From the IMG/VR virus record IMGVR_UViG_2547132269_000002, positions 1 to 11,368 of that record: 11,368 nucleotides of DNA; one strand, 5' to 3'. The translations under genes and the position numbers were made by a program. Numbering within the stretch: position 1 is the stretch's first letter; each line of letters begins with the position of its first letter. Below are positions 1 through 11,368 of the stretch, one piece after another. Source of the stretch: a virus (lineage: Duplodnaviria; Heunggongvirae; Uroviricota; Caudoviricetes). The notes beneath the pieces are model-generated. The model saw nothing but the letters and a program-made list of their open reading frames with translations, was not told where the DNA came from and did not search any database.

Positions 1-265
1 GCGATAATTTTACTCATCATCCTTCACATCAGGCCCTGTAGACAGAGTGGTGATTACTTCTGGAGTGGATTCAGATTAAACATCTCATTGCTAATGTTTG
101 AGGTTAAGCATCTGGCGCGCGGTAAGCGGTTGCGTTGAAATAAGAGCCAGTCCATTACAAATTTCATCAAGCGTTATTGGTAAGGGTGATAATTATGAGA
201 TACCTCTTCACTAAGAGTAATCTTAAGGGTAATGTGTAACCTCACTTTTTAATACGGAGGTTGTA

Positions 266-490
266 ATGTTAGAGAATTATTTCCCTTCAGGAATAGGTGC
301 TCAGCCTGTAACTCAAGCTCAAAAACAGAGGGTTATAGCTGTTCAAGCTGCCCTTGAATTAGTTAAGGCCTCACTTTCTTCTGCAGGTGGTCAGGCTACA
401 AGTGCAAAATTTGAACAGGAATTAAAAGCAGCTATTGGCTTAATTGAACCATTAGCCGATGCCATTCAGAAAGCAATCAGCAAAGAATAA
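266..490 (+). CDS. Small hypothetical protein (74 aa), AT-rich moron-like gene, predicted mostly helical, no signal peptide or TM segment
   Basis: ATG at 266 preceded by GGAGG at 256-260 (5-nt spacer); TAA stop at 488-490. Composition clearly more AT-rich than downstream phage genes. Followed ~105 nt downstream by an intrinsic terminator. Function not recognised. Confidence 0.6.
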   Translation: MLENYFPSGIGAQPVTQAQKQRVIAVQAALELVKASLSSAGGQATSAKFEQELKAAIGLIEPLADAIQKAISKE

Positions 491-595
491 ATAAACCACC
501 TGCATTTTGTTTTATTTCCCAACTAACGGGTGTAATAATCTTAATGTTTCCCGTGGATAGATAAGACAATAAGTATTCACCTTCAAGATATAAAC

Positions 596-622
596 GGGCC
601 TCGCTAATGCGAGGCTTTTTTA
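596..622 (+). terminator. Rho-independent terminator (stem gcctcgc / gcgaggc, loop taat, then TTTTTT)
   Basis: Perfect 7-bp inverted repeat at 598-604 and 609-615, immediately followed by a 6-T run at 616-621. Orientation fits termination of + strand transcription from the small gene at 266..490. Confidence 0.6.
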
Positions 623-656
623 CGCATTGTAAGCGTGCACCAAAGAGGGGATATAA

Positions 657-1007
657 ATGCCACCACGAACCCCAAAAGCCTGCCGTTTTCGCGGTTGCCG
701 CAATACCACTACAGATACGTCAGGCTATTGCGAAAGCCACAAAAGCGAGGGCTGGAAGCAATACAAGCCAGGACAATCCCGTCATCAGCGCGGTTATGGT
801 TCGAAGTGGGACAGTATCCGCGCGGGTGTCCTGAAGCGTGACAAAGGCCTGTGTCAGTTATGTCTGCGTGCTGGTGTGGTGCGTGAGGCGAAAACCGTTG
901 ACCACATCATCCCTAAAGCGCATGGCGGCACTGATGCCGACTGTAATCTGCAGAGTCTGTGCTGGCCGTGTCATAAGGCGAAGACGGCCCGTGAACGACT
1001 TAAGTGA
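657..1007 (+). CDS. HNH homing-type endonuclease, phage packaging-associated (116 aa)
   Basis: ATG at 657 with AGAGGGG upstream. Cys pairs CRFRGC and CQLC...CWPC (zinc-finger-like). HNH core DHIIPKAHGG...NLQSLCWPCHKAKT with His83 codon at 903-905. Sits directly upstream of the small and large terminase genes, as in HK97-like cos phages. Confidence 0.9.
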   Translation: MPPRTPKACRFRGCRNTTTDTSGYCESHKSEGWKQYKPGQSRHQRGYGSKWDSIRAGVLKRDKGLCQLCLRAGVVREAKTVDHIIPKAHGGTDADCNLQSLCWPCHKAKTARERLK

Positions 1008-1033
1008 TAATAATTCTCAACTGTCTGAGGGGA

Positions 1034-1093
1034 GGGGCGGGTCAAATCTCTGTGACCTGACGTCTTCCGGACTGCCCGCCCCATCGTTTTTTT
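1034..1093 (+). other. GC-rich inverted repeat (ggggcggg ... cccgcccc) with internal palindromes, followed by TTTTTTT; candidate terminator or cos/packaging-recognition region
   Basis: Arms at 1034-1041 and 1075-1082 are exact reverse complements separated by a 33-nt loop containing the palindromes gacgtc (1059-1064) and tccgga (1066-1071). A 7-T run at 1087-1093 lies 4 nt after the stem. Located in the HNH to TerS intergenic gap. Confidence 0.35.
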
Positions 1094-1132
1094 ATACCCG
1101 CGAAAAATGAAATTTAACCAGGAGTGCCGCAT

Positions 1133-1627
1133 ATGGCTGGAACGGCGGGGCGTTCCGGGCGTCGCCCCAAGCCAACGGCGCGCAAGGCGCTGGCCGGAAA
1201 CCCCGGAAAGCGAGCCCTGAACAAAGATGAACCCGTTTTTACGCCCATCAAAGGTGTTGAGCCACCGGAGTGGTTCGCTGAAGAAGAGCTCCCTCTCGCC
1301 ACGATCATGTGGCAACTGACAACCAAAGAACTCTGCGGTCAGGGCCTGCTGTGCGTGACTGACCTCGCAGTGCTTGAGCGGTGGTGCGTAGCCTATGAGT
1401 TCTGGCGACGTGCTGTGAAAAATATTGCCAGACAGGGCAACACCATCACCGGTGCAATGGGCGGCATGGTCAAAAATCCGGAGCTGACCGCCAAAAAAGA
1501 ACAGGAGTCCGAGATGAGCAGTACGGGGGCAATGCTCGGACTCGACCCCAGCAGCCGCCAGCGTCTGATTGGCCTGGCGGGGCAGAAGAAAGCCACTAAC
1601 CCGTTTCTGAAAATTATCGAATCATGA
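1133..1627 (+). CDS. Terminase small subunit, P27 family (about 164 aa from ATG 1133)
   Basis: ATG at 1133 preceded by AGGAG at 1120-1124; the in-frame GTG at 1124 used by the ORF track has no spacing for an RBS. Basic N-terminus GRSGRRPKP, then [15 protein letters not shown] and PPEW motifs typical of P27-type small terminases. Stop TGA at 1625-1627 overlaps the ATG of the next gene. Confidence 0.85.
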
Positions 1628-3357
1628 GCCGGAAATCTTACCCCAACGTAAATGCTGCCAATCAGTATGCCCGGGATGTCGTGCGCGGAAAGATTGTGGC
1701 CTGCCAGTTTGTGATTCAGGCCTGCCAGCGCCATCTTGATGACCTGATGGCGGAAAAAAGTAAGTCGTTTCGTTACCGCTTCGACAAGGACCTGGCTGAA
1801 CGGGCCGCCAAATTTATTCAGCTGTTGCCGCACACCAAGGGTGAGTGGGCATTCAAGAGGATGCCCATCACGCTGGAGCCGTGGCTGCTCTTTGTGATCT
1901 GCTGCGCGTTTGGCTGGGTCAATAAAGGCTCCCGGCTGCGCCGCTTCCGGGAGGTGTATACCGAAATCCCCCGTAAGAACGGCAAATCGGCAATCTCTGC
2001 CGGTGTCGCCCTGTATTGTTTTGCCTGTGATAACGAGTTCGGCGCGGAAGTGTATTCCGGTGCCACGACGGAGAAACAGGCATGGGAAGTCTTTCGTCCG
2101 GCAAGACTGATGTGTAAACGCACACCCATGCTGACGGAAGCGTTCGGGATTGAGGTTAACGCCTCAAACATGAATCGTCCGGAGGATGGCGCGCGGTTTG
2201 AACCGCTGATCGGTAACCCCGGTGATGGTTCATCACCCCACTGTGCGGTGGTGGATGAATATCACGAGCACGCCACCGATGCGCTTTACACCACGATGCT
2301 TACCGGGATGGGGGCGCGACGTCAGCCACTGATGTGGGCCATTACTACTGCCGGGTACAACATTGAGGGGCCGTGCTACGACAAGCGACGGGAAGTTATC
2401 GAGATGCTCAACGGGTCGGTACCCAACGATGAACTGTTCGGGATCATCTATACCGTTGACGAAGGCGATGACTGGACCGACCCGCAGGTGCTGGAAAAAG
2501 CTAACCCGAATATTGGCGTGTCGGTTTATCGCGAATTTTTGTTAAGTCAGCAGCAGCGTGCGAAAAATAACGCCCGTCTGGCAAACGTCTTTAAAACAAA
2601 ACACCTCAATATCTGGGTGTCGGCGCGTTCGGCGTATTTCAACCTGGTGAGCTGGCAGAGCTGCGAGGATAAATCACTGACCCTTGAGCAGTTCGAGGGG
2701 CAGCTGTGCATTCTGGCCTTTGACCTGGCGCGTAAGCTGGATATGAACAGCATGGCGCGACTTTATACCCGCGAGATTGACGGTAAAACGCATTACTACA
2801 GTGTGGCCCCGCGTTTCTGGGTACCGTATGACACGGTGTACAGCGTCGAGAAAAATGAAGATCGACGGACAGCCGAACGCTTTCAGAAATGGGTGGAAAT
2901 GGGCGTTCTGACCGTTACCGATGGTGCGGAGGTGGATTATCGCTACATCCTCGAGGAGGCCAAAGCGGCGAACAAAATCAGCCCGGTCAGTGAGTCACCC
3001 ATCGACCCCTTCGGGGCGACCGGGTTGTCACATGACCTTGCTGATGAAGACCTGAACCCCATCACTATCATTCAGAACTACACCAACATGTCCGACCCGA
3101 TGAAAGAGCTGGAAGCGGCAATTGAATCGGGGCGCTTTCATCATGATGGCAATTCCATCATGACCTGGTGTATCGGCAACGTGGTCGGCAAAACCATTCC
3201 GGGTAACGATGATGTGGTGAAGCCCGTCAAAGAGCAGGCGGAAAACAAAATCGATGGTGCAGTTGCGCTGATTATGGCGGTTGGCAGAGCCATGCTGTAC
3301 GAGAAAGAAGACACGCTGTCTGACCACATTGAGTCCTATGGGATCCGCTCGCTTTAA
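1624..3357 (+). CDS. Terminase large subunit (577 aa), ATPase plus nuclease
   Basis: Walker A-like P-loop IPRKNGKS at nt 1969-1989. Walker B-like VVDEYHE at nt 2248-2268. Length and position immediately after TerS, with ATGA overlap. Intact ORF. Confidence 0.95.
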
Positions 3358-3368
3358 CTGAGGTAATT

Positions 3369-3551
3369 ATGATCATGCTGATTCTCGCGCCTTTGGTGGG
3401 CGTGCTGGGGGCGCTTTTGCTGGCGTATGGTGCCTGGCTGATTTATCCCCCGGCGGGGTTTGTTGTTGCTGGGGCGTTGTGCCTGTTCTGGTCGTGGCTG
3501 GTGGCGCGATATCTCGACCGTACACAGTCGTCTGTCGGCGGAGGTAAATAG
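3369..3551 (+). CDS. Small hydrophobic protein (60 aa) with two predicted transmembrane helices, function unknown
   Basis: ATG at 3369 with GAGG 7 nt upstream. Two hydrophobic stretches ([26 protein letters not shown] and [16 protein letters not shown]) separated by PPAG. TAG stop at 3549-3551 overlaps the GTG start of the next ORF. Confidence 0.6.
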
Positions 3552-4909
3552 TGTTCTTTTCGGGATTATTTCAACGAAAAAGTGACGCACCGGTGACCAC
3601 GCCAGCAGAGCTGGCGGATGCTATCGGGTTGTCCTACGACACCTATACCGGAAAGCAGATCAGCAGCCAGCGGGCCATGCGACTGACGGCGGTTTTTTCC
3701 TGTGTCAGGGTGCTGGCGGAGTCGGTCGGGATGTTGCCCTGCAACCTGTATCACCTGAACGGCAGCCTGAAGCAGAGAGCCACTGGCGAACGTCTGCATA
3801 AGCTGATCTCCACGCATCCCAATGGCTATATGACGCCGCAGGAGTTCTGGGAGCTGGTGGTCACCTGTCTGTGCCTGCGGGGAAACTTTTACGCCTACAT
3901 TGAGCTGAAACGTCCGGCAGGTGGTGCGCAAAATAAACTGGCCACCGAGCATAAAGAAGCGTTTGTGGGCTTCCTGCGTAAAGGCCGTGAAGATGGTCTG
4001 CGCGATCTGGAGCGCAAGGCATTACAGGTGGGCACCGATGAAGACGGTGGCTATGCCGTGCCGGAAGCGCTGGATCGCAACATTCTGACCTTGCTGAAAG
4101 ATGAAGTGGTGATGCGCCAGGAAGCCGCGGTGATCACCGTTGGCGGTTCCGACTACAAAAAACTGGTGAATCTGGGCGGCACGGCTTCCGGATGGGGTGG
4201 CGAGACTGACGCGCGCTCCCAGACTGCCACCTCCAGACTGGGGCTGATTGAACCTTTCATGGGGGAAATCTACGGTAACCCGCAGGCCACCCAGAAAATG
4301 CTGGATGATGCCTTTTTCAACGTGGAGGCCTGGATCAACAGCGAGCTGGCAACCGAATTTGCCGAACAGGAAGAAATTGCCTTTACCACCGGCGATGGTA
4401 CCAAGAAGCCGAAAGGGTTCCTGGCGTATGAATCCACTGATGAAACCGATAAGGTCCGGGCGTTCGGCAAACTTCAGCATATTGTATCCGGCGACGCGAC
4501 TGCGGTGACCGCAGACGCCATTATCAAACTGATTTACACGCTGCGAAAGGCACACCGCACCGGCGCGAAGTTCATGATGAACAACAACAGCCTGTTTGCC
4601 ATCCGTTTGCTGAAAGACAGCGAGGGTAACTATCTGTGGCGTCCGGGGCTGGAACTGGGGCAGCCGTCCTCTCTGGCGGGTTACGGTATCGCTGAAAACG
4701 AACAGATGCCGGATATCGCCGCTGATGCGAAAGCCATTGCATTTGGTAACTTCAAACGGGGTTACACCATCGTTGACCGTATCGGCACCCGCATTCTGCG
4801 TGACCCGTACACCAATAAACCGTTTGTCGGTTTTTATACAACCAAGCGCACCGGCGGGATGCTGGTCGATTCGCAGGCCATCAAACTGCTGAAGATTGCT
4901 GCGGCGTAA
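3551..4909 (+). CDS. Chimeric ORF: portal protein N-terminal fragment (~125 aa) fused in frame to an HK97-fold major capsid protein (~325 aa); probable deletion product
   Basis: GTG start at 3551 with GGAGG at 3540-3544. Residues ~40-120 carry the portal N-terminal signature (AMRLTAVFSCVRVLAESVGMLP ... HPNGYMTPQEFWEL ... LRGNFYAYIE). From about nt 3910-3950 the sequence switches to capsid-type motifs (EAFVGFLRKG, GGYAVPE, TGDGTKKPKGFL, LRDPYTNKPFVGFYTTKRTGG, AIKLLKIAAA). No prohead protease or scaffold gene between them. Confidence 0.8.
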   Translation: MFFSGLFQRKSDAPVTTPAELADAIGLSYDTYTGKQISSQRAMRLTAVFSCVRVLAESVGMLPCNLYHLNGSLKQRATGERLHKLISTHPNGYMTPQEFWELVVTCLCLRGNFYAYIELKRPAGGAQNKLATEHKEAFVGFLRKGREDGLRDLERKALQVGTDEDGGYAVPEALDRNILTLLKDEVVMRQEAAVITVGGSDYKKLVNLGGTASGWGGETDARSQTATSRLGLIEPFMGEIYGNPQATQKMLDDAFFNVEAWINSELATEFAEQEEIAFTTGDGTKKPKGFLAYESTDETDKVRAFGKLQHIVSGDATAVTADAIIKLIYTLRKAHRTGAKFMMNNNSLFAIRLLKDSEGNYLWRPGLELGQPSSLAGYGIAENEQMPDIAADAKAIAFGNFKRGYTIVDRIGTRILRDPYTNKPFVGFYTTKRTGGMLVDSQAIKLLKIAAA

Positions 4910-4916
4910 TCATTCA

Positions 4917-4936
4917 GGGGCGCGGAACCGCGCCCC
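4917..4936 (+). terminator. GC-rich hairpin just after the capsid stop (ggggcgcgg aa ccgcgcccc), weak T-tract; possible partial terminator or mRNA-stabilising stem-loop
   Basis: 9-bp perfect inverted repeat at 4917-4925 and 4928-4936 with a 2-nt loop, 8 nt after the TAA at 4907-4909. The downstream run ctgttctg is not a canonical U-tract. Confidence 0.4.
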
Positions 4937-4958
4937 CTGTTCTGACGGGTGAAGAATC

Positions 4959-5159
4959 ATGATCCTGAAACAAGATCTGAAATGGTCACCGGACGGTATG
5001 CGTGTTGAGGTCATTCGGGCCGGTGAGTATGACGACGGGGCGCTTCCTGCCCGGGTGCAGGAGATTGCACTTCAGGCCGGGTTAGCAGAGCGCGGAACCA
5101 GTGCAAAAAGCAGTAAAGCGGCAAAAGAGAAAAAAGCCACGACCAGTAAAGAGGGCTGA
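4959..5159 (+). CDS. Hypothetical small protein (66 aa) with Lys/Ser-rich C-terminal tail
   Basis: ATG at 4959, weak RBS. Sits between the capsid and head-tail connector genes. C-terminus SAKSSKAAKEKKATTSKEG. Stop 2 nt before the next gene start. No family recognised. Confidence 0.5.
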   Translation: MILKQDLKWSPDGMRVEVIRAGEYDDGALPARVQEIALQAGLAERGTSAKSSKAAKEKKATTSKEG

Positions 5160-5161
5160 GT

Positions 5162-5485
5162 ATGCTTCTGACAATGGAAGAGATTAAAGCCCAACTCCGG
5201 CTGGATGAGGATTTCGATGCTGATGACCGCCATCTGCAACTGCTGGCCTGTGCGGCGCAAAAGCGGACGGAAACGTATCTGAACCGGAAGCTCTATGCAC
5301 CGGATGAATCCATTCCGGACAGCGATCCGGACGGGCTGCACCTGCCGGATGATATTCGTCTGGGGATGCTGATGCTTATCAGCCATTTTTACGAAAACCG
5401 CTCGTCGGTTACGGAAGTGGAAAAACTCGACATGCCGCAGAGTTTTGGCTGGCTTGTCGGCCCGTACAGGTACTTTCCGCAATGA
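5162..5485 (+). CDS. Head-tail connector protein, gp6-like (107 aa)
   Basis: ATG at 5162 with AAGAGGG upstream. N-terminal pattern LTMEEIKAQLRLDEDFDADD...LQLLACAA resembles gp6-like connector/DNA-packaging proteins. Follows the capsid gene. ATGA overlap with the next gene. Confidence 0.75.
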   Translation: MLLTMEEIKAQLRLDEDFDADDRHLQLLACAAQKRTETYLNRKLYAPDESIPDSDPDGLHLPDDIRLGMLMLISHFYENRSSVTEVEKLDMPQSFGWLVGPYRYFPQ

Positions 5486-5892
5486 AAATTCGTCAGGCGC
5501 AGATCAGCGCAACCTACATTCTGCCGGACCCCGGTGAACTGAATAAACGCGTCCTGATCCGCCTGCGGGTGGATATGCCCGCGGATAACTTTGGCGTGGA
5601 GCCTCAATACCCGGTTACGTTCTGGACATGGGCGAAGGTTATCCAGACCAGTGCCACCACCTGGCAGGAAACCGCGCAGACCGGGGACGCCATCACCCAT
5701 TACATCACCATTCGTTACCGCCGGGGGATCACCGCTGATTATGAGGTGGTCTGTGATGACAGTGTGTACCGGGTGAAACGTCAGCGCGATCTGAACGGGG
5801 CGCGGCGCTTTCTGCTGCTGGAGTGTACGGAGCTGGGCGAATTTACGCAGAGTCACGGAGGCAGCAATGGCGACTCCCTTTTTTCACGTTGA
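5482..5892 (+). CDS. Head-tail joining (head closure / adaptor) protein (136 aa)
   Basis: Pattern RVLIRLRV ... FWTWAKVIQ ... AQTGDAITHYITIRYRRGI ... YRV ... LLECTE fits the phage head-tail joining family. Position after the gp6-like gene. Confidence 0.75.
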   Translation: MKIRQAQISATYILPDPGELNKRVLIRLRVDMPADNFGVEPQYPVTFWTWAKVIQTSATTWQETAQTGDAITHYITIRYRRGITADYEVVCDDSVYRVKRQRDLNGARRFLLLECTELGEFTQSHGGSNGDSLFSR

Positions 5893-6373
5893 TGTTCAGC
5901 AGCCCGCGGAGATGCGCTTTAACCGCGCCCGTGTCCGGCGGGCGTTTGTCACGATTGGTCAGCGTCATATGCGTGATGCCCGTCGGCTGGTGATGCGCCG
6001 TGCGCGGTCGGCACCGGGTGAAAACCCCGGTTATCAGACCGGACGCTTGGCTCGTTCGATTGGTTACATGGTGCCGGGAGCCAGTAAAAAGCGAGTCGGT
6101 TTTATGACACGCATTGCCCCTAACCAGCGCAACGGGAGGGGGAACCGGATGATCTCTGGTGACTTCTATCCGGCGTTTCTGTTTTTTGGTGTCCGGGGAG
6201 GAGCAAAACGTCGTCACAGTCATCATCGTGGTGCATCCGGTGGCAGCGGCTGGCGACTGGCTCCACGTAATAACTTCATGGTGGAAACGCTTGAAAAGAA
6301 CCGCAGCTGGACACGCTATTTTCTGGCGCGGGAATTACGTAAATCACTGAAGCCGGAGCGACGACGCAGATGA
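5867..6373 (+). CDS. Neck / tail-completion protein, HK97 gp10-like by pattern (168 aa), Arg-rich C-terminus
   Basis: ATG at 5867 with GGAGG at 5857-5861; overlaps the previous gene by 26 nt. Assignment rests on gene order and loose motif resemblance (GYQTGRLARSI, FYPAFLFFG). Confidence 0.5.
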   Translation: MATPFFHVDVQQPAEMRFNRARVRRAFVTIGQRHMRDARRLVMRRARSAPGENPGYQTGRLARSIGYMVPGASKKRVGFMTRIAPNQRNGRGNRMISGDFYPAFLFFGVRGGAKRRHSHHRGASGGSGWRLAPRNNFMVETLEKNRSWTRYFLARELRKSLKPERRRR

Positions 6374-6930
6374 AACTGACGCCTGTTATTGCTGCGCTGC
6401 GTGCCCGCTGCCCGTATTTTGAAAACCGGGTGGCAGGTGCGGCACAGTTCAAAAATCTGCCGGAGGTCGGAAAGCTGAAACTCCCGGCGGCGTATGTGGT
6501 ACCGGGTGATGACTCTCCTGGAGAAAACAAAAGCCAGACCGACTACTGGCAGGAGCTGAAAGAGGGCTTCTCCGTGGTTGTCATACTGAGTAACGGGCGT
6601 GATGAGCGCGGTCAGTTTGCCTCGTATGATGTGGTGGACGATGTCCGGCAGATGCTCTTTAAGGCCCTGCTGAGCTGGAACCCGGAAGCGTGCGGTAACC
6701 CGATTACCTATGACGGCGGCACGCTGCTGGATCTGAATCGTCATGAGCTGATTTATCAGTTCGATTTTTCGGTCATCAGCGAGCTGACCGAAGACGATAC
6801 CCGCCAGCAGGATGATCTGAACAGTCTGGATGAACTGCAAACGCTGGCGATTGATGTTGATTATCTCGAGCCCGGTAACGGGCCTGACGGCGATATCGAA
6901 CATCACACCGAAATAACCCTTCCTTCCTGA
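6370..6930 (+). CDS. Mu gp36/gp37-like tail-associated protein (186 aa) with acidic C-terminal region
   Basis: ATGA overlap with the upstream gene. Lies just upstream of the gp38-like gene and the tail sheath start, as in Mu-like tail modules. Family assignment is by position and loose resemblance. Confidence 0.5.
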   Translation: MKLTPVIAALRARCPYFENRVAGAAQFKNLPEVGKLKLPAAYVVPGDDSPGENKSQTDYWQELKEGFSVVVILSNGRDERGQFASYDVVDDVRQMLFKALLSWNPEACGNPITYDGGTLLDLNRHELIYQFDFSVISELTEDDTRQQDDLNSLDELQTLAIDVDYLEPGNGPDGDIEHHTEITLPS

Positions 6931-6938
6931 GGATCCTC

Positions 6939-7109
6939 ATGTTTGTCAAACCTGTTAAAGGGCGGTCAGTGCCTGACCCTGCCCGCGGCGACCTTTTGCC
7001 CGCCGAAGGGCGAAATGTTGACGAGAACAACTACTGGCTGCGCCGTGAAGCAGCGGGTGATATCCGGCGCGTGAATAAAAAGGTGAACACCGATGACGAT
7101 AAGCTTTAA
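6939..7109 (+). CDS. Small Mu gp38-like protein (56 aa, DUF2635-like)
   Basis: Not in the ORF track (below length cutoff); found by reading the sequence. ATG at 6939 with GAGGA at 6929-6933; TAA stop at 7107-7109. Protein MFVKPVKGRSVPDPARGDLLPAEGRNVDENNYWLRREAAGDIRRVNKKVNTDDDKL. Lies directly upstream of the sheath start codon. Confidence 0.55.
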   Translation: MFVKPVKGRSVPDPARGDLLPAEGRNVDENNYWLRREAAGDIRRVNKKVNTDDDKL

Positions 7110-7224
7110 CACCATTCCGTCGAATACGCTGGTTCCGTTGTTTTATGCGGAAATGGATAACCAGGCGGCGAATAAACACCCGCGCAGAGCACTGGCTGGC
7201 CTTCCGTCACGCATCCGGCACTGA
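7093..7224 (+). pseudogene. Tail sheath gene, N-terminal fragment only (43 codons, ~27 sheath-like then out-of-context tail)
   Basis: ATG at 7093 with AAGGTG upstream. Translation MTISFNTIPSNTLVPLFYAEMDN matches the conserved N-terminus of Mu-type sheath proteins, but a TGA stop follows at 7222-7224. The ~450-aa sheath body is absent. Confidence 0.6.
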
Positions 7225-7574
7225 ACAATGCACCGGCGGTGAAAAGCACGGTTGACCTGCCAACGTGGGAAGAACTGACTGACATTCGCGACACACTGAA
7301 TACGGCAATTGATAAGGAGTTGTCCCGTACAACCAGTGATGCGCTGTTTCTGGCGCTGCGCCGGGTGAAAGCAGATCTGAATGCGGATATCAACACGCGC
7401 CTTGAACAGTCTGCACGGATCATTCAGCGCACGCCGGATGAGGTTTTACCCGCGCTGGTGCTGGCGGCGACCTGGTTTGATAACGCGGCGCGTGACGGGG
7501 ACATTATCCGGCGTAATGCCATTACGCATCCCGGCTTTGTGCCGGTGATCCCTCTGAAGGTGCCAGTGCAATGA
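7176..7574 (+). pseudogene. 3' remnant of the gene upstream of the baseplate hub (probably Mu gp43/N-like DNA circularisation protein); no ATG start or RBS
   Basis: Frame opens after the TAA at 7173-7175 and runs to the TGA at 7572-7574, which overlaps the ATG of the hub gene (caATGAac). First possible start is a GTG at 7239 with no RBS. 133 open codons against an expected ~400-500 aa for this gene. Confidence 0.5.
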
Positions 7575-8650
7575 ACGATAACGTCACGCTACGGGTAAAT
7601 GGCCGGGAGTGGAATGGCTGGACATCGGTGCGCATCGGTGCCGGTGTTGAACGACTGGCGCGGGATTTCAGTGTGGAGATCACTCGCCAGTGGCCGGGAG
7701 ATGAGGGTATCACCACGCTTCAGCCGCGCATTAAAAACGGTTCAAAAGTGGAAGTGCTGATTGGTGATGAGCTGGTGATCACCGGCTGGGTGGAGGCGAC
7801 TCCCGTTCGTTACGATGCCCGTTCGGTCAGCACCGGTATTGCCGGACGTAGTCTGACGGCTGACCTGATTGACTGTGCAGCCGAACCGACACAGTTTAAC
7901 GGACGCTCGCTGGTGCAGATTGCGCAGGCGCTTGCTGCGCCTTTCGGCATTGAGGTGGTGAACAGCGGTGCGCCGTCGGGTGTTATTCCTGATGTTCAGC
8001 CTGATCACGGTGAAACGGTGATTGAGGTAATCAACAAAATACTCGGTCAGCAGCAGGCGCTGGCTTACGACGACCCGTACGGCAGGCTGGTGATTGGCGG
8101 TATTGGCTCAACGCGGGCACATACCGCGCTGGTACTTGGGGAAAACATCCTTTCCTGTGATACGGAGAAGAGTATCCGGGAGCGGTTTTCTGTTTACCAG
8201 GTGGCGGGGCAGCGTGCCGGAAACGACGATGATTTCGGTGAGGCCACCACCACCGCGCTGCGGGCCCGCACAGAGGACGCATTTATTGCCCGTTACCGTC
8301 CGATGTATATCAGGCAGACAGGGCAGCCCACGGGGGCAGGCTGTATTGCGCGTGCTGACTTTGAAGCCCGACAACGGGCGGCGCGGACGGATGAAACCAC
8401 CTATGTGGTGCAGGGCTGGCGACAGGGTAACGGTACGCTGTGGCAGCCCAACCAGCGGGTGATTGTCTTCGATCCGGTCTGTGGTTTCGACAATACCGAA
8501 CTGCTTGTCTCGGAAGTCACGTTTACTCAGGACCAGAACGGCACCCTGACGGAAATCCGTGTCGGCCCGCCTGATGCTTATCTGCCTGAACCCGAAGCCC
8601 CCGGCGCGCGGGAAAAGAAAAAAGCCAGAGTACAGGAGGACCCGTTCTGA
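7571..8650 (+). CDS. Baseplate hub protein, Mu gpP (gp44)-like (359 aa)
   Basis: ATG at 7571 overlapping the upstream stop. Size and position match; N-terminal pattern LRVNGREWNGWTSVRIGAGVERLARDFSVEIT. Followed by the gp45-like and gp46-like genes in canonical order. Confidence 0.8.
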   Translation: MNDNVTLRVNGREWNGWTSVRIGAGVERLARDFSVEITRQWPGDEGITTLQPRIKNGSKVEVLIGDELVITGWVEATPVRYDARSVSTGIAGRSLTADLIDCAAEPTQFNGRSLVQIAQALAAPFGIEVVNSGAPSGVIPDVQPDHGETVIEVINKILGQQQALAYDDPYGRLVIGGIGSTRAHTALVLGENILSCDTEKSIRERFSVYQVAGQRAGNDDDFGEATTTALRARTEDAFIARYRPMYIRQTGQPTGAGCIARADFEARQRAARTDETTYVVQGWRQGNGTLWQPNQRVIVFDPVCGFDNTELLVSEVTFTQDQNGTLTEIRVGPPDAYLPEPEAPGAREKKKARVQEDPF

Positions 8651-9198
8651 TGAGGACGATTGAAGCCATGCAGCGACAACTTCTCGGCCTGATTGGGCGG
8701 GCAGTGGTGAAAAGCATCAGTGCCGCCACGAAATGTCAGACCGTGGATGTGTCCCTGATTGCCGGTGAATCCAAAGCCGGGGTTGAACATCTTGAACCCT
8801 ACGGTTTTACCGCAAGGGCAAACAGCGGTGCGGAAGCGGTGGTGTTGTTTCCGGATGGCGACCGTTCTCATGCGGTGGTTGTTACGGTGTCGGACCGGCG
8901 CTACCGCCTGAAAGGGCTGCAGACGGGTGAGGTGGCTGTCTATGACGATCAGGGGCAGTCCGTGACGCTGACCCGGGAGGGGATCGTGGTGGACGGTGCA
9001 GGTAAAACGATCACGTTTCACAATGCGCCTAAGGCACGTTTTGAAATGGACCTGGAGGTGACCGGACAGGTGAAAGACCTGTGCGACTCCGGCGGCACCG
9101 CCATGTCAGCGATGCGGCTTGCCTATAACGGGCATCGTCACAGAGAGAACGGTCAGGGCAGTAACACCGACAAACCTGATAAAGCGATGGAGGCATGA
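8650..9198 (+). CDS. Baseplate spike / assembly protein V, Mu gp45-like (182 aa)
   Basis: TGATG overlap with the hub gene. Pattern GLIGRAVV ... GESKAGVEHLEPYGFTA ... GEVAVYDDQGQSVTL typical of gpV-like spike proteins. Canonical position. Confidence 0.8.
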   Translation: MRTIEAMQRQLLGLIGRAVVKSISAATKCQTVDVSLIAGESKAGVEHLEPYGFTARANSGAEAVVLFPDGDRSHAVVVTVSDRRYRLKGLQTGEVAVYDDQGQSVTLTREGIVVDGAGKTITFHNAPKARFEMDLEVTGQVKDLCDSGGTAMSAMRLAYNGHRHRENGQGSNTDKPDKAMEA

Positions 9199-9623
9199 TG
9201 GAAGTGTGGCTGACGGTGAACGGTAAATGCACCTGCGCCAGCGCACCGCTGGATCCGCTGACCCGCGCCGTGGTGATTTCTCTGTTTACCTGGCGGCGGG
9301 CGGAGCCTGATGACAATGCCGACGTCCCGATGGGATGGTGGGGGGATACCTGGCCTGCGGTACAGAATGACCGTTACGGTTCCCGACTGTGGCTGCTTCA
9401 ACGCAGCAAACTGACCAATCAACTGGTGCAGACGGTAAGGGGGTATATCCGCGAATGCCTGCAATGGATGATTGATGACGGCGTGGTGTCCCGTATTGAT
9501 CTGGATATCCGCCGCACCGGGATTAATGAACTGGGTAACAGTATCACTCTCTGGCGTCGTGACGGACCGGTAATGATTTCTTTTGATGATCTGTGGAGTG
9601 CGATAACGCATGGCGGACAGTGA
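9195..9623 (+). CDS. Mu gp46-like baseplate protein (142 aa)
   Basis: ATGA overlap with the gp45-like gene. Size and position between the spike and J-like genes. Confidence 0.75.
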
Positions 9624-11061
9624 ATTTCAGCGCCCGACGCTGGCAGAAAATATCAGTATGCTCCGTAACGATTTATTCGCCAGGCTGGACGTCAGCGACA
9701 CGCTCCGGCGCATGGATGAAGACGTGCGGGCAAAGGTGTATGCGGCGGCGCTGCATACGGTTTACGGGTACATCGATTATCTGGCAATGAACATGCTGCC
9801 TGACCTGTGCGATGAGTCCTGGCTGGCGCGACATGCTGCGATGAAACGGTGTCCGCGCAAGGGGGCCACGGCTGCCAGCGGGTATATGCGCTGGGAAGGT
9901 GTCAGCGATGGCCTGAAGGTGACCGCCGGGAGTGTTATTCAGCGCGATGACCTGGTTCAGTACACGGCAACTGCCGATGCAACCAGCTCCGGTGGTGTCC
10001 TGCGCGTGCCGATCGCCTGCTCAAGTGCAGGCGCGGTCGGTAACGCTGACGACGGTACGTCATTAATCCTGGTCACGCCGGTTAATGGTCTGCCGTCTTC
10101 CGGCGTGGCAGATACCCTGACAGGTGGATTTGATACTGAAGAGCTGGAAACGTGGCGCGCCCGCGTCATTGAGCGGTATTACTGGACGCCTCAGGGCGGA
10201 GCTGACGGGGACTATGTCGTCTGGGCTAAAGAAGTGCCCGGCATTACCCGCGCATGGACATACCGTCACTGGATGGGAACGGGAACTGTCGGTGTGATGA
10301 TTGCCAGCAGTGACCTGATTAATCCCATTCCGGAAGAATCAACGGAAACGGCAGCAAGACAACATATCGGGCCACTGGCCCCGGTGGCAGGCTCTGATTT
10401 GTATGTGTTCAGGCCGGTGGCGCATAAAGTGGATTTTCATATCCGCGTGACGCCGGACACACCGGAAATACGGGCTGCCATTACCGCGGAGTTGCGTTCG
10501 TTCCTGCTGCGTGATGGTTATCCGCAGGGAGAACTGAAGGTATCGCGTATCAGTGAGGCGATTTCCGGTGCGGCACCGTCATTAACCCGTGTTCATCAGC
10601 GTGCGGATGCCCTGATGCGGGAGCTGGATCCGCGCACCACCACTGAACTGATAAACCGCTGGGAGCGTCTGTGCGGTCTGCCGGATGAATGTATTCCGGC
10701 GGGAACGCAGACCCTTCGCCAGCGTCAGCAACGGCTGGATGCGAAGGTTAACCTGGCGGGCGGCATCAACGAGGATTTTTATCTTGCACAGCTTGCTGCC
10801 CTGGGCAGACCAGATGCCACCATCACGCGATACGACAAAAGCACGTTCACCTGCTCATCGGCCTGTACTGACGCGGTGAATGCGCCAGAATGGCGGTATT
10901 GCTGGCAGGTCAACATGCCAACCACCACCAACACCACCTGGATGACATGTGGCGATCCCTGTGATTCCGCACTGCGTATCTGGGGTGACACCGTTGTCGA
11001 GTGTGTGCTTAACAAACTCTGCCCGTCGCATACCTACGTAATTTTTAAATATCCGGAGTAA
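9610..11061 (+). CDS. Baseplate J-like protein (Mu gp47-like, ~320 aa) continuous with a gp48 / P2 gpI-like tail protein domain (~160 aa) in one 483-aa ORF
   Basis: ATG at 9610; single uninterrupted frame to TAA at 11059-11061. The N-terminal ~320 aa look J-like. From about nt 10560-10620 ([24 protein letters not shown] ...) the sequence resembles the N-terminal region of gp48/DUF2313-type proteins, which are normally a separate downstream gene. Confidence 0.75.
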
Positions 11062-11064
11062 TCC

Positions 11065-11368
11065 ATGCATCGTATAGACACGAAAACCGCGCAGAAGGAT
11101 AAGTTCGGCGCGGGTAAGAACGGTTTTACCCGTGGTAACCCCCAGACCGGCACACCTGCCACCGATCTGGATGATGACTACTTTGACATGTTGCAGGAGG
11201 AGCTTTGCAGCGTGGTGGAGGCATCCGGTGCCAGTCTTGAGAAGACGCGGCACGACCAGCTGCTTACCGCGCTTCGTGCGCTGCTGTTAAGCCGCAAGAA
11301 TCCGTTTGGCGATATCAAATCGGATGGCACCGTGAAAACGGCTCTCGAAAACCTTGGTTTGGGAGAAG
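11065..11368 (+). CDS. Tail fiber protein, conserved N-terminal (baseplate-attachment) domain; 3' end lies beyond the window
   Basis: Not in the ORF track (open at window end). ATG at 11065 with GGAG at 11055-11058. Translation [67 protein letters not shown]..., an N-terminus I recognise from tail fibers of enterobacterial Mu/P2-like tail modules. Confidence 0.75.

What the first reader, a model, noticed from the sequence alone, without database searches (positions are those of the whole stretch)
1..656. AT-rich moron cassette upstream of the packaging genes
The left ~650 bp is visibly more AT-rich than the structural genes; my rough by-eye count of sampled lines gives ~35-45% GC here against clearly >55% in the genes to the right. 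It contains a 74-aa gene (266..490) with a strong GGAGG RBS and its own intrinsic terminator at 596-622. Stand-alone gene, terminator and foreign composition inside a late operon is the classic moron arrangement, and such slots often hold host-interaction, defence or anti-defence genes. I do not recognise this protein's family (helical, Ala/Gln/Lys-rich, no signal peptide), so it is the most likely place in the window for an uncharacterised function.
Basis: partly seen in the sequence, partly recalled or inferred. Interest (0 to 1): 0.55.

Follow-up and report, generated by a model that had tools for sequence, protein, structure and literature searches.

The report
Small unknown-function cargo gene after lysis genes
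The AT-rich left end of the window is a real, self-contained accessory ("moron") gene cassette sitting between the lysis and DNA-packaging genes of an E. coli prophage; it encodes a conserved 74-residue two-helix protein of unknown function, so it is an ordinary kind of feature carrying an uncharacterised protein.

Summary
GC is 39.8% in 1-656 against 56.5% to the right. The 74-aa ORF (266-490) has a GGAGG ribosome-binding site and is under purifying selection (pN/pS 0.19-0.28). There is a strong intrinsic terminator at 596-622.

The window is an SfV-like E. coli prophage and starts 2 nt after the Rz spanin stop. Bases 1-162 are the conserved tail of the lysis module. The cargo is about 163-650 and occurs in 38 of 5,426 complete E. 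coli genomes. Prophages with the same flanks have the slot empty (SfV), hold only a terminator, or hold a different gene (SKA5). That is the moron arrangement.

No consensus sigma-70 promoter is present. There is only a weak -35/-10 pair (207-212, 230-235) whose key bases are conserved in seven divergent homologous loci.

The protein belongs to PHROG 5901, a stand-alone Enterobacterales family. It has about 137 clusters at 50% identity, a confident helical-hairpin model (pLDDT 88), and no match in Pfam, NCBIfam, PADLOC, PDB or fold libraries. Phage copies sit just downstream of lysis cassettes. Many other copies are chromosomal orphans with housekeeping neighbours.

Function remains inferred. 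A covarying RNA hairpin that brackets cargo genes in this slot in related phages was noticed; the window keeps only a decayed remnant.

The parts
1..162 (+). Conserved tail of the lysis module, immediately downstream of the Rz/spanin stop. It is not part of the cargo. PGAP annotates a 50-aa ORF here (window -14..138) that is probably not coding.
   Evidence: The window starts 2 nt after the Rz stop in a 99.6% identical genome. The block is ~91% identical to the stretch after Rz in HK620, CUS-3 and others. pN/pS of the annotated 50-aa ORF is 0.59-0.82.
154..193 (+). Decayed remnant of the junction hairpin (CCATTACAAAT ... GTGATAAT). It marks the left boundary of the cargo. Intact copies in relatives form a 15-bp interrupted hairpin.
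   Evidence: Sequence motif match. The window copy does not fold (delta G -5.5, z +0.23), whereas intact copies reach -23 to -24 kcal/mol with z about -6. The covariance model finds no hit here. Homology with HK620, WP4 and FDAARGOS_1287 ends at ~162.
163..650 (+). Cargo (moron) cassette. It comprises the upstream region, the 74-aa gene, a decayed proximal terminator, a spacer and the distal terminator.
   Evidence: Present at >=98.4% identity in 38 of 5,426 E. coli genomes, always complete. It is replaced by other sequence between the same flanks in L013, L014, SfV, SfIV and SKA5. GC is 0.387.
207..235 (+). Candidate weak sigma-70-type promoter: -35 TTCACT (207-212), 17-nt spacer, -10 TAATGT (230-235). 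Inferred only.
   Evidence: It was not reported by the consensus scan and matches only 7 of the 12 consensus positions (read). In an alignment of seven divergent loci (E. coli, Pantoea, Erwinia, Citrobacter, Dickeya, two metagenomic), the TT of the -35 and the T-A...T of the -10 are invariant at constant spacing.
256..260 (+). Shine-Dalgarno sequence GGAGG, 5 nt before the ATG.
   Evidence: Read directly from the sequence. AAGGAG or GGAGG at the same distance is conserved across about 90 homologous loci.
266..490 (+). Gene for a 74-aa protein (identical to WP_000892817.1), a member of PHROG 5901. Predicted fold: extended N-terminal segment (MLENYF motif) plus a two-helix hairpin (helices 17-39 and 46-72).
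   Evidence: ORF and translation. PHROG 5901 at E = 8e-29 over the full length. pN/pS 0.19-0.28 against three homologues. AlphaFold2 pLDDT 87.7 and pTM 0.72 with a 119-sequence alignment. 137 clusters at 50% identity.
495..517 (+). Decayed proximal terminator (ACCACCTGCATTTTGTTTTATTT). Homologues carry an intact terminator at this position.
   Evidence: The alignment with L098 (GCCGCCTTCGGGCGG + T7) and L095 (GCCTCGCAATAGCGGGGC + T6) places their terminators here. The window stretch does not fold (delta G -2.9, z 0.1).
596..622 (+). Intrinsic (rho-independent) terminator that closes the cassette.
   Evidence: Delta G -17.4 kcal/mol, z -3.8, 0 of 200 shuffles as stable. Flagged by the pattern scan. 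Followed by six T.
657..1007 (+). HNH endonuclease gene. It is the first gene of the packaging module and the right boundary of the slot.
   Evidence: Pfam HNH at E = 5e-15 and PHROG 144. It is 91-93% identical to the HNH genes of SfV, SfIV, SfII and SKA5, with homology starting at ~651-657.

Best explanation
Bases ~163-650 are an autonomous accessory-gene cassette (a moron). It sits in the permissive junction between the lysis module (holin, endolysin, Rz) and the packaging module (HNH endonuclease, cos, TerS, TerL) of an SfV-like E. coli prophage.

Shown:
- It is a monocistronic unit: Shine-Dalgarno sequence, a 74-codon gene under purifying selection, and a terminator.
- Its composition is foreign to both flanks.
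- It is present in only a small lineage of otherwise similar prophages.
- Its product belongs to a well-conserved Enterobacterales family of stand-alone 60-80-aa helical-hairpin proteins. Family members occur both in phages, almost always just after the lysis cassette, and as chromosomal orphan genes.

Inferred:
- During lytic growth the gene is transcribed as part of the Q-antiterminated late transcript. No terminator separates it from Rz, and Q-modified polymerase would read through 596-622 into the packaging genes.
- In the lysogen it would be transcribed at a low level from the weak conserved promoter at 207-235 and stopped by the terminator.
- The protein has no catalytic or membrane features. 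It most likely acts stoichiometrically in the cytoplasm, by binding another protein or by self-assembling into a helical bundle.
- Orphan copies are kept in chromosomes far from any phage genes, so its benefit is more likely to the cell or lysogen than to virion production.

My confidence is about 0.8 for the cassette architecture and about 0.35 for this mode of action.
For: Architecture: composition; ORF, ribosome-binding site and terminator; position right after Rz in the late operon.

Variable slot content between identical flanks; cassette in 38 of 5,426 genomes against flanks in 2,446.

Real gene: pN/pS 0.19-0.28; 137 family clusters, all of similar length; full-length PHROG 5901 match.

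Independent transcription unit: a terminator follows the gene in 54 of 87 distinct loci, and promoter-critical bases are conserved.

Slot preference in phages: in Serratia phage OS31, Pantoea, Klebsiella, Dickeya, Pectobacterium and metagenomic prophages the gene lies downstream of the spanin, whatever the terminase type. Of 121 distinct nearest upstream proteins in viral contigs, 26 are endolysins and 23 are spanins.

Chromosomal orphans: neighbours in 80 species-representative genomes are mostly oxidoreductases, aldehyde dehydrogenases, GFA, GGDEF, GNAT and similar proteins.

Fold: confident two-helix hairpin with no transmembrane segment or signal peptide.
Against: No consensus sigma-70 promoter is found in the window or in a homologous locus. 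The candidate matches only 7 of 12 consensus positions, so expression in the lysogen is unproven and the gene might be purely late.

The E. coli copy always has the same neighbours, so mobility of this particular cassette is inferred from comparison, not observed.

Nothing indicates a binding partner. All family, structure and fold searches were uninformative.

Some 'chromosomal' copies lie next to prophage-type genes (DUF1398/YbcV-like, cold-shock genes) or a tRNA-like gene. These may be prophage remnants rather than true host genes.
Confidence: 0.6

Rival explanations
1. Late lytic accessory protein tied to lysis, for example a cytoplasmic regulator of the holin or spanin comparable in logic to T4 RIII. 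It would be expressed only from the Q-dependent late transcript, and the AT-richness would simply reflect horizontal exchange of lysis-module variants.
For: Across divergent phages with different endolysin types (GH24, GH19, GH108), spanin types and terminase types, the gene sits directly downstream of the spanin on the same strand. In Dickeya it follows Rz with no packaging genes nearby. There is no terminator between Rz and the gene in the window and no consensus promoter.
Against: The gene is absent from close relatives that lyse normally, such as SfV and SfIV. Many family members are chromosomal orphans with no lysis genes within several kb. The gene usually has its own terminator. It has no transmembrane segment or lipobox, and no similarity to any lysis family in Pfam or PHROGs.
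Confidence: 0.15
2. Anti-defence protein: a small helical inhibitor or nucleotide sponge that protects the phage from a host immune system. It would be carried in a slot that collects such genes.
For: In the Klebsiella locus, and in two viral contigs, the neighbouring gene in the same slot is an Acb2/Tad1-hairpin family protein. The Dickeya locus also carries an anti-Pycsar Apyc1-type gene, about 5.5 kb upstream of the family gene. The protein is small, helical, rare and of patchy distribution within E. coli.
Against: Profile comparison with the adjacent Acb2-like protein gives probability 0.1%. Nothing is found in Pfam, PDB or BFVD. Orphan copies are conserved at chromosomal sites across Serratia species and other genera, which is unusual for an anti-defence gene. 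PADLOC holds defence rather than anti-defence models, so its silence is neutral.
Confidence: 0.15
3. The AT-rich stretch is mainly a non-coding regulatory or processing region of the late transcript (junction hairpin, terminators, sequences near cos), and the ORF is incidental.
For: Related loci carry a strongly covarying RNA hairpin and terminators at this junction even when no gene lies between them, as in WP4. cos lies only ~575 nt downstream of the gene.
Against: The ORF is under purifying selection (pN/pS 0.19-0.28). It has 137 protein-level relatives of the same length and a confident fold. The hairpin is decayed in the window.
Confidence: 0.03

Closest known systems
Lambdoid morons at the lysis-packaging junction, e.g. 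bor of lambda / borD of DLP12, and the HK620 hkbK-hkbN region
   Same: Same slot, downstream of Rz and upstream of the terminase. borD, ybcV and ybcW occupy it in DLP12, and hkbK, L, M and N occupy it in HK620. The window shares the conserved 162-nt post-Rz block with HK620. These are also stand-alone units with their own terminators, a composition different from the neighbours, and variable presence among relatives.
   Different: There is no sequence relationship to Bor, YbcV, YbcW or the Hkb proteins. From general knowledge, Bor is a lipoprotein transcribed in the opposite direction with a known serum-resistance phenotype. The protein here is cytoplasmic, co-oriented with the late operon, and has no known phenotype.
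PHROG 5901 (phage protein family of unknown function)
   Same: Full-length match, E = 8e-29, residues 1-74 on profile positions 1-70 of 70.
   Different: The PHROG has no annotation. This work adds that the family extends to about 137 clusters at 50% identity, is restricted to Enterobacterales, and includes many chromosomal orphan copies.
Acb2/Tad1 hairpin sponges (anti-CBASS / anti-Thoeris)
   Same: Small helical-hairpin phage proteins. An Acb2_Tad1_hairpin gene lies next to the family gene in the same slot in Klebsiella and in two viral contigs.
   Different: No detectable homology: hhalign probability 0.1% and no Pfam hit among 119 members. Oligomeric state and ligand binding were not tested.
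T4 RIII (small cytoplasmic helical antiholin cofactor)
   Same: This is an analogy from general knowledge only. Both are ~80-aa cytoplasmic helical proteins, and this one is associated with lysis genes by position.
   Different: No sequence or fold match was found in PDB or BFVD. The family also occurs without any lysis genes nearby.
Inter-cistronic RNase III hairpins of T7, and attC sites of integron cassettes (comparators for the junction hairpin only)
   Same: The junction hairpin is an interrupted hairpin of about 15-19 bp placed between successive small genes. All copies are in the sense orientation, and several copies bracket successive cargo genes.
   Different: The conserved outer stem CAUUA/UAAUG does not match the attC R''/R' consensus as I recall it. 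No cleavage or recombination was tested. It is not an Rfam family. The window has only a decayed copy.

Membership tests
Moron (as I recall the definition by Hendrix, Juhala and colleagues for HK97/HK022) | Extra gene present in one phage and absent at the same position from otherwise closely related phages | tested here: met
   In SfV the slot is 26 nt long. SKA5 holds a different gene. WP4 and FDAARGOS_1287 have the same flanks with other content. The cassette is in 38 of 5,426 E. coli genomes against flanks in 2,446.
Moron (as I recall the definition by Hendrix, Juhala and colleagues for HK97/HK022) | Own transcription terminator downstream | tested here: met
   596-622: delta G -17.4, z -3.8. 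A terminator follows the gene in 54 of 87 distinct homologous loci.
Moron (as I recall the definition by Hendrix, Juhala and colleagues for HK97/HK022) | Own promoter upstream | tested here: inconclusive
   No consensus sigma-70 match in 1-1200 or in a homologous locus. A weak TTCACT-17-TAATGT pair at 207-235 has its critical bases invariant in 7 divergent loci.
Moron (as I recall the definition by Hendrix, Juhala and colleagues for HK97/HK022) | Nucleotide composition different from the surrounding phage genes | tested here: met
   GC is 0.387 in 163-655, against 0.46-0.52 in the lysis genes and 0.565 in the packaging and structural genes. GC3 is 0.227 against 0.55-0.66.
Moron (as I recall the definition by Hendrix, Juhala and colleagues for HK97/HK022) | Expressed from the repressed prophage | not testable with these tools
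   This needs RNA-seq, 5'-RACE or a reporter fusion in the lysogen.
PHROG 5901 | Full-length match to the family profile | tested here: met
   E = 8.1e-29, 100.6 bits, residues 1-74 on profile 1-70/70.
Acb2/Tad1 hairpin anti-defence sponges (Pfam PF24729) | Sequence or profile similarity to the hairpin domain | tested here: not met
   No Pfam hit for the window protein or for any of 119 relatives. hhalign against the neighbouring Acb2-like protein of Klebsiella gives probability 0.1%.
Phage lysis proteins (holin, antiholin, spanin) | Transmembrane segment, signal or lipobox, or a match to a lysis family profile | tested here: not met
   No Pfam or PHROG lysis family matches. The model is a soluble amphipathic two-helix hairpin. 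The sequence has no hydrophobic stretch and no lipobox.
Known anti-phage defence systems (PADLOC-DB 2.0) | Match to any defence protein model | tested here: not met
   0 families at E <= 1 for the window protein and eight diverse relatives.

The most novel reading that the evidence does not exclude
Two linked possibilities are not excluded. First, the 74-aa hairpin protein may be the founding member of a new class of small host- or defence-modulating proteins shared between Enterobacterales chromosomes and temperate phages. Second, the cargo genes of the lysis-packaging junction may be organised as cassettes punctuated by a conserved, covarying sense-strand RNA hairpin (CAUUA...UAAUG). That hairpin could act as a processing site (RNase III type) or as a cassette-exchange site. 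The window would then be one decayed instance of a general cassette system in lambdoid late operons.
Probability: 0.15. Interest if true: 0.65.

Novelty: new member of a known kind. Interest (0 to 1): 0.35.

Why it matters
Morons are how temperate phages carry lysogenic-conversion, defence and anti-defence genes. The junction between lysis and packaging genes is one of the classic places where they accumulate.

This cassette carries a well-conserved family that is entirely unannotated in public records ('hypothetical protein' throughout). The exact window protein is seen on at least 1,000 contigs. The family has a confident, simple fold and an unusual double life as phage cargo and chromosomal orphan. 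That makes it a cheap and well-defined target for a knockout, overexpression or pull-down experiment.

The hairpin that brackets cargo genes in related phages, if functional, would say something general about how this variable region is expressed or reshuffled.

None of this overturns current understanding. The finding is a correct recognition of an ordinary architecture with unknown content.

Tried and rejected
- Rfam on 1-1200 at permissive E-values gave only sub-threshold chance hits: Leu leader at 25 bits against a gathering score of 50, driven by the terminator. Rfam on ten related loci found no family for the junction hairpin.
- Pfam, NCBIfam and PADLOC on the protein and on 119 relatives gave nothing above noise. 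SesA matched 13 members, with a best E-value of 0.006.
- PDB profile searches gave best hits MyoD bHLH (E = 0.46) and apolipoprotein A-IV (E = 0.21). I rejected both as generic helix-loop-helix or amphipathic-helix resemblance.
- Acb2 relationship: rejected.
- YbcW of DLP12 occupies the analogous position next to a DUF1398 gene, so I tested whether it is a family member. It is unrelated.
- I first took the conserved flanks ATTACA and GATAAT around the hairpin for a -35/-10 pair. I rejected this because the spacing is 22-23 nt and folding shows the two flanks pair with each other as an outer stem.
- The PGAP-annotated 50-aa ORF overlapping the Rz end has pN/pS 0.6-0.8 and is probably not a gene.
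- Two literature searches found nothing on this family or hairpin.
- The search for related loci with the 119-sequence alignment failed for lack of a conserved stretch. The 12-sequence alignment was used instead.
Full report
WHAT THE WINDOW IS

The window is the late region of an SfV-like E. coli prophage. Its first 1,010 bases are 99.4-99.6% identical to 38 complete E. coli genomes. In one of them the annotated order is antiterminator Q, a minus-strand hypothetical gene, holin, GH24 lysozyme, Rz 'lysis protein', and then the window. Window position 1 lies 2 nt after the Rz stop.

To the right come the following genes:
- an HNH endonuclease (657-1007);
- a P27-family small terminase (1133-1627);
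- the large terminase, portal, HK97-type protease and capsid, and a sheathed tail.

The right ends of the linear SfV and SfIV genome records align with the window up to position 1065. The cohesive end therefore lies between the HNH gene and TerS. The finding concerns the last few hundred bases of the late operon before the packaging module.

CHECK OF THE OBSERVATION

All elements are real.

Composition:
- GC is 0.398 in 1-656 and 0.565 in the remainder. The 200-nt profile stays at 0.355-0.435 up to position 700 and at 0.50-0.645 afterwards.
- The lysis genes on the other side are at 0.46-0.52, so this is a trough relative to both flanks.
- Third-position GC of the ORF is 0.227, against 0.55-0.66 in the four genes that follow.

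Gene and signals:
- The ORF 266-490 (74 aa) is preceded by GGAGG at 256-260.
- The hairpin at 596-617 followed by six T has delta G -17.4 kcal/mol and z -3.8. None of 200 shuffles folds as well.
- No minus-strand ORF of 40 aa or more lies in the region.
- A consensus scan finds no sigma-70 promoter, against 1.9 expected by chance.

BOUNDARIES OF THE CARGO

Bases 1-162 are not cargo. They are ~91% identical to the stretch that follows Rz in HK620, CUS-3 and many other P22-like and lambdoid phages. Homology with the HNH genes of SfV, SfIV, SfII and SKA5 starts at ~651-657.

Segment 163-655 searched alone is found in only 38 of 5,426 genomes, always complete and at least 98.4% identical. The two flanks match in 2,446 genomes.

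With the two flanks joined as a query, I recovered prophages in which the same flanks enclose other content:
- about 200 nt with only a terminator and a hairpin (strain WP4-S18-ESBL-09 and four others);
- about 390 nt of other sequence (FDAARGOS_1287).

In SfV the slot is 26 nt long. In SfIV it is ~290 nt without an annotated gene. In SKA5 it holds an unrelated 106-aa gene with its own terminator. The slot is therefore variable, and the window carries one rare filling of it.

THE GENE IS REAL AND BELONGS TO A SIZEABLE UNANNOTATED FAMILY

- The protein matches PHROG 5901 (function unknown) over its full length, E = 8e-29.
- A word-indexed search found 14 clusters. A profile search of 1.84 billion representatives found 137 clusters at 50% identity, nearly all 60-80 aa and matching end to end.
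- Conserved features are the N-terminus MLE-x-Y(F/Y), a first helix (K/Q)RLLAVQAALEI-x-KAS, a variable Ser/Ala/Gly/Thr-rich connector, and a second helix ending LADAIQ-x-AL.
- pN/pS against three homologues is 0.19-0.28.
- With the 119-sequence alignment, AlphaFold2 gives pLDDT 87.7 and pTM 0.72. The model has an extended N-terminal segment and two antiparallel helices, 17-39 and 46-72.
- Every public record reviewed calls the protein 'hypothetical'. The exact window sequence is seen on at least 1,000 contigs.

WHAT IT IS NOT

- No Pfam, NCBIfam or PADLOC family matches the protein or its relatives above noise.
- PDB sequence-profile searches give only chance-level hits: MyoD bHLH at E = 0.46 and apolipoprotein A-IV at E = 0.21.
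- The neighbouring Acb2/Tad1-hairpin protein in a Klebsiella prophage is not detectably related: hhalign probability 0.1%.
- YbcW, which occupies the analogous position in DLP12, is unrelated.

WHERE THE FAMILY LIVES

In phages the position is strikingly constant. The gene lies downstream of the spanin on the same strand in Serratia phage OS31, in prophages of Pantoea, Klebsiella, Dickeya and Pectobacterium, and in metagenomic prophages. This holds whether the packaging module is HNH plus P27-type TerS, Terminase_2 plus Terminase_6, or DUF2280-type. In Dickeya no packaging genes follow at all.

Among 80 IMG/VR contigs, I took the nearest upstream proteins of at least 90 aa. Of 121 distinct proteins, 26 are endolysins (Phage_lysozyme, GH19, GH108) and 23 are spanins (Phage_lysis, DUF2514, DUF2570, LysC).

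The family is not confined to phages. In 80 species-representative Enterobacterales genomes (Serratia, Kluyvera, Scandinavium, Mangrovibacter, Citrobacter, Raoultella and others) the neighbours are mostly housekeeping or accessory chromosomal genes. These include GFO/IDH/MocA oxidoreductases, aldehyde dehydrogenases, GFA, GGDEF, GNAT, pentapeptide proteins, carbonic anhydrase and the type VI secretion protein TssM. Only 4 have a spanin upstream and 3 a terminase downstream. Within Serratia, the gene, its upstream region and its neighbours are conserved across species.

Some of these loci may be prophage remnants, since they lie next to DUF1398/YbcV-like genes, cold-shock genes or a tRNA-like gene.

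IS IT AN INDEPENDENT TRANSCRIPTION UNIT?

Terminator: a strict search finds an intrinsic terminator downstream of the gene, mostly within about 50 nt, in 54 of 87 distinct loci. In the window, the position where relatives L098 and L095 have that terminator is occupied by a decayed remnant at 495-517. The functional-looking terminator is 106 nt downstream of the stop.

Promoter: neither the window nor a homologous locus has a consensus promoter. However, an alignment of the 100 nt upstream of the gene from seven divergent loci shows a pattern typical of a weak promoter. The pair is TTCACT or TTTATT, then 17 nt, then TAATGT, TATTGT, TAAGGT or TATTCT. The TT of the first hexamer and the T, A and final T of the second are invariant. 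In the window these are 207-212 and 230-235. This is an inference, not a demonstration.

No terminator separates Rz from the gene, and the operon is Q-dependent. The gene must therefore also be part of the late transcript. By the established behaviour of Q-modified polymerase (general knowledge), that transcript would read through 596-622 into the packaging genes.

MOST LIKELY WORKING

I conclude, with confidence about 0.8, that 163-650 is a moron-type cargo cassette. For the product I commit to the following, with confidence about 0.35: it is a small soluble cytoplasmic protein that acts stoichiometrically, by binding a partner or self-assembling into a helical bundle, and it benefits the cell or lysogen rather than virion production. 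The reasons are the simple non-enzymatic fold, the absence of membrane or secretion signals, its dispensability in sister phages, and the retention of orphan copies in chromosomes.

The rivals are a lysis-linked late function (0.15) and an anti-defence function (0.15). The first is favoured by the positional constancy after the spanin and the lack of a clear promoter. The second is favoured by the company the gene keeps: an Acb2-type gene lies next to it in Klebsiella and in two viral contigs, and an Apyc1-type gene lies in the Dickeya locus, about 5.5 kb upstream.

A FEATURE NOTICED ON THE WAY: THE JUNCTION HAIRPIN

Upstream of the family gene in most phage loci lies a ~45-nt element. It also occurs in HK620, WP4 and FDAARGOS_1287, which lack the gene.

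Its structure is an almost invariant outer stem CAUUA/UAAUG, a 2x2 internal loop, a 10-bp inner stem and a 3-6-nt loop. Delta G is -23 to -24 kcal/mol and z is about -6.

In 13 hand-picked copies, 8 of 15 pairs show compensatory changes. A covariance model then found 46 copies (E <= 0.01) among the 77 sequences searched:
- The copies lie in 37 of the 63 viral-contig loci searched.
- All copies are on the sense strand of the late operon.
- None is in the seven chromosomal orphan loci, in SfV, SKA5, SfIV or DLP12, or in the window.

On the 46 copies, 95.4% of cells are paired against 78.5% in shuffles and ~40% when partners are slid. Eleven of 15 pairs have double changes. One caveat is that the alignment was fitted to the model. 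A U-G pair conserved in 39 of 44 sequences, and frequent G-U pairs elsewhere, indicate an RNA-level (sense-strand) structure.

Position of the copies:
- Copies begin within a few nt of the stop codon of the preceding small ORF.
- In roughly 30 loci a copy ends about 50-125 nt before the family gene.
- Several loci have two or three copies bracketing successive small cargo genes. An example is L148, with copies at 4883, 5444 and 6187 around genes at 5001-5198, 5472-5933 and 6257-6475.
- In HK620 and WP4 the left half, CATTACAAA, is duplicated on either side of inserted cargo.

The element is not in Rfam, and two literature searches found nothing on it. It could be an RNase III-type processing site or a cassette-boundary element. 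Neither idea was tested. The window retains only a decayed remnant at 154-193 (delta G -5.5, z +0.2), which marks the left edge of the cargo.

VERDICT

Three corrections apply: the cargo is 163-650, the promoter is only inferred, and the family is shared with chromosomes. The architecture is a known kind and the protein family is uncharacterised. Interest is moderate to low (0.35). The hairpin and the family's dual distribution are the only elements that could raise it.

Noticed in passing
L095:5900-5945, L014:1650-1695, L002:4088-4136 (HK620), L148:4883-4930 / 5444-5493 / 6187-6240; remnant at window 154-193: A conserved, covarying ~45-nt sense-strand hairpin lies between small cargo genes of the lysis-packaging junction in many Enterobacterales (pro)phages. 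It has outer stem CAUUA/UAAUG, a 2x2 internal loop and a 10-bp variable inner stem. There are 46 copies in 37 of the 63 viral-contig loci searched, all in one orientation, often 2-3 per locus bracketing cassettes. It is absent from Rfam and decayed in the window.
   Followed up: partly
L063:5874-5950, L064:5829-5905, L082:5846-5923, L085:5839-5917, L088:5841-5918: A tRNA-like gene lies 50-130 nt upstream of the family gene in Scandinavium, 'Enterobacteriaceae bacterium' and similar loci. ARAGORN calls it Thr, Ile, Lys, Gln or undetermined, because the copies differ only in the length and content of a T-run in the anticodon loop. The rest of the sequence is nearly identical. It may be a degenerate or unusual tRNA.
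   Followed up: partly
window 995-1065 (cos region 1008-1132): The right ends of the linear SfV and SfIV genome records align with the window and stop at position 1065. That point lies inside a long GC-rich inverted repeat (GGGGCGGG ... CCCGCCCC) followed by a T-run, between the HNH gene and TerS. This is presumably the cos cleavage region.
   Followed up: partly
window 1-138 (PGAP ORF from -14 to 138): RefSeq annotates a 50-aa hypothetical protein overlapping the end of Rz. Comparison with three homologous copies gives pN/pS 0.59-0.82, so it is probably not a protein-coding gene. The 162-nt block is nevertheless ~91% conserved across many phages, for unknown reasons.
   Followed up: partly
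L001:6450-7500 (outside the window, between Q and the holin): A second AT-rich island (GC 0.35-0.40) in the same prophage holds a minus-strand 248-aa hypothetical gene. It is another moron-like insertion in the late operon leader.
   Followed up: no
L006:5648-5884 and L006:4093-4263; L051:3868-3964: In the Klebsiella prophage the gene just upstream of the family member is an Acb2/Tad1-hairpin (anti-CBASS/Thoeris) homologue. The same locus has an STnc100 sRNA match upstream of the holin, and a Citrobacter locus has an isrI match.
   Followed up: no
upstream regions of L051, L055, L003, L006, L032, L034, L060, L072 (about -45 to -10 from the ATG): A second class of upstream regions shares a motif CCCCA-N2-4-TAyAyT. 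It is followed by a short hairpin immediately before the Shine-Dalgarno sequence, whose stem sequences differ between loci while pairing is kept. This suggests a structured 5' leader. The spacing to a possible TTGAA(T/A) -35 element is ~20 nt, too long for sigma-70.
   Followed up: no
window 266-273 and the start codons of about 90 homologous loci: The first codons are conserved at the nucleotide level (ATGTTAGA...). The rare Leu codon TTA is kept in nearly all hosts, whatever their GC content. This hints at a constraint on the mRNA as well as on the protein.
   Followed up: no

Follow-up and report, generated by a model that had tools for sequence, protein, structure and literature searches.

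Three internal deletions in the late region of a probable defective SfV-like prophage from an Escherichia albertii lineage

The DNA analysed here, a stretch of 11,368 nucleotides referred to throughout as the window, very probably represents the late region, with the packaging and virion genes, of a defective SfV-like prophage of an Escherichia albertii lineage, interrupted by three internal deletions. Block alignment with intact relatives resolved the window into four collinear blocks, with 1731, 5006 and 182 bp missing between them at junctions denoted J1, J2 and J3. The structural region occupies 11.4 kb in the window compared to 18.3-18.9 kb in intact relatives, a loss of 6,919 bp (~7 kb) relative to viable SfV-like phages. 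The window is nevertheless highly similar in nucleotide sequence to the late region of the type members and syntenic with it: DNA identity of the window is 96.6-97.2% to phages vB_EcoM-720R4, SfII, SfI, SfIV and SfV, and 97-98% to intact prophages in 802 complete E. coli genomes, where the aligned region always extended over 18.3-18.9 kb and broke into four collinear pieces.

The portal, prohead protease, capsid N-terminus, sheath, tube, tail chaperone, tape measure and DNA-circulation protein are gone or truncated, such that neither a complete HK97-family head set (portal, S78 protease, capsid) nor a complete Mu-type contractile-tail set (sheath, tube, chaperone, tape measure, gp43-gp48) is present. 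Genes essential to viable phages have thus been lost, and the locus is fixed in a chromosome, as seen in a sister copy in CP030787.2. Judging by gene content, it would be unable to build heads or tails and hence to form a virion. As a decaying copy of a well-known phage type from which some 7 kb were lost in three deletions, the window is an ordinary defective prophage, a cryptic remnant, rather than a new architecture. Outside the genes hit by deletions, 15 further ORFs, among them those of the complete HNH-cos-TerS-TerL unit and the baseplate, all retain full length. No gtr or integrase region lies within the window, and the lambdoid early, regulatory and lysis regions fall outside it.

The left part of the window holds a full set of cos packaging components (HNH endonuclease, P27-family TerS, TerL and an SfI-type 10-nt cos), together with several smaller features:

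266..490, plus strand: 74-aa ORF, function not assigned (phrog_5901, E=8e-29; hypothetical in E. coli NH-21)
598..621, plus strand: terminator-like hairpin GCCTCGC-TAAT-GCGAGGC followed by TTTTTT, read directly in the sequence
657..1007, plus strand: HNH endonuclease, intact (PF01844, E=5e-15; 116 aa, equal to NH-21)
1073..1082, plus strand: cos cohesive-end sequence TGCCCGCCCC, an exact match to the 10-nt SfI cos
1133..1627, plus strand: terminase small subunit (TerS), P27 family, intact (PF05119, E=2e-21)
1624..3357, plus strand: terminase large subunit (TerL), intact, HK97-related (TerL_ATPase and TerL_nuclease, Pfam)
3369..3551, plus strand: YmfR-like 60-aa membrane protein (phrog_502, E=2.5e-28; named ymfR in NH-21)

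The 74-aa ORF, which we regard as moron-like, lies between the lysis cassette and the HNH gene, where GC content is low (40%; GC 0.40 over 1-500). The GC-rich hairpin between this ORF and HNH was also listed by a scan, at 598-615. The HNH endonuclease is the packaging accessory of HK97-type cos phages, HK97 itself using the same HNH-plus-cos packaging logic. TerS, at 164 aa, matches SfII and NH-21 in length, and TerL matched HK97 gp2 by tblastn (E=2e-26). The 10-nt cos gap of phage SfI is TGCCCGCCCC (PMC3636060), and linear genomes start at window position 1066 (SfV/SfIV) and at about 1084 (SfI), directly flanking cos.

The first deletion falls within the head genes:

3551..4909, plus strand: portal-capsid in-frame fusion ORF, 452 aa (Pfam portal and capsid models in one ORF)
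4959..5159, plus strand: 66-aa conserved ORF downstream of the capsid gene (phrog_1020, E=1.5e-44)
5162..5485, plus strand: gp6-like head-tail adaptor (Ad1), intact (PF05135; phrog_40, as HK97 gp6)
5482..5892, plus strand: head-closure/head-completion protein (Hc1), intact (PF05521, E=4e-20; phrog_25, as HK97 gp7)
5867..6373, plus strand: Neck1/tail-completion protein, 168 aa (phrog_879, E=4e-93)

At J1 (3899/3900), 1731 bp have been removed, so that residues 1-116 of the portal now run into residues 66-401 of the major capsid protein. The 297 C-terminal residues of the portal, the whole S78 prohead protease and the 65 N-terminal residues of the capsid are lost; the fusion ORF covers only positions 2-75 of the 321 in the portal model while spanning the capsid model completely (1-280/280), and Pfam found no protease gene in the window. 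No microhomology was evident at J1, even in comparison with the 99.8%-identical undeleted E. albertii copy. NCBI lists a near-identical portal-capsid fusion protein under E. albertii.

The other two deletions affect the tail and baseplate genes:

6370..6930, plus strand: tail terminator, 186 aa (PF23840, E=4e-25; phrog_209)
6939..7109, plus strand: DUF2635 / Mu gp38 homologue (PF10948, E=1e-16)
7093..7224, plus strand: tail-sheath stub of 43 codons (27 native codons, 16 out-of-frame codons, stop)
7175..7574, plus strand: 3' remnant of the DNA-circulation (Mu gp43/N-like) gene (phrog_17109, positions 94-204/204)
7571..8650, plus strand: baseplate hub, Mu gp44/P-like, intact (GpP-like domains 1, 2 and 4)
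8650..9198, plus strand: Mu gp45-like baseplate spike/assembly protein V, intact (PF06890; tblastn Mu E=6e-18)
9198..9623, plus strand: Mu gp46-like baseplate wedge protein, intact (PF07409, E=6e-33; tblastn Mu E=4e-15)
9610..11061, plus strand: gp47-gp48 in-frame fusion ORF, 483 aa (Baseplate_J and Mu_Gp48, Pfam, in one ORF)
11065..11368, plus strand: tail fibre (StfP-like), N-terminal 101 codons, running off the contig end (phrog_1396, E=2e-53)

J2 (7174/7175) marks the loss of 5006 bp comprising all of the sheath beyond codon 27, the tube, the chaperone, the tape measure and approximately 310 N-terminal residues of the DNA-circulation protein; the tube, tail chaperone and tape-measure genes are accordingly absent from the window, and no microhomology was found at the join. 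Three quarters of the DNA-circulation gene are missing. The C-terminal ~130 codons that are left match the C-terminus of Mu gp43 (tblastn), the residual ORF (7239-7574) encoding 111 aa from a GTG start. J3, located within 10557-10572, removed 182 bp between imperfect 16-nt direct repeats (GGCGATTtCCGGTGCG / GGCGATTgCCGGTGCG), with the alignment blocks overlapping by 16 nt, and the resulting ORF joins residues 1-321 of gp47 (Baseplate J) to residues 33-194 of gp48 (YmfQ). All 12 isolated phages carrying this region have the undeleted 382-bp version at the site and none has J3. RefSeq applies the names ymfR, ymfQ and stfP to the homologues in NH-21. In databases, the two chimeric ORFs are labelled 'major capsid protein' and 'baseplate J/gp47 family protein'.

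The distribution of the junctions offers a view of how this state may have been reached. The closed chromosome CP030787.2, that of E. albertii 2013C-4143 (PMC10673567), carries J2 and J3 without J1 and still encodes an intact portal (413 aa), protease (216 aa) and capsid (401 aa). Together with the window copies it forms a nested series of deletions, and its possession of J2 and J3 but not J1 indicates that decay was stepwise. Upstream, this sister copy encodes a Q antiterminator, RusA, KilA-N, Dam, holin, endolysin and Rz, with its left end interrupted by an IS3-family element. Neither J1 nor J2 occurred in any of 5,426 complete E. coli genomes. Independent remnants bearing other deletions in the same modules are common in E. 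coli.

The parent was presumably a lambdoid temperate myovirus of the SfII/SfI/SfIV type, with an HNH-cos-TerS-TerL packaging module, head genes of the HK97 family and contractile-tail and baseplate genes of the Mu family. Once integrated, this copy was probably hit by three independent deletions, J2 and J3 first and J1 later, in a sub-lineage. J3 probably originated through slippage or recombination between the 16-nt direct repeats, while J1 and J2 would represent blunt illegitimate joins, a mechanism that we infer. The decay appears to be recent, as every other ORF is still full length, and the cryptic remnant may now be under relaxed selection. The ratio of nonsynonymous to synonymous changes (N:S) is 14:11 among the E. 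albertii copies versus 60:155 with respect to the intact NH-21 prophage (Fisher p=0.006), the former resting on 25 sites within the remnant lineage, where recent polymorphism inflates N:S. The raised ratio could in part stem from slightly deleterious recent polymorphisms, which are usually in excess, rather than from loss of function.

Could the retained parts have been kept because they are useful to the host or to the element? Two in-frame deletions alongside 15 other full-length ORFs could hint at retention for function, and such domestication is also favoured by the intact cos and terminase genes, by unrelated E. coli remnants which repeatedly keep baseplate and fibre genes while losing sheath to tape measure, and by the presence of a single J3 allele in S. 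flexneri, E. coli and E. albertii. We nevertheless consider it very unlikely. N:S among the remnant copies is raised, not lowered; J1 is restricted to a few near-identical assemblies; and at least two of three deletions in frame, at a probability of 1/3 each, would be expected by chance about one time in four. Moreover, its location on a 16-nt repeat would allow J3 to recur without selection, and the 2013C-4143 locus is cut by IS elements and retains integrase fragments only, which argues against mobility.

A more specific version of domestication, in which the remnant has been exapted, strikes us as very improbable. Here, the portal(1-116)-capsid(66-401) and gp47-gp48 fusions would act as dominant-negative poisons of incoming, superinfecting SfV-like phages, or the HNH-cos-TerS-TerL unit would permit packaging by a helper. 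Were the former true, fusions expressed from the late operon would strike head and baseplate assembly, amounting to an abortive-assembly defence encoded by a prophage remnant; were the latter true, a related helper would package the locus in the manner known from cos-type satellites. We also considered a phage satellite or cos-PICI-like element and rejected it: besides cos and terminase, the window contains only ordinary SfV-like structural genes, and satellite hallmarks (an integrase of its own, replication and helper-interference genes) are not present in it.

False junctions are an obvious concern in short-read data, where a contig may collapse or become chimeric across related prophages. 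The entire window is one complete short-read draft contig of the E. albertii lineage, bounded on both sides by sequences that recur among prophages, namely the lysis region and the N-terminus of the tail fibre, a setting in which such artefacts might arise. That the deletions are artefacts is, however, highly unlikely. The joins at J1 and J2 share no bases, and thus no k-mer overlap could have produced a mis-join. The same junctions recur in independent assemblies from different pipelines and different samples: the window is identical to the whole contig from ERR200287 and to JAQAMS010000051.1 of GCA_027566395.1, and J1, J2 and J3 are all present in SRR3574322 at 99.89% identity. J2 and J3, furthermore, sit in the closed chromosome CP030787.2, and members of the J1 fusion-protein cluster appear under several NCBI accessions. 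From these sequence comparisons we take the junctions to be real rather than assembly errors.

The window had drawn attention as a mosaic of two virion lineages, and the homology searches bear out this design. Among the window proteins, tblastn matches to HK97 were confined to TerL and the portal and capsid parts (portal fragment, 5e-11; capsid, 3e-7; the full-length NH-21 portal and protease reached 1e-54 and 6e-24, respectively). TerL, portal, capsid and, in an undeleted relative, protease are homologous to those of HK97 at 25-36% identity, and the gp6/gp7-type connectors share PHROGs 40 and 25. The HK97 tail is lambda-like and non-contractile, and no HK97 tail gene matched the window (tblastn). 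Conversely, Mu, a transposable rather than a lambdoid/cos phage, yielded matches, in order, to gp38, L (the sheath stub), the gp43 C-terminus, gp44, gp45, gp46, gp47 and gp48. These collinear homologues share 28-62% identity, while no Mu head or packaging gene matched the window or its proteins (tblastn). The ORF at 6939..7109 is the first clearly Mu-like gene (42% identity to gp38, E=1e-11); residues 3-26 of the sheath stub are 62% identical to the Mu L sheath, and the hub is 35% identical to gp44 (E=4e-53; all by tblastn). Between the two modules, the ORF at 5867..6373 has no Pfam match, and neither it nor the 186-aa terminator matched HK97 or Mu by tblastn, placing the head/tail join between 5892 and 6939, in agreement with the original prediction of a boundary near 5867-6930. 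Mu gp36 and gp37 belong to other Pfam families and PHROGs than the ORFs at 5867-6373 and 6370-6930; the terminator (PF23840/phrog_209) is only the positional equivalent of gp37 (PF08873/phrog_490).

This mosaic, however, is inherited rather than an event in the window, and is already known. It is a published defining trait of the SfV-like 'lambdoid Myoviridae' (PMC3603311; PMC3636060) and, in the accounts of papers citing the SfV genome paper, has defined the group since that work (Allison et al. 2002, cited in PMC3603311, PMC3851460). Being common to the whole lineage by inheritance, it holds no novelty. Head and tail genes alike have their best homologues in a single lineage (SfII, SfI, SfIV and intact E. 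coli prophages), the outcome that had been named as counting against a union of two lineages, and recent module exchanges among relatives lie at about 3277-3296 and 5161-5369, away from the head/tail join. The gene families and order originally proposed are real (Pfam), but three items require redescription. The separate portal and capsid are one 452-aa ORF with the portal cut and the protease absent; the sheath is a 43-codon stub with 27 native codons; and the J-like and gp48-like genes are a single 483-aa ORF. Both modules had been treated as complete, whereas both are broken by the three deletions, which had been overlooked. An intact, functional SfV-like prophage notable for its mosaic, as that description implied, is extremely unlikely: all named families are detectable in the expected order and DNA identity to viable phages is 97%, but every viable relative has a structural region 7 kb longer, no protease, tube, chaperone or tape measure is present, only 116 aa of the portal and 27 codons of the sheath survive, and the whole published lineage shares the mosaic. 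The gaps of the block alignment rule it out.

The proposed likeness to SfV and e14 relatives holds at 96-97% DNA identity. The e14 element of E. coli K-12 is a defective SfV-lineage derivative that keeps ymfR, an N-terminal piece of the portal, baseplate J/ymfQ and tail-fibre genes. It and similar cryptic remnants resemble the window in having internal deletions but differ in their breakpoints and in the window's E. albertii host. For SfI, 94-100% protein identity to 'e14' has been reported (PMC3636060). The serotype-converting phages SfII, SfI, SfIV and SfV of Shigella flexneri and the related coliphages vB_EcoM-720R4/689R6 share the window's gene order and HK97-head/Mu-tail design, with DNA identity of 96.6-97.2% in each retained block, and SfI its cos sequence; unlike the window, they are viable and have the portal, protease, capsid, sheath, tube, tape-measure, gp47 and gp48 genes in full. 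SfV and coliphage SKA5 differ in carrying another HK97-family cassette (portal, protease, capsid) from the 3' end of TerL to orf66, corresponding to window ~3277-5160. The Salmonella phages ST64B and 118970_sal3 have the architecture of the window's lineage (HK97-type head, DUF2635, sheath, tube, tape measure, Mu-type baseplate), with 85-96% DNA identity over window 654-5597 and 65-79% in the tail half; their structural gene sets, unlike the window's, are complete. ST64B, like the phiP27 group, is placed among the SfV-like lambdoid myoviruses.

Recurrence of the HK97-head/Mu-tail combination is to be expected, and the finding matters little beyond annotation hygiene: a reading at the level of domains or families would mis-call the window a complete virion module. 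The E. albertii isolates also offer a compact, clear case of a prophage decaying step by step, from J2 and J3 to all three deletions, and the J1, J2 and J3 junctions could serve as lineage markers.

All substantial ORFs in the window lie on the + strand.

Features of the window, assigned with Pfam and PHROG scans (coordinates, strand, feature)
657-1007, +, HNH endonuclease
1133-1627, +, TerS, P27-family
1624-3357, +, TerL
3369-3551, +, YmfR-like membrane protein, 60 aa
3551-4909, +, portal-capsid fusion ORF, 452 aa
4959-5159, +, 66-aa ORF (orf66)
5162-5485, +, gp6-like adaptor
5482-5892, +, head-closure protein
5867-6373, +, Neck1/tail-completion protein
6370-6930, +, tail terminator, 186 aa
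6939-7109, +, DUF2635 / Mu gp38
7239-7574, +, DNA-circulation protein, C-terminal fragment, 111 aa
7571-8650, +, gp44/P hub
8650-9198, +, gp45
9198-9623, +, gp46
9610-11061, +, gp47-gp48 fusion ORF, 483 aa
11065-11368, +, tail fibre, first 101 codons

ORFs untouched by the three deletion junctions (J1, 3899|3900; J2, 7174|7175; J3, 10557-10572) are equal in length to their counterparts in Shigella phage SfII and in the intact prophage of E. coli NH-21. The packaging unit (HNH, cos, TerS, TerL) is fully intact and the head genes are destroyed; cos (TGCCCGCCCC, 1073-1082), an exact match to the 10-nt SfI cohesive-end sequence, is located past the HNH stop (1007) and ahead of the TerS start (1133). 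Scans of the window returned no tRNA genes and no Rfam families at gathering score; three promoter-like sites were found, below the 6.8 expected from shuffled sequences. The low-GC stretch at 1-656 (40%) holds a 74-aa ORF (266-490; phrog_5901, unknown function), with a strong GC hairpin and T-run downstream of it (598-621). This stretch, which is found in the intact NH-21 prophage too, looks like a moron-like insert between the lysis cassette and HNH.

Deletions were delimited by local BLAST of the window against SfII (L001) and the NH-21 prophage (L002), with gene limits taken from the annotation of those records.

Blocks of the window aligned to the NH-21 prophage (window; NH-21; gap to next block)
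1-3899; 3001-6899; 1731 bp
3900-7174; 8631-11905; 5006 bp
7175-10572; 16912-20309; 182 bp
10557-11360; 20476-21279; last block

J1 is in frame (1731 = 3 x 577, with codon phase 1 at both breakpoints). It took out the portal gene from codon 117 to codon 413, all of the prohead protease (HK97-family) and the first 65 codons of the capsid gene. The 452-aa ORF contains both Pfam models (portal positions 2-75 of 321 at residues 47-120; capsid positions 1-280 of 280 at residues 166-449) and is therefore one chimeric gene; Pfam found no protease gene in the window. J2, which is out of frame, eliminated everything in the sheath gene past codon 27, together with the genes for tube, tail assembly protein and tape measure and ~310 DNA-circulation codons, and the remaining sheath ORF (7093-7224; MTISFNTIPSNTLVPLFYAEMDNQAAN...) consists of 27 native codons followed by a frame shift and stop. 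J3 took 31 codons from the end of gp47 and 32 from the start of gp48. Because the two overlapping genes are read in different frames, and 182 mod 3 = 2, the result is an in-frame fusion, and Pfam places the Baseplate_J and Mu_Gp48 domains within a single 483-aa ORF. The gene list of the original prediction was thus only partly right: its separate portal and capsid, its sheath, and its separate J-like and gp48-like genes give way to fusions and a sheath stub with 27 native codons.

Imperfect 16-nt direct repeats, GGCGATTTCCGGTGCG and GGCGATTGCCGGTGCG, flank the J3 deletion, which may have arisen by slippage or recombination between them. No shared bases were found at the J1 and J2 joins, J1 having been checked also against a 99.8%-identical undeleted copy; both would be products of homology-independent illegitimate joining.

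Megablast against phage records gave 96.6-97.2% identity to vB_EcoM-720R4, SfII, SfI, SfIV and SfV, always in four to five pieces covering ~17.2-18.3 kb of phage. At least 80% of the window is matched by 802 complete E. coli genomes, the best at 97-98% identity in four pieces across 18.3-18.9 kb. With 200-bp probes placed across each junction, single-piece matches to J1 or J2 were absent from all 5,426 complete E. coli genomes searched. An exact search of GTDB species-representative genomes with a J1 29-mer likewise gave no hits, that set evidently lacking strains which carry J1.

All three junctions are found in Escherichia albertii. An exact-protein look-up identified the window as the entire Logan contig ERR200287_311 (also at NCBI), the same contig being present in four samples. 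GCA_027566395.1 JAQAMS010000051.1 matches the window at 100% identity and an SRR3574322 contig does so at 99.89%, with J1, J2 and J3 in all. The second member of the 90% cluster of the portal-capsid fusion is a 'phage major capsid protein [Escherichia albertii]' with three NCBI accessions. The closed chromosome CP030787.2 (4,659,709 bp), from E. albertii 2013C-4143, a human isolate of 2013 and ST7960 (PMC10673567), encodes the gp47-gp48 fusion and the 111-aa DNA-circulation fragment. Its copy, at 99.8% identity to the window, carries J2 and J3 with portal (413 aa), protease (216 aa) and capsid (401 aa) intact, a state shared by SRR8355577. Judged from these sequences, the copies form a nested series, J2 and J3 earlier and J1 later. 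Mis-assembly was rejected because J1 and J2 lack sequence overlap and the junctions recur in independent assemblies, one of them closed. A satellite reading of the window was also rejected, its genes other than the cos/terminase unit being ordinary SfV-like structural genes. The locus descends from an SfII/SfI-type phage by three precise deletions, gained in at least two steps, and is without genes present in every viable relative.

J3 has a wider distribution. Prophage remnants of S. flexneri adjoining gtr genes (L010-L015; e.g. AFGW01000014.1 3874-3889) encode a 483-aa fusion whose junction is identical; their identity to the window is only 97.7%, and they do not have J2. A 483-aa gp47-gp48 fusion is also annotated in some E. 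coli. For the 200-bp J3 probe, all matches listed in complete E. coli genomes span 382 bp, the undeleted state. SNP patterns in the window, S. flexneri VA-6, NH-21 and SfII revealed no shared local haplotype around J3, which is therefore either an old allele or a recurrent event at the 16-nt repeat. In all 12 isolated phages that carry the region it is undeleted, as would be expected if J3 is disabling.

The original prediction also described an HK97-like head joined to a Mu-like tail, and this description held when every window protein, together with full-length NH-21 versions of the deleted genes, was compared with HK97 and Mu by tblastn. HK97 matched only TerL (E=2e-26), portal (1e-54 at full length in NH-21, 5e-11 for the window fragment), protease (6e-24) and capsid (about 1e-7). 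Mu matched only gp38, sheath, gp43, gp44, gp45, gp46, gp47 and gp48, in order: DUF2635/gp38 at 1e-11, gp44 at 4e-53, gp45 at 6e-18, gp46 at 4e-15, gp47 at 3e-34, gp48 at 4e-10, and the sheath at 4e-84 at full length in NH-21, the window stub having 62% identity over 24 aa. The gp6-like adaptor and head-closure protein share PHROGs 40 and 25 with HK97 gp6/gp7. This pattern places the ancestral join of HK97-type head/connector and Mu-type tail between 5892 and 6939, in agreement with the predicted 5867-6930. Neither of the two ORFs here (5867-6373 and 6370-6930) had a significant link to Mu gp36/gp37 or HK97 gp10/gp11 by tblastn, Pfam or PHROGs; those proteins belong to other Pfam families and PHROGs, and the sole signal was a sub-threshold Pfam Gp37 match (PF09646, E=0.05). 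The predicted 'gp37-like' gene is thus valid by position and role only, not by homology.

PHROGs 209 (window 6370-6930) and 490 (Mu gp37, L022 11955-12503) are both described as 'portal protein', as is the RefSeq product of Mu gp37. Both proteins are ~185 aa and are encoded shortly before the sheath, and the one in the window is a tail terminator according to Pfam; 'portal' therefore looks like a propagating annotation error.

The mosaic is, however, a known family trait. The best head and tail homologues come from one lineage, the outcome that the original prediction had named as refuting it. In the literature 'SfV-like' phages count as a distinct group of lambdoid Myoviridae (PMC3603311), and SfI, SfII, SfIV and SfV are characterised as e14-related, with contractile tails and HK97-family head proteins (PMC3636060; PMC3851460). 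The SfV RefSeq record is annotated 'similar to phage Mu GP38/GpL/N/P/GP45-48'. Salmonella phage 118970_sal3 and coliphage SKA5 share the window's head-then-Mu-tail layout, and the phage match pattern that ST64B shares with 118970_sal3 implies the same layout there.

Exchanges among these relatives are also apparent. From window 3277-3296 to 5161-5369 (TerL 3' end, portal, protease, capsid, orf66), SfV and SKA5 have another cassette, both alleles being HK97-family; nucleotide similarity to the window is nil between these boundaries and identity is 92-98% on the shared flanks. On this sequence comparison, the boundaries mark a recent head-cassette exchange inside the SfV-like group, and the papers on SfI and SfIV had already noted such exchanges (PMC3636060; PMC3851460). 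High identity of 118970_sal3 to the window ends at 5597. Its 77-kb record has attR annotated mid-head-module (L005 11917-12177, NC_031940.1), with the gene that follows TerL on one side and a shortened portal gene (963 nt) on the other, which suggests that the record concatenates or interrupts prophage sequence.

The 2013C-4143 element is a typical cryptic prophage. Upstream lie Dam, RusA, KilA-N, DUF968, antiterminator Q, holin, endolysin and Rz, with an IS3-family element at the left limit; downstream are a tail fibre and tail-fibre assembly genes in both orientations with a resolvase-type invertase, followed by a GIY-YIG protein, IS1, integrase fragments and another IS3-family copy. The remnant (L007 11456-20927, L016 1-923) has an IS3-family copy with a 217-aa rve ORF on either side, includes the IS1 and integrase fragments, and retains its invertible tail-fibre segment and invertase, resembling Mu G/Gin and e14 Pin. 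Within the E. albertii set, substitutions (14 nonsynonymous, 11 synonymous) differ in proportion from those between the window and NH-21 (60 and 155; Fisher p=0.006) or SfII (39 and 138; p=0.001), a ratio compatible with relaxed constraint, although numbers are small and recent polymorphism inflates N:S.

Similar decay is seen elsewhere. In several unrelated E. coli remnants (L023-L027), the stretch from sheath to tape measure and the DNA-circulation gene are missing or damaged through differing events: a frameshift, a tail-terminator::DNA_circ fusion, or substitution by host genes or others. These remnants retain hub, gp45, gp46, gp47, gp48 and fibre genes, as does the window, and e14 has the same retention pattern. 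An independent remnant in E. coli ChlosBP-23-1 (L028 6001-6648, NZ_CP048603.1) has partial portal, protease and capsid pseudogenes within ~900 bp; the prophage in which it lies bears cdtABC, the genes for cytolethal distending toxin, further downstream.

That the fusions or the cos/terminase unit serve some function is highly improbable, and nothing was found in support of it. The window element would be unable to make heads, because the portal ring, protease and capsid N-terminal domain are absent, or tails, because the sheath, tube and tape measure are absent. The window is an ordinary finding: a decayed copy of a known architecture.

Follow-up and report, generated by a model that had tools for sequence, protein, structure and literature searches.

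Full-length HNH, TerS and TerL genes in a truncated SfV/e14-type prophage of Escherichia albertii

The stretch of DNA analysed here (the window), 11,368 bp long, makes up an entire contig of a short-read assembly of Escherichia albertii and carries the late genes of a prophage with broken head and tail genes. The genes for an HNH endonuclease and for both terminase subunits are full length, and the question is why they are whole in such a damaged element. The earlier note on this DNA proposed that the packaging enzymes had been selectively retained, as happens in domesticated elements and satellite-like ones, and as an alternative that the deletions are simply recent. The alternative is the favoured one. 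The element is very probably an ordinary, recently truncated prophage of the SfV/SfII/e14 family, with packaging genes that are whole by chance and recency and are not being preserved.

Family, gene content and packaging module

Phages SfII, SfI, SfIV, and SfV are 96.6–97.0% identical with the window in nt sequence across 72–91% of its length and have the same gene order, and intact e14-family prophages of E. coli are 98% identical. Alignment of positions 1–3899 to E. coli NH-21 gave 61 substitutions and no gaps. The late region is colinear with those of SfV, SfI, SfII, and SfIV, and in it a head and packaging module of HK97 type is joined to a baseplate and tail module of Mu type (gp44–48); the Pfam domains Phage_portal, Phage_capsid, Phage_connect_1, Phage_HCP, GpP, Mu_Gp45, GP46, Baseplate_J, and Mu_Gp48 were recognized in it. 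The set of morphogenesis genes of a functional phage is incomplete, the deleted parts spanning from portal to the gp48 N-terminus. Judging by these comparisons, the window is the late-gene region of a common temperate phage of the SfV/e14 type, which is now carried, as a prophage no longer functional, by a small E. albertii clade. Predicted features are listed in Table 1.

Table 1. Features annotated on the 11,368-bp window.
Feature	Position	Strand	Evidence and remarks
Conserved phage ORF, 74 aa, hypothetical in relatives	266..490	+	phrog_5901, E=8e-29; between lysis cassette and HNH
Terminator-like hairpin GCCTCGC-TAAT-GCGAGGC, then TTTTTT, upstream of HNH	598..622	+	Read from sequence
Terminase-associated HNH endonuclease, 116 aa, HK97 gp74 / GVE2 HNHE type	657..1007	+	PF01844, whole model (1-47/47), E=5e-15; phrog_144, E=2e-44
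cos region	1034..1082	.	10-nt cohesive end TGCCCGCCCC at 1073-1082, between HNH and TerS
TerS, small terminase subunit, P27 family, 164 aa	1133..1627	+	PF05119, E=2e-21; phrog_83, E=5e-60
TerL, large terminase subunit, 577 aa	1624..3357	+	PF03354, PF20441
ymfR-like small membrane protein, 60 aa	3369..3551	+	phrog_502, E=2.5e-28; annotated ymfR in relatives and K-12 e14
Portal(1-116)::major capsid(66-401) in-frame fusion	3551..4909	+	D1 junction 3899/3900
Six intact head-completion/neck genes: 66-aa ORF, head-tail connector, head closure, tail-completion/Neck1, tail terminator, DUF2635	4959..7109	+	PF05135, PF05521, PF23840, PF10948; phrog_1020, phrog_879; gapless vs relatives
Tail-sheath stub, 43 aa	7093..7224	+	D2 junction 7174/7175
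DNA-circularization / baseplate-hub C-terminal remnant, 111 codons	7239..7574	+	phrog_17109 94-204/204; phrog_184 300-408/411; mapped to intact relative L001
Intact Mu-type baseplate genes gpP/gp44, gp45, gp46	7571..9623	+	PF21683, PF22255, PF21929, PF06890, PF07409
Baseplate J/gp47::gp48(YmfQ) fusion, 483 aa	9610..11061	+	PF04865 and PF10076 in one ORF
Tail-fibre gene (stfP-like), 5' part, cut by contig end	11065..11368	+	Relatives' annotation

The small ORF upstream of the HNH gene sits in a stretch with G+C content of 40%, and no match to it was found in Pfam or PADLOC. The stem of the terminator-like hairpin was also listed on the minus strand by the scan; the T run on the plus strand was read directly. 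No promoter was found by a scan of positions 1–1700, and neither structured RNAs nor tRNA genes were found when the window was scanned with Rfam at gathering thresholds and with a tRNA search.

The HNH protein is matched over its full length by the GVE2 HNH protein (PDB 5H0M, E=4e-13) and is identical in the closed E. albertii genome. Its core at 900–990 reads DH...N...CxxCH, with C66xxC69, D82-H83, N97, and C101xxC104-H105 in the translation, so the beta-beta-alpha-metal core and two CxxC pairs of the HK97 gp74 type adjoin cos, terS, and terL. The gene is the last one before cos, as described for orf-54 of SfIV, and is the final gene of the packaged genome. The cohesive end is identical to that of SfI, the termini of which, a 10-nt gap TGCCCGCCCC, were determined experimentally from virion DNA (PMC3636060). 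An 8-bp inverted repeat, GGGGCGGG (1034–1041) and CCCGCCCC (1075–1082), overlaps the cohesive-end sequence. Starts of the phage records map to 1008 (SfII), 1066 (SfIV and SfV), and 1084 (SfI) of the window. The cos region is identical in the intact relatives L001 and L011, while L012 differs at position 1049 only, which belongs to neither the repeat arms nor the cohesive end. By its sequence, the element has the cos packaging of the SfV/e14 family, with the family cohesive end between HNH and TerS.

The start of TerS is likely the ATG at 1133, which gives the same 164 aa as in annotated relatives and has AGGAG 8 nt upstream; a GTG at 1124 is less likely. Exactly this TerS protein is present on more than 1000 contigs across Enterobacteriaceae. 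As a search of PDB revealed no sequence relative of TerS, and the TerS of HK97 (gp1) gave no Pfam match, the two are equivalent by position and function only. TerL was aligned with HK97 TerL (PDB 6Z6D) along most of its length (phmmer E=1e-23). Its Walker A motif is PRKNGKS (1969–1989), and Walker B with the catalytic Glu is VVDEYHE (2248–2268).

HNH, cos, TerS, and TerL together make up the standard HNH-assisted cos-packaging module of the SfV/SfII/e14 family, the mechanism of which is modelled on HK97 and SfI. As in HK97, TerS would recognize DNA near cos, and TerL with the HNH protein would cut it, in SfI with 10-nt cohesive ends as a result; TerL would then pump the DNA into a procapsid.

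Deletions, their order and their age

Lesions in the window consist of three deletions only, D1 of 1731 bp, D2 of 5006 bp, and D3 of 182 bp, and no other indel is present. D1, of 577 codons, extends from within the portal gene through the prohead protease gene into that for the capsid protein, which is left without its N-terminus; in the resulting fusion, PF04860 is matched only at 2–75 of its 321 positions and PF05065 over its whole length. D2 is out of frame; lost with it are the sheath, tube, and tape measure, the assembly proteins, and three quarters of the DNA-circularization protein from its N-terminus. Both the D1 and the D2 junction are without microhomology. D3 arose between 16-bp direct repeats, of which the copy at 10557–10572 is retained, and removes the C-terminus of J and the N-terminus of gp48. 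A J::gp48 fusion of equal length is coded in S. flexneri and E. coli, in proteins differing by 8–10 aa.

HNH, TerS, and TerL are each exactly as long as the homologue in intact prophages. Full-length genes with no frameshift or stop are likewise those for connector, head closure, neck, tail terminator, DUF2635, gpP, gp45, and gp46. Outside the three deletions, the packaging genes are no more intact than any other gene, and hence nothing was selectively retained. On the anatomy, the earlier note was largely correct: the gene identities and the call of a defective prophage agree with the Pfam matches and the deletions, the three packaging ORFs are full length, the positions given for the HNH core and both Walker motifs are exact, and head and tail fusions and truncations are located at 3551–4909, 7093–7224, 7239–7574, and 9610–11061. 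Its description of the prophage as otherwise decayed fits the three deletions and is overstated for all the remaining genes.

In the closed E. albertii genome CP030787.2, D2 and D3 are present and the portal, protease, and capsid genes are intact; since both tail deletions occur there with whole head genes, the head deletion D1 was the last. Three derived substitutions map to the branch on which D1 arose. The D1 fusion, absent from CP030787.2, was found also in the independent assemblies GCA_027566395.1 and SRR3574322, and its protein is represented by two alleles on about 5 contigs. The ORF specific to the D2 junction is on only 5 contigs in a collection of 15 billion proteins, the closed E. 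albertii chromosome included. Queries of 80 nt over the D1 and D2 junctions had no full-length match in 5,426 complete E. coli genomes, and the exact 24-mer of the D1 junction had 0 matches in GTDB species representatives and 0 in IMG/VR. The query over the D3 junction gave two-piece matches only, among the matches listed, in the complete E. coli genomes. The haplotypes differ by 13–19 substitutions in 11.4 kb. A recent origin of the form with all three deletions, which is limited to a few isolates of E. albertii, is therefore favoured by the sequences at hand.

The deletions could in principle be an artefact of assembly, as the window is a complete short-read contig and related prophages are multi-copy. 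However, the D1 and D2 junctions lack any shared sequence, the 16 bp repeated at D3 are shorter than assembler k-mers, the same junctions occur in independent assemblies, and D2 and D3 are on a closed chromosome. The artefact is refuted by these observations, and its probability is negligible.

The tail shaft was thus lost first, with the 5-kb deletion, in a lineage that also carries the 182-bp repeat-mediated deletion; the 1.7-kb deletion later deprived a sublineage of its protease gene, of most of its portal gene, and of the 5' end of its capsid gene. After the 5-kb and 1.7-kb losses, neither heads nor tails can be made.

Substitutions, the TerL change Q88L and rival explanations

Substitutions were counted since divergence of the three haplotypes (n=25). 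On branches after the tail deletions, nonsynonymous to synonymous changes were 2N:2S in the packaging genes and 12N:9S in the other genes (Fisher p=1), and density was 1.6/kb in the packaging genes, with four substitutions in 2.6 kb, vs. 2.7/kb elsewhere (p=0.49). Both N:S ratios are raised over the long-term baseline: post-deletion 14N:11S stand against 57N:145S in the long term (p=0.01), and post-deletion dN/dS of 0.30–0.43 against 0.06–0.23. For the packaging genes, long-term dN/dS (0.06–0.08) is no different from that between intact relatives (0.04–0.08). Selection looks relaxed across the whole element on these counts, although they may be compatible with moderate purifying selection on the packaging genes, as three haplotypes with four packaging substitutions give low power; the probability that four random substitutions in the packaging genes yield 0 stops is 0.85. 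A comparison of terminase with head and tail dN/dS had been suggested as a check. On post-deletion branches of the three haplotypes available, packaging and other genes did not differ in N:S, and a naive version of the comparison would be misleading, because dN/dS of terminases is lower than that of structural genes even among intact phages.

Of 60 alignment columns with conservation of 90% or more, TerL keeps 59, and the sole exception is codon 88 (1885–1887, CTG), which codes for Leu. Gln is at this position in 97 of 102 diverse homologues, in three intact relatives, and in the closed E. albertii relative. The position is occupied by A, M, or F or is a gap in 4 of the 102 homologues, and by this alignment Gln is not absolutely required. 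In the 5,426 complete E. coli genomes, the Leu88 allele had 0 matches and the Gln allele was found in 1,137 places. Position 88 aligns with Q33 of HK97, which is assigned to the adenosine pocket (Fung et al. 2022, PMC9410871); on adenine-binding motifs of terminases, the literature found otherwise comprised T4 reviews only. Q88L is derived on the stem common to the window and the other D1 haplotype, L006, i.e., on the same branch as D1, and TerL of L006 additionally has D40N at a conserved column. From the alignment with HK97, Q88L probably weakens or abolishes the ATPase of TerL. The ORF of TerL is thus full length with readable motifs, as had been claimed, but it does not have all the conserved ATPase and nuclease residues of an HK97 gp74-type module.

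Domestication would mean that head and tail genes decay and that purifying selection maintains a working HNH–TerS–TerL set because it serves the host in some role of its own. Three full-length ORFs with intact Walker A, Walker B, and HNH core speak for it, and the nominally lower density of substitutions in the packaging genes points the same way; neither this difference nor that in N:S is significant, however, and both amino acid changes in TerL after the tail deletions, that at the adenosine-pocket Gln included, are at columns at least 90% conserved. The equal intactness of other undeleted genes and the presence of the form in few isolates also argue against it, and GTA- or tailocin-like elements would have long-term vertical conservation under purifying selection, whereas here about 5 contigs and a shift of N:S toward nonsynonymous changes were found. 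In the complete E. coli genomes, the packaging block is retained as often (1092 of 1423 genomes) as a baseplate block of equal length (1085 of 1398); e14 of K-12 did not keep its HNH, TerS, and TerL N-terminus; and terminase and portal genes are preferentially lost from incomplete prophages in published surveys (PMC7744054). Domestication is accordingly very improbable, and the selective retention proposed in the earlier note is not supported. A satellite-like element, which would keep cos and its own terminase and have the remnant or adjacent host DNA packaged with procapsids and tails supplied by an SfV-like helper, either resident in the same cell or superinfecting it, is scarcely any more credible. 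The cos end and its flanks do match those of functional phages, SfV-like prophages often occur several times in one genome (in E. coli at up to 6 places), and the contig breaks off on either side in a way that suggests repeats common to other prophages. Yet the element is a plain colinear deletion derivative of complete phages, with neck and baseplate genes needless for a satellite and not the compact autonomous island of a PICI, cf-PICI, or cos-SaPI; its flanks, judged from the closed relative, contain IS elements and no adjoining integrase, excisionase, repressor, or replication module. Besides, packaging by cos phages requires a pair of cos sites spaced by about a genome length, of which a single one is visible here; with the cos of its helper, an element would have no need of its own terminase; and TerL carries Q88L.

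A further explanation is that TerL was actively disabled and is not drifting: when capsids are missing, cutting of a chromosomal cos would be harmful, so disabling mutations would be favoured. Both nonsynonymous changes of TerL fall in the 60 of 577 columns with at least 90% conservation, for which the chance is about 0.011, and Q88L is on the branch of the portal–capsid deletion. These are, however, two events only, examined with a test chosen after the data were seen; HNH and TerS are unchanged; and the late operon is probably silent, given that the closed relative lacks the early region, so that selection would have little to act on. Active disabling is unlikely, then, if somewhat less so than the two preceding explanations. 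If true, a cos-cutting terminase without capsids would be costly to the host, and terminase inactivation would be a selected step in the taming of a prophage. Under the preferred explanation of recent truncation, the packaging genes are full length because the deletions spared them by chance and very little time has elapsed. The importance of this beyond annotation is small, but it carries a lesson: full-length ORFs beside deleted neighbours are no proof of selection when relatives differ by few substitutions. The nested deletions in E. albertii, with a missense change of the ATP-pocket Gln, make a small, datable snapshot of early prophage decay.

Comparison with known systems

Phage satellites have their own integrase, regulation, and replication in a characteristic compact layout, and cos satellites of the SaPIbov5 type carry cos and use HNH, TerS, and TerL of the helper. 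SaPIbov5-type cos islands and capsid-forming PICIs resemble the present element in being incomplete elements with helper-compatible cos or packaging genes. The present element differs in that it arose by deletion from a full phage, with which it is still colinear, has neck and baseplate genes left over, and, in the closed relative, has no satellite modules nearby. The flanks there consist of IS elements, Q, lysis genes, and integrase fragments only, and three reverse-strand genes between Q and the holin gene had no match in PADLOC and Pfam scans. The loss of the early region is seen in the closed relative only, as the window comprises the whole of its contig.

The module of HK97 (gp74 HNH, gp1 TerS, gp2 TerL) is similar in that its TerL has the same two Pfam domains and its HNH gene adjoins cos and the terminase genes; gp74 stimulates cleavage of cos by TerL (PMC9410871). 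The relation is distant. TerS belongs here to the P27 family, whereas gp1 had no Pfam match, and the adenosine-pocket Gln is replaced by Leu.

SfII, SfI, SfIV, and SfV, which have lambdoid regulation, an HK97-type head, and a Mu-type tail, are arranged like the window in the order HNH, cos, TerS, TerL, head, neck, baseplate, and tail fibre. The window differs from these phages of Shigella flexneri in the absence of 6.9 kb of head and tail genes, in its host, and in Q88L of TerL. K-12 e14 is the archetype of a decayed member of the same family and has the same ymfR, portal (beeE), baseplate J (jayE), ymfQ, and stfP genes; it is likewise a remnant riddled with deletions, followed by the Pin invertase and a defence gene. 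The losses of e14 are its own, as it lacks HNH, TerS, the N-terminus of TerL, and all from mid-portal to mid-J, and its TerL is a truncated chimera. It kept int, xis, and the repressor, whereas the element of E. albertii kept the packaging module and lost other blocks, so the pattern of loss looks haphazard and not directed by function. In this respect, the E. albertii prophage is one more deletion derivative of the well-studied family of SfV and e14.

Identity of the element and its deletions

The window (11,368 bases) is the complete short-read contig Logan ERR200287_311, and bases 908-12260 of contig JAQAMS010000051.1 (GCA_027566395.1) are identical to it. Its proteins were assigned to Escherichia albertii in exact-sequence look-ups. 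In the Shigella flexneri serotype-converting phages SfII, SfI, SfIV, and SfV, the late regions are colinear with the window (96.6-97.0% identity). Prophages of this family in E. coli, hundreds in number, are colinear with it as well, and the top match among them is 98.0% identical. RefSeq gene names in the E. coli relatives (ymfR, ymfQ, and stfP) are those of genes in the K-12 cryptic prophage e14. According to Pfam and PHROGs, gene order is as expected: HNH endonuclease, P27-family TerS, TerL, and ymfR at the packaging end; HK97-type portal, capsid, connector, and head-closure proteins, a neck protein, and a tail terminator; then Mu-type gp44, gp45, gp46, gp47, and gp48, followed by a tail fibre. 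The window is a recently truncated prophage of the SfV/e14 family, a known kind of object. A separate record of 37,667 bp from E. coli CX04 (NZ_CP081716.1, match H30), listed among plasmids, spans the entire region of the window with 95.7% identity and has every gene; it is probably an excised circular genome of an SfV-like phage assembled as a plasmid.

The fusions and truncations described in the earlier note are real, and all result from three deletions relative to intact relatives (D1 in the head, D2 and D3 in the tail and baseplate). Every gene outside D1-D3 is full length, so the element is not otherwise decayed and the intactness of the packaging genes is not special. Assembly artefacts were rejected as the source of the deletions, as the junctions share 0, 0, and 16 bp and recur in independent assemblies. 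The predicted D1 product is a 452-aa protein with the N-terminus of the portal and an almost complete capsid fold, labelled at NCBI merely as phage major capsid protein. The 483-aa J::gp48 fusion created by D3 (P0005, P0011, and P0012) was also found among S. flexneri and E. coli proteins, 8-10 residues off the E. albertii version; D3 is therefore either recurrent at the 16-bp repeat or an old allele spreading by recombination.

Features of the packaging module and deletions, in window positions
Feature	Position	Description
HNH	657-1007	Full length; same length in intact relatives
Inverted repeat	1034-1041 / 1075-1082	Perfect, 8 bp, GGGGCGGG / CCCGCCCC
SfI cohesive end	1073-1082	TGCCCGCCCC
TerS	Likeliest start ATG 1133	AGGAG 8 nt upstream; full length; same length in intact relatives
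TerL	1624-3357	Full length; same length in intact relatives
D1	3899/3900	1731 bp (577 codons), in frame, without microhomology; protease lost, portal 1-116 joined to capsid from residue 66
D2	7174/7175	5006 bp, out of frame, without microhomology; sheath, tube, assembly proteins, tape measure, and most of DNA-circularization gene lost
D3	10557-10572 (retained repeat copy)	182 bp between 16-bp direct repeats; baseplate J fused to gp48/YmfQ

The junctions of D1 and D2 are both missing from 5,426 complete E. coli genomes, and that of D1 also from GTDB species representatives and IMG/VR. Among about 15 billion collected proteins, two alleles of the D1 fusion protein were found on about five contigs, each from E. 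albertii, and the 43-aa ORF across D2 on five contigs, one of them the closed E. albertii chromosome CP030787.2. On this chromosome, D2 and D3 share their junctions with the window, whereas the portal, protease, and capsid genes are intact; hence, tail loss came first, and head loss followed within a sublineage. The rarity of this form and the few substitutions among haplotypes support recent deletions, to which the earlier note had referred as the alternative. In the closed genome, where the capsid gene is intact although the tail shaft is gone, this gene carries one synonymous change and three nonsynonymous ones, G>D, R>L, and P>L (window-equivalent positions 4179, 4557, and 4821), which suggests that loss of the tail was immediately followed by relaxed selection on head genes.

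Substitutions and retention of the packaging genes

The leading idea of the earlier note was selective retention of HNH, TerS, and TerL. Three E. albertii haplotypes (the window, its nearest haplotype L006, and the closed genome) differ at 25 sites, all cleanly polarised by three intact outgroups, on the tree (closed,(window,L006)). The three packaging genes have two nonsynonymous and two synonymous substitutions (dN/dS 0.30, 1.6 substitutions per kb), and all other genes have 12 and 9, respectively (dN/dS 0.43, 2.7 per kb). The dN/dS comparison proposed as a check thus separates the two sets neither in N:S (Fisher p=1.0) nor in density (p=0.49), and selective retention is unsupported, also with regard to the conserved sites hit in TerL. 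With four substitutions, the probability of no stop codon is 0.85; intact packaging ORFs are the neutral expectation.

Compared with intact relatives, long-term dN/dS is 0.06-0.08 in packaging, 0.15-0.23 in head and neck, and 0.10-0.14 in baseplate genes. Pairs of intact relatives also differ in this way (0.04-0.08 in terminase vs. 0.11-0.17 in head and connector genes), so the low terminase value comes with this class of genes and does not point to domestication. Taken over the entire element, N:S shifted towards nonsynonymous changes after the deletions (14:11 vs. 57:145 in the long term, p=0.01), which indicates relaxed selection everywhere in it; the packaging genes alone (2:2 vs. 9:34, p=0.23) are too small a sample to reveal a shift.

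Among complete E. coli genomes with any match to the respective block, at least 80% of the 2.7-kb packaging block was covered in 1,092 of 1,423, and at least 80% of an equal-length baseplate block in 1,085 of 1,398. The packaging block is not preferentially retained across E. coli. In a survey of 1,384 prophages, terminase and portal genes were preferentially lost from incomplete ones (PMC7744054).

The cos site and the terminase

The HNH, TerS, and TerL genes are full length, as the earlier note claimed; their lengths equal those in intact relatives, and the 3,899-base alignment holding them has 61 substitutions and no gaps. The motif coordinates were exact as well (HNH core within 900-990, PRKNGKS encoded at 1969-1989, and VVDEYHE at 2248-2268). 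The window HNH matches the terminase-associated GVE2 HNH endonuclease (PDB 5H0M) over its whole length, and TerL matches HK97 TerL (6Z6D). Missed in the earlier note was the 10-nt cohesive end of SfI, known from virion DNA (Sun et al., PMC3636060), which lies between HNH and TerS, so that the module is HNH-cos-TerS-TerL. One arm of the inverted repeat overlaps it. Intact relatives L001 and L011 have the same bases throughout 1034-1082; L012 differs only at 1049, outside the repeat arms and cohesive end. Phage records begin at window positions 1008 (SfII), 1066 (SfIV/SfV), and 1084 (SfI).

TerL is intact in length and motifs but not strictly wild type. When aligned with 102 full-length representatives (38-52% identity to the window TerL), it keeps 59 of 60 columns conserved at 90% or more; the exception is residue 88, Leu in the window vs. 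Gln in 97 of the 102 homologues. As the closed E. albertii genome and the three intact relatives all have Gln, Q88L is derived, and it is on the same branch as D1. Against the complete E. coli genomes, a 51-nt probe centred on codon 88 gave no match when it carried Leu; carrying the ancestral Gln allele, it matched 1,137 places in 1,019 of them. In profile alignment, residue 88 is opposite Q33 of HK97 TerL (LDPFQ/LEPWQ), the conserved glutamine in the pocket that binds adenosine (Fung et al., PMC9410871). Judged from the alignments, Q88L would probably damage the terminase, though A, M, or F is found there in a few homologues. The sole other TerL amino-acid change in the clade, D40N in L006, is also in a column at least 90% conserved. 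With selective maintenance, the opposite would be expected.

The intact cos would suit a satellite-like element whose helper provides capsids and tails, but this is unlikely: as a colinear deletion derivative, the element still has leftover genes for neck and baseplate; it has a single visible cos and no visible excision or replication module, and its terminase is putatively damaged. A further reading, also unlikely, is that selection in this lineage favoured terminase inactivation, since both TerL changes are at conserved sites (chance ~0.01); these are, however, two events only, and the test was picked after the data were seen.

Surroundings, cargo, and known systems

In CP030787.2, IS elements border the prophage remnant, with IS3-family transposase genes on either side (L007 1-923 and L004 19758-20927; both loci are from this chromosome), and an IS1 lies within the right arm. 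Q and lysis genes are present. No integrase, repressor, or replication initiator was found on the left; it seems, therefore, that IS activity removed or relocated the early region. Q and the holin gene are separated by three minus-strand genes (204, 114, and 249 aa; L007 5963-7690), a position typical of cargo or morons; these genes have no match in Pfam or PADLOC. The window itself has a conserved ORF for a 74-aa hypothetical protein (phrog_5901) at 266-490, in a stretch with 40% G+C vs. about 56% in the rest; a terminator-like hairpin and T run come next (598-622). Both lie between the lysis cassette and HNH, a moron-like layout.

Downstream of the Pin invertase, CP030787.2 encodes a GIY-YIG protein (L004 14341-15066; PADLOC defence model PD-T4-3, E=1e-128). 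Such a defence cargo gene could keep the remnant in the genome; e14 has mcrA in its place. In K-12 e14, HNH and TerS are lost, and TerL remains only as the chimeric pseudogene ymfN/aaaE. The HNH-assisted cos terminase module of the window is the standard one of the SfV/e14 family and is arranged like that of HK97, in which the HNH protein gp74 stimulates cleavage of cos by TerL (PMC9410871).

What the first reader, a model, noticed from the sequence alone, without database searches (positions are those of the whole stretch)
1008..1132. Structured HNH-TerS intergenic region: candidate cos / terminase recognition site
Between the HNH and TerS genes lies an 8-bp GC-only inverted repeat (1034-1041 / 1075-1082) enclosing two 6-bp palindromes (gacgtc, tccgga), then a T7 run. 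In HK97-like phages the HNH protein works with terminase at cos, and cos lies next to the small terminase gene, so this is the expected location of the packaging site. The feature could also simply be a terminator. Together with the intact terminase genes, a functional cos would mean this decayed element could still package or be packaged.
Basis: inference. Interest (0 to 1): 0.4.

Follow-up and report, generated by a model that had tools for sequence, protein, structure and literature searches.

The report
Known phage cos packaging site
The HNH-to-small-terminase gap holds the cos (genome-end) site already mapped in the closely related Shigella phages SfI and SfV, sitting here in a prophage that has lost its capsid and tail genes; the "hairpin" that drew attention is a by-product of two conserved cos elements, not a structure or a terminator.

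Summary

The right arm (1075-1082) lies inside TGCCCGCCCC (1073-1082), the 10-nt cohesive end mapped on SfI virion DNA. The SfI record breaks at 1082/1083. phiP27 annotates its cos-site on the same columns. Positions -52 to +60 are 100% identical to SfV.

Comparing more than 200 loci, plus HK97 and Bacillus phages Gamma and phi105, shows three parts:
- Block A (1029-1052), with its core usually 31 nt before the overhang.
- AC|YGCC at the left nick.
- Block C (1095-1117), which matches the small-terminase type one-to-one and lies where HK97 small terminase binds.

The repeat arms do not covary, so neither a hairpin nor a terminator is supported.

The HNH protein is a full-length homologue of the nickases N.phiGamma and N.phi105, which cut at AC^CG. 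That is the left overhang boundary. I infer that HNH cuts the bottom strand and the large terminase the top.

The element lacks portal, protease, capsid, sheath, tube and tape measure. It cannot package itself; at most a helper phage could package it.

The site is already known, so interest is low. The cross-phylum architecture is a modest addition.

The parts
657..1007 (+). HNH endonuclease gene (116 aa) with an N-terminal Cys motif (C9xxxxC14 ... C25xxH28). Proposed bottom-strand cos nickase.
   Evidence: Pfam HNH PF01844, E 5e-15. Full-length homologue of N.phiGamma (35% identity, E 1e-16) and of the phi105 HNH (41.6%). 43% identical to HK97 gp74 over 42 aa.
1029..1052 (+). Block A, GGGGAGGGGCGGGTCAAATCTCTG: conserved upstream cos element, a G-run followed by a TCAAATCYCT core. 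Function inferred: docking or termination element, in the position of lambda cosQ.
   Evidence: Invariant GG (1036-37) and AAATC (1044-48) in 26 diverse sequences including HK97. The core starts 31 nt before the overhang in nearly all loci, in phage Gamma, and at 30 nt in phi105. Conservation profile.
1053..1068 (.). Variable spacer of fixed length. It holds GACGTC (1059-1064) and most of TCCGGA (1066-1071).
   Evidence: Lowest conservation in the region. The sequence differs freely among relatives while the length is kept.
1069..1072 (+). GGAC, immediately 5' of the cohesive end. The inferred bottom-strand nick lies between 1072 and 1073 (top strand AC|TG, bottom strand CA^GT).
   Evidence: AC is invariant. 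N.phiGamma and N.phi105 nick CG^GT (AC^CG) and YG^GTY (RAC^CR), and AC^TG is the strongest star site (PMC3592412). Gamma's annotated cos starts right after GTAC.
1073..1082 (+). Cohesive-end sequence TGCCCGCCCC, a 10-nt overhang inferred to be 3'-protruding. The top-strand nick lies between 1082 and 1083.
   Evidence: Identical to the SfI gap found by run-off sequencing of virion DNA. The SfI record breaks here. phiP27's cos-site feature is on the same columns. HK97 has 10-nt 3' overhangs (PMC9410871).
1087..1093 (+). T7 run, part of a semi-conserved A/T segment (consensus ATTTTTA at about +5 to +12) between the cut and the small-terminase site. Not a terminator tail.
   Evidence: Moderate conservation at 1088-1094 across Block C types C1 and C2, independent of any upstream stem. 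The run starts 4 nt after the 'stem', and the terminator scan does not flag it.
1095..1117 (+). Block C, TACCCGCGAAAAATGAAATTTAA: predicted small-terminase recognition site, in the position of lambda cosB.
   Evidence: HK97 small terminase needs +15 to +29 (CTAACCCGATTTTTT) (PMC11331095). Window +15 to +29 is CCCGCGAAAAATGAA. Block C type matches the small-terminase N-terminal type in 125 of 126 non-redundant loci, while the overhang class mixes across types.
1133..1627 (+). Small terminase (164 aa, P27 family). RBS AGGAG at 1121-1125. N-terminal 35 residues are Arg/Lys-rich and predicted disordered.
1624..3357 (+). Large terminase (577 aa), HK97 type, intact. Proposed top-strand cos nuclease and packaging ATPase.
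   Evidence: Pfam TerL_ATPase and TerL_nuclease. Only PDB sequence hit is HK97 large terminase 6z6d, E 1e-23. Same length as the SfII gene.

Best explanation
Window 1029-1117 is the cos site of an SfV/SfI-type (HK97-like, HNH-dependent) temperate phage. It is preserved intact in a prophage that has lost its head and tail genes.

Shown:
- The 10-nt cohesive end is TGCCCGCCCC (1073-1082).
- The site is sequence-identical to that of a plaque-forming phage.

Inferred:
- Terminase makes staggered nicks, on the bottom strand between 1072/1073 and on the top strand between 1082/1083. This leaves 10-nt 3' overhangs. Packaging then proceeds rightwards into the terminase genes.
- The small terminase (P27 family) recognises Block C (about +13 to +35; ACCCGCG plus an A-tract), as HK97 small terminase does at +15 to +29.
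- The HNH protein, a homologue of the AC^CG nickases N.phiGamma and N.phi105, nicks the bottom strand at the invariant AC|YG. The large-terminase nuclease cuts the top strand 10 nt downstream.
- Block A, about three helical turns upstream of the nick, is read by the conserved HNH/large-terminase part of the machine. It may act at termination, like lambda cosQ.
- The 8-bp inverted repeat arises only because the G-run of Block A happens to complement the C-rich 3' half of this lineage's overhang.
For: Mapped ends in relatives:
- The SfI virion-DNA gap TGCCCGCCCC equals window 1073-1082, and the SfI record is linearised at 1082/1083.
- phiP27 annotates a cos-site on the same columns.
- EPP-1's record ends there.
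- The window is 100% identical to SfV from -52 to +60.

Shared architecture:
- HK97 has the same layout and spacing...GGGGGGGGATCAAATCTTC-N-GAC|CGCCGCCAAA|GTTTG....
- Block A, the spacing (31 nt in nearly all loci) and AC|YGCC recur in 60+ HNH-anchored loci from Enterobacterales, with a similar layout read by eye in Halomonas and Acidobacteriota MAG loci.
- About 100 of 114 unique pattern hits in IMG/VR show the full layout.
- Bacillus phage Gamma shows it too, with an annotated cos.

Proteins:
- The large terminase is HK97 type.
- The HNH is a homologue of N.phiGamma and N.phi105, whose nick sites are AC^CG and RAC^CR.
- Current literature holds that HNH and the large terminase each make one nick (PMC12967558; PMC11331095).

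Block C:
- It lies where HK97 small terminase binds.
- It co-varies one-to-one with small-terminase type.
- The overhang class recombines freely against it.
Against: - No ends were mapped for this element itself.
- The 3' polarity is deduced from the SfI 'gap' and from HK97. The SfI paper does not state it.
- The SfV, SfIV, SfII and ST64B GenBank records are linearised at other positions (window 1066, 1066, 1008 and 1118). I could not read the 2002 SfV paper to reconcile this.
- HK97 gp74, the sk1 HNH and the S. aureus phage HNHs look non-specific in vitro. The HNH strand assignment rests on the Gram-positive nickases.
- phi105's annotated overhang is 7 nt, one base off the AC|CG prediction.
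- The regexes used to collect loci partly force the AAATC and ACYGCC columns.
Confidence: 0.87

Rival explanations
1. An intrinsic transcription terminator at the end of the HNH gene: the GC stem 1034-1041/1075-1082 followed by the T7 run.
For: An 8-bp all-GC stem with seven T's nearby. The MFE structure does use the stem.
Against: - The loop is 33 nt and the T-run starts 4 nt after the stem. The terminator scan does not report it.
- Folding energy is ordinary (z = -0.78).
- Pairing is lost without compensation in relatives that keep both blocks, falling to 2-5 of 8, including HK97.
- SfII's annotators predicted terminators elsewhere, not here.
- The late transcript must read through into the terminase and head genes.
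- A textbook terminator is present for comparison at 598-621: GCCTCGC-TAAT-GCGAGGC followed by T6.
Confidence: 0.04
2. The inverted repeat is itself functional. It would be a hairpin or cruciform, or a two-fold symmetric site read twice by the same protein, needed for cos cleavage.
For: The repeat is perfect (8/8) across the SfV/phiP27 group, and a 7-bp version (GGGGCGG / CCGCCCC) recurs in Bacillus phage Gamma. The G-run and the C-rich overhang retain partial complementarity in many lineages.
Against: - There is no covariation.
- The left arm stays GGGGCGGG in Providencia, Photorhabdus and Xenorhabdus loci whose overhangs changed, leaving 2-4 of 8 complementary.
- HK97, whose cos is experimentally functional, has 3 of 8.
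- DNA folding is ordinary (z = -1.13).
- The symmetry centre (about 1058) is not at the cut.
Confidence: 0.07
3. The site is a sequence-intact fossil. It is the cos of a dead prophage, never cut in its present host and retained only because too little time has passed for it to decay.
For: The element lacks portal, protease, capsid, sheath, tube and tape measure. The same deleted variant is found in at least two assemblies and four read sets, so it is vertically inherited cargo. Identity to SfV may simply reflect recent descent.
Against: The HNH, small-terminase and large-terminase reading frames are all full length and cos is unmutated. That is compatible with recent decay, but also with continued use when an SfV-type helper phage infects. 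The present data cannot decide between these.
Confidence: 0.35

Closest known systems
cos sites of Shigella serotype-converting phages SfI and SfV (also SfII, SfIV)
   Same: Identical 10-nt cohesive end TGCCCGCCCC. 100% identity to SfV over -52 to +60. Same HNH - cos - small terminase - large terminase order. 96-97% DNA identity across the module.
   Different: This copy sits in a prophage with three deletions totalling about 6.9 kb relative to SfII. No virions are expected from it.
phiP27 (Stx2e phage) cos-site
   Same: The annotated 10-nt cos-site CGCCCGCCCC lies on the same alignment columns. Block A is identical. The small terminase is of the same P27 family.
   Different: The first overhang base is C, not T. 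Block C is the C1b variant (CCGCGAAATTAA) and goes with a T1b small-terminase N-terminus.
HK97 cos with gp74 (HNH), gp1 (small terminase) and gp2 (large terminase)
   Same: 10-nt 3' overhang. Same Block A core and the same 31-nt spacing to AC|CGCC. Small-terminase site downstream with ACCCG plus an A/T tract. Large terminase homologous (E 1e-23). HNH required for cos cleavage.
   Different: - The overhang's 3' half differs (CGCCGCCAAA), so there is no inverted repeat.
- The small terminase is not detectably related by sequence.
- The ACCCG motif is offset by 4 nt.
- gp74 lacks the N-terminal zinc ribbon (PMC3592412).
- About 290 nt separate the HNH stop from Block A, against 21 nt here.
Bacillus phage Gamma cos and the N.phiGamma nickase (also phi105 and N.phi105)
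   Same: The HNH is a full-length homologue (35-42% identity). Gamma has GGGTAGGGGCGGGTCGAAA, then 31 nt to GTAC|CGCCGCCCC with an annotated cos. The enzyme's nick site AC^CG coincides with the overhang boundary.
   Different: Gram-positive hosts. The overhangs are 9 nt (Gamma) and 7 nt (phi105). The window has AC|TG rather than AC|CG. phi105 has a C-run instead of the G-run. The downstream small-terminase block is unrelated.
Lambda cos (cosQ - cosN - cosB)
   Same: Tripartite logic: an upstream element met first by the translocating motor, a nicking site, and a downstream small-terminase binding region next to the small-terminase gene. The lambda anatomy is from established knowledge; the role of IHF is noted in PMC13595911.
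   Different: Lambda has 12-nt 5' overhangs and no HNH partner. gpNu1 and gpA belong to different families. Nothing in the sequence is homologous. This is an analogy of organisation only.

Membership tests
HK97/P27-type HNH-associated cos site | Lies between an HNH endonuclease gene and the small/large terminase genes | tested here: met
   HNH 657-1007, small terminase 1133-1627, large terminase 1624-3357 (Pfam).
HK97/P27-type HNH-associated cos site | Contains a cohesive-end sequence homologous to one mapped on virion DNA | tested here: met
   TGCCCGCCCC (1073-1082) equals the SfI run-off gap. The SfI record breaks at 1082/1083. The phiP27 cos-site lies on the same columns.
HK97/P27-type HNH-associated cos site | Conserved layout: G-run plus AAATC core, about 31 nt, then AC|YGCC | tested here: met
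   (invariant GG, AAATC, AC, G, CC). HK97. Gamma. One copy in the window with 0 mismatches.
HK97/P27-type HNH-associated cos site | Partner large terminase of HK97 type | tested here: met
   phmmer against PDB gives only 6z6d (HK97 large terminase), E 1.2e-23.
HK97/P27-type HNH-associated cos site | Small-terminase recognition site about 15-30 bp downstream of the cut | tested here: inconclusive
HK97/P27-type HNH-associated cos site | Actually cleaved to 10-nt 3' overhangs in this element | not testable with these tools
   Needs virion or particle DNA end mapping. The polarity is inferred from the SfI gap and HK97.
Rho-independent terminator | GC-rich stem with a short loop (about 3-8 nt), followed immediately by a U-tract | tested here: not met
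   The loop is 33 nt and there is a 4-nt gap before T7. The scan does not report it.
Rho-independent terminator | Stem maintained in relatives, and stability above background | tested here: not met
   No covariation. Complementarity falls to 2-5 of 8. z = -0.78.
Lambda-type cos | 12-nt 5' overhang, gpNu1/gpA-type terminase, no HNH partner | tested here: not met
   P27-family small terminase, HK97-type large terminase and an HNH gene are present. The overhang is 10 nt.
pac (headful) site | Close relatives have permuted, terminally redundant genomes | tested here: not met
   The SfI and SfIV papers report defined ends and cos packaging, in contrast to Sf6 and SfX.
Known structured RNA (Rfam) | Match to a curated covariance model | tested here: not met
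   Nothing over 1008-1132. The only hit in 500-1700 is a sub-threshold Leu_leader match at 500-622.

The most novel reading that the evidence does not exclude
The most novel reading not excluded is that the site exemplifies a single, deeply conserved cos grammar shared by HNH-dependent HK97/P27-type packaging machines from Enterobacterales to Bacillus.
- A G-run/AAATC block sits about three helical turns upstream of an invariant AC|YG.
- That AC|YG is the HNH protein's own nick site, so HNH makes the bottom-strand cut and the large terminase the top-strand cut.
- A swappable downstream block is matched to the small-terminase type.

If so, this assigns strands to the two nucleases, which a 2026 paper still calls unclear. 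It would also give a sequence rule for locating cos in thousands of prophages. I could not find this stated in the literature available here, but the key papers (Kala 2014, Allison 2002, Juhala 2000) were not readable.
Probability: 0.35. Interest if true: 0.5.

Novelty: already known. Interest (0 to 1): 0.22.

Why it matters
For this window, the result turns a guess into an annotation. The cos of an SfV-type prophage is at 1073-1082, with flanking recognition blocks at 1029-1052 and 1095-1117.

The result also corrects the idea that the element could package itself. It keeps the packaging signal and all three packaging enzymes, but it has no head or tail.

A resident, intact cos with the same specificity as the circulating Shigella/E. 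coli serotype-converting phages is a possible handle for helper-mediated mobilisation. It could also be a recombination partner that donates terminase and cos modules.

More generally, the comparison yields a compact motif, GG-N5-AAATCYCT-N19-AC|YGCC. In the first 120 IMG/VR matches (114 unique sequences), about 100 showed the full cos layout, with about a dozen apparent chance hits. It also gives a testable assignment of which nuclease cuts which strand.

Tried and rejected
- **Rfam scan of 500-1700:** nothing in the region.
- **RNA and DNA folding:** no better than shuffles.
- **Covariation test of the repeat:** negative.
- **Literal-sequence literature search** (TGCCCGCCCC, GGTCAAATC and others): returned only unrelated primer hits.
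- **Papers not held:** Allison 2002 on SfV and Kala 2014. I therefore could not reconcile why the SfV and SfIV records start 7 nt upstream of the SfI-mapped overhang, or check whether the architecture has been described.
- **Papers that added nothing on cos anatomy:** the HK97 termination paper and a Serratia phage paper.
- **Sequence comparison of the small terminase** with HK97 gp1, Gamma small terminase and PDB: no similarity.
considered because TCAAATCTCTG resembles WATCAANNNNTTR (consensus recalled from memory) at about 6 of 9 positions. Set aside because the block is also present in Bacillus phage Gamma; that Bacillus lacks IHF is from general knowledge, not a tool result.
- **G-quadruplex in Block A:** considered and dropped, as there are only three G-tracts.
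- **Search of complete E. coli genomes:** found intact relatives (98% identity, in 4 pieces), but none of the top-ranked matches has this deleted variant.

Full report
**What is in the sequence.** The window is an entire 11,368-bp short-read contig (Logan ERR200287_311). The same contig occurs in four read sets, and the same variant is present in assembly GCA_027566395.1. It carries the packaging and morphogenesis module of an SfV/SfI/SfII/SfIV-type temperate phage:
- an HNH endonuclease (657-1007);
- a P27-family small terminase (1133-1627);
- an HK97-type large terminase (1624-3357);
- head-tail connectors and Mu-like baseplate genes.

**Are they more than chance?** They are not, taken on their own.
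- A perfect 8-bp inverted repeat with a loop of 40 nt or less appears in 4.9% of dinucleotide shuffles of the 125-nt gap.
- The window as a whole has 9 such repeats against 7.2 +/- 3.2 expected.
- The palindrome count is reached by 27% of shuffles.
- Folding 1020-1100 as RNA or DNA gives energies within one standard deviation of shuffles (z = -0.78 and -1.13).
- Rfam finds nothing.

**What it is.** Similarity searches settle the identity.
- The region is 93-99% identical to Shigella phages SfI, SfII, SfIV and SfV and to several E. coli and Salmonella phages. Several of their linear records begin or end inside it.
- The SfI paper reports run-off sequencing of virion DNA from primers in the HNH and small-terminase genes. 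Compared with the prophage, 10 nt were missing: 5'-TGCCCGCCCC-3'. The authors concluded that packaging is by cos (PMC3636060).
- That string is window 1073-1082. The SfI record ends ...GGACTGCCCGCCCC and restarts at the base homologous to 1083.
- phiP27 carries a 10-nt 'cos-site' feature, CGCCCGCCCC, on the same alignment columns.
- The linear record of Edwardsiella phage EPP-1 ends on the same column, with TGCCCGCCTC.
- From -52 to +60 around the cut, the window is 100% identical to the joined ends of SfV.
- The SfIV paper states that SfI, SfII, SfIV and SfV share an identical cos (PMC3851460).

The right arm of the 'hairpin' is therefore the cohesive end itself. A gap seen from both primers implies recessed 5' ends, that is, 3' overhangs. 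This is my inference. It agrees with the 10-nt 3' overhangs of HK97 (PMC9410871; PMC11331095).

**Anatomy from comparison.** I collected the sequence downstream of HNH homologues from 80 viral and 50 genomic loci, with HNH identity ranging from 99% down to 33%. I added the HK97 end junction. Three blocks stand out.
1. *Block A* (window 1029-1052, GGGGAGGGGCGGGTCAAATCTCTG). GG and AAATC are invariant across 26 diverse sequences including HK97. Its position is fixed relative to the cut, not relative to the HNH stop codon, which lies anywhere from about 20 nt to about 290 nt away.
2. *A spacer of fixed length but free sequence.* It holds both palindromes and ends in GGAC|YGCC. AC, G and CC are invariant. 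The 3' half of the overhang varies among lineages.
3. *An A/T segment (the T-run) followed by Block C* (1095-1117).

The Block A core starts 31 nt before the first overhang base in almost every locus; five show 30 or 32. It does so in HK97 as well. That is about three helical turns.

About 100 of the 114 unique hits also show the unspecified G-run and a recognisable Block C.

The same layout occurs in Bacillus phage Gamma, GGGTAGGGGCGGGTCGAAA...GTAC|CGCCGCCCC, with 31-nt spacing and an annotated cos. A looser form occurs in phi105.

**The inverted repeat is incidental.** Complementarity between the two arms is 8/8 in the SfV/phiP27 group. It falls to 2-5 of 8 in Providencia, Photorhabdus, Xenorhabdus and Haemophilus loci and in HK97. 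These lineages keep the left arm but have changed the overhang.

A formal pair count finds no covariation: 76.0% of cells pair against 76.7% in shuffles, and 357 of 500 shuffles do as well. The repeat exists because a G-run faces a C-rich overhang in this lineage.

The terminator reading fails for the same reason. In addition, the loop is 33 nt, there is a 4-nt gap before the T-run, the scan does not flag it, and no terminator is annotated there in SfII. The T-run belongs to a semi-conserved ATTTTTA segment that is present regardless of any stem. A canonical terminator does exist nearby for contrast, at 598-621.

**How it most likely works.** The following steps are inferred, not shown.

*Small-terminase recognition.* HK97 small terminase binds a minimal 15-bp site at +15 to +29 (CTAACCCGATTTTTT). 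It reads a G and an A-tract through arms formed by its N- and C-termini (PMC11331095).
- The window has CCCGCGAAAAATGAA at +15 to +29, inside Block C.
- Across non-redundant loci, Block C type and small-terminase N-terminal type agree 72/72, 10/10, 16/17 and 27/27.
- The overhang class, by contrast, is found with several Block C types.
- Xenorhabdus loci L118 and L119 combine the upstream half of one lineage with the Block C and small terminase of another.
- Recombination therefore seems to occur at or near the cut, while Block C stays with its small terminase.

*The nucleases.* The window HNH aligns over its full length, including the N-terminal Cys motif, with the phage Gamma endonuclease N.phiGamma (E 1e-16). 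It also aligns with the phi105 HNH (41.6% identity).
- Both enzymes are characterised site-specific nickases. They cut CG^GT (AC^CG) and YG^GTY (RAC^CR), and AC^TG is the strongest star site (PMC3592412).
- The invariant AC|YG at the left edge of the overhang is exactly such a site in Gamma, HK97 and phiP27 (AC|CG). It is the star variant in the window (AC|TG).
- The nicked strand would be the bottom strand, as required for a 3' overhang.
- I therefore propose that HNH makes the bottom-strand nick at 1072/1073 and the HK97-type large terminase makes the top-strand nick at 1082/1083.
- Recent papers state that such a division of labour has been suggested but remains unclear.

*Block A.* It is conserved wherever the HNH/large-terminase pair is conserved, whatever the small-terminase type. 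It lies in helical phase with the nick. It is most simply a docking site for that pair. It occupies the position of lambda cosQ, which a translocating motor meets just before the cut. This last point is the weakest step.

**State of the element.** Relative to SfII, the window has three deletions:
- SfII 2893-4623. This fuses the first ~120 residues of portal to the C-terminal capsid domain in ORF 3551-4909 and removes the protease.
- SfII 7899-12904. This removes sheath, tube, tape measure and part of the DNA-circulation protein.
- About 166 bp at window 10557-10572.

The HNH, small-terminase and large-terminase genes are full length. The element cannot build heads or tails, so it cannot package itself.

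Its cos could be cut by its own or a helper's terminase. Productive packaging would also need helper capsids and a second cos at a suitable distance. That second requirement comes from established knowledge of cos phages and was not tested here. Whether the site is ever used, or is simply a young fossil, cannot be decided from sequence.

**Comparison with what is known, and verdict.**
- This is the cos site already mapped for SfI and SfV and annotated for phiP27, so as a finding it is already known.
- It meets every testable defining feature of an HK97/P27-type HNH-associated cos.
- It fails the tests for a terminator, a lambda-type cos, a pac site and any Rfam family.
- The added value is the cross-phylum three-block architecture and the coincidence of the HNH nick specificity with the overhang boundary. 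I could not find either stated in the papers I could read, but I also could not read the most relevant older ones.
- Overall interest is low (0.22). The more novel reading is given separately with probability 0.35.

Noticed in passing
window 3551-4909 (junction 3899/3900): In-frame portal-capsid fusion ORF of 452 aa: the portal N-terminus (residues 47-120) joined to a complete HK97-fold capsid domain (166-449). It results from a 1,731-bp deletion relative to SfII that also removes the prohead protease.
   Followed up: yes
window 7174/7175 and 10557-10572: A 5,006-bp deletion removes tail sheath, tube, tape measure and part of the DNA-circulation gene. A further deletion of about 166 bp fuses baseplate-J and gp48-like reading frames into ORF 9610-11061 (483 aa).
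   Followed up: partly
window 598-621: A textbook intrinsic terminator (GCCTCGC-TAAT-GCGAGGC followed by T6) lies about 35 nt upstream of the HNH start codon. It follows a 74-aa ORF (266-490) with no Pfam match. It probably explains the sub-threshold Rfam Leu_leader hit at 500-622.
   Followed up: partly
SfV U82619.2, SfIV KC814930, SfII KC736978, ST64B AY055382 (window equivalents 1066, 1066, 1008, 1118): The GenBank records of close relatives are linearised at four different positions. None is the SfI-mapped cut at 1082/1083. SfV and SfIV start 7 nt upstream of the overhang.
   Followed up: partly
L118 and L119 (Xenorhabdus) compared with L116 and L117: The upstream half of cos (Block A, spacer, overhang CGCCGCCTWA) from one lineage is joined to the Block C and small terminase of another. 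This suggests that recombination joints cluster at the cut site.
   Followed up: partly
L263/L264 (Bacillus phage Gamma) and L265 (phi105): Gram-positive phages share the Block A - ~31 nt - AC|CG layout. phi105 has a C-run where the others have a G-run, and its annotated 7-nt overhang starts one base after the predicted AC|CG nick.
   Followed up: partly
L122 (contig labelled Streptococcus sp. MAG) and L121 (labelled Bacillota MAG): Both carry cos/HNH modules almost identical to a Haemophilus locus (L125) and to the E. coli-type loci respectively. This is most likely mis-binned or contaminating contigs in those MAGs.
   Followed up: no
window 3387-3414: A strong terminator-like hairpin (12 pairs) lies between the large-terminase and portal genes. 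It matches a terminator annotated in SfII, inside a small 60-aa ORF (3369-3551) annotated there as a membrane protein.
   Followed up: no

What the first reader, a model, noticed from the sequence alone, without database searches (positions are those of the whole stretch)
3551..4909. In-frame portal-capsid chimera with the prohead protease/scaffold missing
The first ~125 residues carry the portal N-terminal signature (AVFSCVRVLAESVGMLP, HPNGYMTPQEFWEL, GNFYAYIE). Around nt 3910-3950 the same frame switches to major capsid motifs (EAFVGFLRKG, GGYAVPE, KKPKGFL, LRDPYTNKPFVGFYTTKRTGG) and runs to a typical capsid C-terminus. In HK97-type heads portal, protease (or scaffold) and capsid are separate consecutive genes, so roughly 1.5-2 kb appears to have been deleted. 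The result keeps the reading frame, a GGAGG-GTG start and translational coupling to the upstream gene, so a fusion protein is probably still made. It could be a dead remnant or an expressed capsid-derived protein with a new N-terminus.
Basis: partly seen in the sequence, partly recalled or inferred. Interest (0 to 1): 0.65.

Follow-up and report, generated by a model that had tools for sequence, protein, structure and literature searches.

The report
Deletion-made portal–capsid chimera, dead prophage
The ORF really is an in-frame fusion of a phage portal gene's start to most of a capsid gene, but it is the scar of a 1,731-bp deletion in an already crippled Escherichia albertii prophage, which is ordinary prophage decay.

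Summary
ORF 3551-4909 (452 aa) consists of portal residues 1-116, one hybrid Ile codon, and major capsid residues 67-401. The junction lies at nt 3899|3900.

Compared with intact relatives, exactly 1,731 bp (577 codons) are missing. The lost stretch covers portal residues 117-413, the whole HK97-type prohead protease, and the first 66 residues of the capsid's N-terminal region. There is no microhomology at the junction. The GGAGG RBS, the GTG start and the TAGTG overlap with ymfR are the portal gene's own signals.

The window is an E. albertii contig holding an SfI/SfII/SfIV-type (e14-like) prophage remnant. E. albertii 2013C-4143 is 99.8% identical. It carries the window's two other deletions (tail sheath to DNA-circularization gene; baseplate J-YmfQ fusion) but still has separate portal, protease and capsid genes. 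The portal-capsid deletion was therefore the latest hit on a prophage that already could not build tails.

The chimera occurs only in a small E. albertii clade, as two alleles. It is absent from 5,426 complete E. coli genomes and from all phage records. Each allele has one substitution since the deletion, both nonsynonymous, at residues conserved in 98/98 and 96/98 full-length capsids.

The most likely reading is a non-functional remnant. Expression was not tested. Interest is low.

The parts
3369..3551 (+). ymfR (60-aa small membrane protein). It lies upstream of the portal gene, and its TAG stop overlaps the GTG start of the chimera.
   Evidence: phrog_502 membrane protein; same gene and spacing as in intact prophages and in K-12 e14
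3540..3544 (+). GGAGG ribosome-binding site, 6 nt before the GTG. This is the portal gene's native signal.
3551..4909 (+). Chimeric ORF, 452 aa (NCBI WP_000466245.1, annotated 'phage major capsid protein [Escherichia albertii]')
3551..3899 (+). Portal-derived segment: portal codons 1-116 plus the first base of codon 117. It is 100% identical to residues 1-116 of E. coli K-12 e14 BeeE.
3899..3900 (+). Deletion junction D1, with 1,731 bp missing and no microhomology. The hybrid codon A|TT encodes Ile117.
3900..4909 (+). Capsid-derived segment: capsid codons 67-401 plus the stop. It holds the complete PF05065 HK97-fold domain and lacks the first 66 residues of the N-terminal (delta/scaffolding-type) region.
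4179..4197 (+). Conserved GGTASGWVGETD motif. It carries V216G in this window (nt 4197), G214R in the second chimera allele (nt 4190), and the equivalent of G210D in the undeleted sister genome (nt 4179).
7174..7175 (+). Deletion junction D2, with 5,084 bp missing. It removes most of the tail sheath gene, the tube, tail assembly protein and tape measure genes, and about the first 70% of the DNA-circularization gene. It is out of frame and has no microhomology.
7239..7574 (+). C-terminal fragment (111 aa) of the DNA-circularization / baseplate hub gene left by D2
10557..10572 (+). Deletion junction D3, with 182 bp missing between 16-nt imperfect direct repeats. It fuses baseplate J to YmfQ in frame.
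9610..11061 (+). Second chimeric ORF (483 aa): baseplate J/gp47 fused to YmfQ/Mu gp48
657..3357 (+). Intact HNH endonuclease (657-1007), small terminase (1133-1627) and large terminase (1624-3357) of the same late operon

Best explanation
The ORF is a deletion scar in a decaying prophage. An SfI/SfII/SfIV-type (e14-like) temperate myovirus, with an HK97-type head module and a Mu-type tail module, was resident in an E. albertii lineage. It first lost 5.1 kb of tail genes and 182 bp at the baseplate J/ymfQ boundary. In one sublineage, a homology-independent (illegitimate) deletion then removed 1,731 bp between portal codon 117 and capsid codon 66. Because 1,731 is a multiple of three and both genes share a reading frame, the portal's start signals now lead into a 452-aa portal(1-116)-Ile-capsid(67-401) reading frame. 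That outcome has a one-in-three chance for any deletion. If the protein is translated at all, it has only about a quarter of the portal (Pfam model positions 2-75 of 321). It lacks the first 66 residues of the capsid's N-terminal region and has no cognate protease or portal. I infer that it cannot build proheads and has no selected function. The frame is still open simply because too little time has passed. Shown here: the architecture, the breakpoints, the order of deletions and the phyletic restriction. Inferred: non-function and failure to assemble.
For: Two separate protein families share one frame, and the portal model is truncated at position 75 of 321. Collinear alignment with intact E. 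coli prophage CE0021a (96.8-98.5% identity) shows portal (413 aa), HK97 prohead protease (216 aa) and capsid (401 aa) as separate genes, with exactly 1,731 bp absent from the window. The phages SfII, SfI, SfIV, SfV and vB_EcoM-720R4 match at 96.6-97.2%, each with those genes separate (PMC3851460). E. albertii 2013C-4143 (CP030787.2) is 99.8% identical, with 19 mismatches in 10,028 bp. It shares deletions D2 and D3 but keeps portal, protease and capsid intact, so D1 came last, in a prophage that already lacked its tail genes. In that sister genome the prophage's left arm is cut by an IS3-family element, with no repressor or cro gene called in the 10 kb examined upstream, and IS1 lies to the right. 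None of 5,426 complete E. coli genomes has the junction; the single '>=80% coverage' hit is a permuted 3.9-kb contig. Among 5.8 billion protein clusters only one cluster, of two E. albertii sequences, has this architecture at full length, whereas intact 401-402-aa capsid clusters have up to about 3,000 members. The two substitutions in the ORF since the deletion are both nonsynonymous. G214R hits a residue invariant in 98/98 full-length capsids, and V216G hits one that is V or I in 96/98. Within the remnant clade the count is 15 nonsynonymous to 11 synonymous changes (pairwise omega 0.36-0.64), against omega 0.12 between the remnant and an intact prophage (Fisher p = 0.006). HK97 capsid protein aggregates without its N-terminal scaffolding domain, whose coiled-coil part contacts the portal wing (PMC10275583). 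There are precedents in the same prophage family. K-12 e14 has ymfR-beeE(portal fragment)-jayE and a 'chimeric replication protein/phage terminase YmfN'. An independent 321-aa portal-capsid fusion sits in an E. coli e14-type remnant.
Against: The ORF is intact, and it has a good RBS and translational coupling. The upstream terminase genes and the downstream head-completion genes are also intact, so translation is possible if the late operon is transcribed. No expression data were available. The substitution counts are small, and recent polymorphism inflates dN/dS even in functional genes. The boundary of the capsid's delta-type domain in this phage is inferred from HK97 and from the start of the Pfam model, not measured. 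The three nearby nonsynonymous hits in one motif (chance about 0.02) could instead reflect a mutational hot spot or selection.
Confidence: 0.9

Rival explanations
1. Exapted interference protein. The chimera is expressed from the remnant late operon. It then acts as a dominant-negative capsid subunit or portal decoy that poisons prohead assembly of superinfecting SfI/SfII/SfIV-type phages, loosely like the capsid homologue Ccm of SaPIbov5.
For: The ORF is open, with the native RBS, start codon and coupling. It retains the complete HK97-fold domain, which could co-assemble with the 95-98% identical capsids of incoming relatives. Ccm shows that a capsid homologue with a different N-terminal delta domain can redirect a helper phage's assembly (PMC8569155). 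Three independent amino-acid changes cluster in one capsid motif.
Against: The chimera is confined to a few E. albertii isolates. The changes hit residues that are invariant in functional capsids, and one of the three lies in the undeleted sister, so they are not specific to the chimera. No dedicated promoter-like site lies upstream; counts are no higher than in shuffled sequence. The deletion has a random-looking blunt junction. Similar singleton fusions of this capsid to the large terminase, the protease or a patatin gene occur sporadically, as expected from random decay.
Confidence: 0.05
2. Assembly or sequencing artefact that joins the portal and capsid genes.
For: All contigs that carry the chimera are short (11-12 kb) draft contigs.
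Against: The identical junction appears in independent assemblies: NCBI GCA_027566395.1 and GCA_027566435.1, and Logan ERR200287 (this contig recorded in 4 samples) and SRR3574322. It occurs as two alleles that differ at 13-14 sites elsewhere. The junction lies in unique sequence, with no repeat that could mislead an assembler.
Confidence: 0.01
3. A genuine, conserved capsid architecture in which a portal-like N-terminal domain replaces the delta domain in a functional phage.
For: None beyond the open reading frame.
Against: No phage record and no E. coli genome has this architecture. All eight related loci examined have separate 413-, 216- and 401-aa genes. A 99.8% identical sister genome has the undeleted state. 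The surrounding prophage lacks sheath, tube and tape measure genes.
Confidence: 0.01

Closest known systems
Cryptic prophage e14 of E. coli K-12 (ymfR-beeE-jayE; chimeric YmfN)
   Same: It belongs to the same prophage family. BeeE residues 1-116 are 100% identical to the chimera's first 116 residues, and ymfR and the start signals are the same. In e14, too, an internal deletion starting in the portal gene joins it to a downstream structural gene (baseplate J), and another deletion made the annotated 'chimeric replication protein/phage terminase YmfN'.
   Different: The e14 deletion is 12.7 kb, ends in baseplate J, is out of frame and uses 4 nt of microhomology. The window's deletion is 1.7 kb, ends in the capsid gene, is in frame and has a blunt junction. 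The left breakpoint is 57-60 bp further upstream. The host is E. albertii, and the integration site was not seen.
Serotype-converting Shigella flexneri phages SfI, SfII and SfIV (also SfV, and E. coli phage vB_EcoM-720R4)
   Same: They show 96.6-97.2% nucleotide identity over the whole window. The gene order is the same: HNH, TerS, TerL, YmfR, portal, protease, capsid, connectors, then a Mu-type tail and baseplate (PMC3851460).
   Different: The phages are complete. The window lacks 1.7 kb, 5.1 kb and 0.18 kb of structural genes, and the portal, protease and capsid genes are collapsed into one ORF.
Independent 321-aa portal-capsid fusion in an E. coli e14-type remnant at icd (P0042)
   Same: It has the same two parent genes, is also in frame, and has the same start.
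   Different: The breakpoints differ (portal about residue 136 to capsid about residue 216; 2,124 bp), so half of the HK97-fold domain is gone as well. It shows that such fusions arise repeatedly and at different positions.
SaPIbov5 Ccm, a capsid homologue that redirects helper-phage capsid assembly
   Same: It is an HK97-fold capsid homologue with a non-canonical N-terminal region, carried by a non-phage element (PMC8569155).
   Different: Ccm is a diverged (24% identical), dedicated satellite gene with a demonstrated function and its own cleavable delta domain. The chimera is 98-99% identical to a phage capsid, is a recent deletion product, and has no demonstrated activity.

Membership tests
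HK97-family phage portal protein (Pfam PF04860) | A full-length portal domain, so that a dodecameric channel with wing, stem, clip and crown can form | tested here: not met
   Only HMM positions 2-75 of 321 are present. Intact relatives are 413 aa and align to the HK97 portal 8cez over residues 27-385. The chimera keeps residues 1-116 only.
HK97-fold major capsid protein with N-terminal delta (scaffolding) domain (Pfam PF05065) | A complete HK97-fold capsid domain | tested here: met
   PF05065 positions 1-280/280, E 1.1e-77. It aligns to the RcGTA capsid 6tb9 over chimera residues 131-451.
HK97-fold major capsid protein with N-terminal delta (scaffolding) domain (Pfam PF05065) | An intact N-terminal scaffolding region, together with neighbouring prohead protease and portal genes | tested here: not met
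   Capsid residues 1-66 and the whole 216-aa Peptidase_S78 gene are deleted, and the portal is truncated. HK97 capsid protein without its scaffolding domain aggregates (PMC10275583).
SfI/SfII/SfIV-type (e14-like) temperate myovirus prophage | Nucleotide identity and synteny of the packaging, head, tail and baseplate modules | tested here: met
   96.6-97.2% identity to SfII, SfI and SfIV over 93-97% of the window; collinear with E. coli prophage CE0021a.
SfI/SfII/SfIV-type (e14-like) temperate myovirus prophage | A complete set of virion genes, i.e. a viable phage | tested here: not met
   There are three deletions. Protease, sheath, tube, tail assembly protein and tape measure genes are missing. 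Portal, capsid, DNA-circularization, J and YmfQ genes are truncated or fused.
Deletion-derived chimeric ORF in a cryptic prophage (as e14 YmfN and BeeE/JayE) | Both halves are collinear with separate adjacent genes in intact relatives, and a near-identical genome shows the undeleted state | tested here: met
   E. albertii 2013C-4143 is 99.8% identical and has separate portal, protease and capsid genes. The junction maps to L008 2559|4291.
Deletion-derived chimeric ORF in a cryptic prophage (as e14 YmfN and BeeE/JayE) | Narrow phyletic distribution and relaxed constraint | tested here: met
   There is one protein cluster of two E. albertii sequences, and none of 5,426 E. coli genomes has the junction. 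In the ORF there are 2 nonsynonymous and 0 synonymous changes since the deletion, at conserved residues. Clade-wide the count is 15 N to 11 S, against omega 0.12 between phages. The counts are small, so the constraint half of this feature is only suggestive.
Capsid-homologue assembly-interference proteins (SaPIbov5 Ccm type) | Carried by a phage satellite and shown to be incorporated into, and to redirect, helper capsids | not testable with these tools
   The context is a degraded prophage, not a satellite. The activity would need experiments.

The most novel reading that the evidence does not exclude
The chimera is transcribed from the remnant's late operon. It then acts as a poison subunit: an HK97-fold capsid domain that lacks the coiled-coil part of its scaffolding region and carries a portal wing fragment. 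It would co-assemble with, and derail, proheads of superinfecting SfI/SfII/SfIV-type phages, giving the E. albertii host abortive-assembly immunity.
Probability: 0.04. Interest if true: 0.55.

Novelty: already known. Interest (0 to 1): 0.1.

Why it matters
It matters little as biology. It is a cleanly dated example of stepwise prophage decay, in which a near-identical sister genome preserves the state before the deletion. Practically, it flags a database mis-annotation: WP_000466245.1 is named 'phage major capsid protein' but is a portal-capsid deletion chimera. It also shows that an intact reading frame with good translation signals is not evidence of function in a young prophage remnant. Only about 3% of substitutions in this ORF would create a stop codon, and each lineage has had one substitution since the deletion.

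Tried and rejected
Structure prediction: AlphaFold2 on the chimera with a 24-sequence alignment gave mean pLDDT 31 and pTM 0.20. The model is unusable, because the alignment was too shallow (all capsids at least 85% identical, and only three sequences covered the portal part). No fold search was run on it.

Promoter and terminator scan of 1-5300: promoter-like sites were no more frequent than in shuffled sequence, and none lies just upstream of the ORF. This says nothing about late-operon transcription.

The single E. coli record that 'covers' the whole query (H1) turned out to be a circularly permuted, frameshifted 3.9-kb contig with the capsid gene before the portal gene. It is not the junction.

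Microhomology or repeats at the D1 endpoints: none beyond 6-mers expected by chance.

Exact residue boundaries of the portal domains (wing, stem, clip, crown) were sought in the HK97 portal paper but are not given in the text. 'Part of the wing only' therefore remains an inference from the general portal domain order.

I considered whether two in-frame deletions out of three signal selection. The chance of at least 2 of 3 being in frame is about 0.26 (hand calculation), so this is not informative.

Full report
**1. What is there**

The window has one long run of + strand phage late genes:
- HNH endonuclease, 657-1007
- small terminase, 1133-1627
- large terminase, 1624-3357
- the 60-aa membrane protein YmfR, 3369-3551
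- the ORF in question, 3551-4909
- head-tail connector and head-closure genes, a tail terminator and DUF2635
- Mu-type baseplate genes, out to 11061

Pfam puts two unrelated families in the single frame of ORF 3551-4909. Phage_portal covers aa 47-120 but only model positions 2-75 of 321 (E 2.2e-19). A complete Phage_capsid domain, 1-280/280, covers aa 166-449 (E 1.1e-77). PHROGs gives the same split: portal for aa 1-118 and major head protein for aa 127-452. So does a sequence search of the PDB: a portal protein (9lbn, 'portal protein gp1') for aa 24-115, and the RcGTA capsid 6tb9 for aa 131-451.

**2. Where the parts come from, and the exact scar**

The window is collinear with an intact prophage of E. 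coli CE0021a. There, YmfR, portal (413 aa), HK97-family prohead protease (216 aa) and major capsid protein (401 aa) are consecutive separate genes.

Window 651-3899 aligns at 96.8% and window 3900-7174 at 98.5%. Between them, 1,731 bp of the intact prophage are absent. The breakpoint is ...TACGCCTACA|TTGAGCTGAAA..., and the two parental sequences share no base at the junction.

The deletion runs from the second base of portal codon 117 through the first base of capsid codon 66. This creates a hybrid ATT (Ile) codon. The product is portal 1-116, Ile, capsid 67-401, which is 452 aa.

Since 1,731 = 3 x 577 and both genes are in the same frame, the frame is kept.

**3. Identity of the element**

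The window is identical to Logan contig ERR200287_311 and to NCBI contig JAQAMS010000051. The protein is WP_000466245.1, 'phage major capsid protein [Escherichia albertii]'.

The nearest phages are Escherichia phage vB_EcoM-720R4 and the Shigella flexneri serotype-converting phages SfII, SfI and SfIV, at 96.6-97.2% identity over 93-100% of the window. SfV matches with less coverage. [quoted passage not shown]

The intact portal is a close relative of the HK97 portal (8cez/8fql, E 4e-51). The intact capsid is related to the RcGTA capsid (6tb9, E 1e-73).

**4. The surroundings show a prophage already in ruins**

The window carries two more deletions relative to the intact prophage.
- D2, at 7174|7175, removes 5,084 bp: most of the tail sheath gene, the tube, tail assembly protein and tape measure genes, and most of the DNA-circularization gene. 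It is out of frame and has a blunt junction.
- D3, at 10557-10572, removes 182 bp between 16-nt imperfect direct repeats. It fuses baseplate J to YmfQ (Mu gp48) in frame, giving the 483-aa ORF 9610-11061.

The decisive relative is the complete chromosome of E. albertii 2013C-4143 (CP030787.2; strain identity from PMC10673567). It is 99.8% identical to the window, with 19 mismatches in 10,028 bp. It has the same D2 and D3, but still has separate 413-aa portal, 216-aa protease and 401-aa capsid genes.

The portal-capsid deletion is therefore the most recent of the three. It happened in a prophage that could no longer make tails. In that sister genome the prophage's left arm is cut by an IS3-family element, with no repressor or cro gene called in the 10 kb examined upstream. 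IS1 and other transposases lie to the right.

**5. Distribution**

None of 5,426 complete E. coli genomes contains the junction. Some 1,387 of them have the two halves, typically as two separate places. The one apparent full-length hit is a permuted, frameshifted 3.9-kb contig.

In a search of 5.8 billion protein clusters, only one cluster has this architecture at full length. It holds two E. albertii sequences, each seen on a handful of 11-12 kb contigs. Clusters of normal 401-402-aa capsids have up to about 3,000 members.

The two alleles share the same junction and differ at 13-14 sites over 11.4 kb. This points to a single event inherited within a small clade, and it rules out an assembly artefact.

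The same search turned up other one-off fusions of this capsid gene:
- to the large terminase (P0024, P0035, P0037)
- to the protease (P0021, P0036, P0039)
- to a patatin gene (P0022)
- an independent 321-aa portal-capsid fusion in an E. coli e14-type remnant at icd (P0042)

This is the pattern expected from random deletional decay. Only in-frame outcomes become visible as fusion proteins.

**6. Is there any sign of constraint on the chimera?**

I polarised substitutions with the CE0021a prophage as outgroup. The ORF has changed once in each allele since the deletion. Both changes are nonsynonymous: V216G in the window and G214R in the other allele. G214 is invariant in 98/98 full-length capsids of at least 85% identity, and position 216 is V or I in 96/98.

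Across the whole remnant clade there are 15 nonsynonymous and 11 synonymous changes, with pairwise omega 0.36-0.64. Between the remnant and the intact E. coli prophage the counts are 42.5 and 105.5, omega 0.12 (Fisher p = 0.006).

The numbers are small, and young polymorphism inflates omega. The direction nonetheless fits relaxed constraint.

An open frame is uninformative here. Only 3.4% of possible substitutions in the ORF create a stop, and each lineage has had one substitution.

**7. Likely consequence for the protein (inference)**

In HK97 the N-terminal 103-residue scaffolding domain is required. Without it the capsid protein aggregates. Its coiled-coil part is what contacts the portal wing, while residues 76-103 line the capsomer (PMC10275583).

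The chimera has lost the first 66 residues of the equivalent region and keeps roughly 48 residues ahead of the Pfam capsid domain. In their place it carries a fragment of the portal that cannot form the stem, clip or crown.

There is no cognate protease or portal, and no sheath, tube or tape measure. Assembly of anything phage-like from this locus is excluded by gene content. Failure of the chimera itself to fold or assemble is inferred, not shown. An AlphaFold2 attempt was uninformative (mean pLDDT 31).

**8. Comparison with what is known**

This is the same kind of object as the textbook cryptic prophage e14 of E. coli K-12, and it belongs to the same phage family. In e14, ymfR is followed by beeE, a portal fragment whose first 116 residues are identical to the chimera's. 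That fragment is joined by a 12.7-kb deletion to the baseplate pseudogene jayE. YmfN is annotated as a chimeric replication protein/terminase.

The only functional analogy worth naming is the satellite capsid homologue Ccm (PMC8569155). Nothing here meets its defining features.

**9. Verdict**

The thing itself is an ordinary, recent, lineage-restricted deletion scar in a defective prophage. Whether it is translated remains untested. A defensive 'poison subunit' role is not excluded, but nothing supports it (probability about 0.04).

Noticed in passing
window 9610-11061 (junction 10557-10572): This is a second in-frame chimera: baseplate J/gp47 fused to YmfQ/Mu gp48 by a 182-bp deletion between 16-nt imperfect direct repeats. 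The same 483-aa architecture is annotated in many Shigella flexneri and some E. coli records. It is therefore either older and spread with the prophage, or recurrent through slippage at the repeat.
   Followed up: partly
window 7093-7574 (junction 7174|7175): A 5,084-bp out-of-frame deletion removes the sheath, tube, tail assembly protein and tape measure genes and most of the DNA-circularization gene. It leaves a 43-aa sheath stub and a 111-aa C-terminal fragment. E. albertii 2013C-4143 shares this deletion.
   Followed up: yes
window 4179-4197: Three independent nonsynonymous substitutions lie within 7 codons of the conserved GGTASGWVGETD capsid motif. They occur in three closely related lineages: the equivalent of G210D in 2013C-4143, G214R in the second chimera allele, and V216G here. 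Simulated chance of such clustering among 25 substitutions in 10 kb is about 0.02. The cause could be a mutational hot spot, relaxed constraint or selection; this is unresolved.
   Followed up: partly
L021 (E. coli K-12 e14) 11136-11139; L018 about 8412-8415; intact prophage L003 22255-22259: K-12 e14 (portal to baseplate J, 12.7 kb) and the P0042-type e14 remnant (portal to capsid, 2,124 bp) have left breakpoints within the same 4 nt of the portal gene (...GGCTGTGTGGTA|). Their right ends differ, and neither can be derived from the other by a simple deletion. The window's left breakpoint is 57-60 bp upstream. This could be a deletion hot spot or a shared history with later recombination.
   Followed up: partly
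proteins P0021, P0022, P0024, P0035, P0036, P0037, P0039: There are other singleton fusions of the same capsid gene: to the large terminase, to the prohead protease, and to a patatin-like phospholipase (Escherichia sp. TW09308). Their contexts were not examined.
   Followed up: no
window 1-650 (ORF 266-490): This low-GC (0.40-0.42) stretch between the lysis genes and the HNH gene does not align to the CE0021a prophage. Its 74-aa ORF has no Pfam hit but is very widespread (indexed in 3,188 blocks of the collection), always between the Rz-like lysis gene and the HNH endonuclease. Its function is unknown.
   Followed up: no
L014 6354-8081 (E. albertii 2013C-4143, upstream of the region that corresponds to the window): Three reverse-strand genes without Pfam hits (204, 114 and 249 aa) sit between a short Q-like antiterminator gene and the holin gene. 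Related prophages have nothing or a single small gene at that position. This may be moron or defence cargo.
   Followed up: no
window 3551-4909: NCBI names this protein (WP_000466245.1 and the second allele) 'phage major capsid protein' without flagging the portal-derived N-terminus or the deletion. This is an annotation error that would propagate.
   Followed up: yes

Follow-up and report, generated by a model that had tools for sequence, protein, structure and literature searches.

YmfR, a predicted two-helix membrane protein of the portal gene module in HK97-type temperate phages, as a candidate portal-linked accessory

What is a 60-residue protein with two hydrophobic helices doing between the genes for the large terminase subunit (TerL) and the portal protein of a tailed phage? 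The question was raised by a sequence-only reading of the window (the whole stretch of DNA that was analyzed, 11,368 nucleotides from IMG/VR virus record IMGVR_UViG_2547132269_000002), which had regarded the protein as inserted among the head genes and had proposed superinfection exclusion, holin-like or toxin-like functions for it. The features of the locus are collected in Table 1.

Table 1. Positions of features at the ymfR locus, in window coordinates
Feature	Position	Strand	Basis
TerL, intact, 577 amino acids	1624..3357	+	PF03354 and PF20441; 97-99% identity to SfII/SfV TerL
TerL TAA stop	3355-3357	+	Read from sequence
Shine-Dalgarno GAGG for ymfR	3360..3363	+	2 nt after TerL stop, 5-nt spacer to ATG 3369
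ymfR coding sequence	3369..3551	+	60 codons plus TAG
Predicted helix 1 (TM1), residues 2-25, with conserved G11, G14 and G21	3372..3443	+	Hydropathy, AlphaFold2, invariant columns
Terminator-like hairpin inside ymfR, judged incidental	3387..3414	+	Consensus scan
Predicted hairpin turn, I25-Y-P-P-A-G30	3441..3458	+	Alignments, AlphaFold2 turn 26-28, uncharged
Second terminator-like hairpin, CCCCCGGCGGGG plus T-rich run, over YPPAGFVV codons, judged incidental	3445..3459	+	Consensus scan
Predicted helix 2 (TM2), residues 29-46	3453..3506	+	Hydropathy, alignments, AlphaFold2
Basic, sequence-variable C-terminal tail, R47 to K60, predicted cytoplasmic	3507..3548	+	pN about equal to pS, alignment
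Shine-Dalgarno GGAGG for downstream portal ORF	3540..3544	+	Within ymfR codons 58-59
Stop/start overlap TAGTG	3549..3553	+	TAG 3549-3551 shares its G with GTG 3551-3553
Portal::capsid fusion ORF, deletion joint 3899/3900	3551..4909	+	tblastn against SfII, Pfam, blastn break points

The small protein proved to be real. Its product is identical to YmfR of the e14 prophage of Escherichia coli K-12 (WP_000605606.1) and shares 100% identity with gp03 of Shigella phage SfII (SfII_03) as well, and the five nucleotide differences between the window and K-12 genes are all synonymous. YmfR matched the PHROG family phrog_502, "membrane protein" (E = 2.5e-28, residues 1 to 55), as did all 47 of the 47 diverse family members compared. 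Neither YmfR nor 47 diverse relatives matched any family in Pfam, NCBIfam or PADLOC, the last of which returned 0 families for YmfR at E ≤ 10. The same gene goes under other names in ST64B (Sb3), phiP27 ("putative integral membrane protein") and phiKO2 (gp3). We identify it, with strong support, as ymfR, a genuine coding gene of an e14/SfII/ST64B/P27-type prophage; the region matches 1,597 of 5,426 complete E. coli genomes (about 30%).

As ymfR is already named, the gene itself is not new; it has been carried as an uncharacterized prophage gene. It is annotated as "membrane protein" or "hypothetical protein," without an assigned role, in K-12, P27, ST64B, SfII and phiKO2 and is left unannotated in the records of SfV, SfIV, PY54 and Burkholderia phage vB_E253. 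A literature search found ymfR in gene lists only and no functional study of it, and papers on small membrane proteins encoded between the terminase and portal genes, on SfIV, on phiKO2/PY54 and on telomere phages held no functional data.

Comparison across loci supports the coding nature of the gene. Among 12 loci, at which synonymous sites approached saturation, Nei-Gojobori dN/dS ranged from 0.05 to 0.43, and mean pairwise differences at codon positions 1, 2 and 3 were 0.31, 0.21 and 0.53, the variation being concentrated at third positions. In the hairpin core, dN/dS was 0.07 to 0.29. The C-terminal tail evolves nearly neutrally (pN about equal to pS), with the exception of the terminal GG[EDK] codons, which carry the portal Shine-Dalgarno sequence. 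A length of about 60 amino acids is kept across hosts of 50 to 72% GC. Conservation and coding statistics, which the sequence-only reading had named as the points on which its small protein could fall, were thus checked directly, and the family was found to be widespread, with dN/dS well below 1 and codon-periodic variation. Since the periodicity of the variation follows the plus frame, two minus-strand open reading frames (3354-3590 and 3373-3525) were put down to the GC-rich gene on the plus strand, as its shadows.

It could still be supposed that there is no gene here at all, and that the segment separating TerL from portal is a GC-rich spacer with a chance open reading frame or acts as an intrinsic terminator or attenuator. 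Two terminator-like hairpins do lie inside the reading frame, the upstream one corresponding to a "putative terminator" annotated in SfII, and the SfV, SfIV and PY54 records annotate no gene at the position. However, the stem of the upstream hairpin is not conserved at synonymous sites of the homologs, and homologous codons at the downstream one (CCA CCC GCT GGG or CCC CCT GCA GGC) break the stem and keep the peptide. There is no Rfam match, and we rejected the terminator or attenuator reading of both hairpins. Given also the conserved length and the codon-periodic variation with dN/dS well below 1, we give the non-gene reading next to no credence and regard it as already refuted by the comparative data; judged from these sequence comparisons, purifying selection, evident in dN/dS and in third-position variation, rules out a chance open reading frame or a terminator.

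The sequence-only reading had also described translational coupling on both sides within a late structural operon, and the succession of TerL stop, Shine-Dalgarno sequence and ATG at one end and the TAGTG overlap at the other are as it described them. Homologous loci likewise have a GAGG or related motif 3' of the TerL stop, the purine-rich end of ymfR (GGAGG, GGGGG or AAGGGGG) is kept in relatives, and distant relatives of 57 to 72% GC have equivalent overlaps (TAATG, TGATG or ATGA); the coupling geometry is conserved in hosts ranging from 50% to 72% GC. No promoter-like site for ymfR itself was found within about 500 nucleotides upstream, the nearest being at 2828-2856 (9/12). These observations strongly support the view that ymfR is positioned for translation from the late structural mRNA via coupling to the upstream TerL gene. 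Unlike what would be expected of a type I toxin locus, the minus strand between 3300 and 3600 has no antisense promoter-like signal, and there is no Rfam match. A programmed −1 frameshift yielding a YmfR-portal fusion was considered and rejected: a TAA at 3545-3547 lies in the portal frame just before the start, and the ymfR end contexts of homologous loci contain no conserved slippery site.

YmfR is predicted to form a helical hairpin inserted in the inner membrane. Residues 1 to 46 are hydrophobic without a break (GRAVY, 1.22), and the only charges are those of R47, D50, R51 and K60. AlphaFold2, run with an alignment of 47 sequences, predicted a helix at residues 2 to 25, a turn at 26 to 28 and a second helix at 29 to 56 (mean pLDDT, 77), and the claim of two hydrophobic helices is accordingly upheld by both hydropathy and the predicted hairpin. 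Conservation in the family is highest in the turn motif, with the consensus YGAWLxYPPAG; the second helix has one residue that is invariant in the wide family (G35) and four that are invariant among enteric members (C38, W41, S42 and W43). Because the turn is uncharged and the basic C-terminal tail lies elsewhere, the YPPAG turn is predicted to sit at the periplasmic face, with the N terminus and the tail in the cytoplasm. Small-residue faces are conserved on both helices (G11, G14 and G21; G35, C38 and S42), and tandem-duplicated, four-helix versions of YmfR occur naturally; these are hints that the protein may oligomerize. An AlphaFold2 model of one tandem-duplicated member (P0196), computed without an alignment, had four helices but a pTM of 0.31, and its packing is too uncertain to build upon. 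A Foldseek search of the YmfR model against the PDB returned only a V-ATPase hairpin subunit (E = 4) and is uninformative, as a hairpin of two helices offers too little structure for fold comparison. Helix 1 was also considered as a cleavable signal peptide or lipoprotein signal, and this was rejected: it has no basic n-region, G35-A-L-C38 is no lipobox, and its glycines are invariant in the family.

Searches of a database of 5.8 billion proteins recovered YmfR relatives in 167 clusters at 90% identity (E ≤ 0.01), and the family profile matched 357 clusters at 50% identity, with lengths of 26 to 122 amino acids among the 150 profile-matched clusters listed. Genomic loci were fetched with a degenerate DNA pattern of the motif; as this pattern preselects the motif, they were used for synteny only. 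A family match was present in 148 of them, 5 of which end at the locus edge, and in all of the 143 that extend far enough a portal gene of the HK97 family lies directly downstream, usually overlapping the small gene by 1 to 4 nucleotides. The synteny in related prophages to which the sequence-only reading had pointed extends to distant profile matches, the gene lying between TerL and portal in six of six. One family member (L158) has an atypical context, without a recognizable TerL or portal.

At recombination boundaries between TerL and portal, the small gene follows the portal. SfV, in which TerL is the same (97%), has a portal of only 28% identity and a different hairpin gene (phrog_7105), and Serratia loci, whose TerL is 36% identical and whose portal is 64 to 66% identical, carry a YmfR homolog. 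Over 861 locus pairs, the Spearman correlation of small-protein with portal identity was 0.48, and 0.47 given TerL, compared with −0.05 for the small protein and TerL given the portal; the pairs are not independent, and P values from them are inflated. There was no locus pair with portals at least 80% identical and small proteins less than 50% identical. The pN of the hairpin core (0.05 to 0.29) tracks that of the portal N-terminal domain (0.14 to 0.26) and not that of TerL (0.02 to 0.10). A step in GC content sits at the border of TerL and ymfR, and the GC content of ymfR (0.58) shows no anomaly against the adjoining portal sequence (0.54 to 0.60). The small gene is present wherever the portal type of the YmfR phages occurs, and the only phages without it have portals of other lineages; HK97, RcapNL, Acinetobacter phage fEg-Aba01 and Moraxella phage Mcat12 belong to the same portal family and lack it, and HK97 has a direct overlap of the TerL stop with the portal start. 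No portal N-terminal feature specific to hairpin-carrying phages was found, as the aromatic N-terminal motif (MFFSGLF, MGLFS...) occurs also in portals of phages without the hairpin. The family occurs with both Mu-like tails (SfII/ST64B) and in phiKO2/PY54, and with a protease of either S78 or S49 type. Because Mu-type contractile tails and phiKO2/PY54 are both represented, YmfR is tied to the head module and not to the injection module.

Taken together, these comparisons strongly support two conclusions: that the YmfR family is a constant element of the module that encodes the portal in many HK97-type heads of temperate phages of Proteobacteria, and that at TerL/portal boundaries the gene is probably inherited with the portal and not with TerL. 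The idea of an inserted, moron-like cargo gene is not supported, given a portal gene downstream in 143 of 143 loci, inheritance with the portal, and the lack of both a promoter of its own and a GC anomaly.

The flanks named by the sequence-only reading, terminase and portal, need partial correction. TerL is intact, but the downstream reading frame is not an intact portal gene: a 1,731-bp deletion has fused portal residues 1 to 116, with the frame kept, to the last 336 residues of the major capsid protein, and Pfam recognizes PF04860 at residues 47 to 120 and PF05065 at residues 166 to 449 of the product. The window is a deletion-ridden e14-like prophage. YmfR agrees with K-12 YmfR and SfII gp03 in length, in the two-helix pattern and in its position between TerL and portal, with no difference in protein sequence; what sets the window apart from these relatives is the portal::capsid fusion as downstream partner. 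In both the window prophage and K-12 e14, ymfR is intact despite the destroyed portal.

The reading that we favor, tentatively and at somewhat less than even confidence, is that YmfR is a portal-linked membrane accessory. The hairpin would oligomerize in the membrane and act together with the portal, so that the inner membrane would be where the portal vertex is placed or nucleated and, as a consequence, where proheads are initiated or DNA is packaged. Such a protein would improve assembly and need not be required by every HK97-type phage. In favor of this role is a membrane hairpin genetically tied to the portal, an argument from linkage only. There is a parallel in T4, where the portal initiator gp20 is membrane bound and dependent on the viral chaperone gp40 (PMC9958956); gp40 is a phage-encoded factor that serves the portal at the inner membrane, and YmfR would work in a similar way, although the portal of T4 is of a different lineage from that of the YmfR phages. 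Against the accessory role, HK97, RcapNL, fEg-Aba01 and Mcat12 do without the gene, which is therefore dispensable for HK97-type assembly in general, and the atypical context of L158 counts against it as well. Constraint falls on residues in the membrane and in the predicted periplasmic turn, and the only sizeable cytoplasmic part, the C-terminal tail, is nearly neutral, which makes a direct, specific contact with the cytoplasmic portal awkward. Co-inheritance could merely reflect the overlap of the 3' end of ymfR with the portal ribosome-binding site and start, a junction that is hard to recombine, and an intact ymfR where the portal is destroyed would also fit a portal-independent role. In T4, gene 40 is not known to be a neighbor of the gene for the portal.

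It is possible, though in our estimate somewhat unlikely, that YmfR is instead a late, host-directed membrane effector involved in superinfection exclusion, lysis timing (holin- or antiholin-like), or mild depolarization or toxicity, in which case the portal adjacency would set only the timing and level of its expression. Class II holins and pinholins (e.g., S68 of phage 21) are small proteins with two transmembrane helices, an N-in/C-in topology, a basic C terminus and glycine-rich faces, and the predicted YmfR hairpin, its charge distribution and its hydropathy agree with N-in/C-in. The superinfection exclusion proteins HK97 gp15, T4 Imm and P22 SieA are likewise small, phage-encoded inner membrane proteins. 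Beyond this likeness in size, predicted topology and basic tail, an effector would fit the strongest conservation falling inside the membrane and the periplasmic turn and not in the cytoplasmic tail, the persistence of ymfR in degraded prophages that lack the portal, and the PHROGs category of phrog_502 ("moron, auxiliary metabolic gene and host takeover"). An ambiguous hint comes from the ASKA ymfR clone, which was among the 65 of 392 membrane protein clones found to release D-alanine in an initial screen, leakage or lysis being suspected by the authors for some of the releasing clones (PMC10299036). However, YmfR matched no holin, defense or toxin model (for holin families, neither Pfam at E ≤ 10 nor PHROGs at E ≤ 1 gave a match). 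Unlike holin genes, ymfR lies outside the lysis cassette and is inherited with the portal rather than the endolysin; an intact relative already has a separate and complete cassette (holin, holin, GH19 endolysin, Rz/Rz1) about 3 to 5 kb upstream of ymfR. A holin/antiholin-like dual start is not conserved, M1 and M3 being found together only in the allele of the window, and the homologs, which start with MFLIIL, MILTIL or MR..., have neither a conserved second methionine nor an intervening basic residue. The exclusion proteins named above are encoded by morons or early genes that have promoters of their own, and their linkage is to injection specificity; unlike them, ymfR has no promoter signal, lies in a late operon and stays linked to the portal across different tail modules. 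Nor does it resemble a moron by flanking promoter or terminator, sporadic presence or deviant base composition. Its strict linkage is to portal type and not to the lysis or tail/injection modules, and in K-12 it is SOS induced along with e14 genes and was not reported as expressed in the lysogen (PMC10012262). The moron, holin and exclusion readings are disfavored by these observations.

Two further explanations make use of the same linkage. In one, which we consider improbable, ymfR is a translation or localization device that sets portal translation by termination-reinitiation, with a peptide of little activity in itself, or whose hairpin, inserted cotranslationally, brings the polycistronic mRNA and hence the nascent portal to the membrane. 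The portal Shine-Dalgarno sequence and start codon are embedded in the last ymfR codons at every locus examined, and the direct TerL/portal overlap of HK97 implies that the small reading frame would preserve a preexisting coupling. A spacer or generic targeting peptide, however, needs no invariant YGAWLxYPPAG motif and glycines across hundreds of 50%-identity clusters, and the low dN/dS of the hairpin core is unexpected for a mere spacer. The other, to which we attach very little weight, is a virion-borne hydrophobic protein that would be loaded at the portal as the particle assembles and, once set free upon infection, would help DNA to cross the inner membrane, as an ejection or pilot-like protein would. 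Genetic linkage to the portal would suit such a protein, and glycine-rich helix faces could form an oligomeric channel, but an uninterrupted hydrophobic stretch of 46 residues is expected to insert in the membrane of the producing cell, no virion proteomics listing YmfR was found in the literature, and an injection route should track tail type, whereas the family spans Mu-type tails and phiKO2/PY54.

The accessory reading may reach beyond phrog_502. The SfV-type hairpin (phrog_7105) is an unannotated protein of 53 amino acids, encoded at 2289-2450 of U82619, that overlaps both the TerL stop and the portal start and occupies the same position as YmfR beside a different portal type. It matched phrog_502 at E = 5.7e-6 and an alignment profile of the YmfR family (A3) at E = 4.7e-6, and phrog_7105 was also matched by 12 of 47 YmfR family members. 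The two proteins share about 30% identity, with FGMAP in place of the YPPAG turn, and hhalign of the two families gave P = 0.007 but a probability of 5%. The reciprocal PHROG cross-matches suggest relatedness, and phrog_7105 of SfV is probably a distant branch of the YmfR family. A broader proposal, which we hold to be rather doubtful, is that a widespread class of HK97-type temperate phages builds or runs its portal vertex at the inner membrane by means of a dedicated, oligomeric two-helix membrane protein, perhaps forming a ring matched to the portal; the class would include YmfR/phrog_502, the SfV-type phrog_7105 and possibly positional analogs such as Orf3 of D3/PMG1. Under this proposal, portal initiation with membrane assistance, so far a peculiarity of T4 (gp40), would be common among HK97-like phages.

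The comparisons show ymfR to be no cargo gene but a conserved part of the portal gene module, kept under selection in hundreds of phage lineages. If YmfR acts with the portal, then HK97-type head assembly, which is regarded as membrane independent, would gain a membrane step. If it is directed at the host membrane instead, YmfR would be an unusually conserved late-expressed effector. In either case the gene is a cheap and well-defined target, since K-12, ASKA and Keio strains and inducible SfII and ST64B lysogens exist.

In some GenBank records (e.g., ON470603 and PQ793804), the ymfR slot is labeled "head-tail joining protein W." Lambda gpW is a soluble protein whose small gene likewise fills the slot between those for the large terminase (A) and portal (B). 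An identity of YmfR with gpW was rejected, there being no BLASTP alignment at E ≤ 100, no match to the Pfam gpW family and a predicted membrane hairpin, and the label appears to be a positional misannotation. The comparison thereby exposes annotation errors of two kinds, the gene having been missed in several phage records and called protein W in others.

The 60-amino-acid open reading frame between the genes for the large terminase subunit (TerL) and the portal protein carries the RefSeq name ymfR, and its product is identical both to K-12 YmfR of the e14 element (WP_000605606.1) and to SfII_03, the "membrane protein" of Shigella phage SfII; the gene and its family are already known and named. 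YmfR matched the PHROG family phrog_502 (E=2.5e-28), and no family in Pfam, NCBIfam, or PADLOC was matched. The window is a prophage of the SfII/SfI/SfIV/SfV/ST64B/P27 type, with an HK97-type head and a Mu-type tail, and its region was matched in 1,597 of 5,426 complete Escherichia coli genomes. A full-text literature search found ymfR in gene lists only, among them lists for e14 excision, and no functional study. The gene is co-induced with other e14 genes in an SOS-linked response (PMC10012262) and was a first-round match in the ASKA screen for D-alanine release, where the authors suspected leakage or lysis behind some first-round matches (PMC10299036).

The sequence-only reading had described ymfR as translationally coupled on both sides, and the sequence agrees exactly with that geometry on both flanks.

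Positions of ymfR and of the signals that flank it in the window
Feature	Position	Strand	Remarks
TerL gene	1624-3357	+	PF03354/PF20441; TAA stop at 3355-3357
GAGG ahead of ymfR	3360-3363	+	5-nt spacer, then ATG
ymfR ORF	3369-3551	+	60-aa product
GGAGG of next ORF	3540-3544	+	within ymfR codons 58-59
ymfR stop TAG	3549-3551	+	one base common to GTG start of next ORF

Every homologous locus keeps the start/stop overlap, in the form TAGTG, TAATG, TGATG, or ATGA. The C-terminal GG[EDK] of YmfR is apparently invariant in the alignment because its nucleotides are the Shine-Dalgarno sequence of the portal gene. A −1 frameshift fusion of YmfR to the portal was excluded by a TAA at 3545-3547 in the portal frame.

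Homologs that keep a length of about 60 amino acids occur in Escherichia, Shigella, Salmonella, Citrobacter, Hafnia, Yersinia, Klebsiella, Enterobacter, Buttiauxella, Mangrovibacter, Scandinavium, and Serratia. Across 12 loci the dN/dS ratio was 0.05 to 0.43 (Nei-Gojobori), with synonymous sites near saturation; mean pairwise differences by codon position were 0.31/0.21/0.53, and all five substitutions between the window and K-12 alleles are synonymous. The homologs, dN/dS, and codon periodicity together establish ymfR as a real gene. Constraint is seated in the hairpin core (pN 0.05 to 0.29), the C-terminal tail evolves nearly neutrally, and these comparisons strongly support purifying selection on the part of YmfR predicted to be membrane embedded. 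Two terminator-like hairpins lie within ymfR, one of them annotated in SfII, but both are broken in homologs by synonymous changes that leave the peptide unchanged, and an Rfam search gave no match; the explanation that ymfR is a terminator or no gene at all is refuted, with virtually no probability left to it.

Residues 1 to 46 of YmfR are hydrophobic without interruption, and the only charged residues are R47, D50, R51, and K60. AlphaFold2, using a 47-sequence alignment, predicted a helix at residues 2 to 25, a turn at Y26-P-P28, and a helix at residues 29 to 56 (mean pLDDT, 77), so that the two-helix membrane protein proposed earlier is borne out by hydrophobicity and structure prediction alike. 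By the positive-inside rule, we predict an N-in/C-in topology in which the turn faces the periplasm, and the N-terminal MR added in Serratia homologs agrees with this. Small residues are conserved on two faces in the alignment (G11/G14/G21 and G35/C38/S42). Taken at the level of sequence, the data strongly support YmfR as a predicted membrane hairpin whose gene lies within the late structural operon and has signals for coupling to both TerL and portal.

A 21-member profile searched against 1.84 billion cluster representatives (E≤1e-3) recovered 357 clusters; the 150 listed span 26 to 122 amino acids, mostly 45 to 110, with the common core G..G..L[IV]S[YF]GAWL[IV]Y.PAG[YF]I..G...L.WS[YF]..[AS][RK], and phrog_502 was matched by 47/47 sampled members. 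Searching with a degenerate DNA pattern of the motif yielded 119 stretches of viral contigs. The sequence-only reading had regarded ymfR as an extra gene inserted between terminase and portal, which gene order does not uphold: when loci from every source were pooled, the portal gene lay directly downstream in 143 of the 148 with a family match, the remaining five stopping at the locus edge, and TerL lay directly upstream in 137. Judged by this synteny, ymfR belongs to the portal module. All six distant members looked up sit between TerL and a PF04860 portal. Named phages carrying a member include phiKO2 (gp3), PY54 (unannotated), ST64B (Sb3), phiP27, Yersinia YeP1-3, Marinobacter AS1, and Azospirillum Cd; host GC ranges from about 50% to 72%, and neither tail type nor protease type (S78 or S49) affects the association. 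An association this strict and wide was not found in the literature searched.

Comparisons between loci strongly support the view that ymfR travels with the portal gene when modules recombine. In SfV, with the same TerL (97%) and a portal of 28% identity, a different hairpin ORF of 53 amino acids (phrog_7105) replaces ymfR. Serratia loci have a TerL of 36% identity, a portal N-terminal segment (residues 1 to 116) of 64 to 66% identity, and a YmfR homolog, and some E. coli prophages join near-identical ymfR and portal genes to a different TerL. Among 42 nonredundant loci (861 pairs, which are not independent, so that P values are only indicative), identity of the small protein correlated with that of the portal (Spearman 0.48; partial 0.47 given TerL) and not with that of TerL when portal was controlled (−0.05). 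None of the 861 pairs combined a portal identity of at least 80% with a small-protein identity below 50%. GC content steps from 0.51 to 0.58 at the TerL-ymfR border and stays level into the portal gene.

Many, though not all, of the sampled phages have a small hairpin gene ahead of the portal. In HK97, RcapNL, Acinetobacter fEg-Aba01, and Moraxella Mcat12, whose portals are of the same family, TerL directly adjoins the portal gene with no small ORF between them; the gene is therefore an accessory to HK97-type assembly, which does not require it in general. An unannotated member occurs in Burkholderia vB_E253 (E=3e-13) and a weak 67-amino-acid match in Vibrio K269 (E=2e-6), and Pseudomonas PMG1/D3 has a 54-amino-acid two-helix hairpin (Orf3) that the family profile did not recognize. 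In a second prophage copy of Shigella flexneri SFBU0723 (locus L012, 4001-4216), ymfR is frameshifted after about residue 27 into an aberrant 71-amino-acid ORF, while the flanks (TerL, portal N-terminal segment, and capsid C-terminal segment) are 98 to 99% identical; ymfR can therefore be lost by point mutation.

We tentatively propose that YmfR would form an oligomer that acts together with the portal at the inner membrane; the idea of an oligomer arises because small-residue faces are conserved and natural tandem duplications give four-helix proteins. The closest functional precedent is T4, where the gp20 portal initiator is membrane bound and relies on the viral chaperone gp40 (PMC9958956). 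Against such a partnership, the sole sizeable cytoplasmic segment of YmfR is unconstrained, the hairpin gene is dispensable in related lineages, ymfR is intact where the portal is gone (the window and K-12), and the overlap between ymfR and the portal start might alone be enough to suppress recombination at the junction.

A late-expressed, host-directed membrane effector acting in exclusion, lysis timing, or toxicity is slightly less probable than the portal partnership. It would suit the intramembrane and periplasmic conservation, the survival of ymfR in prophages that have decayed, and the ASKA result, which is ambiguous. Against it, no promoter for ymfR was found, an intact relative has a separate complete lysis cassette, YmfR has no holin or defense match, M1/M3 are not conserved, and linkage is to the portal, not to lysis or tail modules; the exclusion, holin-like, or toxin-like function suggested earlier is thus not favored. 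A pure translation or localization device is improbable, since it would leave the invariant motif unexplained, and a virion or ejection protein is more improbable still. The ymfR gene is an ordinary annotated gene, yet its link to an assembly pathway supposed to be independent of membranes is unexplained and can be tested.

Several observations concern neighboring genes and database records. An HNH endonuclease gene (PF01844; 657-1007) and a P27-family Terminase_4 small terminase subunit (TerS) gene (1124-1627) adjoin in the window, and the HNH-TerS-TerL order, with HNH immediately upstream of TerS, also occurs in distant hairpin-gene loci. Some family members are tandem duplications with two hairpins (102 to 122 amino acids; proteins P0177, P0196, P0203, and P0241; loci L158-L160). 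P0203 lies upstream of a portal gene; the P0196 locus (L158) has no recognizable TerL or portal, and its neighbors are a 320-amino-acid protein without a Pfam match and a 100-amino-acid protein followed by an S78 protease. HK97-family portals start with a short aromatic/hydrophobic motif (MFFSGLF or MGLFS.L; 43 loci, e.g., window 3551-3575), with WWSRF a few residues in for HK97-like portals, both with and without a hairpin gene ahead of them. The two-helix SfV ORF lies unannotated between TerL and portal (L001, U82619, 2289-2450; phrog_7105, E=3e-22), and its counterpart in an E. coli ST131 prophage is a RefSeq hypothetical protein; the SfV portal start at 2392 is probably annotated too far upstream, with similarity starting at about 2440. 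The ymfR gene lacks annotation in SfIV, PY54, and Burkholderia vB_E253. The label "head-tail joining protein W," given to homologs in GenBank ON470603, ON470584, ON470580, and PQ793804 (matches H21, H27, H28, and H32), is a positional misannotation, with no similarity to lambda gpW. E. coli/Shigella-type ymfR regions also occur in records from unrelated taxa, namely, L004 (MAG "Bacillota bacterium" JAEWTL010000102), L006 (Edwardsiella hoshinae NBRC 105699), and H31 (Enterococcus phage Efm 3-10, OR844959, 1,764 bp); with YmfR 94 to 100% identical in all three and TerL 98 to 99% identical in L004 and L006, these look like contamination or misbinning instead of true host range.

The ORF following ymfR (3551-4909) fuses portal residues 1 to 116 in frame to the C-terminal 336 residues of the major capsid protein; the joint at 3899/3900 marks a 1,731-bp deletion relative to SfII that took out the remainder of the portal together with the prohead protease and the capsid N terminus. 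At 7174/7175 the window lacks another 5,006 bp present in SfII; this second deletion begins just within the tail sheath gene, ends within the DNA-circulation gene, and leaves a 43-amino-acid sheath stub (7093-7224) and a 111-amino-acid ORF (7239-7574). At 9610-11061, the baseplate J (Mu gp47-like) and gp48-like genes are joined into one 483-amino-acid ORF by a deletion of about 170 to 180 bp near 10557-10572, with a 16-bp overlap at the joint. Given these three deletions, the window is a defective e14-like prophage, less eroded than e14 of K-12.

What the first reader, a model, noticed from the sequence alone, without database searches (positions are those of the whole stretch)
7093..7574. Collapsed tail module: sheath start codon region joined to the tail end of the pre-baseplate gene
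A sheath-like N-terminus (MTISFNTIPSNTLVPLFYAEMDN) terminates after 43 codons. A different frame then opens at 7176 with no ATG or RBS and runs 133 codons to an ATGA overlap with the baseplate hub gene. In Mu-like tails the genes between sheath start and hub are sheath, tube, chaperones, tape measure and the gp43/N-like protein, about 5 kb in total. Here the two ends sit ~100 nt apart, so the junction lies near 7160-7240. The element cannot build a contractile tail, yet the baseplate and fiber genes downstream remain intact and coupled.
Basis: partly seen in the sequence, partly recalled or inferred. Interest (0 to 1): 0.55.

Follow-up and report, generated by a model that had tools for sequence, protein, structure and literature searches.

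The report
Prophage tail genes lost by deletion
A defective SfV/e14-type prophage of Escherichia albertii has lost a 5,006-base block holding its tail sheath, tube, chaperone, tape-measure and most of its Mu-N-like gene; this is ordinary prophage decay.

Summary
The window is colinear at 95-99% identity with phage SfV and an intact e14-like E. coli prophage. The exception is a clean break at 7174|7175, where 5,006 bp of the intact phages are missing. The left side keeps 27 codons plus 1 nt of the sheath gene. The right side keeps the last 132 codons plus stop of the Mu-N-like 'DNA circularization' gene. The join is out of frame. It creates a 43-aa chimeric ORF and a TAA stop in the N frame, and it has no direct repeat or microhomology.

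The junction is real. It also occurs in the finished chromosome of E. albertii 2013C-4143 and in three further independent assemblies.

One is a 1,731-bp in-frame portal-capsid fusion (3899|3900). The other is a 182-bp in-frame J/gp48 fusion at a 16-bp repeat (10557-10572). So the downstream baseplate is not fully intact.

The 111-aa ORF is not a stand-alone gene in any relative examined. In 2013C-4143 an IS3-family element also cuts the prophage's left arm. Substitutions among carriers suggest relaxed constraint. Verdict: a multi-lesion cryptic prophage, like e14 of E. coli K-12; low interest.

The parts
6939..7109 (+). Intact DUF2635 (Mu gp38-like) gene; its 3' end overlaps the sheath start codon, as in intact relatives
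   Evidence: Pfam PF10948, E=9.8e-17; same 56-aa gene lies upstream of the sheath gene in SfV and ECONIH5
7093..7174 (+). Remnant of the tail sheath gene: start codon, 27 codons and 1 nt
   Evidence: 27/27 aa identical to the SfV sheath N-terminus; nucleotide colinearity with L001/L002 ends at 7174
7174..7175 (.). Deletion junction: 5,006 bp of the intact phage are missing; blunt join with 0 nt of microhomology
   Evidence: BLAST blocks window 5369-7174 = SfV 5787-7592 and 7175-10572 = SfV 12599-15996; same break against L002 at 6994|12001; forward and backward identity 0, longest shared word within +-30 nt is 5-6 nt
7093..7224 (+). 43-aa chimeric ORF: 27 sheath residues plus 16 residues read out of frame from the N-like gene, then TGA
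   Evidence: no Pfam hit; the exact 43-aa product is called in E. albertii CP030787.2 and three Logan assemblies
7175..7574 (+). 3' 400 nt of the Mu-N-like 'DNA circularization' gene (residues 316-447 of SfV Orf15), lacking start codon, RBS and the PF07157 N-terminal domain
   Evidence: 130/132 aa identity; PF07157 is found in full-length SfV Orf15 at residues 12-98 but not in the fragment
7239..7574 (+). 111-aa GTG ORF that gene callers report inside the N fragment; a by-product of truncation, not a gene of its own
   Evidence: the traced 111-aa calls elsewhere follow an N reading frame, and in L020 an 8-bp frameshift deletion is shown
7571..8650 (+). Full-length baseplate hub gene (Mu gpP/gp44-like); its start overlaps the N stop as ATGA
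   Evidence: Pfam GpP-like_1st, Gp44-like_2nd, GpP_4th; 359 aa as called in intact-N relatives (L020, L022) and 1,080 nt as in SfV
3899..3900 (.). Second lesion of the same element: 1,731-bp blunt deletion fusing portal residues 1-116 in frame to capsid residues 67-401 (ORF 3551..4909, 452 aa); the protease gene is lost
   Evidence: absent from CP030787.2 and SRR8355577, which keep portal, protease and capsid
10557..10572 (.). Third lesion: 182-bp deletion at a 15/16 direct repeat, fusing J/gp47 (1-321) in frame to YmfQ/gp48 (33-194) (ORF 9610..11061, 483 aa)

Best explanation
Region 7093-7574 is the scar of a single 5,006-bp internal deletion in an SfV/SfI/e14-family prophage. This family combines a lambdoid early region, an HK97-type head and a Mu-like contractile tail. 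The prophage sits in a small lineage of Escherichia albertii. The deletion removed sheath codons 28-498, the tube gene, the tail assembly gene, the tape-measure gene and about the first 315 codons of the Mu-N-like gene. It joined the two ends out of frame. Because the ends share no homology, the event was most likely illegitimate, homology-independent recombination or end-joining (inferred). As a consequence the element cannot make a tail tube, sheath or tape measure. Ribosomes coming from the DUF2635 gene would make only a 43-aa nonsense peptide. The N remnant has no start signal (inferred from sequence). The scar is one of several independent lesions: a portal-capsid fusion, a J-gp48 fusion and, in the finished genome, an IS3-family insertion that cuts off the left arm. 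The element is therefore a decaying cryptic prophage, inherited vertically with its junction unchanged.
For: The window is colinear with SfV and ECONIH5 at 94.6-99.2% identity apart from the break at 7174|7175; 5,006 bp are missing relative to both. The annotation of the missing interval is sheath, tube, tail assembly, tape measure and DNA circularization. Protein identities are 27/27 for the sheath remnant and 130/132 for the N remnant. The remnants lack the Pfam domains seen in the full-length proteins. The identical junction (exact 43-aa ORF) is present in E. albertii 2013C-4143 chromosome CP030787.2 and in Logan assemblies of SRR8355577, SRR3574322 and ERR200287, at 99.8-99.9% identity to the window. 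Additional lesions are documented. Nonsynonymous:synonymous changes are 14:11 among deletion carriers against 50:121 between the window and intact phages (Fisher p=0.011). There is no microhomology at the junction.
Against: All other ORFs in the window are still full length, so decay is not advanced. The substitution sample among carriers is small (25 sites). I could not check whether the deleted 5 kb survives elsewhere in the same genome. The mechanism of deletion is inferred only from the absence of homology in two reference phages, not from the true parent sequence.
Confidence: 0.93

Rival explanations
1. The junction is an assembly artefact: a mis-join in a short-read contig.
For: The window is a whole 11,368-bp short-read contig (Logan ERR200287_311). 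The junction 40-mer is absent from the one-genome-per-species collection and a degenerate 28-mer is absent from JGI metagenome contigs. No complete E. coli genome out of 5,426 spans it.
Against: The identical junction is present in a finished 4.66-Mb chromosome (CP030787.2) and in two other independent sequencing runs. Mis-joins normally occur at repeats, and there is none here.
Confidence: 0.01
2. The truncated module is retained because it does something. One option is that the 111-aa N C-terminal fragment is made by reinitiation at GTG 7239, 15 nt after the 43-aa ORF's stop. It could then act as a dominant-negative inhibitor of baseplate assembly in superinfecting SfV/e14-type phages. Another option is that the hub-to-fibre-Pin block serves as a recombination reservoir.
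For: The hub, gp45 and gp46 genes are full length and still overlap their neighbours. Two of the three deletions are in frame. The junction has persisted across several isolates.
Against: There is no RBS or promoter-like site near 7239. Two or more in-frame deletions out of three are expected by chance 26% of the time. The N:S ratio among carriers indicates relaxed constraint. gp47 and gp48 are themselves damaged. Many unrelated truncations and chimeras of the same gene exist in E. coli, which looks like random decay.
Confidence: 0.04
3. It is a natural mosaic boundary where a different tail type was swapped in, as seen in relatives that combine the same head with a siphovirus tail.
For: Locus L009 carries the same terminase, portal and capsid genes followed by a lambda-like tail module (tube, T, tape-measure families). 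Tail-module exchange therefore does occur in this family.
Against: No alternative tail genes lie at the junction. The sheath fragment abuts the N fragment directly and is followed by the Mu-type baseplate.
Confidence: 0.01

Closest known systems
Cryptic prophage e14 of E. coli K-12
   Same: Same phage family and the same class of lesion. Internal deletions abut fragments of distant morphogenesis genes: beeE (portal fragment) lies next to jayE (baseplate J fragment), and ymfN is a replication/terminase chimera. The ymfR, ymfQ, fibre and pin genes are retained. PMC3636060 describes the SfI/SfV/e14 relationship.
   Different: e14 of K-12 lost everything from portal to J in one collapse. The E. 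albertii element keeps most head-completion genes and the hub, gp45 and gp46 genes, and instead has three smaller deletions with different end points. Its flanking genes also differ from the icd-side flank of e14.
Shigella phages SfV, SfI, SfII and SfIV, and intact e14-like prophages of E. coli (e.g. ECONIH5)
   Same: 94.6-99.2% nucleotide identity and the same gene order over all retained segments.
   Different: Those elements carry the complete sheath, tube, assembly, tape-measure and N block (5,006 bp), separate portal, protease and capsid genes, and separate gp47 and gp48 genes.
Other truncated or chimeric N-gene remnants in E. coli prophages
   Same: The C-terminal part of the N-like gene is retained upstream of the hub gene after independent lesions. 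Examples are a collapse from the lysis region into N, 62 bp upstream of this breakpoint (L022), an 8-bp frameshift allele (L020), and products that Pfam marks as fusions to replication, DUF2570 or portal sequences.
   Different: They have different breakpoints and partners. None I examined has the sheath-N join.

Membership tests
SfV/SfI/e14-family prophage (lambdoid early genes, HK97-type head, Mu-like contractile tail) | High nucleotide identity and colinearity with SfV/e14-like morphogenesis regions | tested here: met
   94.6-99.2% identity over all retained blocks against SfV and ECONIH5; 12 phage records and 1,128 E. coli records match
SfV/SfI/e14-family prophage (lambdoid early genes, HK97-type head, Mu-like contractile tail) | Complete gene order: TerS, TerL, portal, protease, capsid ... 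DUF2635, sheath, tube, assembly, TMP, N, P, gp45, gp46, gp47, gp48, fibre | tested here: not met
   The order is preserved, but three intervals are deleted. It is a defective derivative, not a complete member.
Phage tail sheath protein (PF04984/PF17481/PF17482) | Presence of the sheath domains | tested here: not met
   Only residues 1-27 remain and there is no Pfam hit; full-length SfV sheath hits all three domains
Mu gpN-like DNA circularization / tail protein (PF07157 DNA_circ_N) | N-terminal DNA_circ_N domain and a full-length protein of ~445 aa | tested here: not met
   The fragment equals residues 316-447 only. PF07157 lies at residues 12-98 of SfV Orf15 and is absent here.
Cryptic (defective) prophage | Loss of genes essential for virion production | tested here: met
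   The sheath, tube, assembly and tape-measure genes and most of N are absent. In this window protease, most of portal and the capsid N-terminus are absent too.
Cryptic (defective) prophage | Multiple independent lesions and relaxed selection | tested here: met
   Three deletions, plus IS3-family truncation of the left arm and an IS1 beside pin in CP030787.2. N:S is 14:11 against 50:121, p=0.011, on a small sample.
Cryptic (defective) prophage | Failure to yield infective particles on induction | not testable with these tools
   Needs induction and electron microscopy or plaque assay
Tailocin / domesticated contractile-tail particle | Retained sheath, tube, tape-measure and baseplate genes without head genes | tested here: not met
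   The sheath, tube and tape-measure genes are exactly what is deleted; head-completion genes are retained

The most novel reading that the evidence does not exclude
The truncated tail module is not pure debris. The N C-terminal fragment (possibly made by reinitiation at GTG 7239) and the fused J-gp48 protein would be kept because they poison baseplate assembly of incoming SfV/e14-type phages. That would be superinfection interference by dominant-negative structural fragments. The same-point J-gp48 fusion in Shigella flexneri and E. coli would then reflect selection rather than a slippage hotspot.
Probability: 0.03. Interest if true: 0.5.

Novelty: new member of a known kind. Interest (0 to 1): 0.1.

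Why it matters
It matters little beyond annotation. The 43-aa and 111-aa ORFs called in E. albertii genomes should be annotated as pseudogene remnants of the sheath and N-like genes. The element should be scored as a defective prophage. The three nested junctions are convenient lineage markers: the sheath-N and J-gp48 deletions are shared by all four carriers, and the portal-capsid deletion is younger. They also give a small worked example of stepwise prophage decay, parallel to e14 of K-12.

Tried and rejected
- **Junction searches in public collections.** The exact 40-mer gave 0 hits in the one-genome-per-species collection. A degenerate 28-mer gave 0 hits in JGI metagenome contigs. These only show that the junction is rare.
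- **E. coli complete genomes.** None spans junction 2. For junction 1, only a different rearrangement in strain ChlosBP-23-1 turned up. For junction 3 the tool joins the two halves of intact genomes, so the summary could not discriminate; the top rows were all two-piece, that is, intact.
- **Direct repeats and microhomology at 7174|7175.** None was found in either reference.
- **RNA families and transcription signals.** Rfam gave no family over the whole window. The scan of 6800-7800 found no promoter- or terminator-like sites.
- **Look-up of the 47-contig 111-aa E. coli variant P0005.** The cluster representative P0003 was used instead.
- **Protein homology search with the N fragment.** It returned only short, partial or chimeric proteins and no full-length N proteins. 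Length conservation was therefore judged from the annotated intact phages.
- **Alternative readings.** The tailocin, module-swap and assembly-artefact readings were considered and rejected on gene content and independent assemblies.

Full report
**Observation.** ORF 7093..7224 encodes 43 residues, MTISFNTIPSNTLVPLFYAEMDNQAANKHPRRALAGLPSRIRH. A second frame is closed by a TAA at 7173-7175. It then runs open from 7176 through 132 sense codons to a TGA at 7572-7574. That TGA overlaps the ATG of the next gene (7571) as ATGA. The first in-frame start codon is the GTG at 7239. No Shine-Dalgarno-like sequence precedes it. No promoter- or terminator-like site lies in 6800-7800.

**What the two pieces are.**
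- The first 27 residues of the 43-aa ORF are 27/27 identical to the N-terminus of the 498-aa tail sheath of Shigella phage SfV. The other 16 residues come from reading the downstream gene out of frame.
- The 132-residue open frame is 130/132 identical to residues 316-447 of SfV Orf15, the Mu-N-like 'DNA circularization' or tail protein.
- Neither fragment retains a Pfam domain. Full-length SfV sheath hits three sheath domains, and full-length Orf15 hits DNA_circ_N at residues 12-98.

**The deleted interval.** A 2.4-kb query across the region matched 12 phage records and 1,128 E. coli records, always in two separate places, with the right-hand place starting at query position 876, which is window 7175. 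Pairwise BLAST gives these blocks:
- window 5369-7174 = SfV 5787-7592
- window 7175-10572 = SfV 12599-15996
- the same break against the intact e14-like prophage of E. coli ECONIH5, at L002 6994|12001

Both references therefore have 5,006 bp that the window lacks. That interval is annotated as sheath, tube, tail assembly protein, tape measure and the 5' three-quarters of the DNA circularization gene. The sheath gene keeps 82 nt and the N-like gene keeps 400 nt. Since 5,006 is not a multiple of three, the join is out of frame. The T-A of the sheath side plus the A of the N side create the TAA that closes the N frame.

**Junction anatomy.** Identity between the two parental breakpoints is 0 nt in both directions. 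The longest word shared within +-30 nt is 5-6 nt, offset from the breakpoints. I infer a homology-independent event, either illegitimate recombination or end-joining. This rests on two reference phages, not on the true parent.

**Is it real?** The window is identical to a whole 11,368-bp contig assembled from run ERR200287 (L006). The exact 43-aa junction ORF, and the same nucleotide junction, also occur in three other places:
- the finished 4,659,709-bp chromosome CP030787.2
- an assembly of SRR8355577
- an assembly of SRR3574322

All three are 99.8-99.9% identical to the window. CP030787.2 is Escherichia albertii strain 2013C-4143, a human isolate from 2013, ST7960 (PMC10673567). NCBI also names the window's 452-aa fusion protein as E. 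albertii. An assembly artefact is therefore excluded. The junction is rare: 0 of 5,426 complete E. coli genomes span it, and it is absent from the species-representative and JGI metagenome collections.

The same alignments reveal two further deletions.
- At 3899|3900, 1,731 bp are missing, again with a blunt join. Portal residues 1-116 are fused in frame to capsid residues 67-401, and the protease gene is lost. The product is the 452-aa ORF 3551..4909, which hits both Phage_portal and Phage_capsid. CP030787.2 and SRR8355577 still have separate portal, protease and capsid genes. This deletion is therefore younger than the sheath-N deletion.
- At 10557-10572, 182 bp are missing at a 15/16 direct repeat, GGCGATT(T/G)CCGGTGCG. 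J/gp47 residues 1-321 are fused in frame to YmfQ/gp48 residues 33-194. The product is the 483-aa ORF 9610..11061, which hits Baseplate_J and Phage_Mu_Gp48.

In the finished genome an IS3-family element also truncates the replication gene (271 aa against 313 aa). That element replaces the repressor/cro side of the prophage, and an IS1 sits beyond pin.

- In both intact references the sequence is the C-terminus of a 442-447 aa protein.
- A cluster of 111-aa calls does exist in E. coli and in metagenomes. In the two examples I could look up, the call directly follows an N reading frame. In the one I examined closely (L020), a full-length N gene carries an 8-bp frameshift deletion.
- A protein search with the fragment returned contig-end partials and chimeric products. 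Pfam marks some of these as fused to replication, DUF2570, portal or DNA_circ_N sequences.
- One independent E. coli collapse joins the lysis region to N, 62 bp upstream of this breakpoint.

Random truncation of this gene is thus common in the family.

**Selection.** Between the window and the intact phages, coding differences are 50 nonsynonymous to 121 synonymous, with a site ratio of 3.15, so pN/pS is about 0.13. Among the four deletion-carrying copies the union of variable sites is 14 nonsynonymous to 11 synonymous, giving about 0.40. Fisher's exact test gives p=0.011. The sample is small, but it points to relaxed constraint after inactivation.

**How it works (or fails to).** Shown: the element lacks the sheath, tube, assembly and tape-measure genes and most of the N-like gene. 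In this window it also lacks a functional portal, protease and capsid. Inferred: it cannot assemble a tail or a head. Ribosomes that terminate the DUF2635 gene and start at the overlapping sheath ATG would make only the 43-aa peptide. The N remnant would be untranslated unless ribosomes reinitiate at GTG 7239. The hub gene has its own GAAGGTG 9-15 nt upstream of its ATG and might still be translated if the late transcript is made.

**Comparison with what is known.** The element belongs to the SfV/SfI/e14 family, whose members have myovirus morphology and lambdoid early genes (PMC3636060). The closest precedent for the lesion is e14 of E. coli K-12. There the annotation places a portal fragment (beeE) next to a baseplate-J fragment (jayE), and a replication/terminase chimera (ymfN) precedes them. 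The E. albertii element is an independent, less reduced example of the same decay process. It is not a tailocin, because the contractile parts are exactly what is missing. It is not a tail-module swap either, although relatives with the same head and a siphovirus tail exist (L009). No Rfam family matched anywhere in the window.

**Verdict.** It is an ordinary internal deletion in a decaying prophage. The specific junction appears undescribed, but the kind is well known. Interest is low.

Noticed in passing
window 3551-4909 (junction 3899|3900): A 1,731-bp blunt deletion fuses portal residues 1-116 in frame to capsid residues 67-401 and removes the protease gene. It is present only in the window and SRR3574322 copies, so it is younger than the sheath-N deletion.
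   Followed up: yes
window 9610-11061 (junction within 10557-10572): A 182-bp deletion at a 15/16 direct repeat fuses baseplate J/gp47 in frame to YmfQ/gp48. 483-aa fusions of the same length, differing at 8-10 residues, are named in Shigella flexneri (e.g. VA-6) and E. coli. Either the event recurs at this repeat or the allele has spread.
   Followed up: partly
L020 800-815 (ENA metagenome scaffold), equivalent to window ~7196-7203: An 8-bp deletion (CTGGCCTT) frameshifts an otherwise full-length N-like gene and makes gene callers report the same 111-aa GTG ORF. This may explain some of the 102-member cluster of 111-aa 'DNA circularization' calls, many of whose other members are labelled partial.
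   Followed up: partly
L022 5214-6474 (Logan ERR12666628_163): An independent collapse in an E. coli relative: early and lysis-region genes abut the N-like gene 62 bp upstream of this window's right breakpoint, and terminase through tape measure are missing.
   Followed up: partly
L013 146-2160 and L003 15242-15936 (E. albertii CP030787.2): An IS3-family element truncates the prophage replication gene and replaces the immunity/integrase side. An IS1 lies just beyond the Pin invertase and a GIY-YIG nuclease gene. The finished-genome copy is a multi-lesion remnant.
   Followed up: partly
NZ_CP048603.1 1939338-1939985 (E. coli ChlosBP-23-1, hit H43): The portal 5' part and the capsid part matching the window's junction-1 flanks lie only ~650 bp apart. 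This suggests a different, independent portal-capsid collapse.
   Followed up: no
window 657-1007: An HNH endonuclease gene lies directly upstream of the small and large terminase genes, the usual HNH-terminase arrangement of cos-packaging HK97-like phages. It is intact here.
   Followed up: no
L009 16425-20225: A relative has the same terminase, portal, protease and capsid genes followed by a lambda-like non-contractile tail module. Head and tail modules are exchanged within this phage group.
   Followed up: no

Follow-up and report, generated by a model that had tools for sequence, protein, structure and literature searches.

The 483-residue open reading frame at positions 9610–11061 of the 11,368-bp viral DNA stretch IMGVR_UViG_2547132269_000002 (called the window here, at its full length) is very probably a chimera created by deletion, to all intents a pseudogene; the SfV/e14-like prophage that carries it is decaying and most likely comes from Escherichia albertii, and the deletion concerned is a recurrent one mediated by a short repeat. 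The frame combines most of a baseplate J protein (gp47-like) with most of YmfQ, the small gp48-like tail protein encoded next to it in intact relatives. As a feature it is ordinary prophage decay: NCBI already lists the chimeric proteins, and the deletion mechanism is a textbook one. The sole mildly notable point is the independent recurrence of the same 182-bp deletion at a pair of in-phase 16-bp repeats.

The fused frame and its junction

An earlier note on this DNA had pointed to a single 483-aa frame spanning a J-like and a gp48-like domain, an observation that a domain search bears out. The frame runs on the plus strand from an ATG start to a TAA stop. Residues 69–317 match the Pfam family Baseplate_J (PF04865) over profile positions 2–255 of 255 (E = 3.8e-52; 177.6 bits against a cut-off of 21.1), and residues 304–481 match Phage_Mu_Gp48 (PF10076) over positions 7–149 of 150 (E = 5.5e-25; 88.4 bits against a cut-off of 37.4, with the intact parent YmfQ scoring 94.5 bits). 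Judged by these scores, both matches are far beyond chance. The Gp48 match begins as early as residue 304, and a local resemblance of the form LL..P.G...AIxGA is common to J and YmfQ. The idea that J residues 304–326 might stand in for the lost N terminus of YmfQ was considered and dropped, and that part of the match was taken as a weak extension of the alignment.

The surroundings of the frame are those of a Mu-like baseplate cluster on the plus strand. Genes resembling gp44, gp45 and gp46 precede it, the last of these (9195–9623; Pfam GP46, E = 6.4e-33) being intact, directly adjoining the chimera and overlapping its start, and the order of the gp46-like gene and the chimera agrees with that of SfV orf18 and orf19. 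Downstream lies the N-terminal part of an stfP-like tail-fibre gene (11065–11368), cut by the end of the window; it is called as a gene at 11065–11367 in one of the related assemblies (L006) and is annotated as stfP or tail fibre in relatives. An Rfam scan of the whole window found no RNA families, and a promoter and terminator scan of 9000–11368 gave nothing above shuffled expectation.

The intact prophage of E. coli NH-21 (L001) served as the reference for mapping the deletion. There, the J gene occupies 16847–17905 (352 aa) and ymfQ 17896–18480 (194 aa), so that the two overlap by 10 nt, with ymfQ in the +2 frame relative to J. In intact relatives, J contains the repeat copy GGCGATTTCCGGTGCG and ymfQ the copy GGCGATTGCCGGTGCG, and both are present in every intact relative examined. 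The two 16-bp copies are identical at 15 of 16 positions, lie in the same codon phase (translated as AISGA in J and AIAGA in YmfQ) and start at 17794 and 17976 in the NH-21 prophage, a spacing of 182 bp. In the window, a single copy, GGCGATTTCCGGTGCG (AISGA), is retained at 10557–10572, where the BLAST pieces on either side of a 182-bp gap overlap by exactly the 16 repeat bases. The length lost therefore equals the repeat spacing and one copy is kept, as expected of a deletion between direct repeats.

Frame arithmetic, BLAST and protein mapping give the composition of the chimera as J residues 1–321 of 352 (9610–10572, plus strand) followed by YmfQ residues 33–194 of 194 and the stop codon (10573–11061, plus strand). 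Missing are J residues 322–352, the last 31, together with the start codon and residues 1–27 of YmfQ, including LLPPGPAW, and the five-residue motif common to both parents is left in one copy. Alignment to Mu gp47 and gp48 likewise places the missing residues at the C-terminal end of J and the N terminus of YmfQ. The earlier note had described each part as slightly short, which fits the 321 of 352 residues retained from J and the 162 of 194 from YmfQ; its transition near nt 10560–10620 was approximately right in place, the actual junction being the repeat copy at 10557–10572. Of its three explanations for the single frame, a small in-frame deletion across the gene boundary comes closest: the deletion is there, but its length of 182 bp is not a multiple of three. 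The frame stays open since 182 leaves a remainder of 2 on division by three, which cancels the +2 offset between J and ymfQ, and since the repeats share a codon phase an in-frame product is forced for this event.

Statistically, the repeat pair is nothing unusual. Across the 18.3 kb of the intact late region, no other two 16-mers lying within 500 bp of each other match with one mismatch or fewer, and 11.5% of first-order Markov resamples of 18 kb contain such a pair; we therefore regard it as having arisen by chance and as being in phase by coincidence.

From this, a simple course of events can be proposed. The parental state was that of separate, overlapping J and ymfQ genes, each with one in-phase copy of the repeat; misalignment of the two copies would then have eliminated one of them along with the intervening 166 bp, and the outcome is an in-frame joining of J 1–321 to YmfQ 33–194. 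We infer that the likely route was replication slippage or another RecA-independent short-homology event. What can be seen directly is that the endpoints lie in a 15/16-identical direct repeat, that one copy is retained and that the event recurs. Short-homology deletions in E. coli arise by slipped-strand mispairing or by RecA-independent events; Albertini et al. reportedly described, in 1982, deletion hot spots at short direct repeats in lacI, and Lovett and colleagues are said to have studied spontaneous deletions between short direct repeats. The window's deletion resembles such spontaneous deletions in having its endpoints in repeats, in leaving one copy, in a length equal to the spacing and in the recurrence of an identical event, and there is no difference in kind.

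Recurrence of the same deletion

Copies of the 483-aa fusion occur in E. albertii, E. coli and S. flexneri, and its history can be followed in a sample of 112 full-length copies of the gp46–ymfQ region, 14 of them fused and 98 intact. The fused copies form five groups, separated from one another by 29 to 53 SNPs in about 1.86 kb. Two of the groups, both from E. coli, sit almost on top of intact alleles: one (L009–L011) is 1–2 SNPs from its nearest intact copy (strain FEX669) and 36–37 from the nearest other fused group, and the other (L012–L014) is 1 SNP from the nearest intact copy and 36 from the nearest other fused group. The window's group lies 16–17 SNPs from the nearest intact copy and 29–30 from the nearest other fused group, the S. 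flexneri-type group (L018) 29 and 40, and the E. albertii group P0001 (L007/L008) 29 in both directions. SNPs about 8–25 nt from the junction, on both sides, match the intact sibling of each allele. Group P0001 has moreover kept the ymfQ-type repeat (AIAGA), which places its crossover on the opposite side of the mismatch between the repeat copies.

The simplest reading of these alleles is that the identical 182-bp deletion would have occurred independently at least four times. Such repeated independent occurrence marks the repeat pair as a deletion hot spot in this phage group. Independence of the window's own lineage from the other fused lineages is suggested by the 17 versus 30 SNPs. Alternatively, the deletion may have happened a single time, with recombination then carrying the deleted allele between prophages of E. 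albertii, E. coli and Shigella, a difference that concerns the history only. SfV-like prophages are mosaic and recombining, all 483-aa alleles have one junction in common, and group P0001 is equidistant, at 29 SNPs, from the nearest intact and the nearest fused allele, so a shared origin is conceivable. We nevertheless consider it very unlikely: near the junction, each allele has the SNPs of its own intact sibling and shows no sign of a common donor patch, two fused groups stand 1–2 SNPs from intact alleles over 1.86 kb against 36–37 from other fused ones, and one allele was resolved at a different point within the repeat.

With repeated deletion as the preferred history, the order of lesions can also be considered. 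In three lineages (L007/L008, L010), the fused gene sits inside an otherwise intact tail-gene cluster, which means that the 182-bp deletion can be the first lesion. Nor is this junction the only one of its sort. Another J::YmfQ chimera, J311|Y66, occurs in Salmonella, further ones are joined at J237|Y13 or run from J217 into ymfQ, and J has also been caught up in TerL::J, gp44::J, J::DNA-circulation and J::fibre chimeras. The SfV/e14-like prophage family is thus a frequent substrate for deletion.

Erosion of the surrounding prophage

By its sequence, the window belongs to the late region of an SfV/e14-like prophage. It is 97–98% identical to SfV, SfI, SfII, SfIV, SKA5, vB_EcoM-689R6 and vB_EcoM-720R4, and likewise to hundreds of E. 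coli prophages. Over 9195–11368, the nucleotide identity to SfV orf19 (Mu gp47-like), orf20 (Mu gp48-like) and their counterparts in the other named phages is 96.7–97.7%, and the genes follow one another in a common order (gp44-like, gp45-like, gp46-like, J, YmfQ-like and tail fibre). The difference is that each of these phages has separate J and YmfQ-like genes and an extra 182 bp in the region, and that the window lacks a further 1731 bp between portal and capsid and 5006 bp between sheath and DNA-circulation genes. Against the intact NH-21 prophage, the window aligns by BLAST in four gap-free pieces at 97–98% identity, which span 18,279 bp of that prophage for 11,360 bp of the window, with segments of 1731, 5006 and 182 bp missing.

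The other two deletions have left their own marks. The 1731-bp loss has produced a second chimera, a portal::major-capsid protein of 452 aa (3551–4909, plus strand), in which portal codon 117 is joined in frame to capsid codon 66 at 3899|3900; Pfam finds a piece of Phage_portal at residues 47–120 (profile 2–75 of 321) and the full Phage_capsid domain. The 5006-bp deletion, with its BLAST breakpoint at 7174/7175, is out of frame. It starts at codon 28 of the sheath gene and ends at codon 310 of the DNA-circulation gene, and everything in between is lost, the tube, chaperone and tape-measure genes included. Both of these junctions are without microhomology. Altogether the window is without sheath, tube, tape-measure, portal and protease genes. 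By our own arithmetic, the chance that at least two of three deletions are in frame is about 26%.

A finished chromosome, CP030787.2, encodes a protein identical to the 483-aa chimera, and so do three independent sequencing-run assemblies; a contig of one of the three, ERR200287_311 (11,368 bp), is the window itself. A published account assigns CP030787.2 to E. albertii 2013C-4143 (ST7960), which was isolated from a human in 2013. The three deletions are nested across these related assemblies. In CP030787.2 and SRR8355577 (L003/L004), the 5006 and 182 bp are absent while the portal, protease and capsid genes are present and there is no portal::capsid chimera; in SRR3574322 and ERR200287 (L005/L006), all three segments are absent and the chimera is present. 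Since names attached to the portal::capsid chimera in NCBI are from E. albertii only, the window prophage is almost certainly from that species.

The cryptic prophage e14 of E. coli K-12 is of the same phage family as the window, and intact relatives carry its gene names ymfR, ymfQ and stfP under PGAP annotation. The gene content of e14 includes ymfR, beeE, jayE, ymfQ and stfP, and e14 itself is a remnant eroded, like the window prophage, by internal deletions. Its jayE is presumably truncated on the 5' side by a deletion from portal to J, with ymfQ still separate, whereas the J gene of the window is truncated on the 3' side and fused to ymfQ. E. coli K-12 does contain the 38-mer that marks the intact J side.

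The chimera as a baseplate protein

The Mu baseplate can be used as a guide to what the chimera has lost. Its structure (PDB 9KI1) contains 12 gp47 and 6 gp48 chains; each wedge consists of one gp46, two gp47 conformers and one gp48, and the core three-helix bundle is built from the N-terminal parts of gp48 and of the two gp47 copies (PMC11915804). The J part of the chimera aligns to residues 4–330 of the 360 of Mu gp47 (BW2; 9KI1 chain H; E = 6e-35). Intact YmfQ aligns over its residues 14–192 to residues 12–175 of Mu gp48 (BW3), and the YmfQ part of the chimera also reaches residue 175. The chimera is without counterparts of the last 30 or so residues of gp47 (331–360) and of roughly the first 30 of gp48. 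It does match the whole PF04865 profile, as a BW2 protein (the class of Mu gp47 and T4 gp6) would, and PF10076, as a BW3 protein (DUF2313) would.

The missing J segment is conserved and predicted to be structured. Across 33 homologues with 60–83% identity, J 322–352 contains seven invariant columns, and in an AlphaFold2 model of the intact 352-aa J (mean pLDDT 77.6) this block is predicted at pLDDT 84–91 with strands at 326–331 and 342–351. Full-length BW2 proteins have 352–360 aa and a C-terminal domain from which residues 322–352 are absent in the chimera; they are also separate polypeptides present twice per wedge, whereas the J part here is covalently joined to a gp48-like part. On the gp48 side, the chimera has neither the own start codon of BW3 nor LLPxGxAW, the best-conserved N-terminal stretch in the alignment of YmfQ with Mu gp48. 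Mu uses two polypeptides at 2:1 per wedge and the window encodes one chain, so that a covalent 1:1 product is a misfit to the Mu stoichiometry. Stoichiometry, conservation and predicted structure together suggest that the chimera probably cannot build a baseplate wedge. For the window the question is moot, given the deletion of the sheath, tube, tape-measure, portal and protease genes, and the chimera is most likely a dead relic. A phage with the fused gene in an otherwise intact tail cluster, as in L007/L008 and L010, might conceivably be viable.

The earlier note had also raised the option of a natural fusion, and the distribution of the junction speaks to this. Each of the 12 phage records with coverage of 80% or more has separate genes and matches the region in two pieces, which together take up 2356 bp where the query has 2174 bp; J and ymfQ are separate as SfV orf19 and orf20 and under PGAP annotation as well. 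The junction k-mer of the fused form is AGTGARGCGATTKCCGGTGCGGCACC. Two fused-junction 38-mers, one per allele type, occur in 0 of 5,426 complete E. coli genomes, 868 of which contain the intact J-side 38-mer. In IMG/VR, a degenerate pattern finds the fused junction in one contig, and the pattern for the intact form matches at least 120, and junction scans gave 0 matches in species-representative genomes (exact, then degenerate pattern) and in JGI metagenome contigs. Clusters of the canonical 352-aa J protein have up to 7,461 members; the one holding the window's fused protein has 17, fragments among them, and most fused proteins form single-member clusters. Proteins listed with both domains are all at least 75% identical to the query and heterogeneous in their junctions. 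A literature search on jayE/ymfQ found nothing about a J–YmfQ fusion.

We therefore give very little credence to a native, functional single-chain J–gp48 wedge protein, a selected fusion of the "Rosetta-stone" kind. An open frame, two Pfam domains well over threshold and the presence of the fused gene in several species, sometimes inside otherwise intact tail clusters, would suit such a protein. However, neither the 12 full-length sequenced phages nor the 5,426 complete E. coli genomes contain it, the fused alleles are all tip variants of intact ones (in two cases 1–2 SNPs away), conserved and structured residues are lost, the Mu wedge takes gp47 and gp48 at 2:1, and the remaining tail and head genes are deleted in the window. 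Neither a J protein with a native C-terminal extension nor relatives with the fusion as the norm were found, and the fused form was not seen as a conserved gene in diverged relatives and viable phages.

A different role can be imagined, in which the chimera has been exapted as a dominant-negative subunit that poisons wedge assembly of superinfecting or co-resident phages, with the benefit explaining its recurrence. The frame does stay open in several lineages, the chimera retains the J N-terminal helices that enter the wedge core bundle, and it arose independently several times. Yet no promoter-like site was found in 9000–11368, the lineages are shallow and rare, as expected of neutral or deleterious lesions, and chimeras with other junctions also exist, all of which makes this role highly improbable. 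A protein search, in addition, favours in-frame products, so that finding in-frame chimeras is not evidence of selection. Recurrence at one junction could in principle partly reflect selection and not mutational bias alone, and if the chimera did act as a dominant-negative subunit or as a viable single-chain wedge variant, selection would have contributed, beyond mutational bias, to its recurrence in E. albertii, E. coli and Shigella; we see scant prospect of either being so.

Least of all is the junction to be put down to sequencing, whether as a frameshift error, an option of the earlier note, or as a collapse at the 16-bp repeat, for although the window is a short-read contig with its junction on a repeat, the identical junction is found in CP030787.2 and, across various projects and species, in more than ten independent assemblies, the lesion cleanly removes 182 bp, unlike a 1–2 nt indel, and is inherited along with other nested deletions, and usual assembly k-mers are longer than 16 bp, which leaves an artefact with next to no chance.

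As a decay product, then, the J::YmfQ chimera carries little biological weight, and its value is that of a clean, well-resolved case of prophage erosion by deletion. Care must be taken with its annotation: it appears as 'baseplate J/gp47 family protein' or 'DUF2313 domain-containing protein', and the portal::capsid chimera as 'phage major capsid protein', so that chimeras filed under ordinary names can mislead domain-based calls of prophage completeness. The three nested deletions form an ordered lineage marker for an E. albertii clone, and the in-phase 16-bp repeat pair could be used to report the rates of short-homology deletion in lysogens.

Similarity between J and the YmfQ N terminus

Residues ~300 to 321 of J (window 10519-10572) are similar to residues ~11 to 32 of YmfQ, and the similarity reaches past the AIxGA motif, as can be seen from the N terminus of an intact YmfQ (contig L017, 1565-1660). 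On the chimera, the Pfam Gp48 match begins at residue 304, that is, within the J-derived part. This resemblance could be due to chance or could be a trace of common ancestry of the wedge subunits.

Other deletions and the ends of the window

The window also carries a portal::major-capsid chimeric ORF of 452 aa (3551-4909, junction 3899|3900), produced by the in-frame loss of 1731 bp. Along with the bulk of the portal gene, this loss eliminated the gene for the prohead protease and capsid codons 1 to 65. No microhomology was found at the 3899|3900 junction. NCBI labels the product 'phage major capsid protein [Escherichia albertii]'. Since this chimera is present in L005 and in the window's own contig, L006, but not in L003 (E. 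albertii 2013C-4143), the 1731-bp deletion is the latest of the three. The 5006-bp deletion is common to all four contigs with the exact 483-aa protein. It is out of frame (window 7093-7574, junction 7174|7175), starting at codon 28 of the sheath gene and ending at codon 310 of the DNA-circulation gene. It has cost the prophage the genes for sheath, tube, tail chaperone and tape measure, leaving remnant ORFs of 43 aa (7093-7224) and 111 aa (7239-7574).

At the left end, GC content is 0.40 to 0.42 in positions 1-750 versus 0.54 to 0.60 across the remainder of the window. Two small ORFs lie in the low-GC stretch (266-490 and 607-834), and an HNH endonuclease ORF (657-1007) stands directly upstream of the small terminase gene. 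HK97-like packaging modules usually have their HNH and terminase genes arranged in this way. In relatives, the chimera is followed on its 3' side by an e14-like invertible tail-fibre module (L003 11456-14233; L009 7205-10031; L012 5189-8020; the latter two contigs from E. coli), in which genes for fibres and their assembly lie in either orientation beside a Pin-type resolvase/invertase gene. This invertible module is probably why the short-read contig, and hence the window, stops within a tail-fibre gene.

J-gene chimeras in related prophages

The 182-bp deletion is also found in otherwise complete-looking tail-gene clusters of E. albertii GCA_012092255.1 (L007/L008) and E. coli GCA_009361835.1 (L010), which keep gp44-46 as well as the genes for sheath, tube, tape measure and DNA-circulation protein. 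The fusion-bearing copy in the S. flexneri-type contig IMGVR_UViG_2529292715_000010 (L018) appears to have further lesions, as its gp45-like ORF (1968-2378) is only 136 aa versus 182 aa elsewhere.

The protein database holds many further J-gene chimeric ORFs (matches P0007, P0009, P0011, P0022, P0029, P0045, P0080, P0082, P0088, P0098, P0101 and P0105). J::YmfQ junctions there include three beyond the 182-bp one, and J is also joined to other partners (TerL::J, gp44::J, J::DNA_circ_N and J::Gp53-like_C). This variety indicates that, in E. coli, Shigella and Salmonella, prophages of the SfV/e14-like family decay by internal deletions of many kinds.
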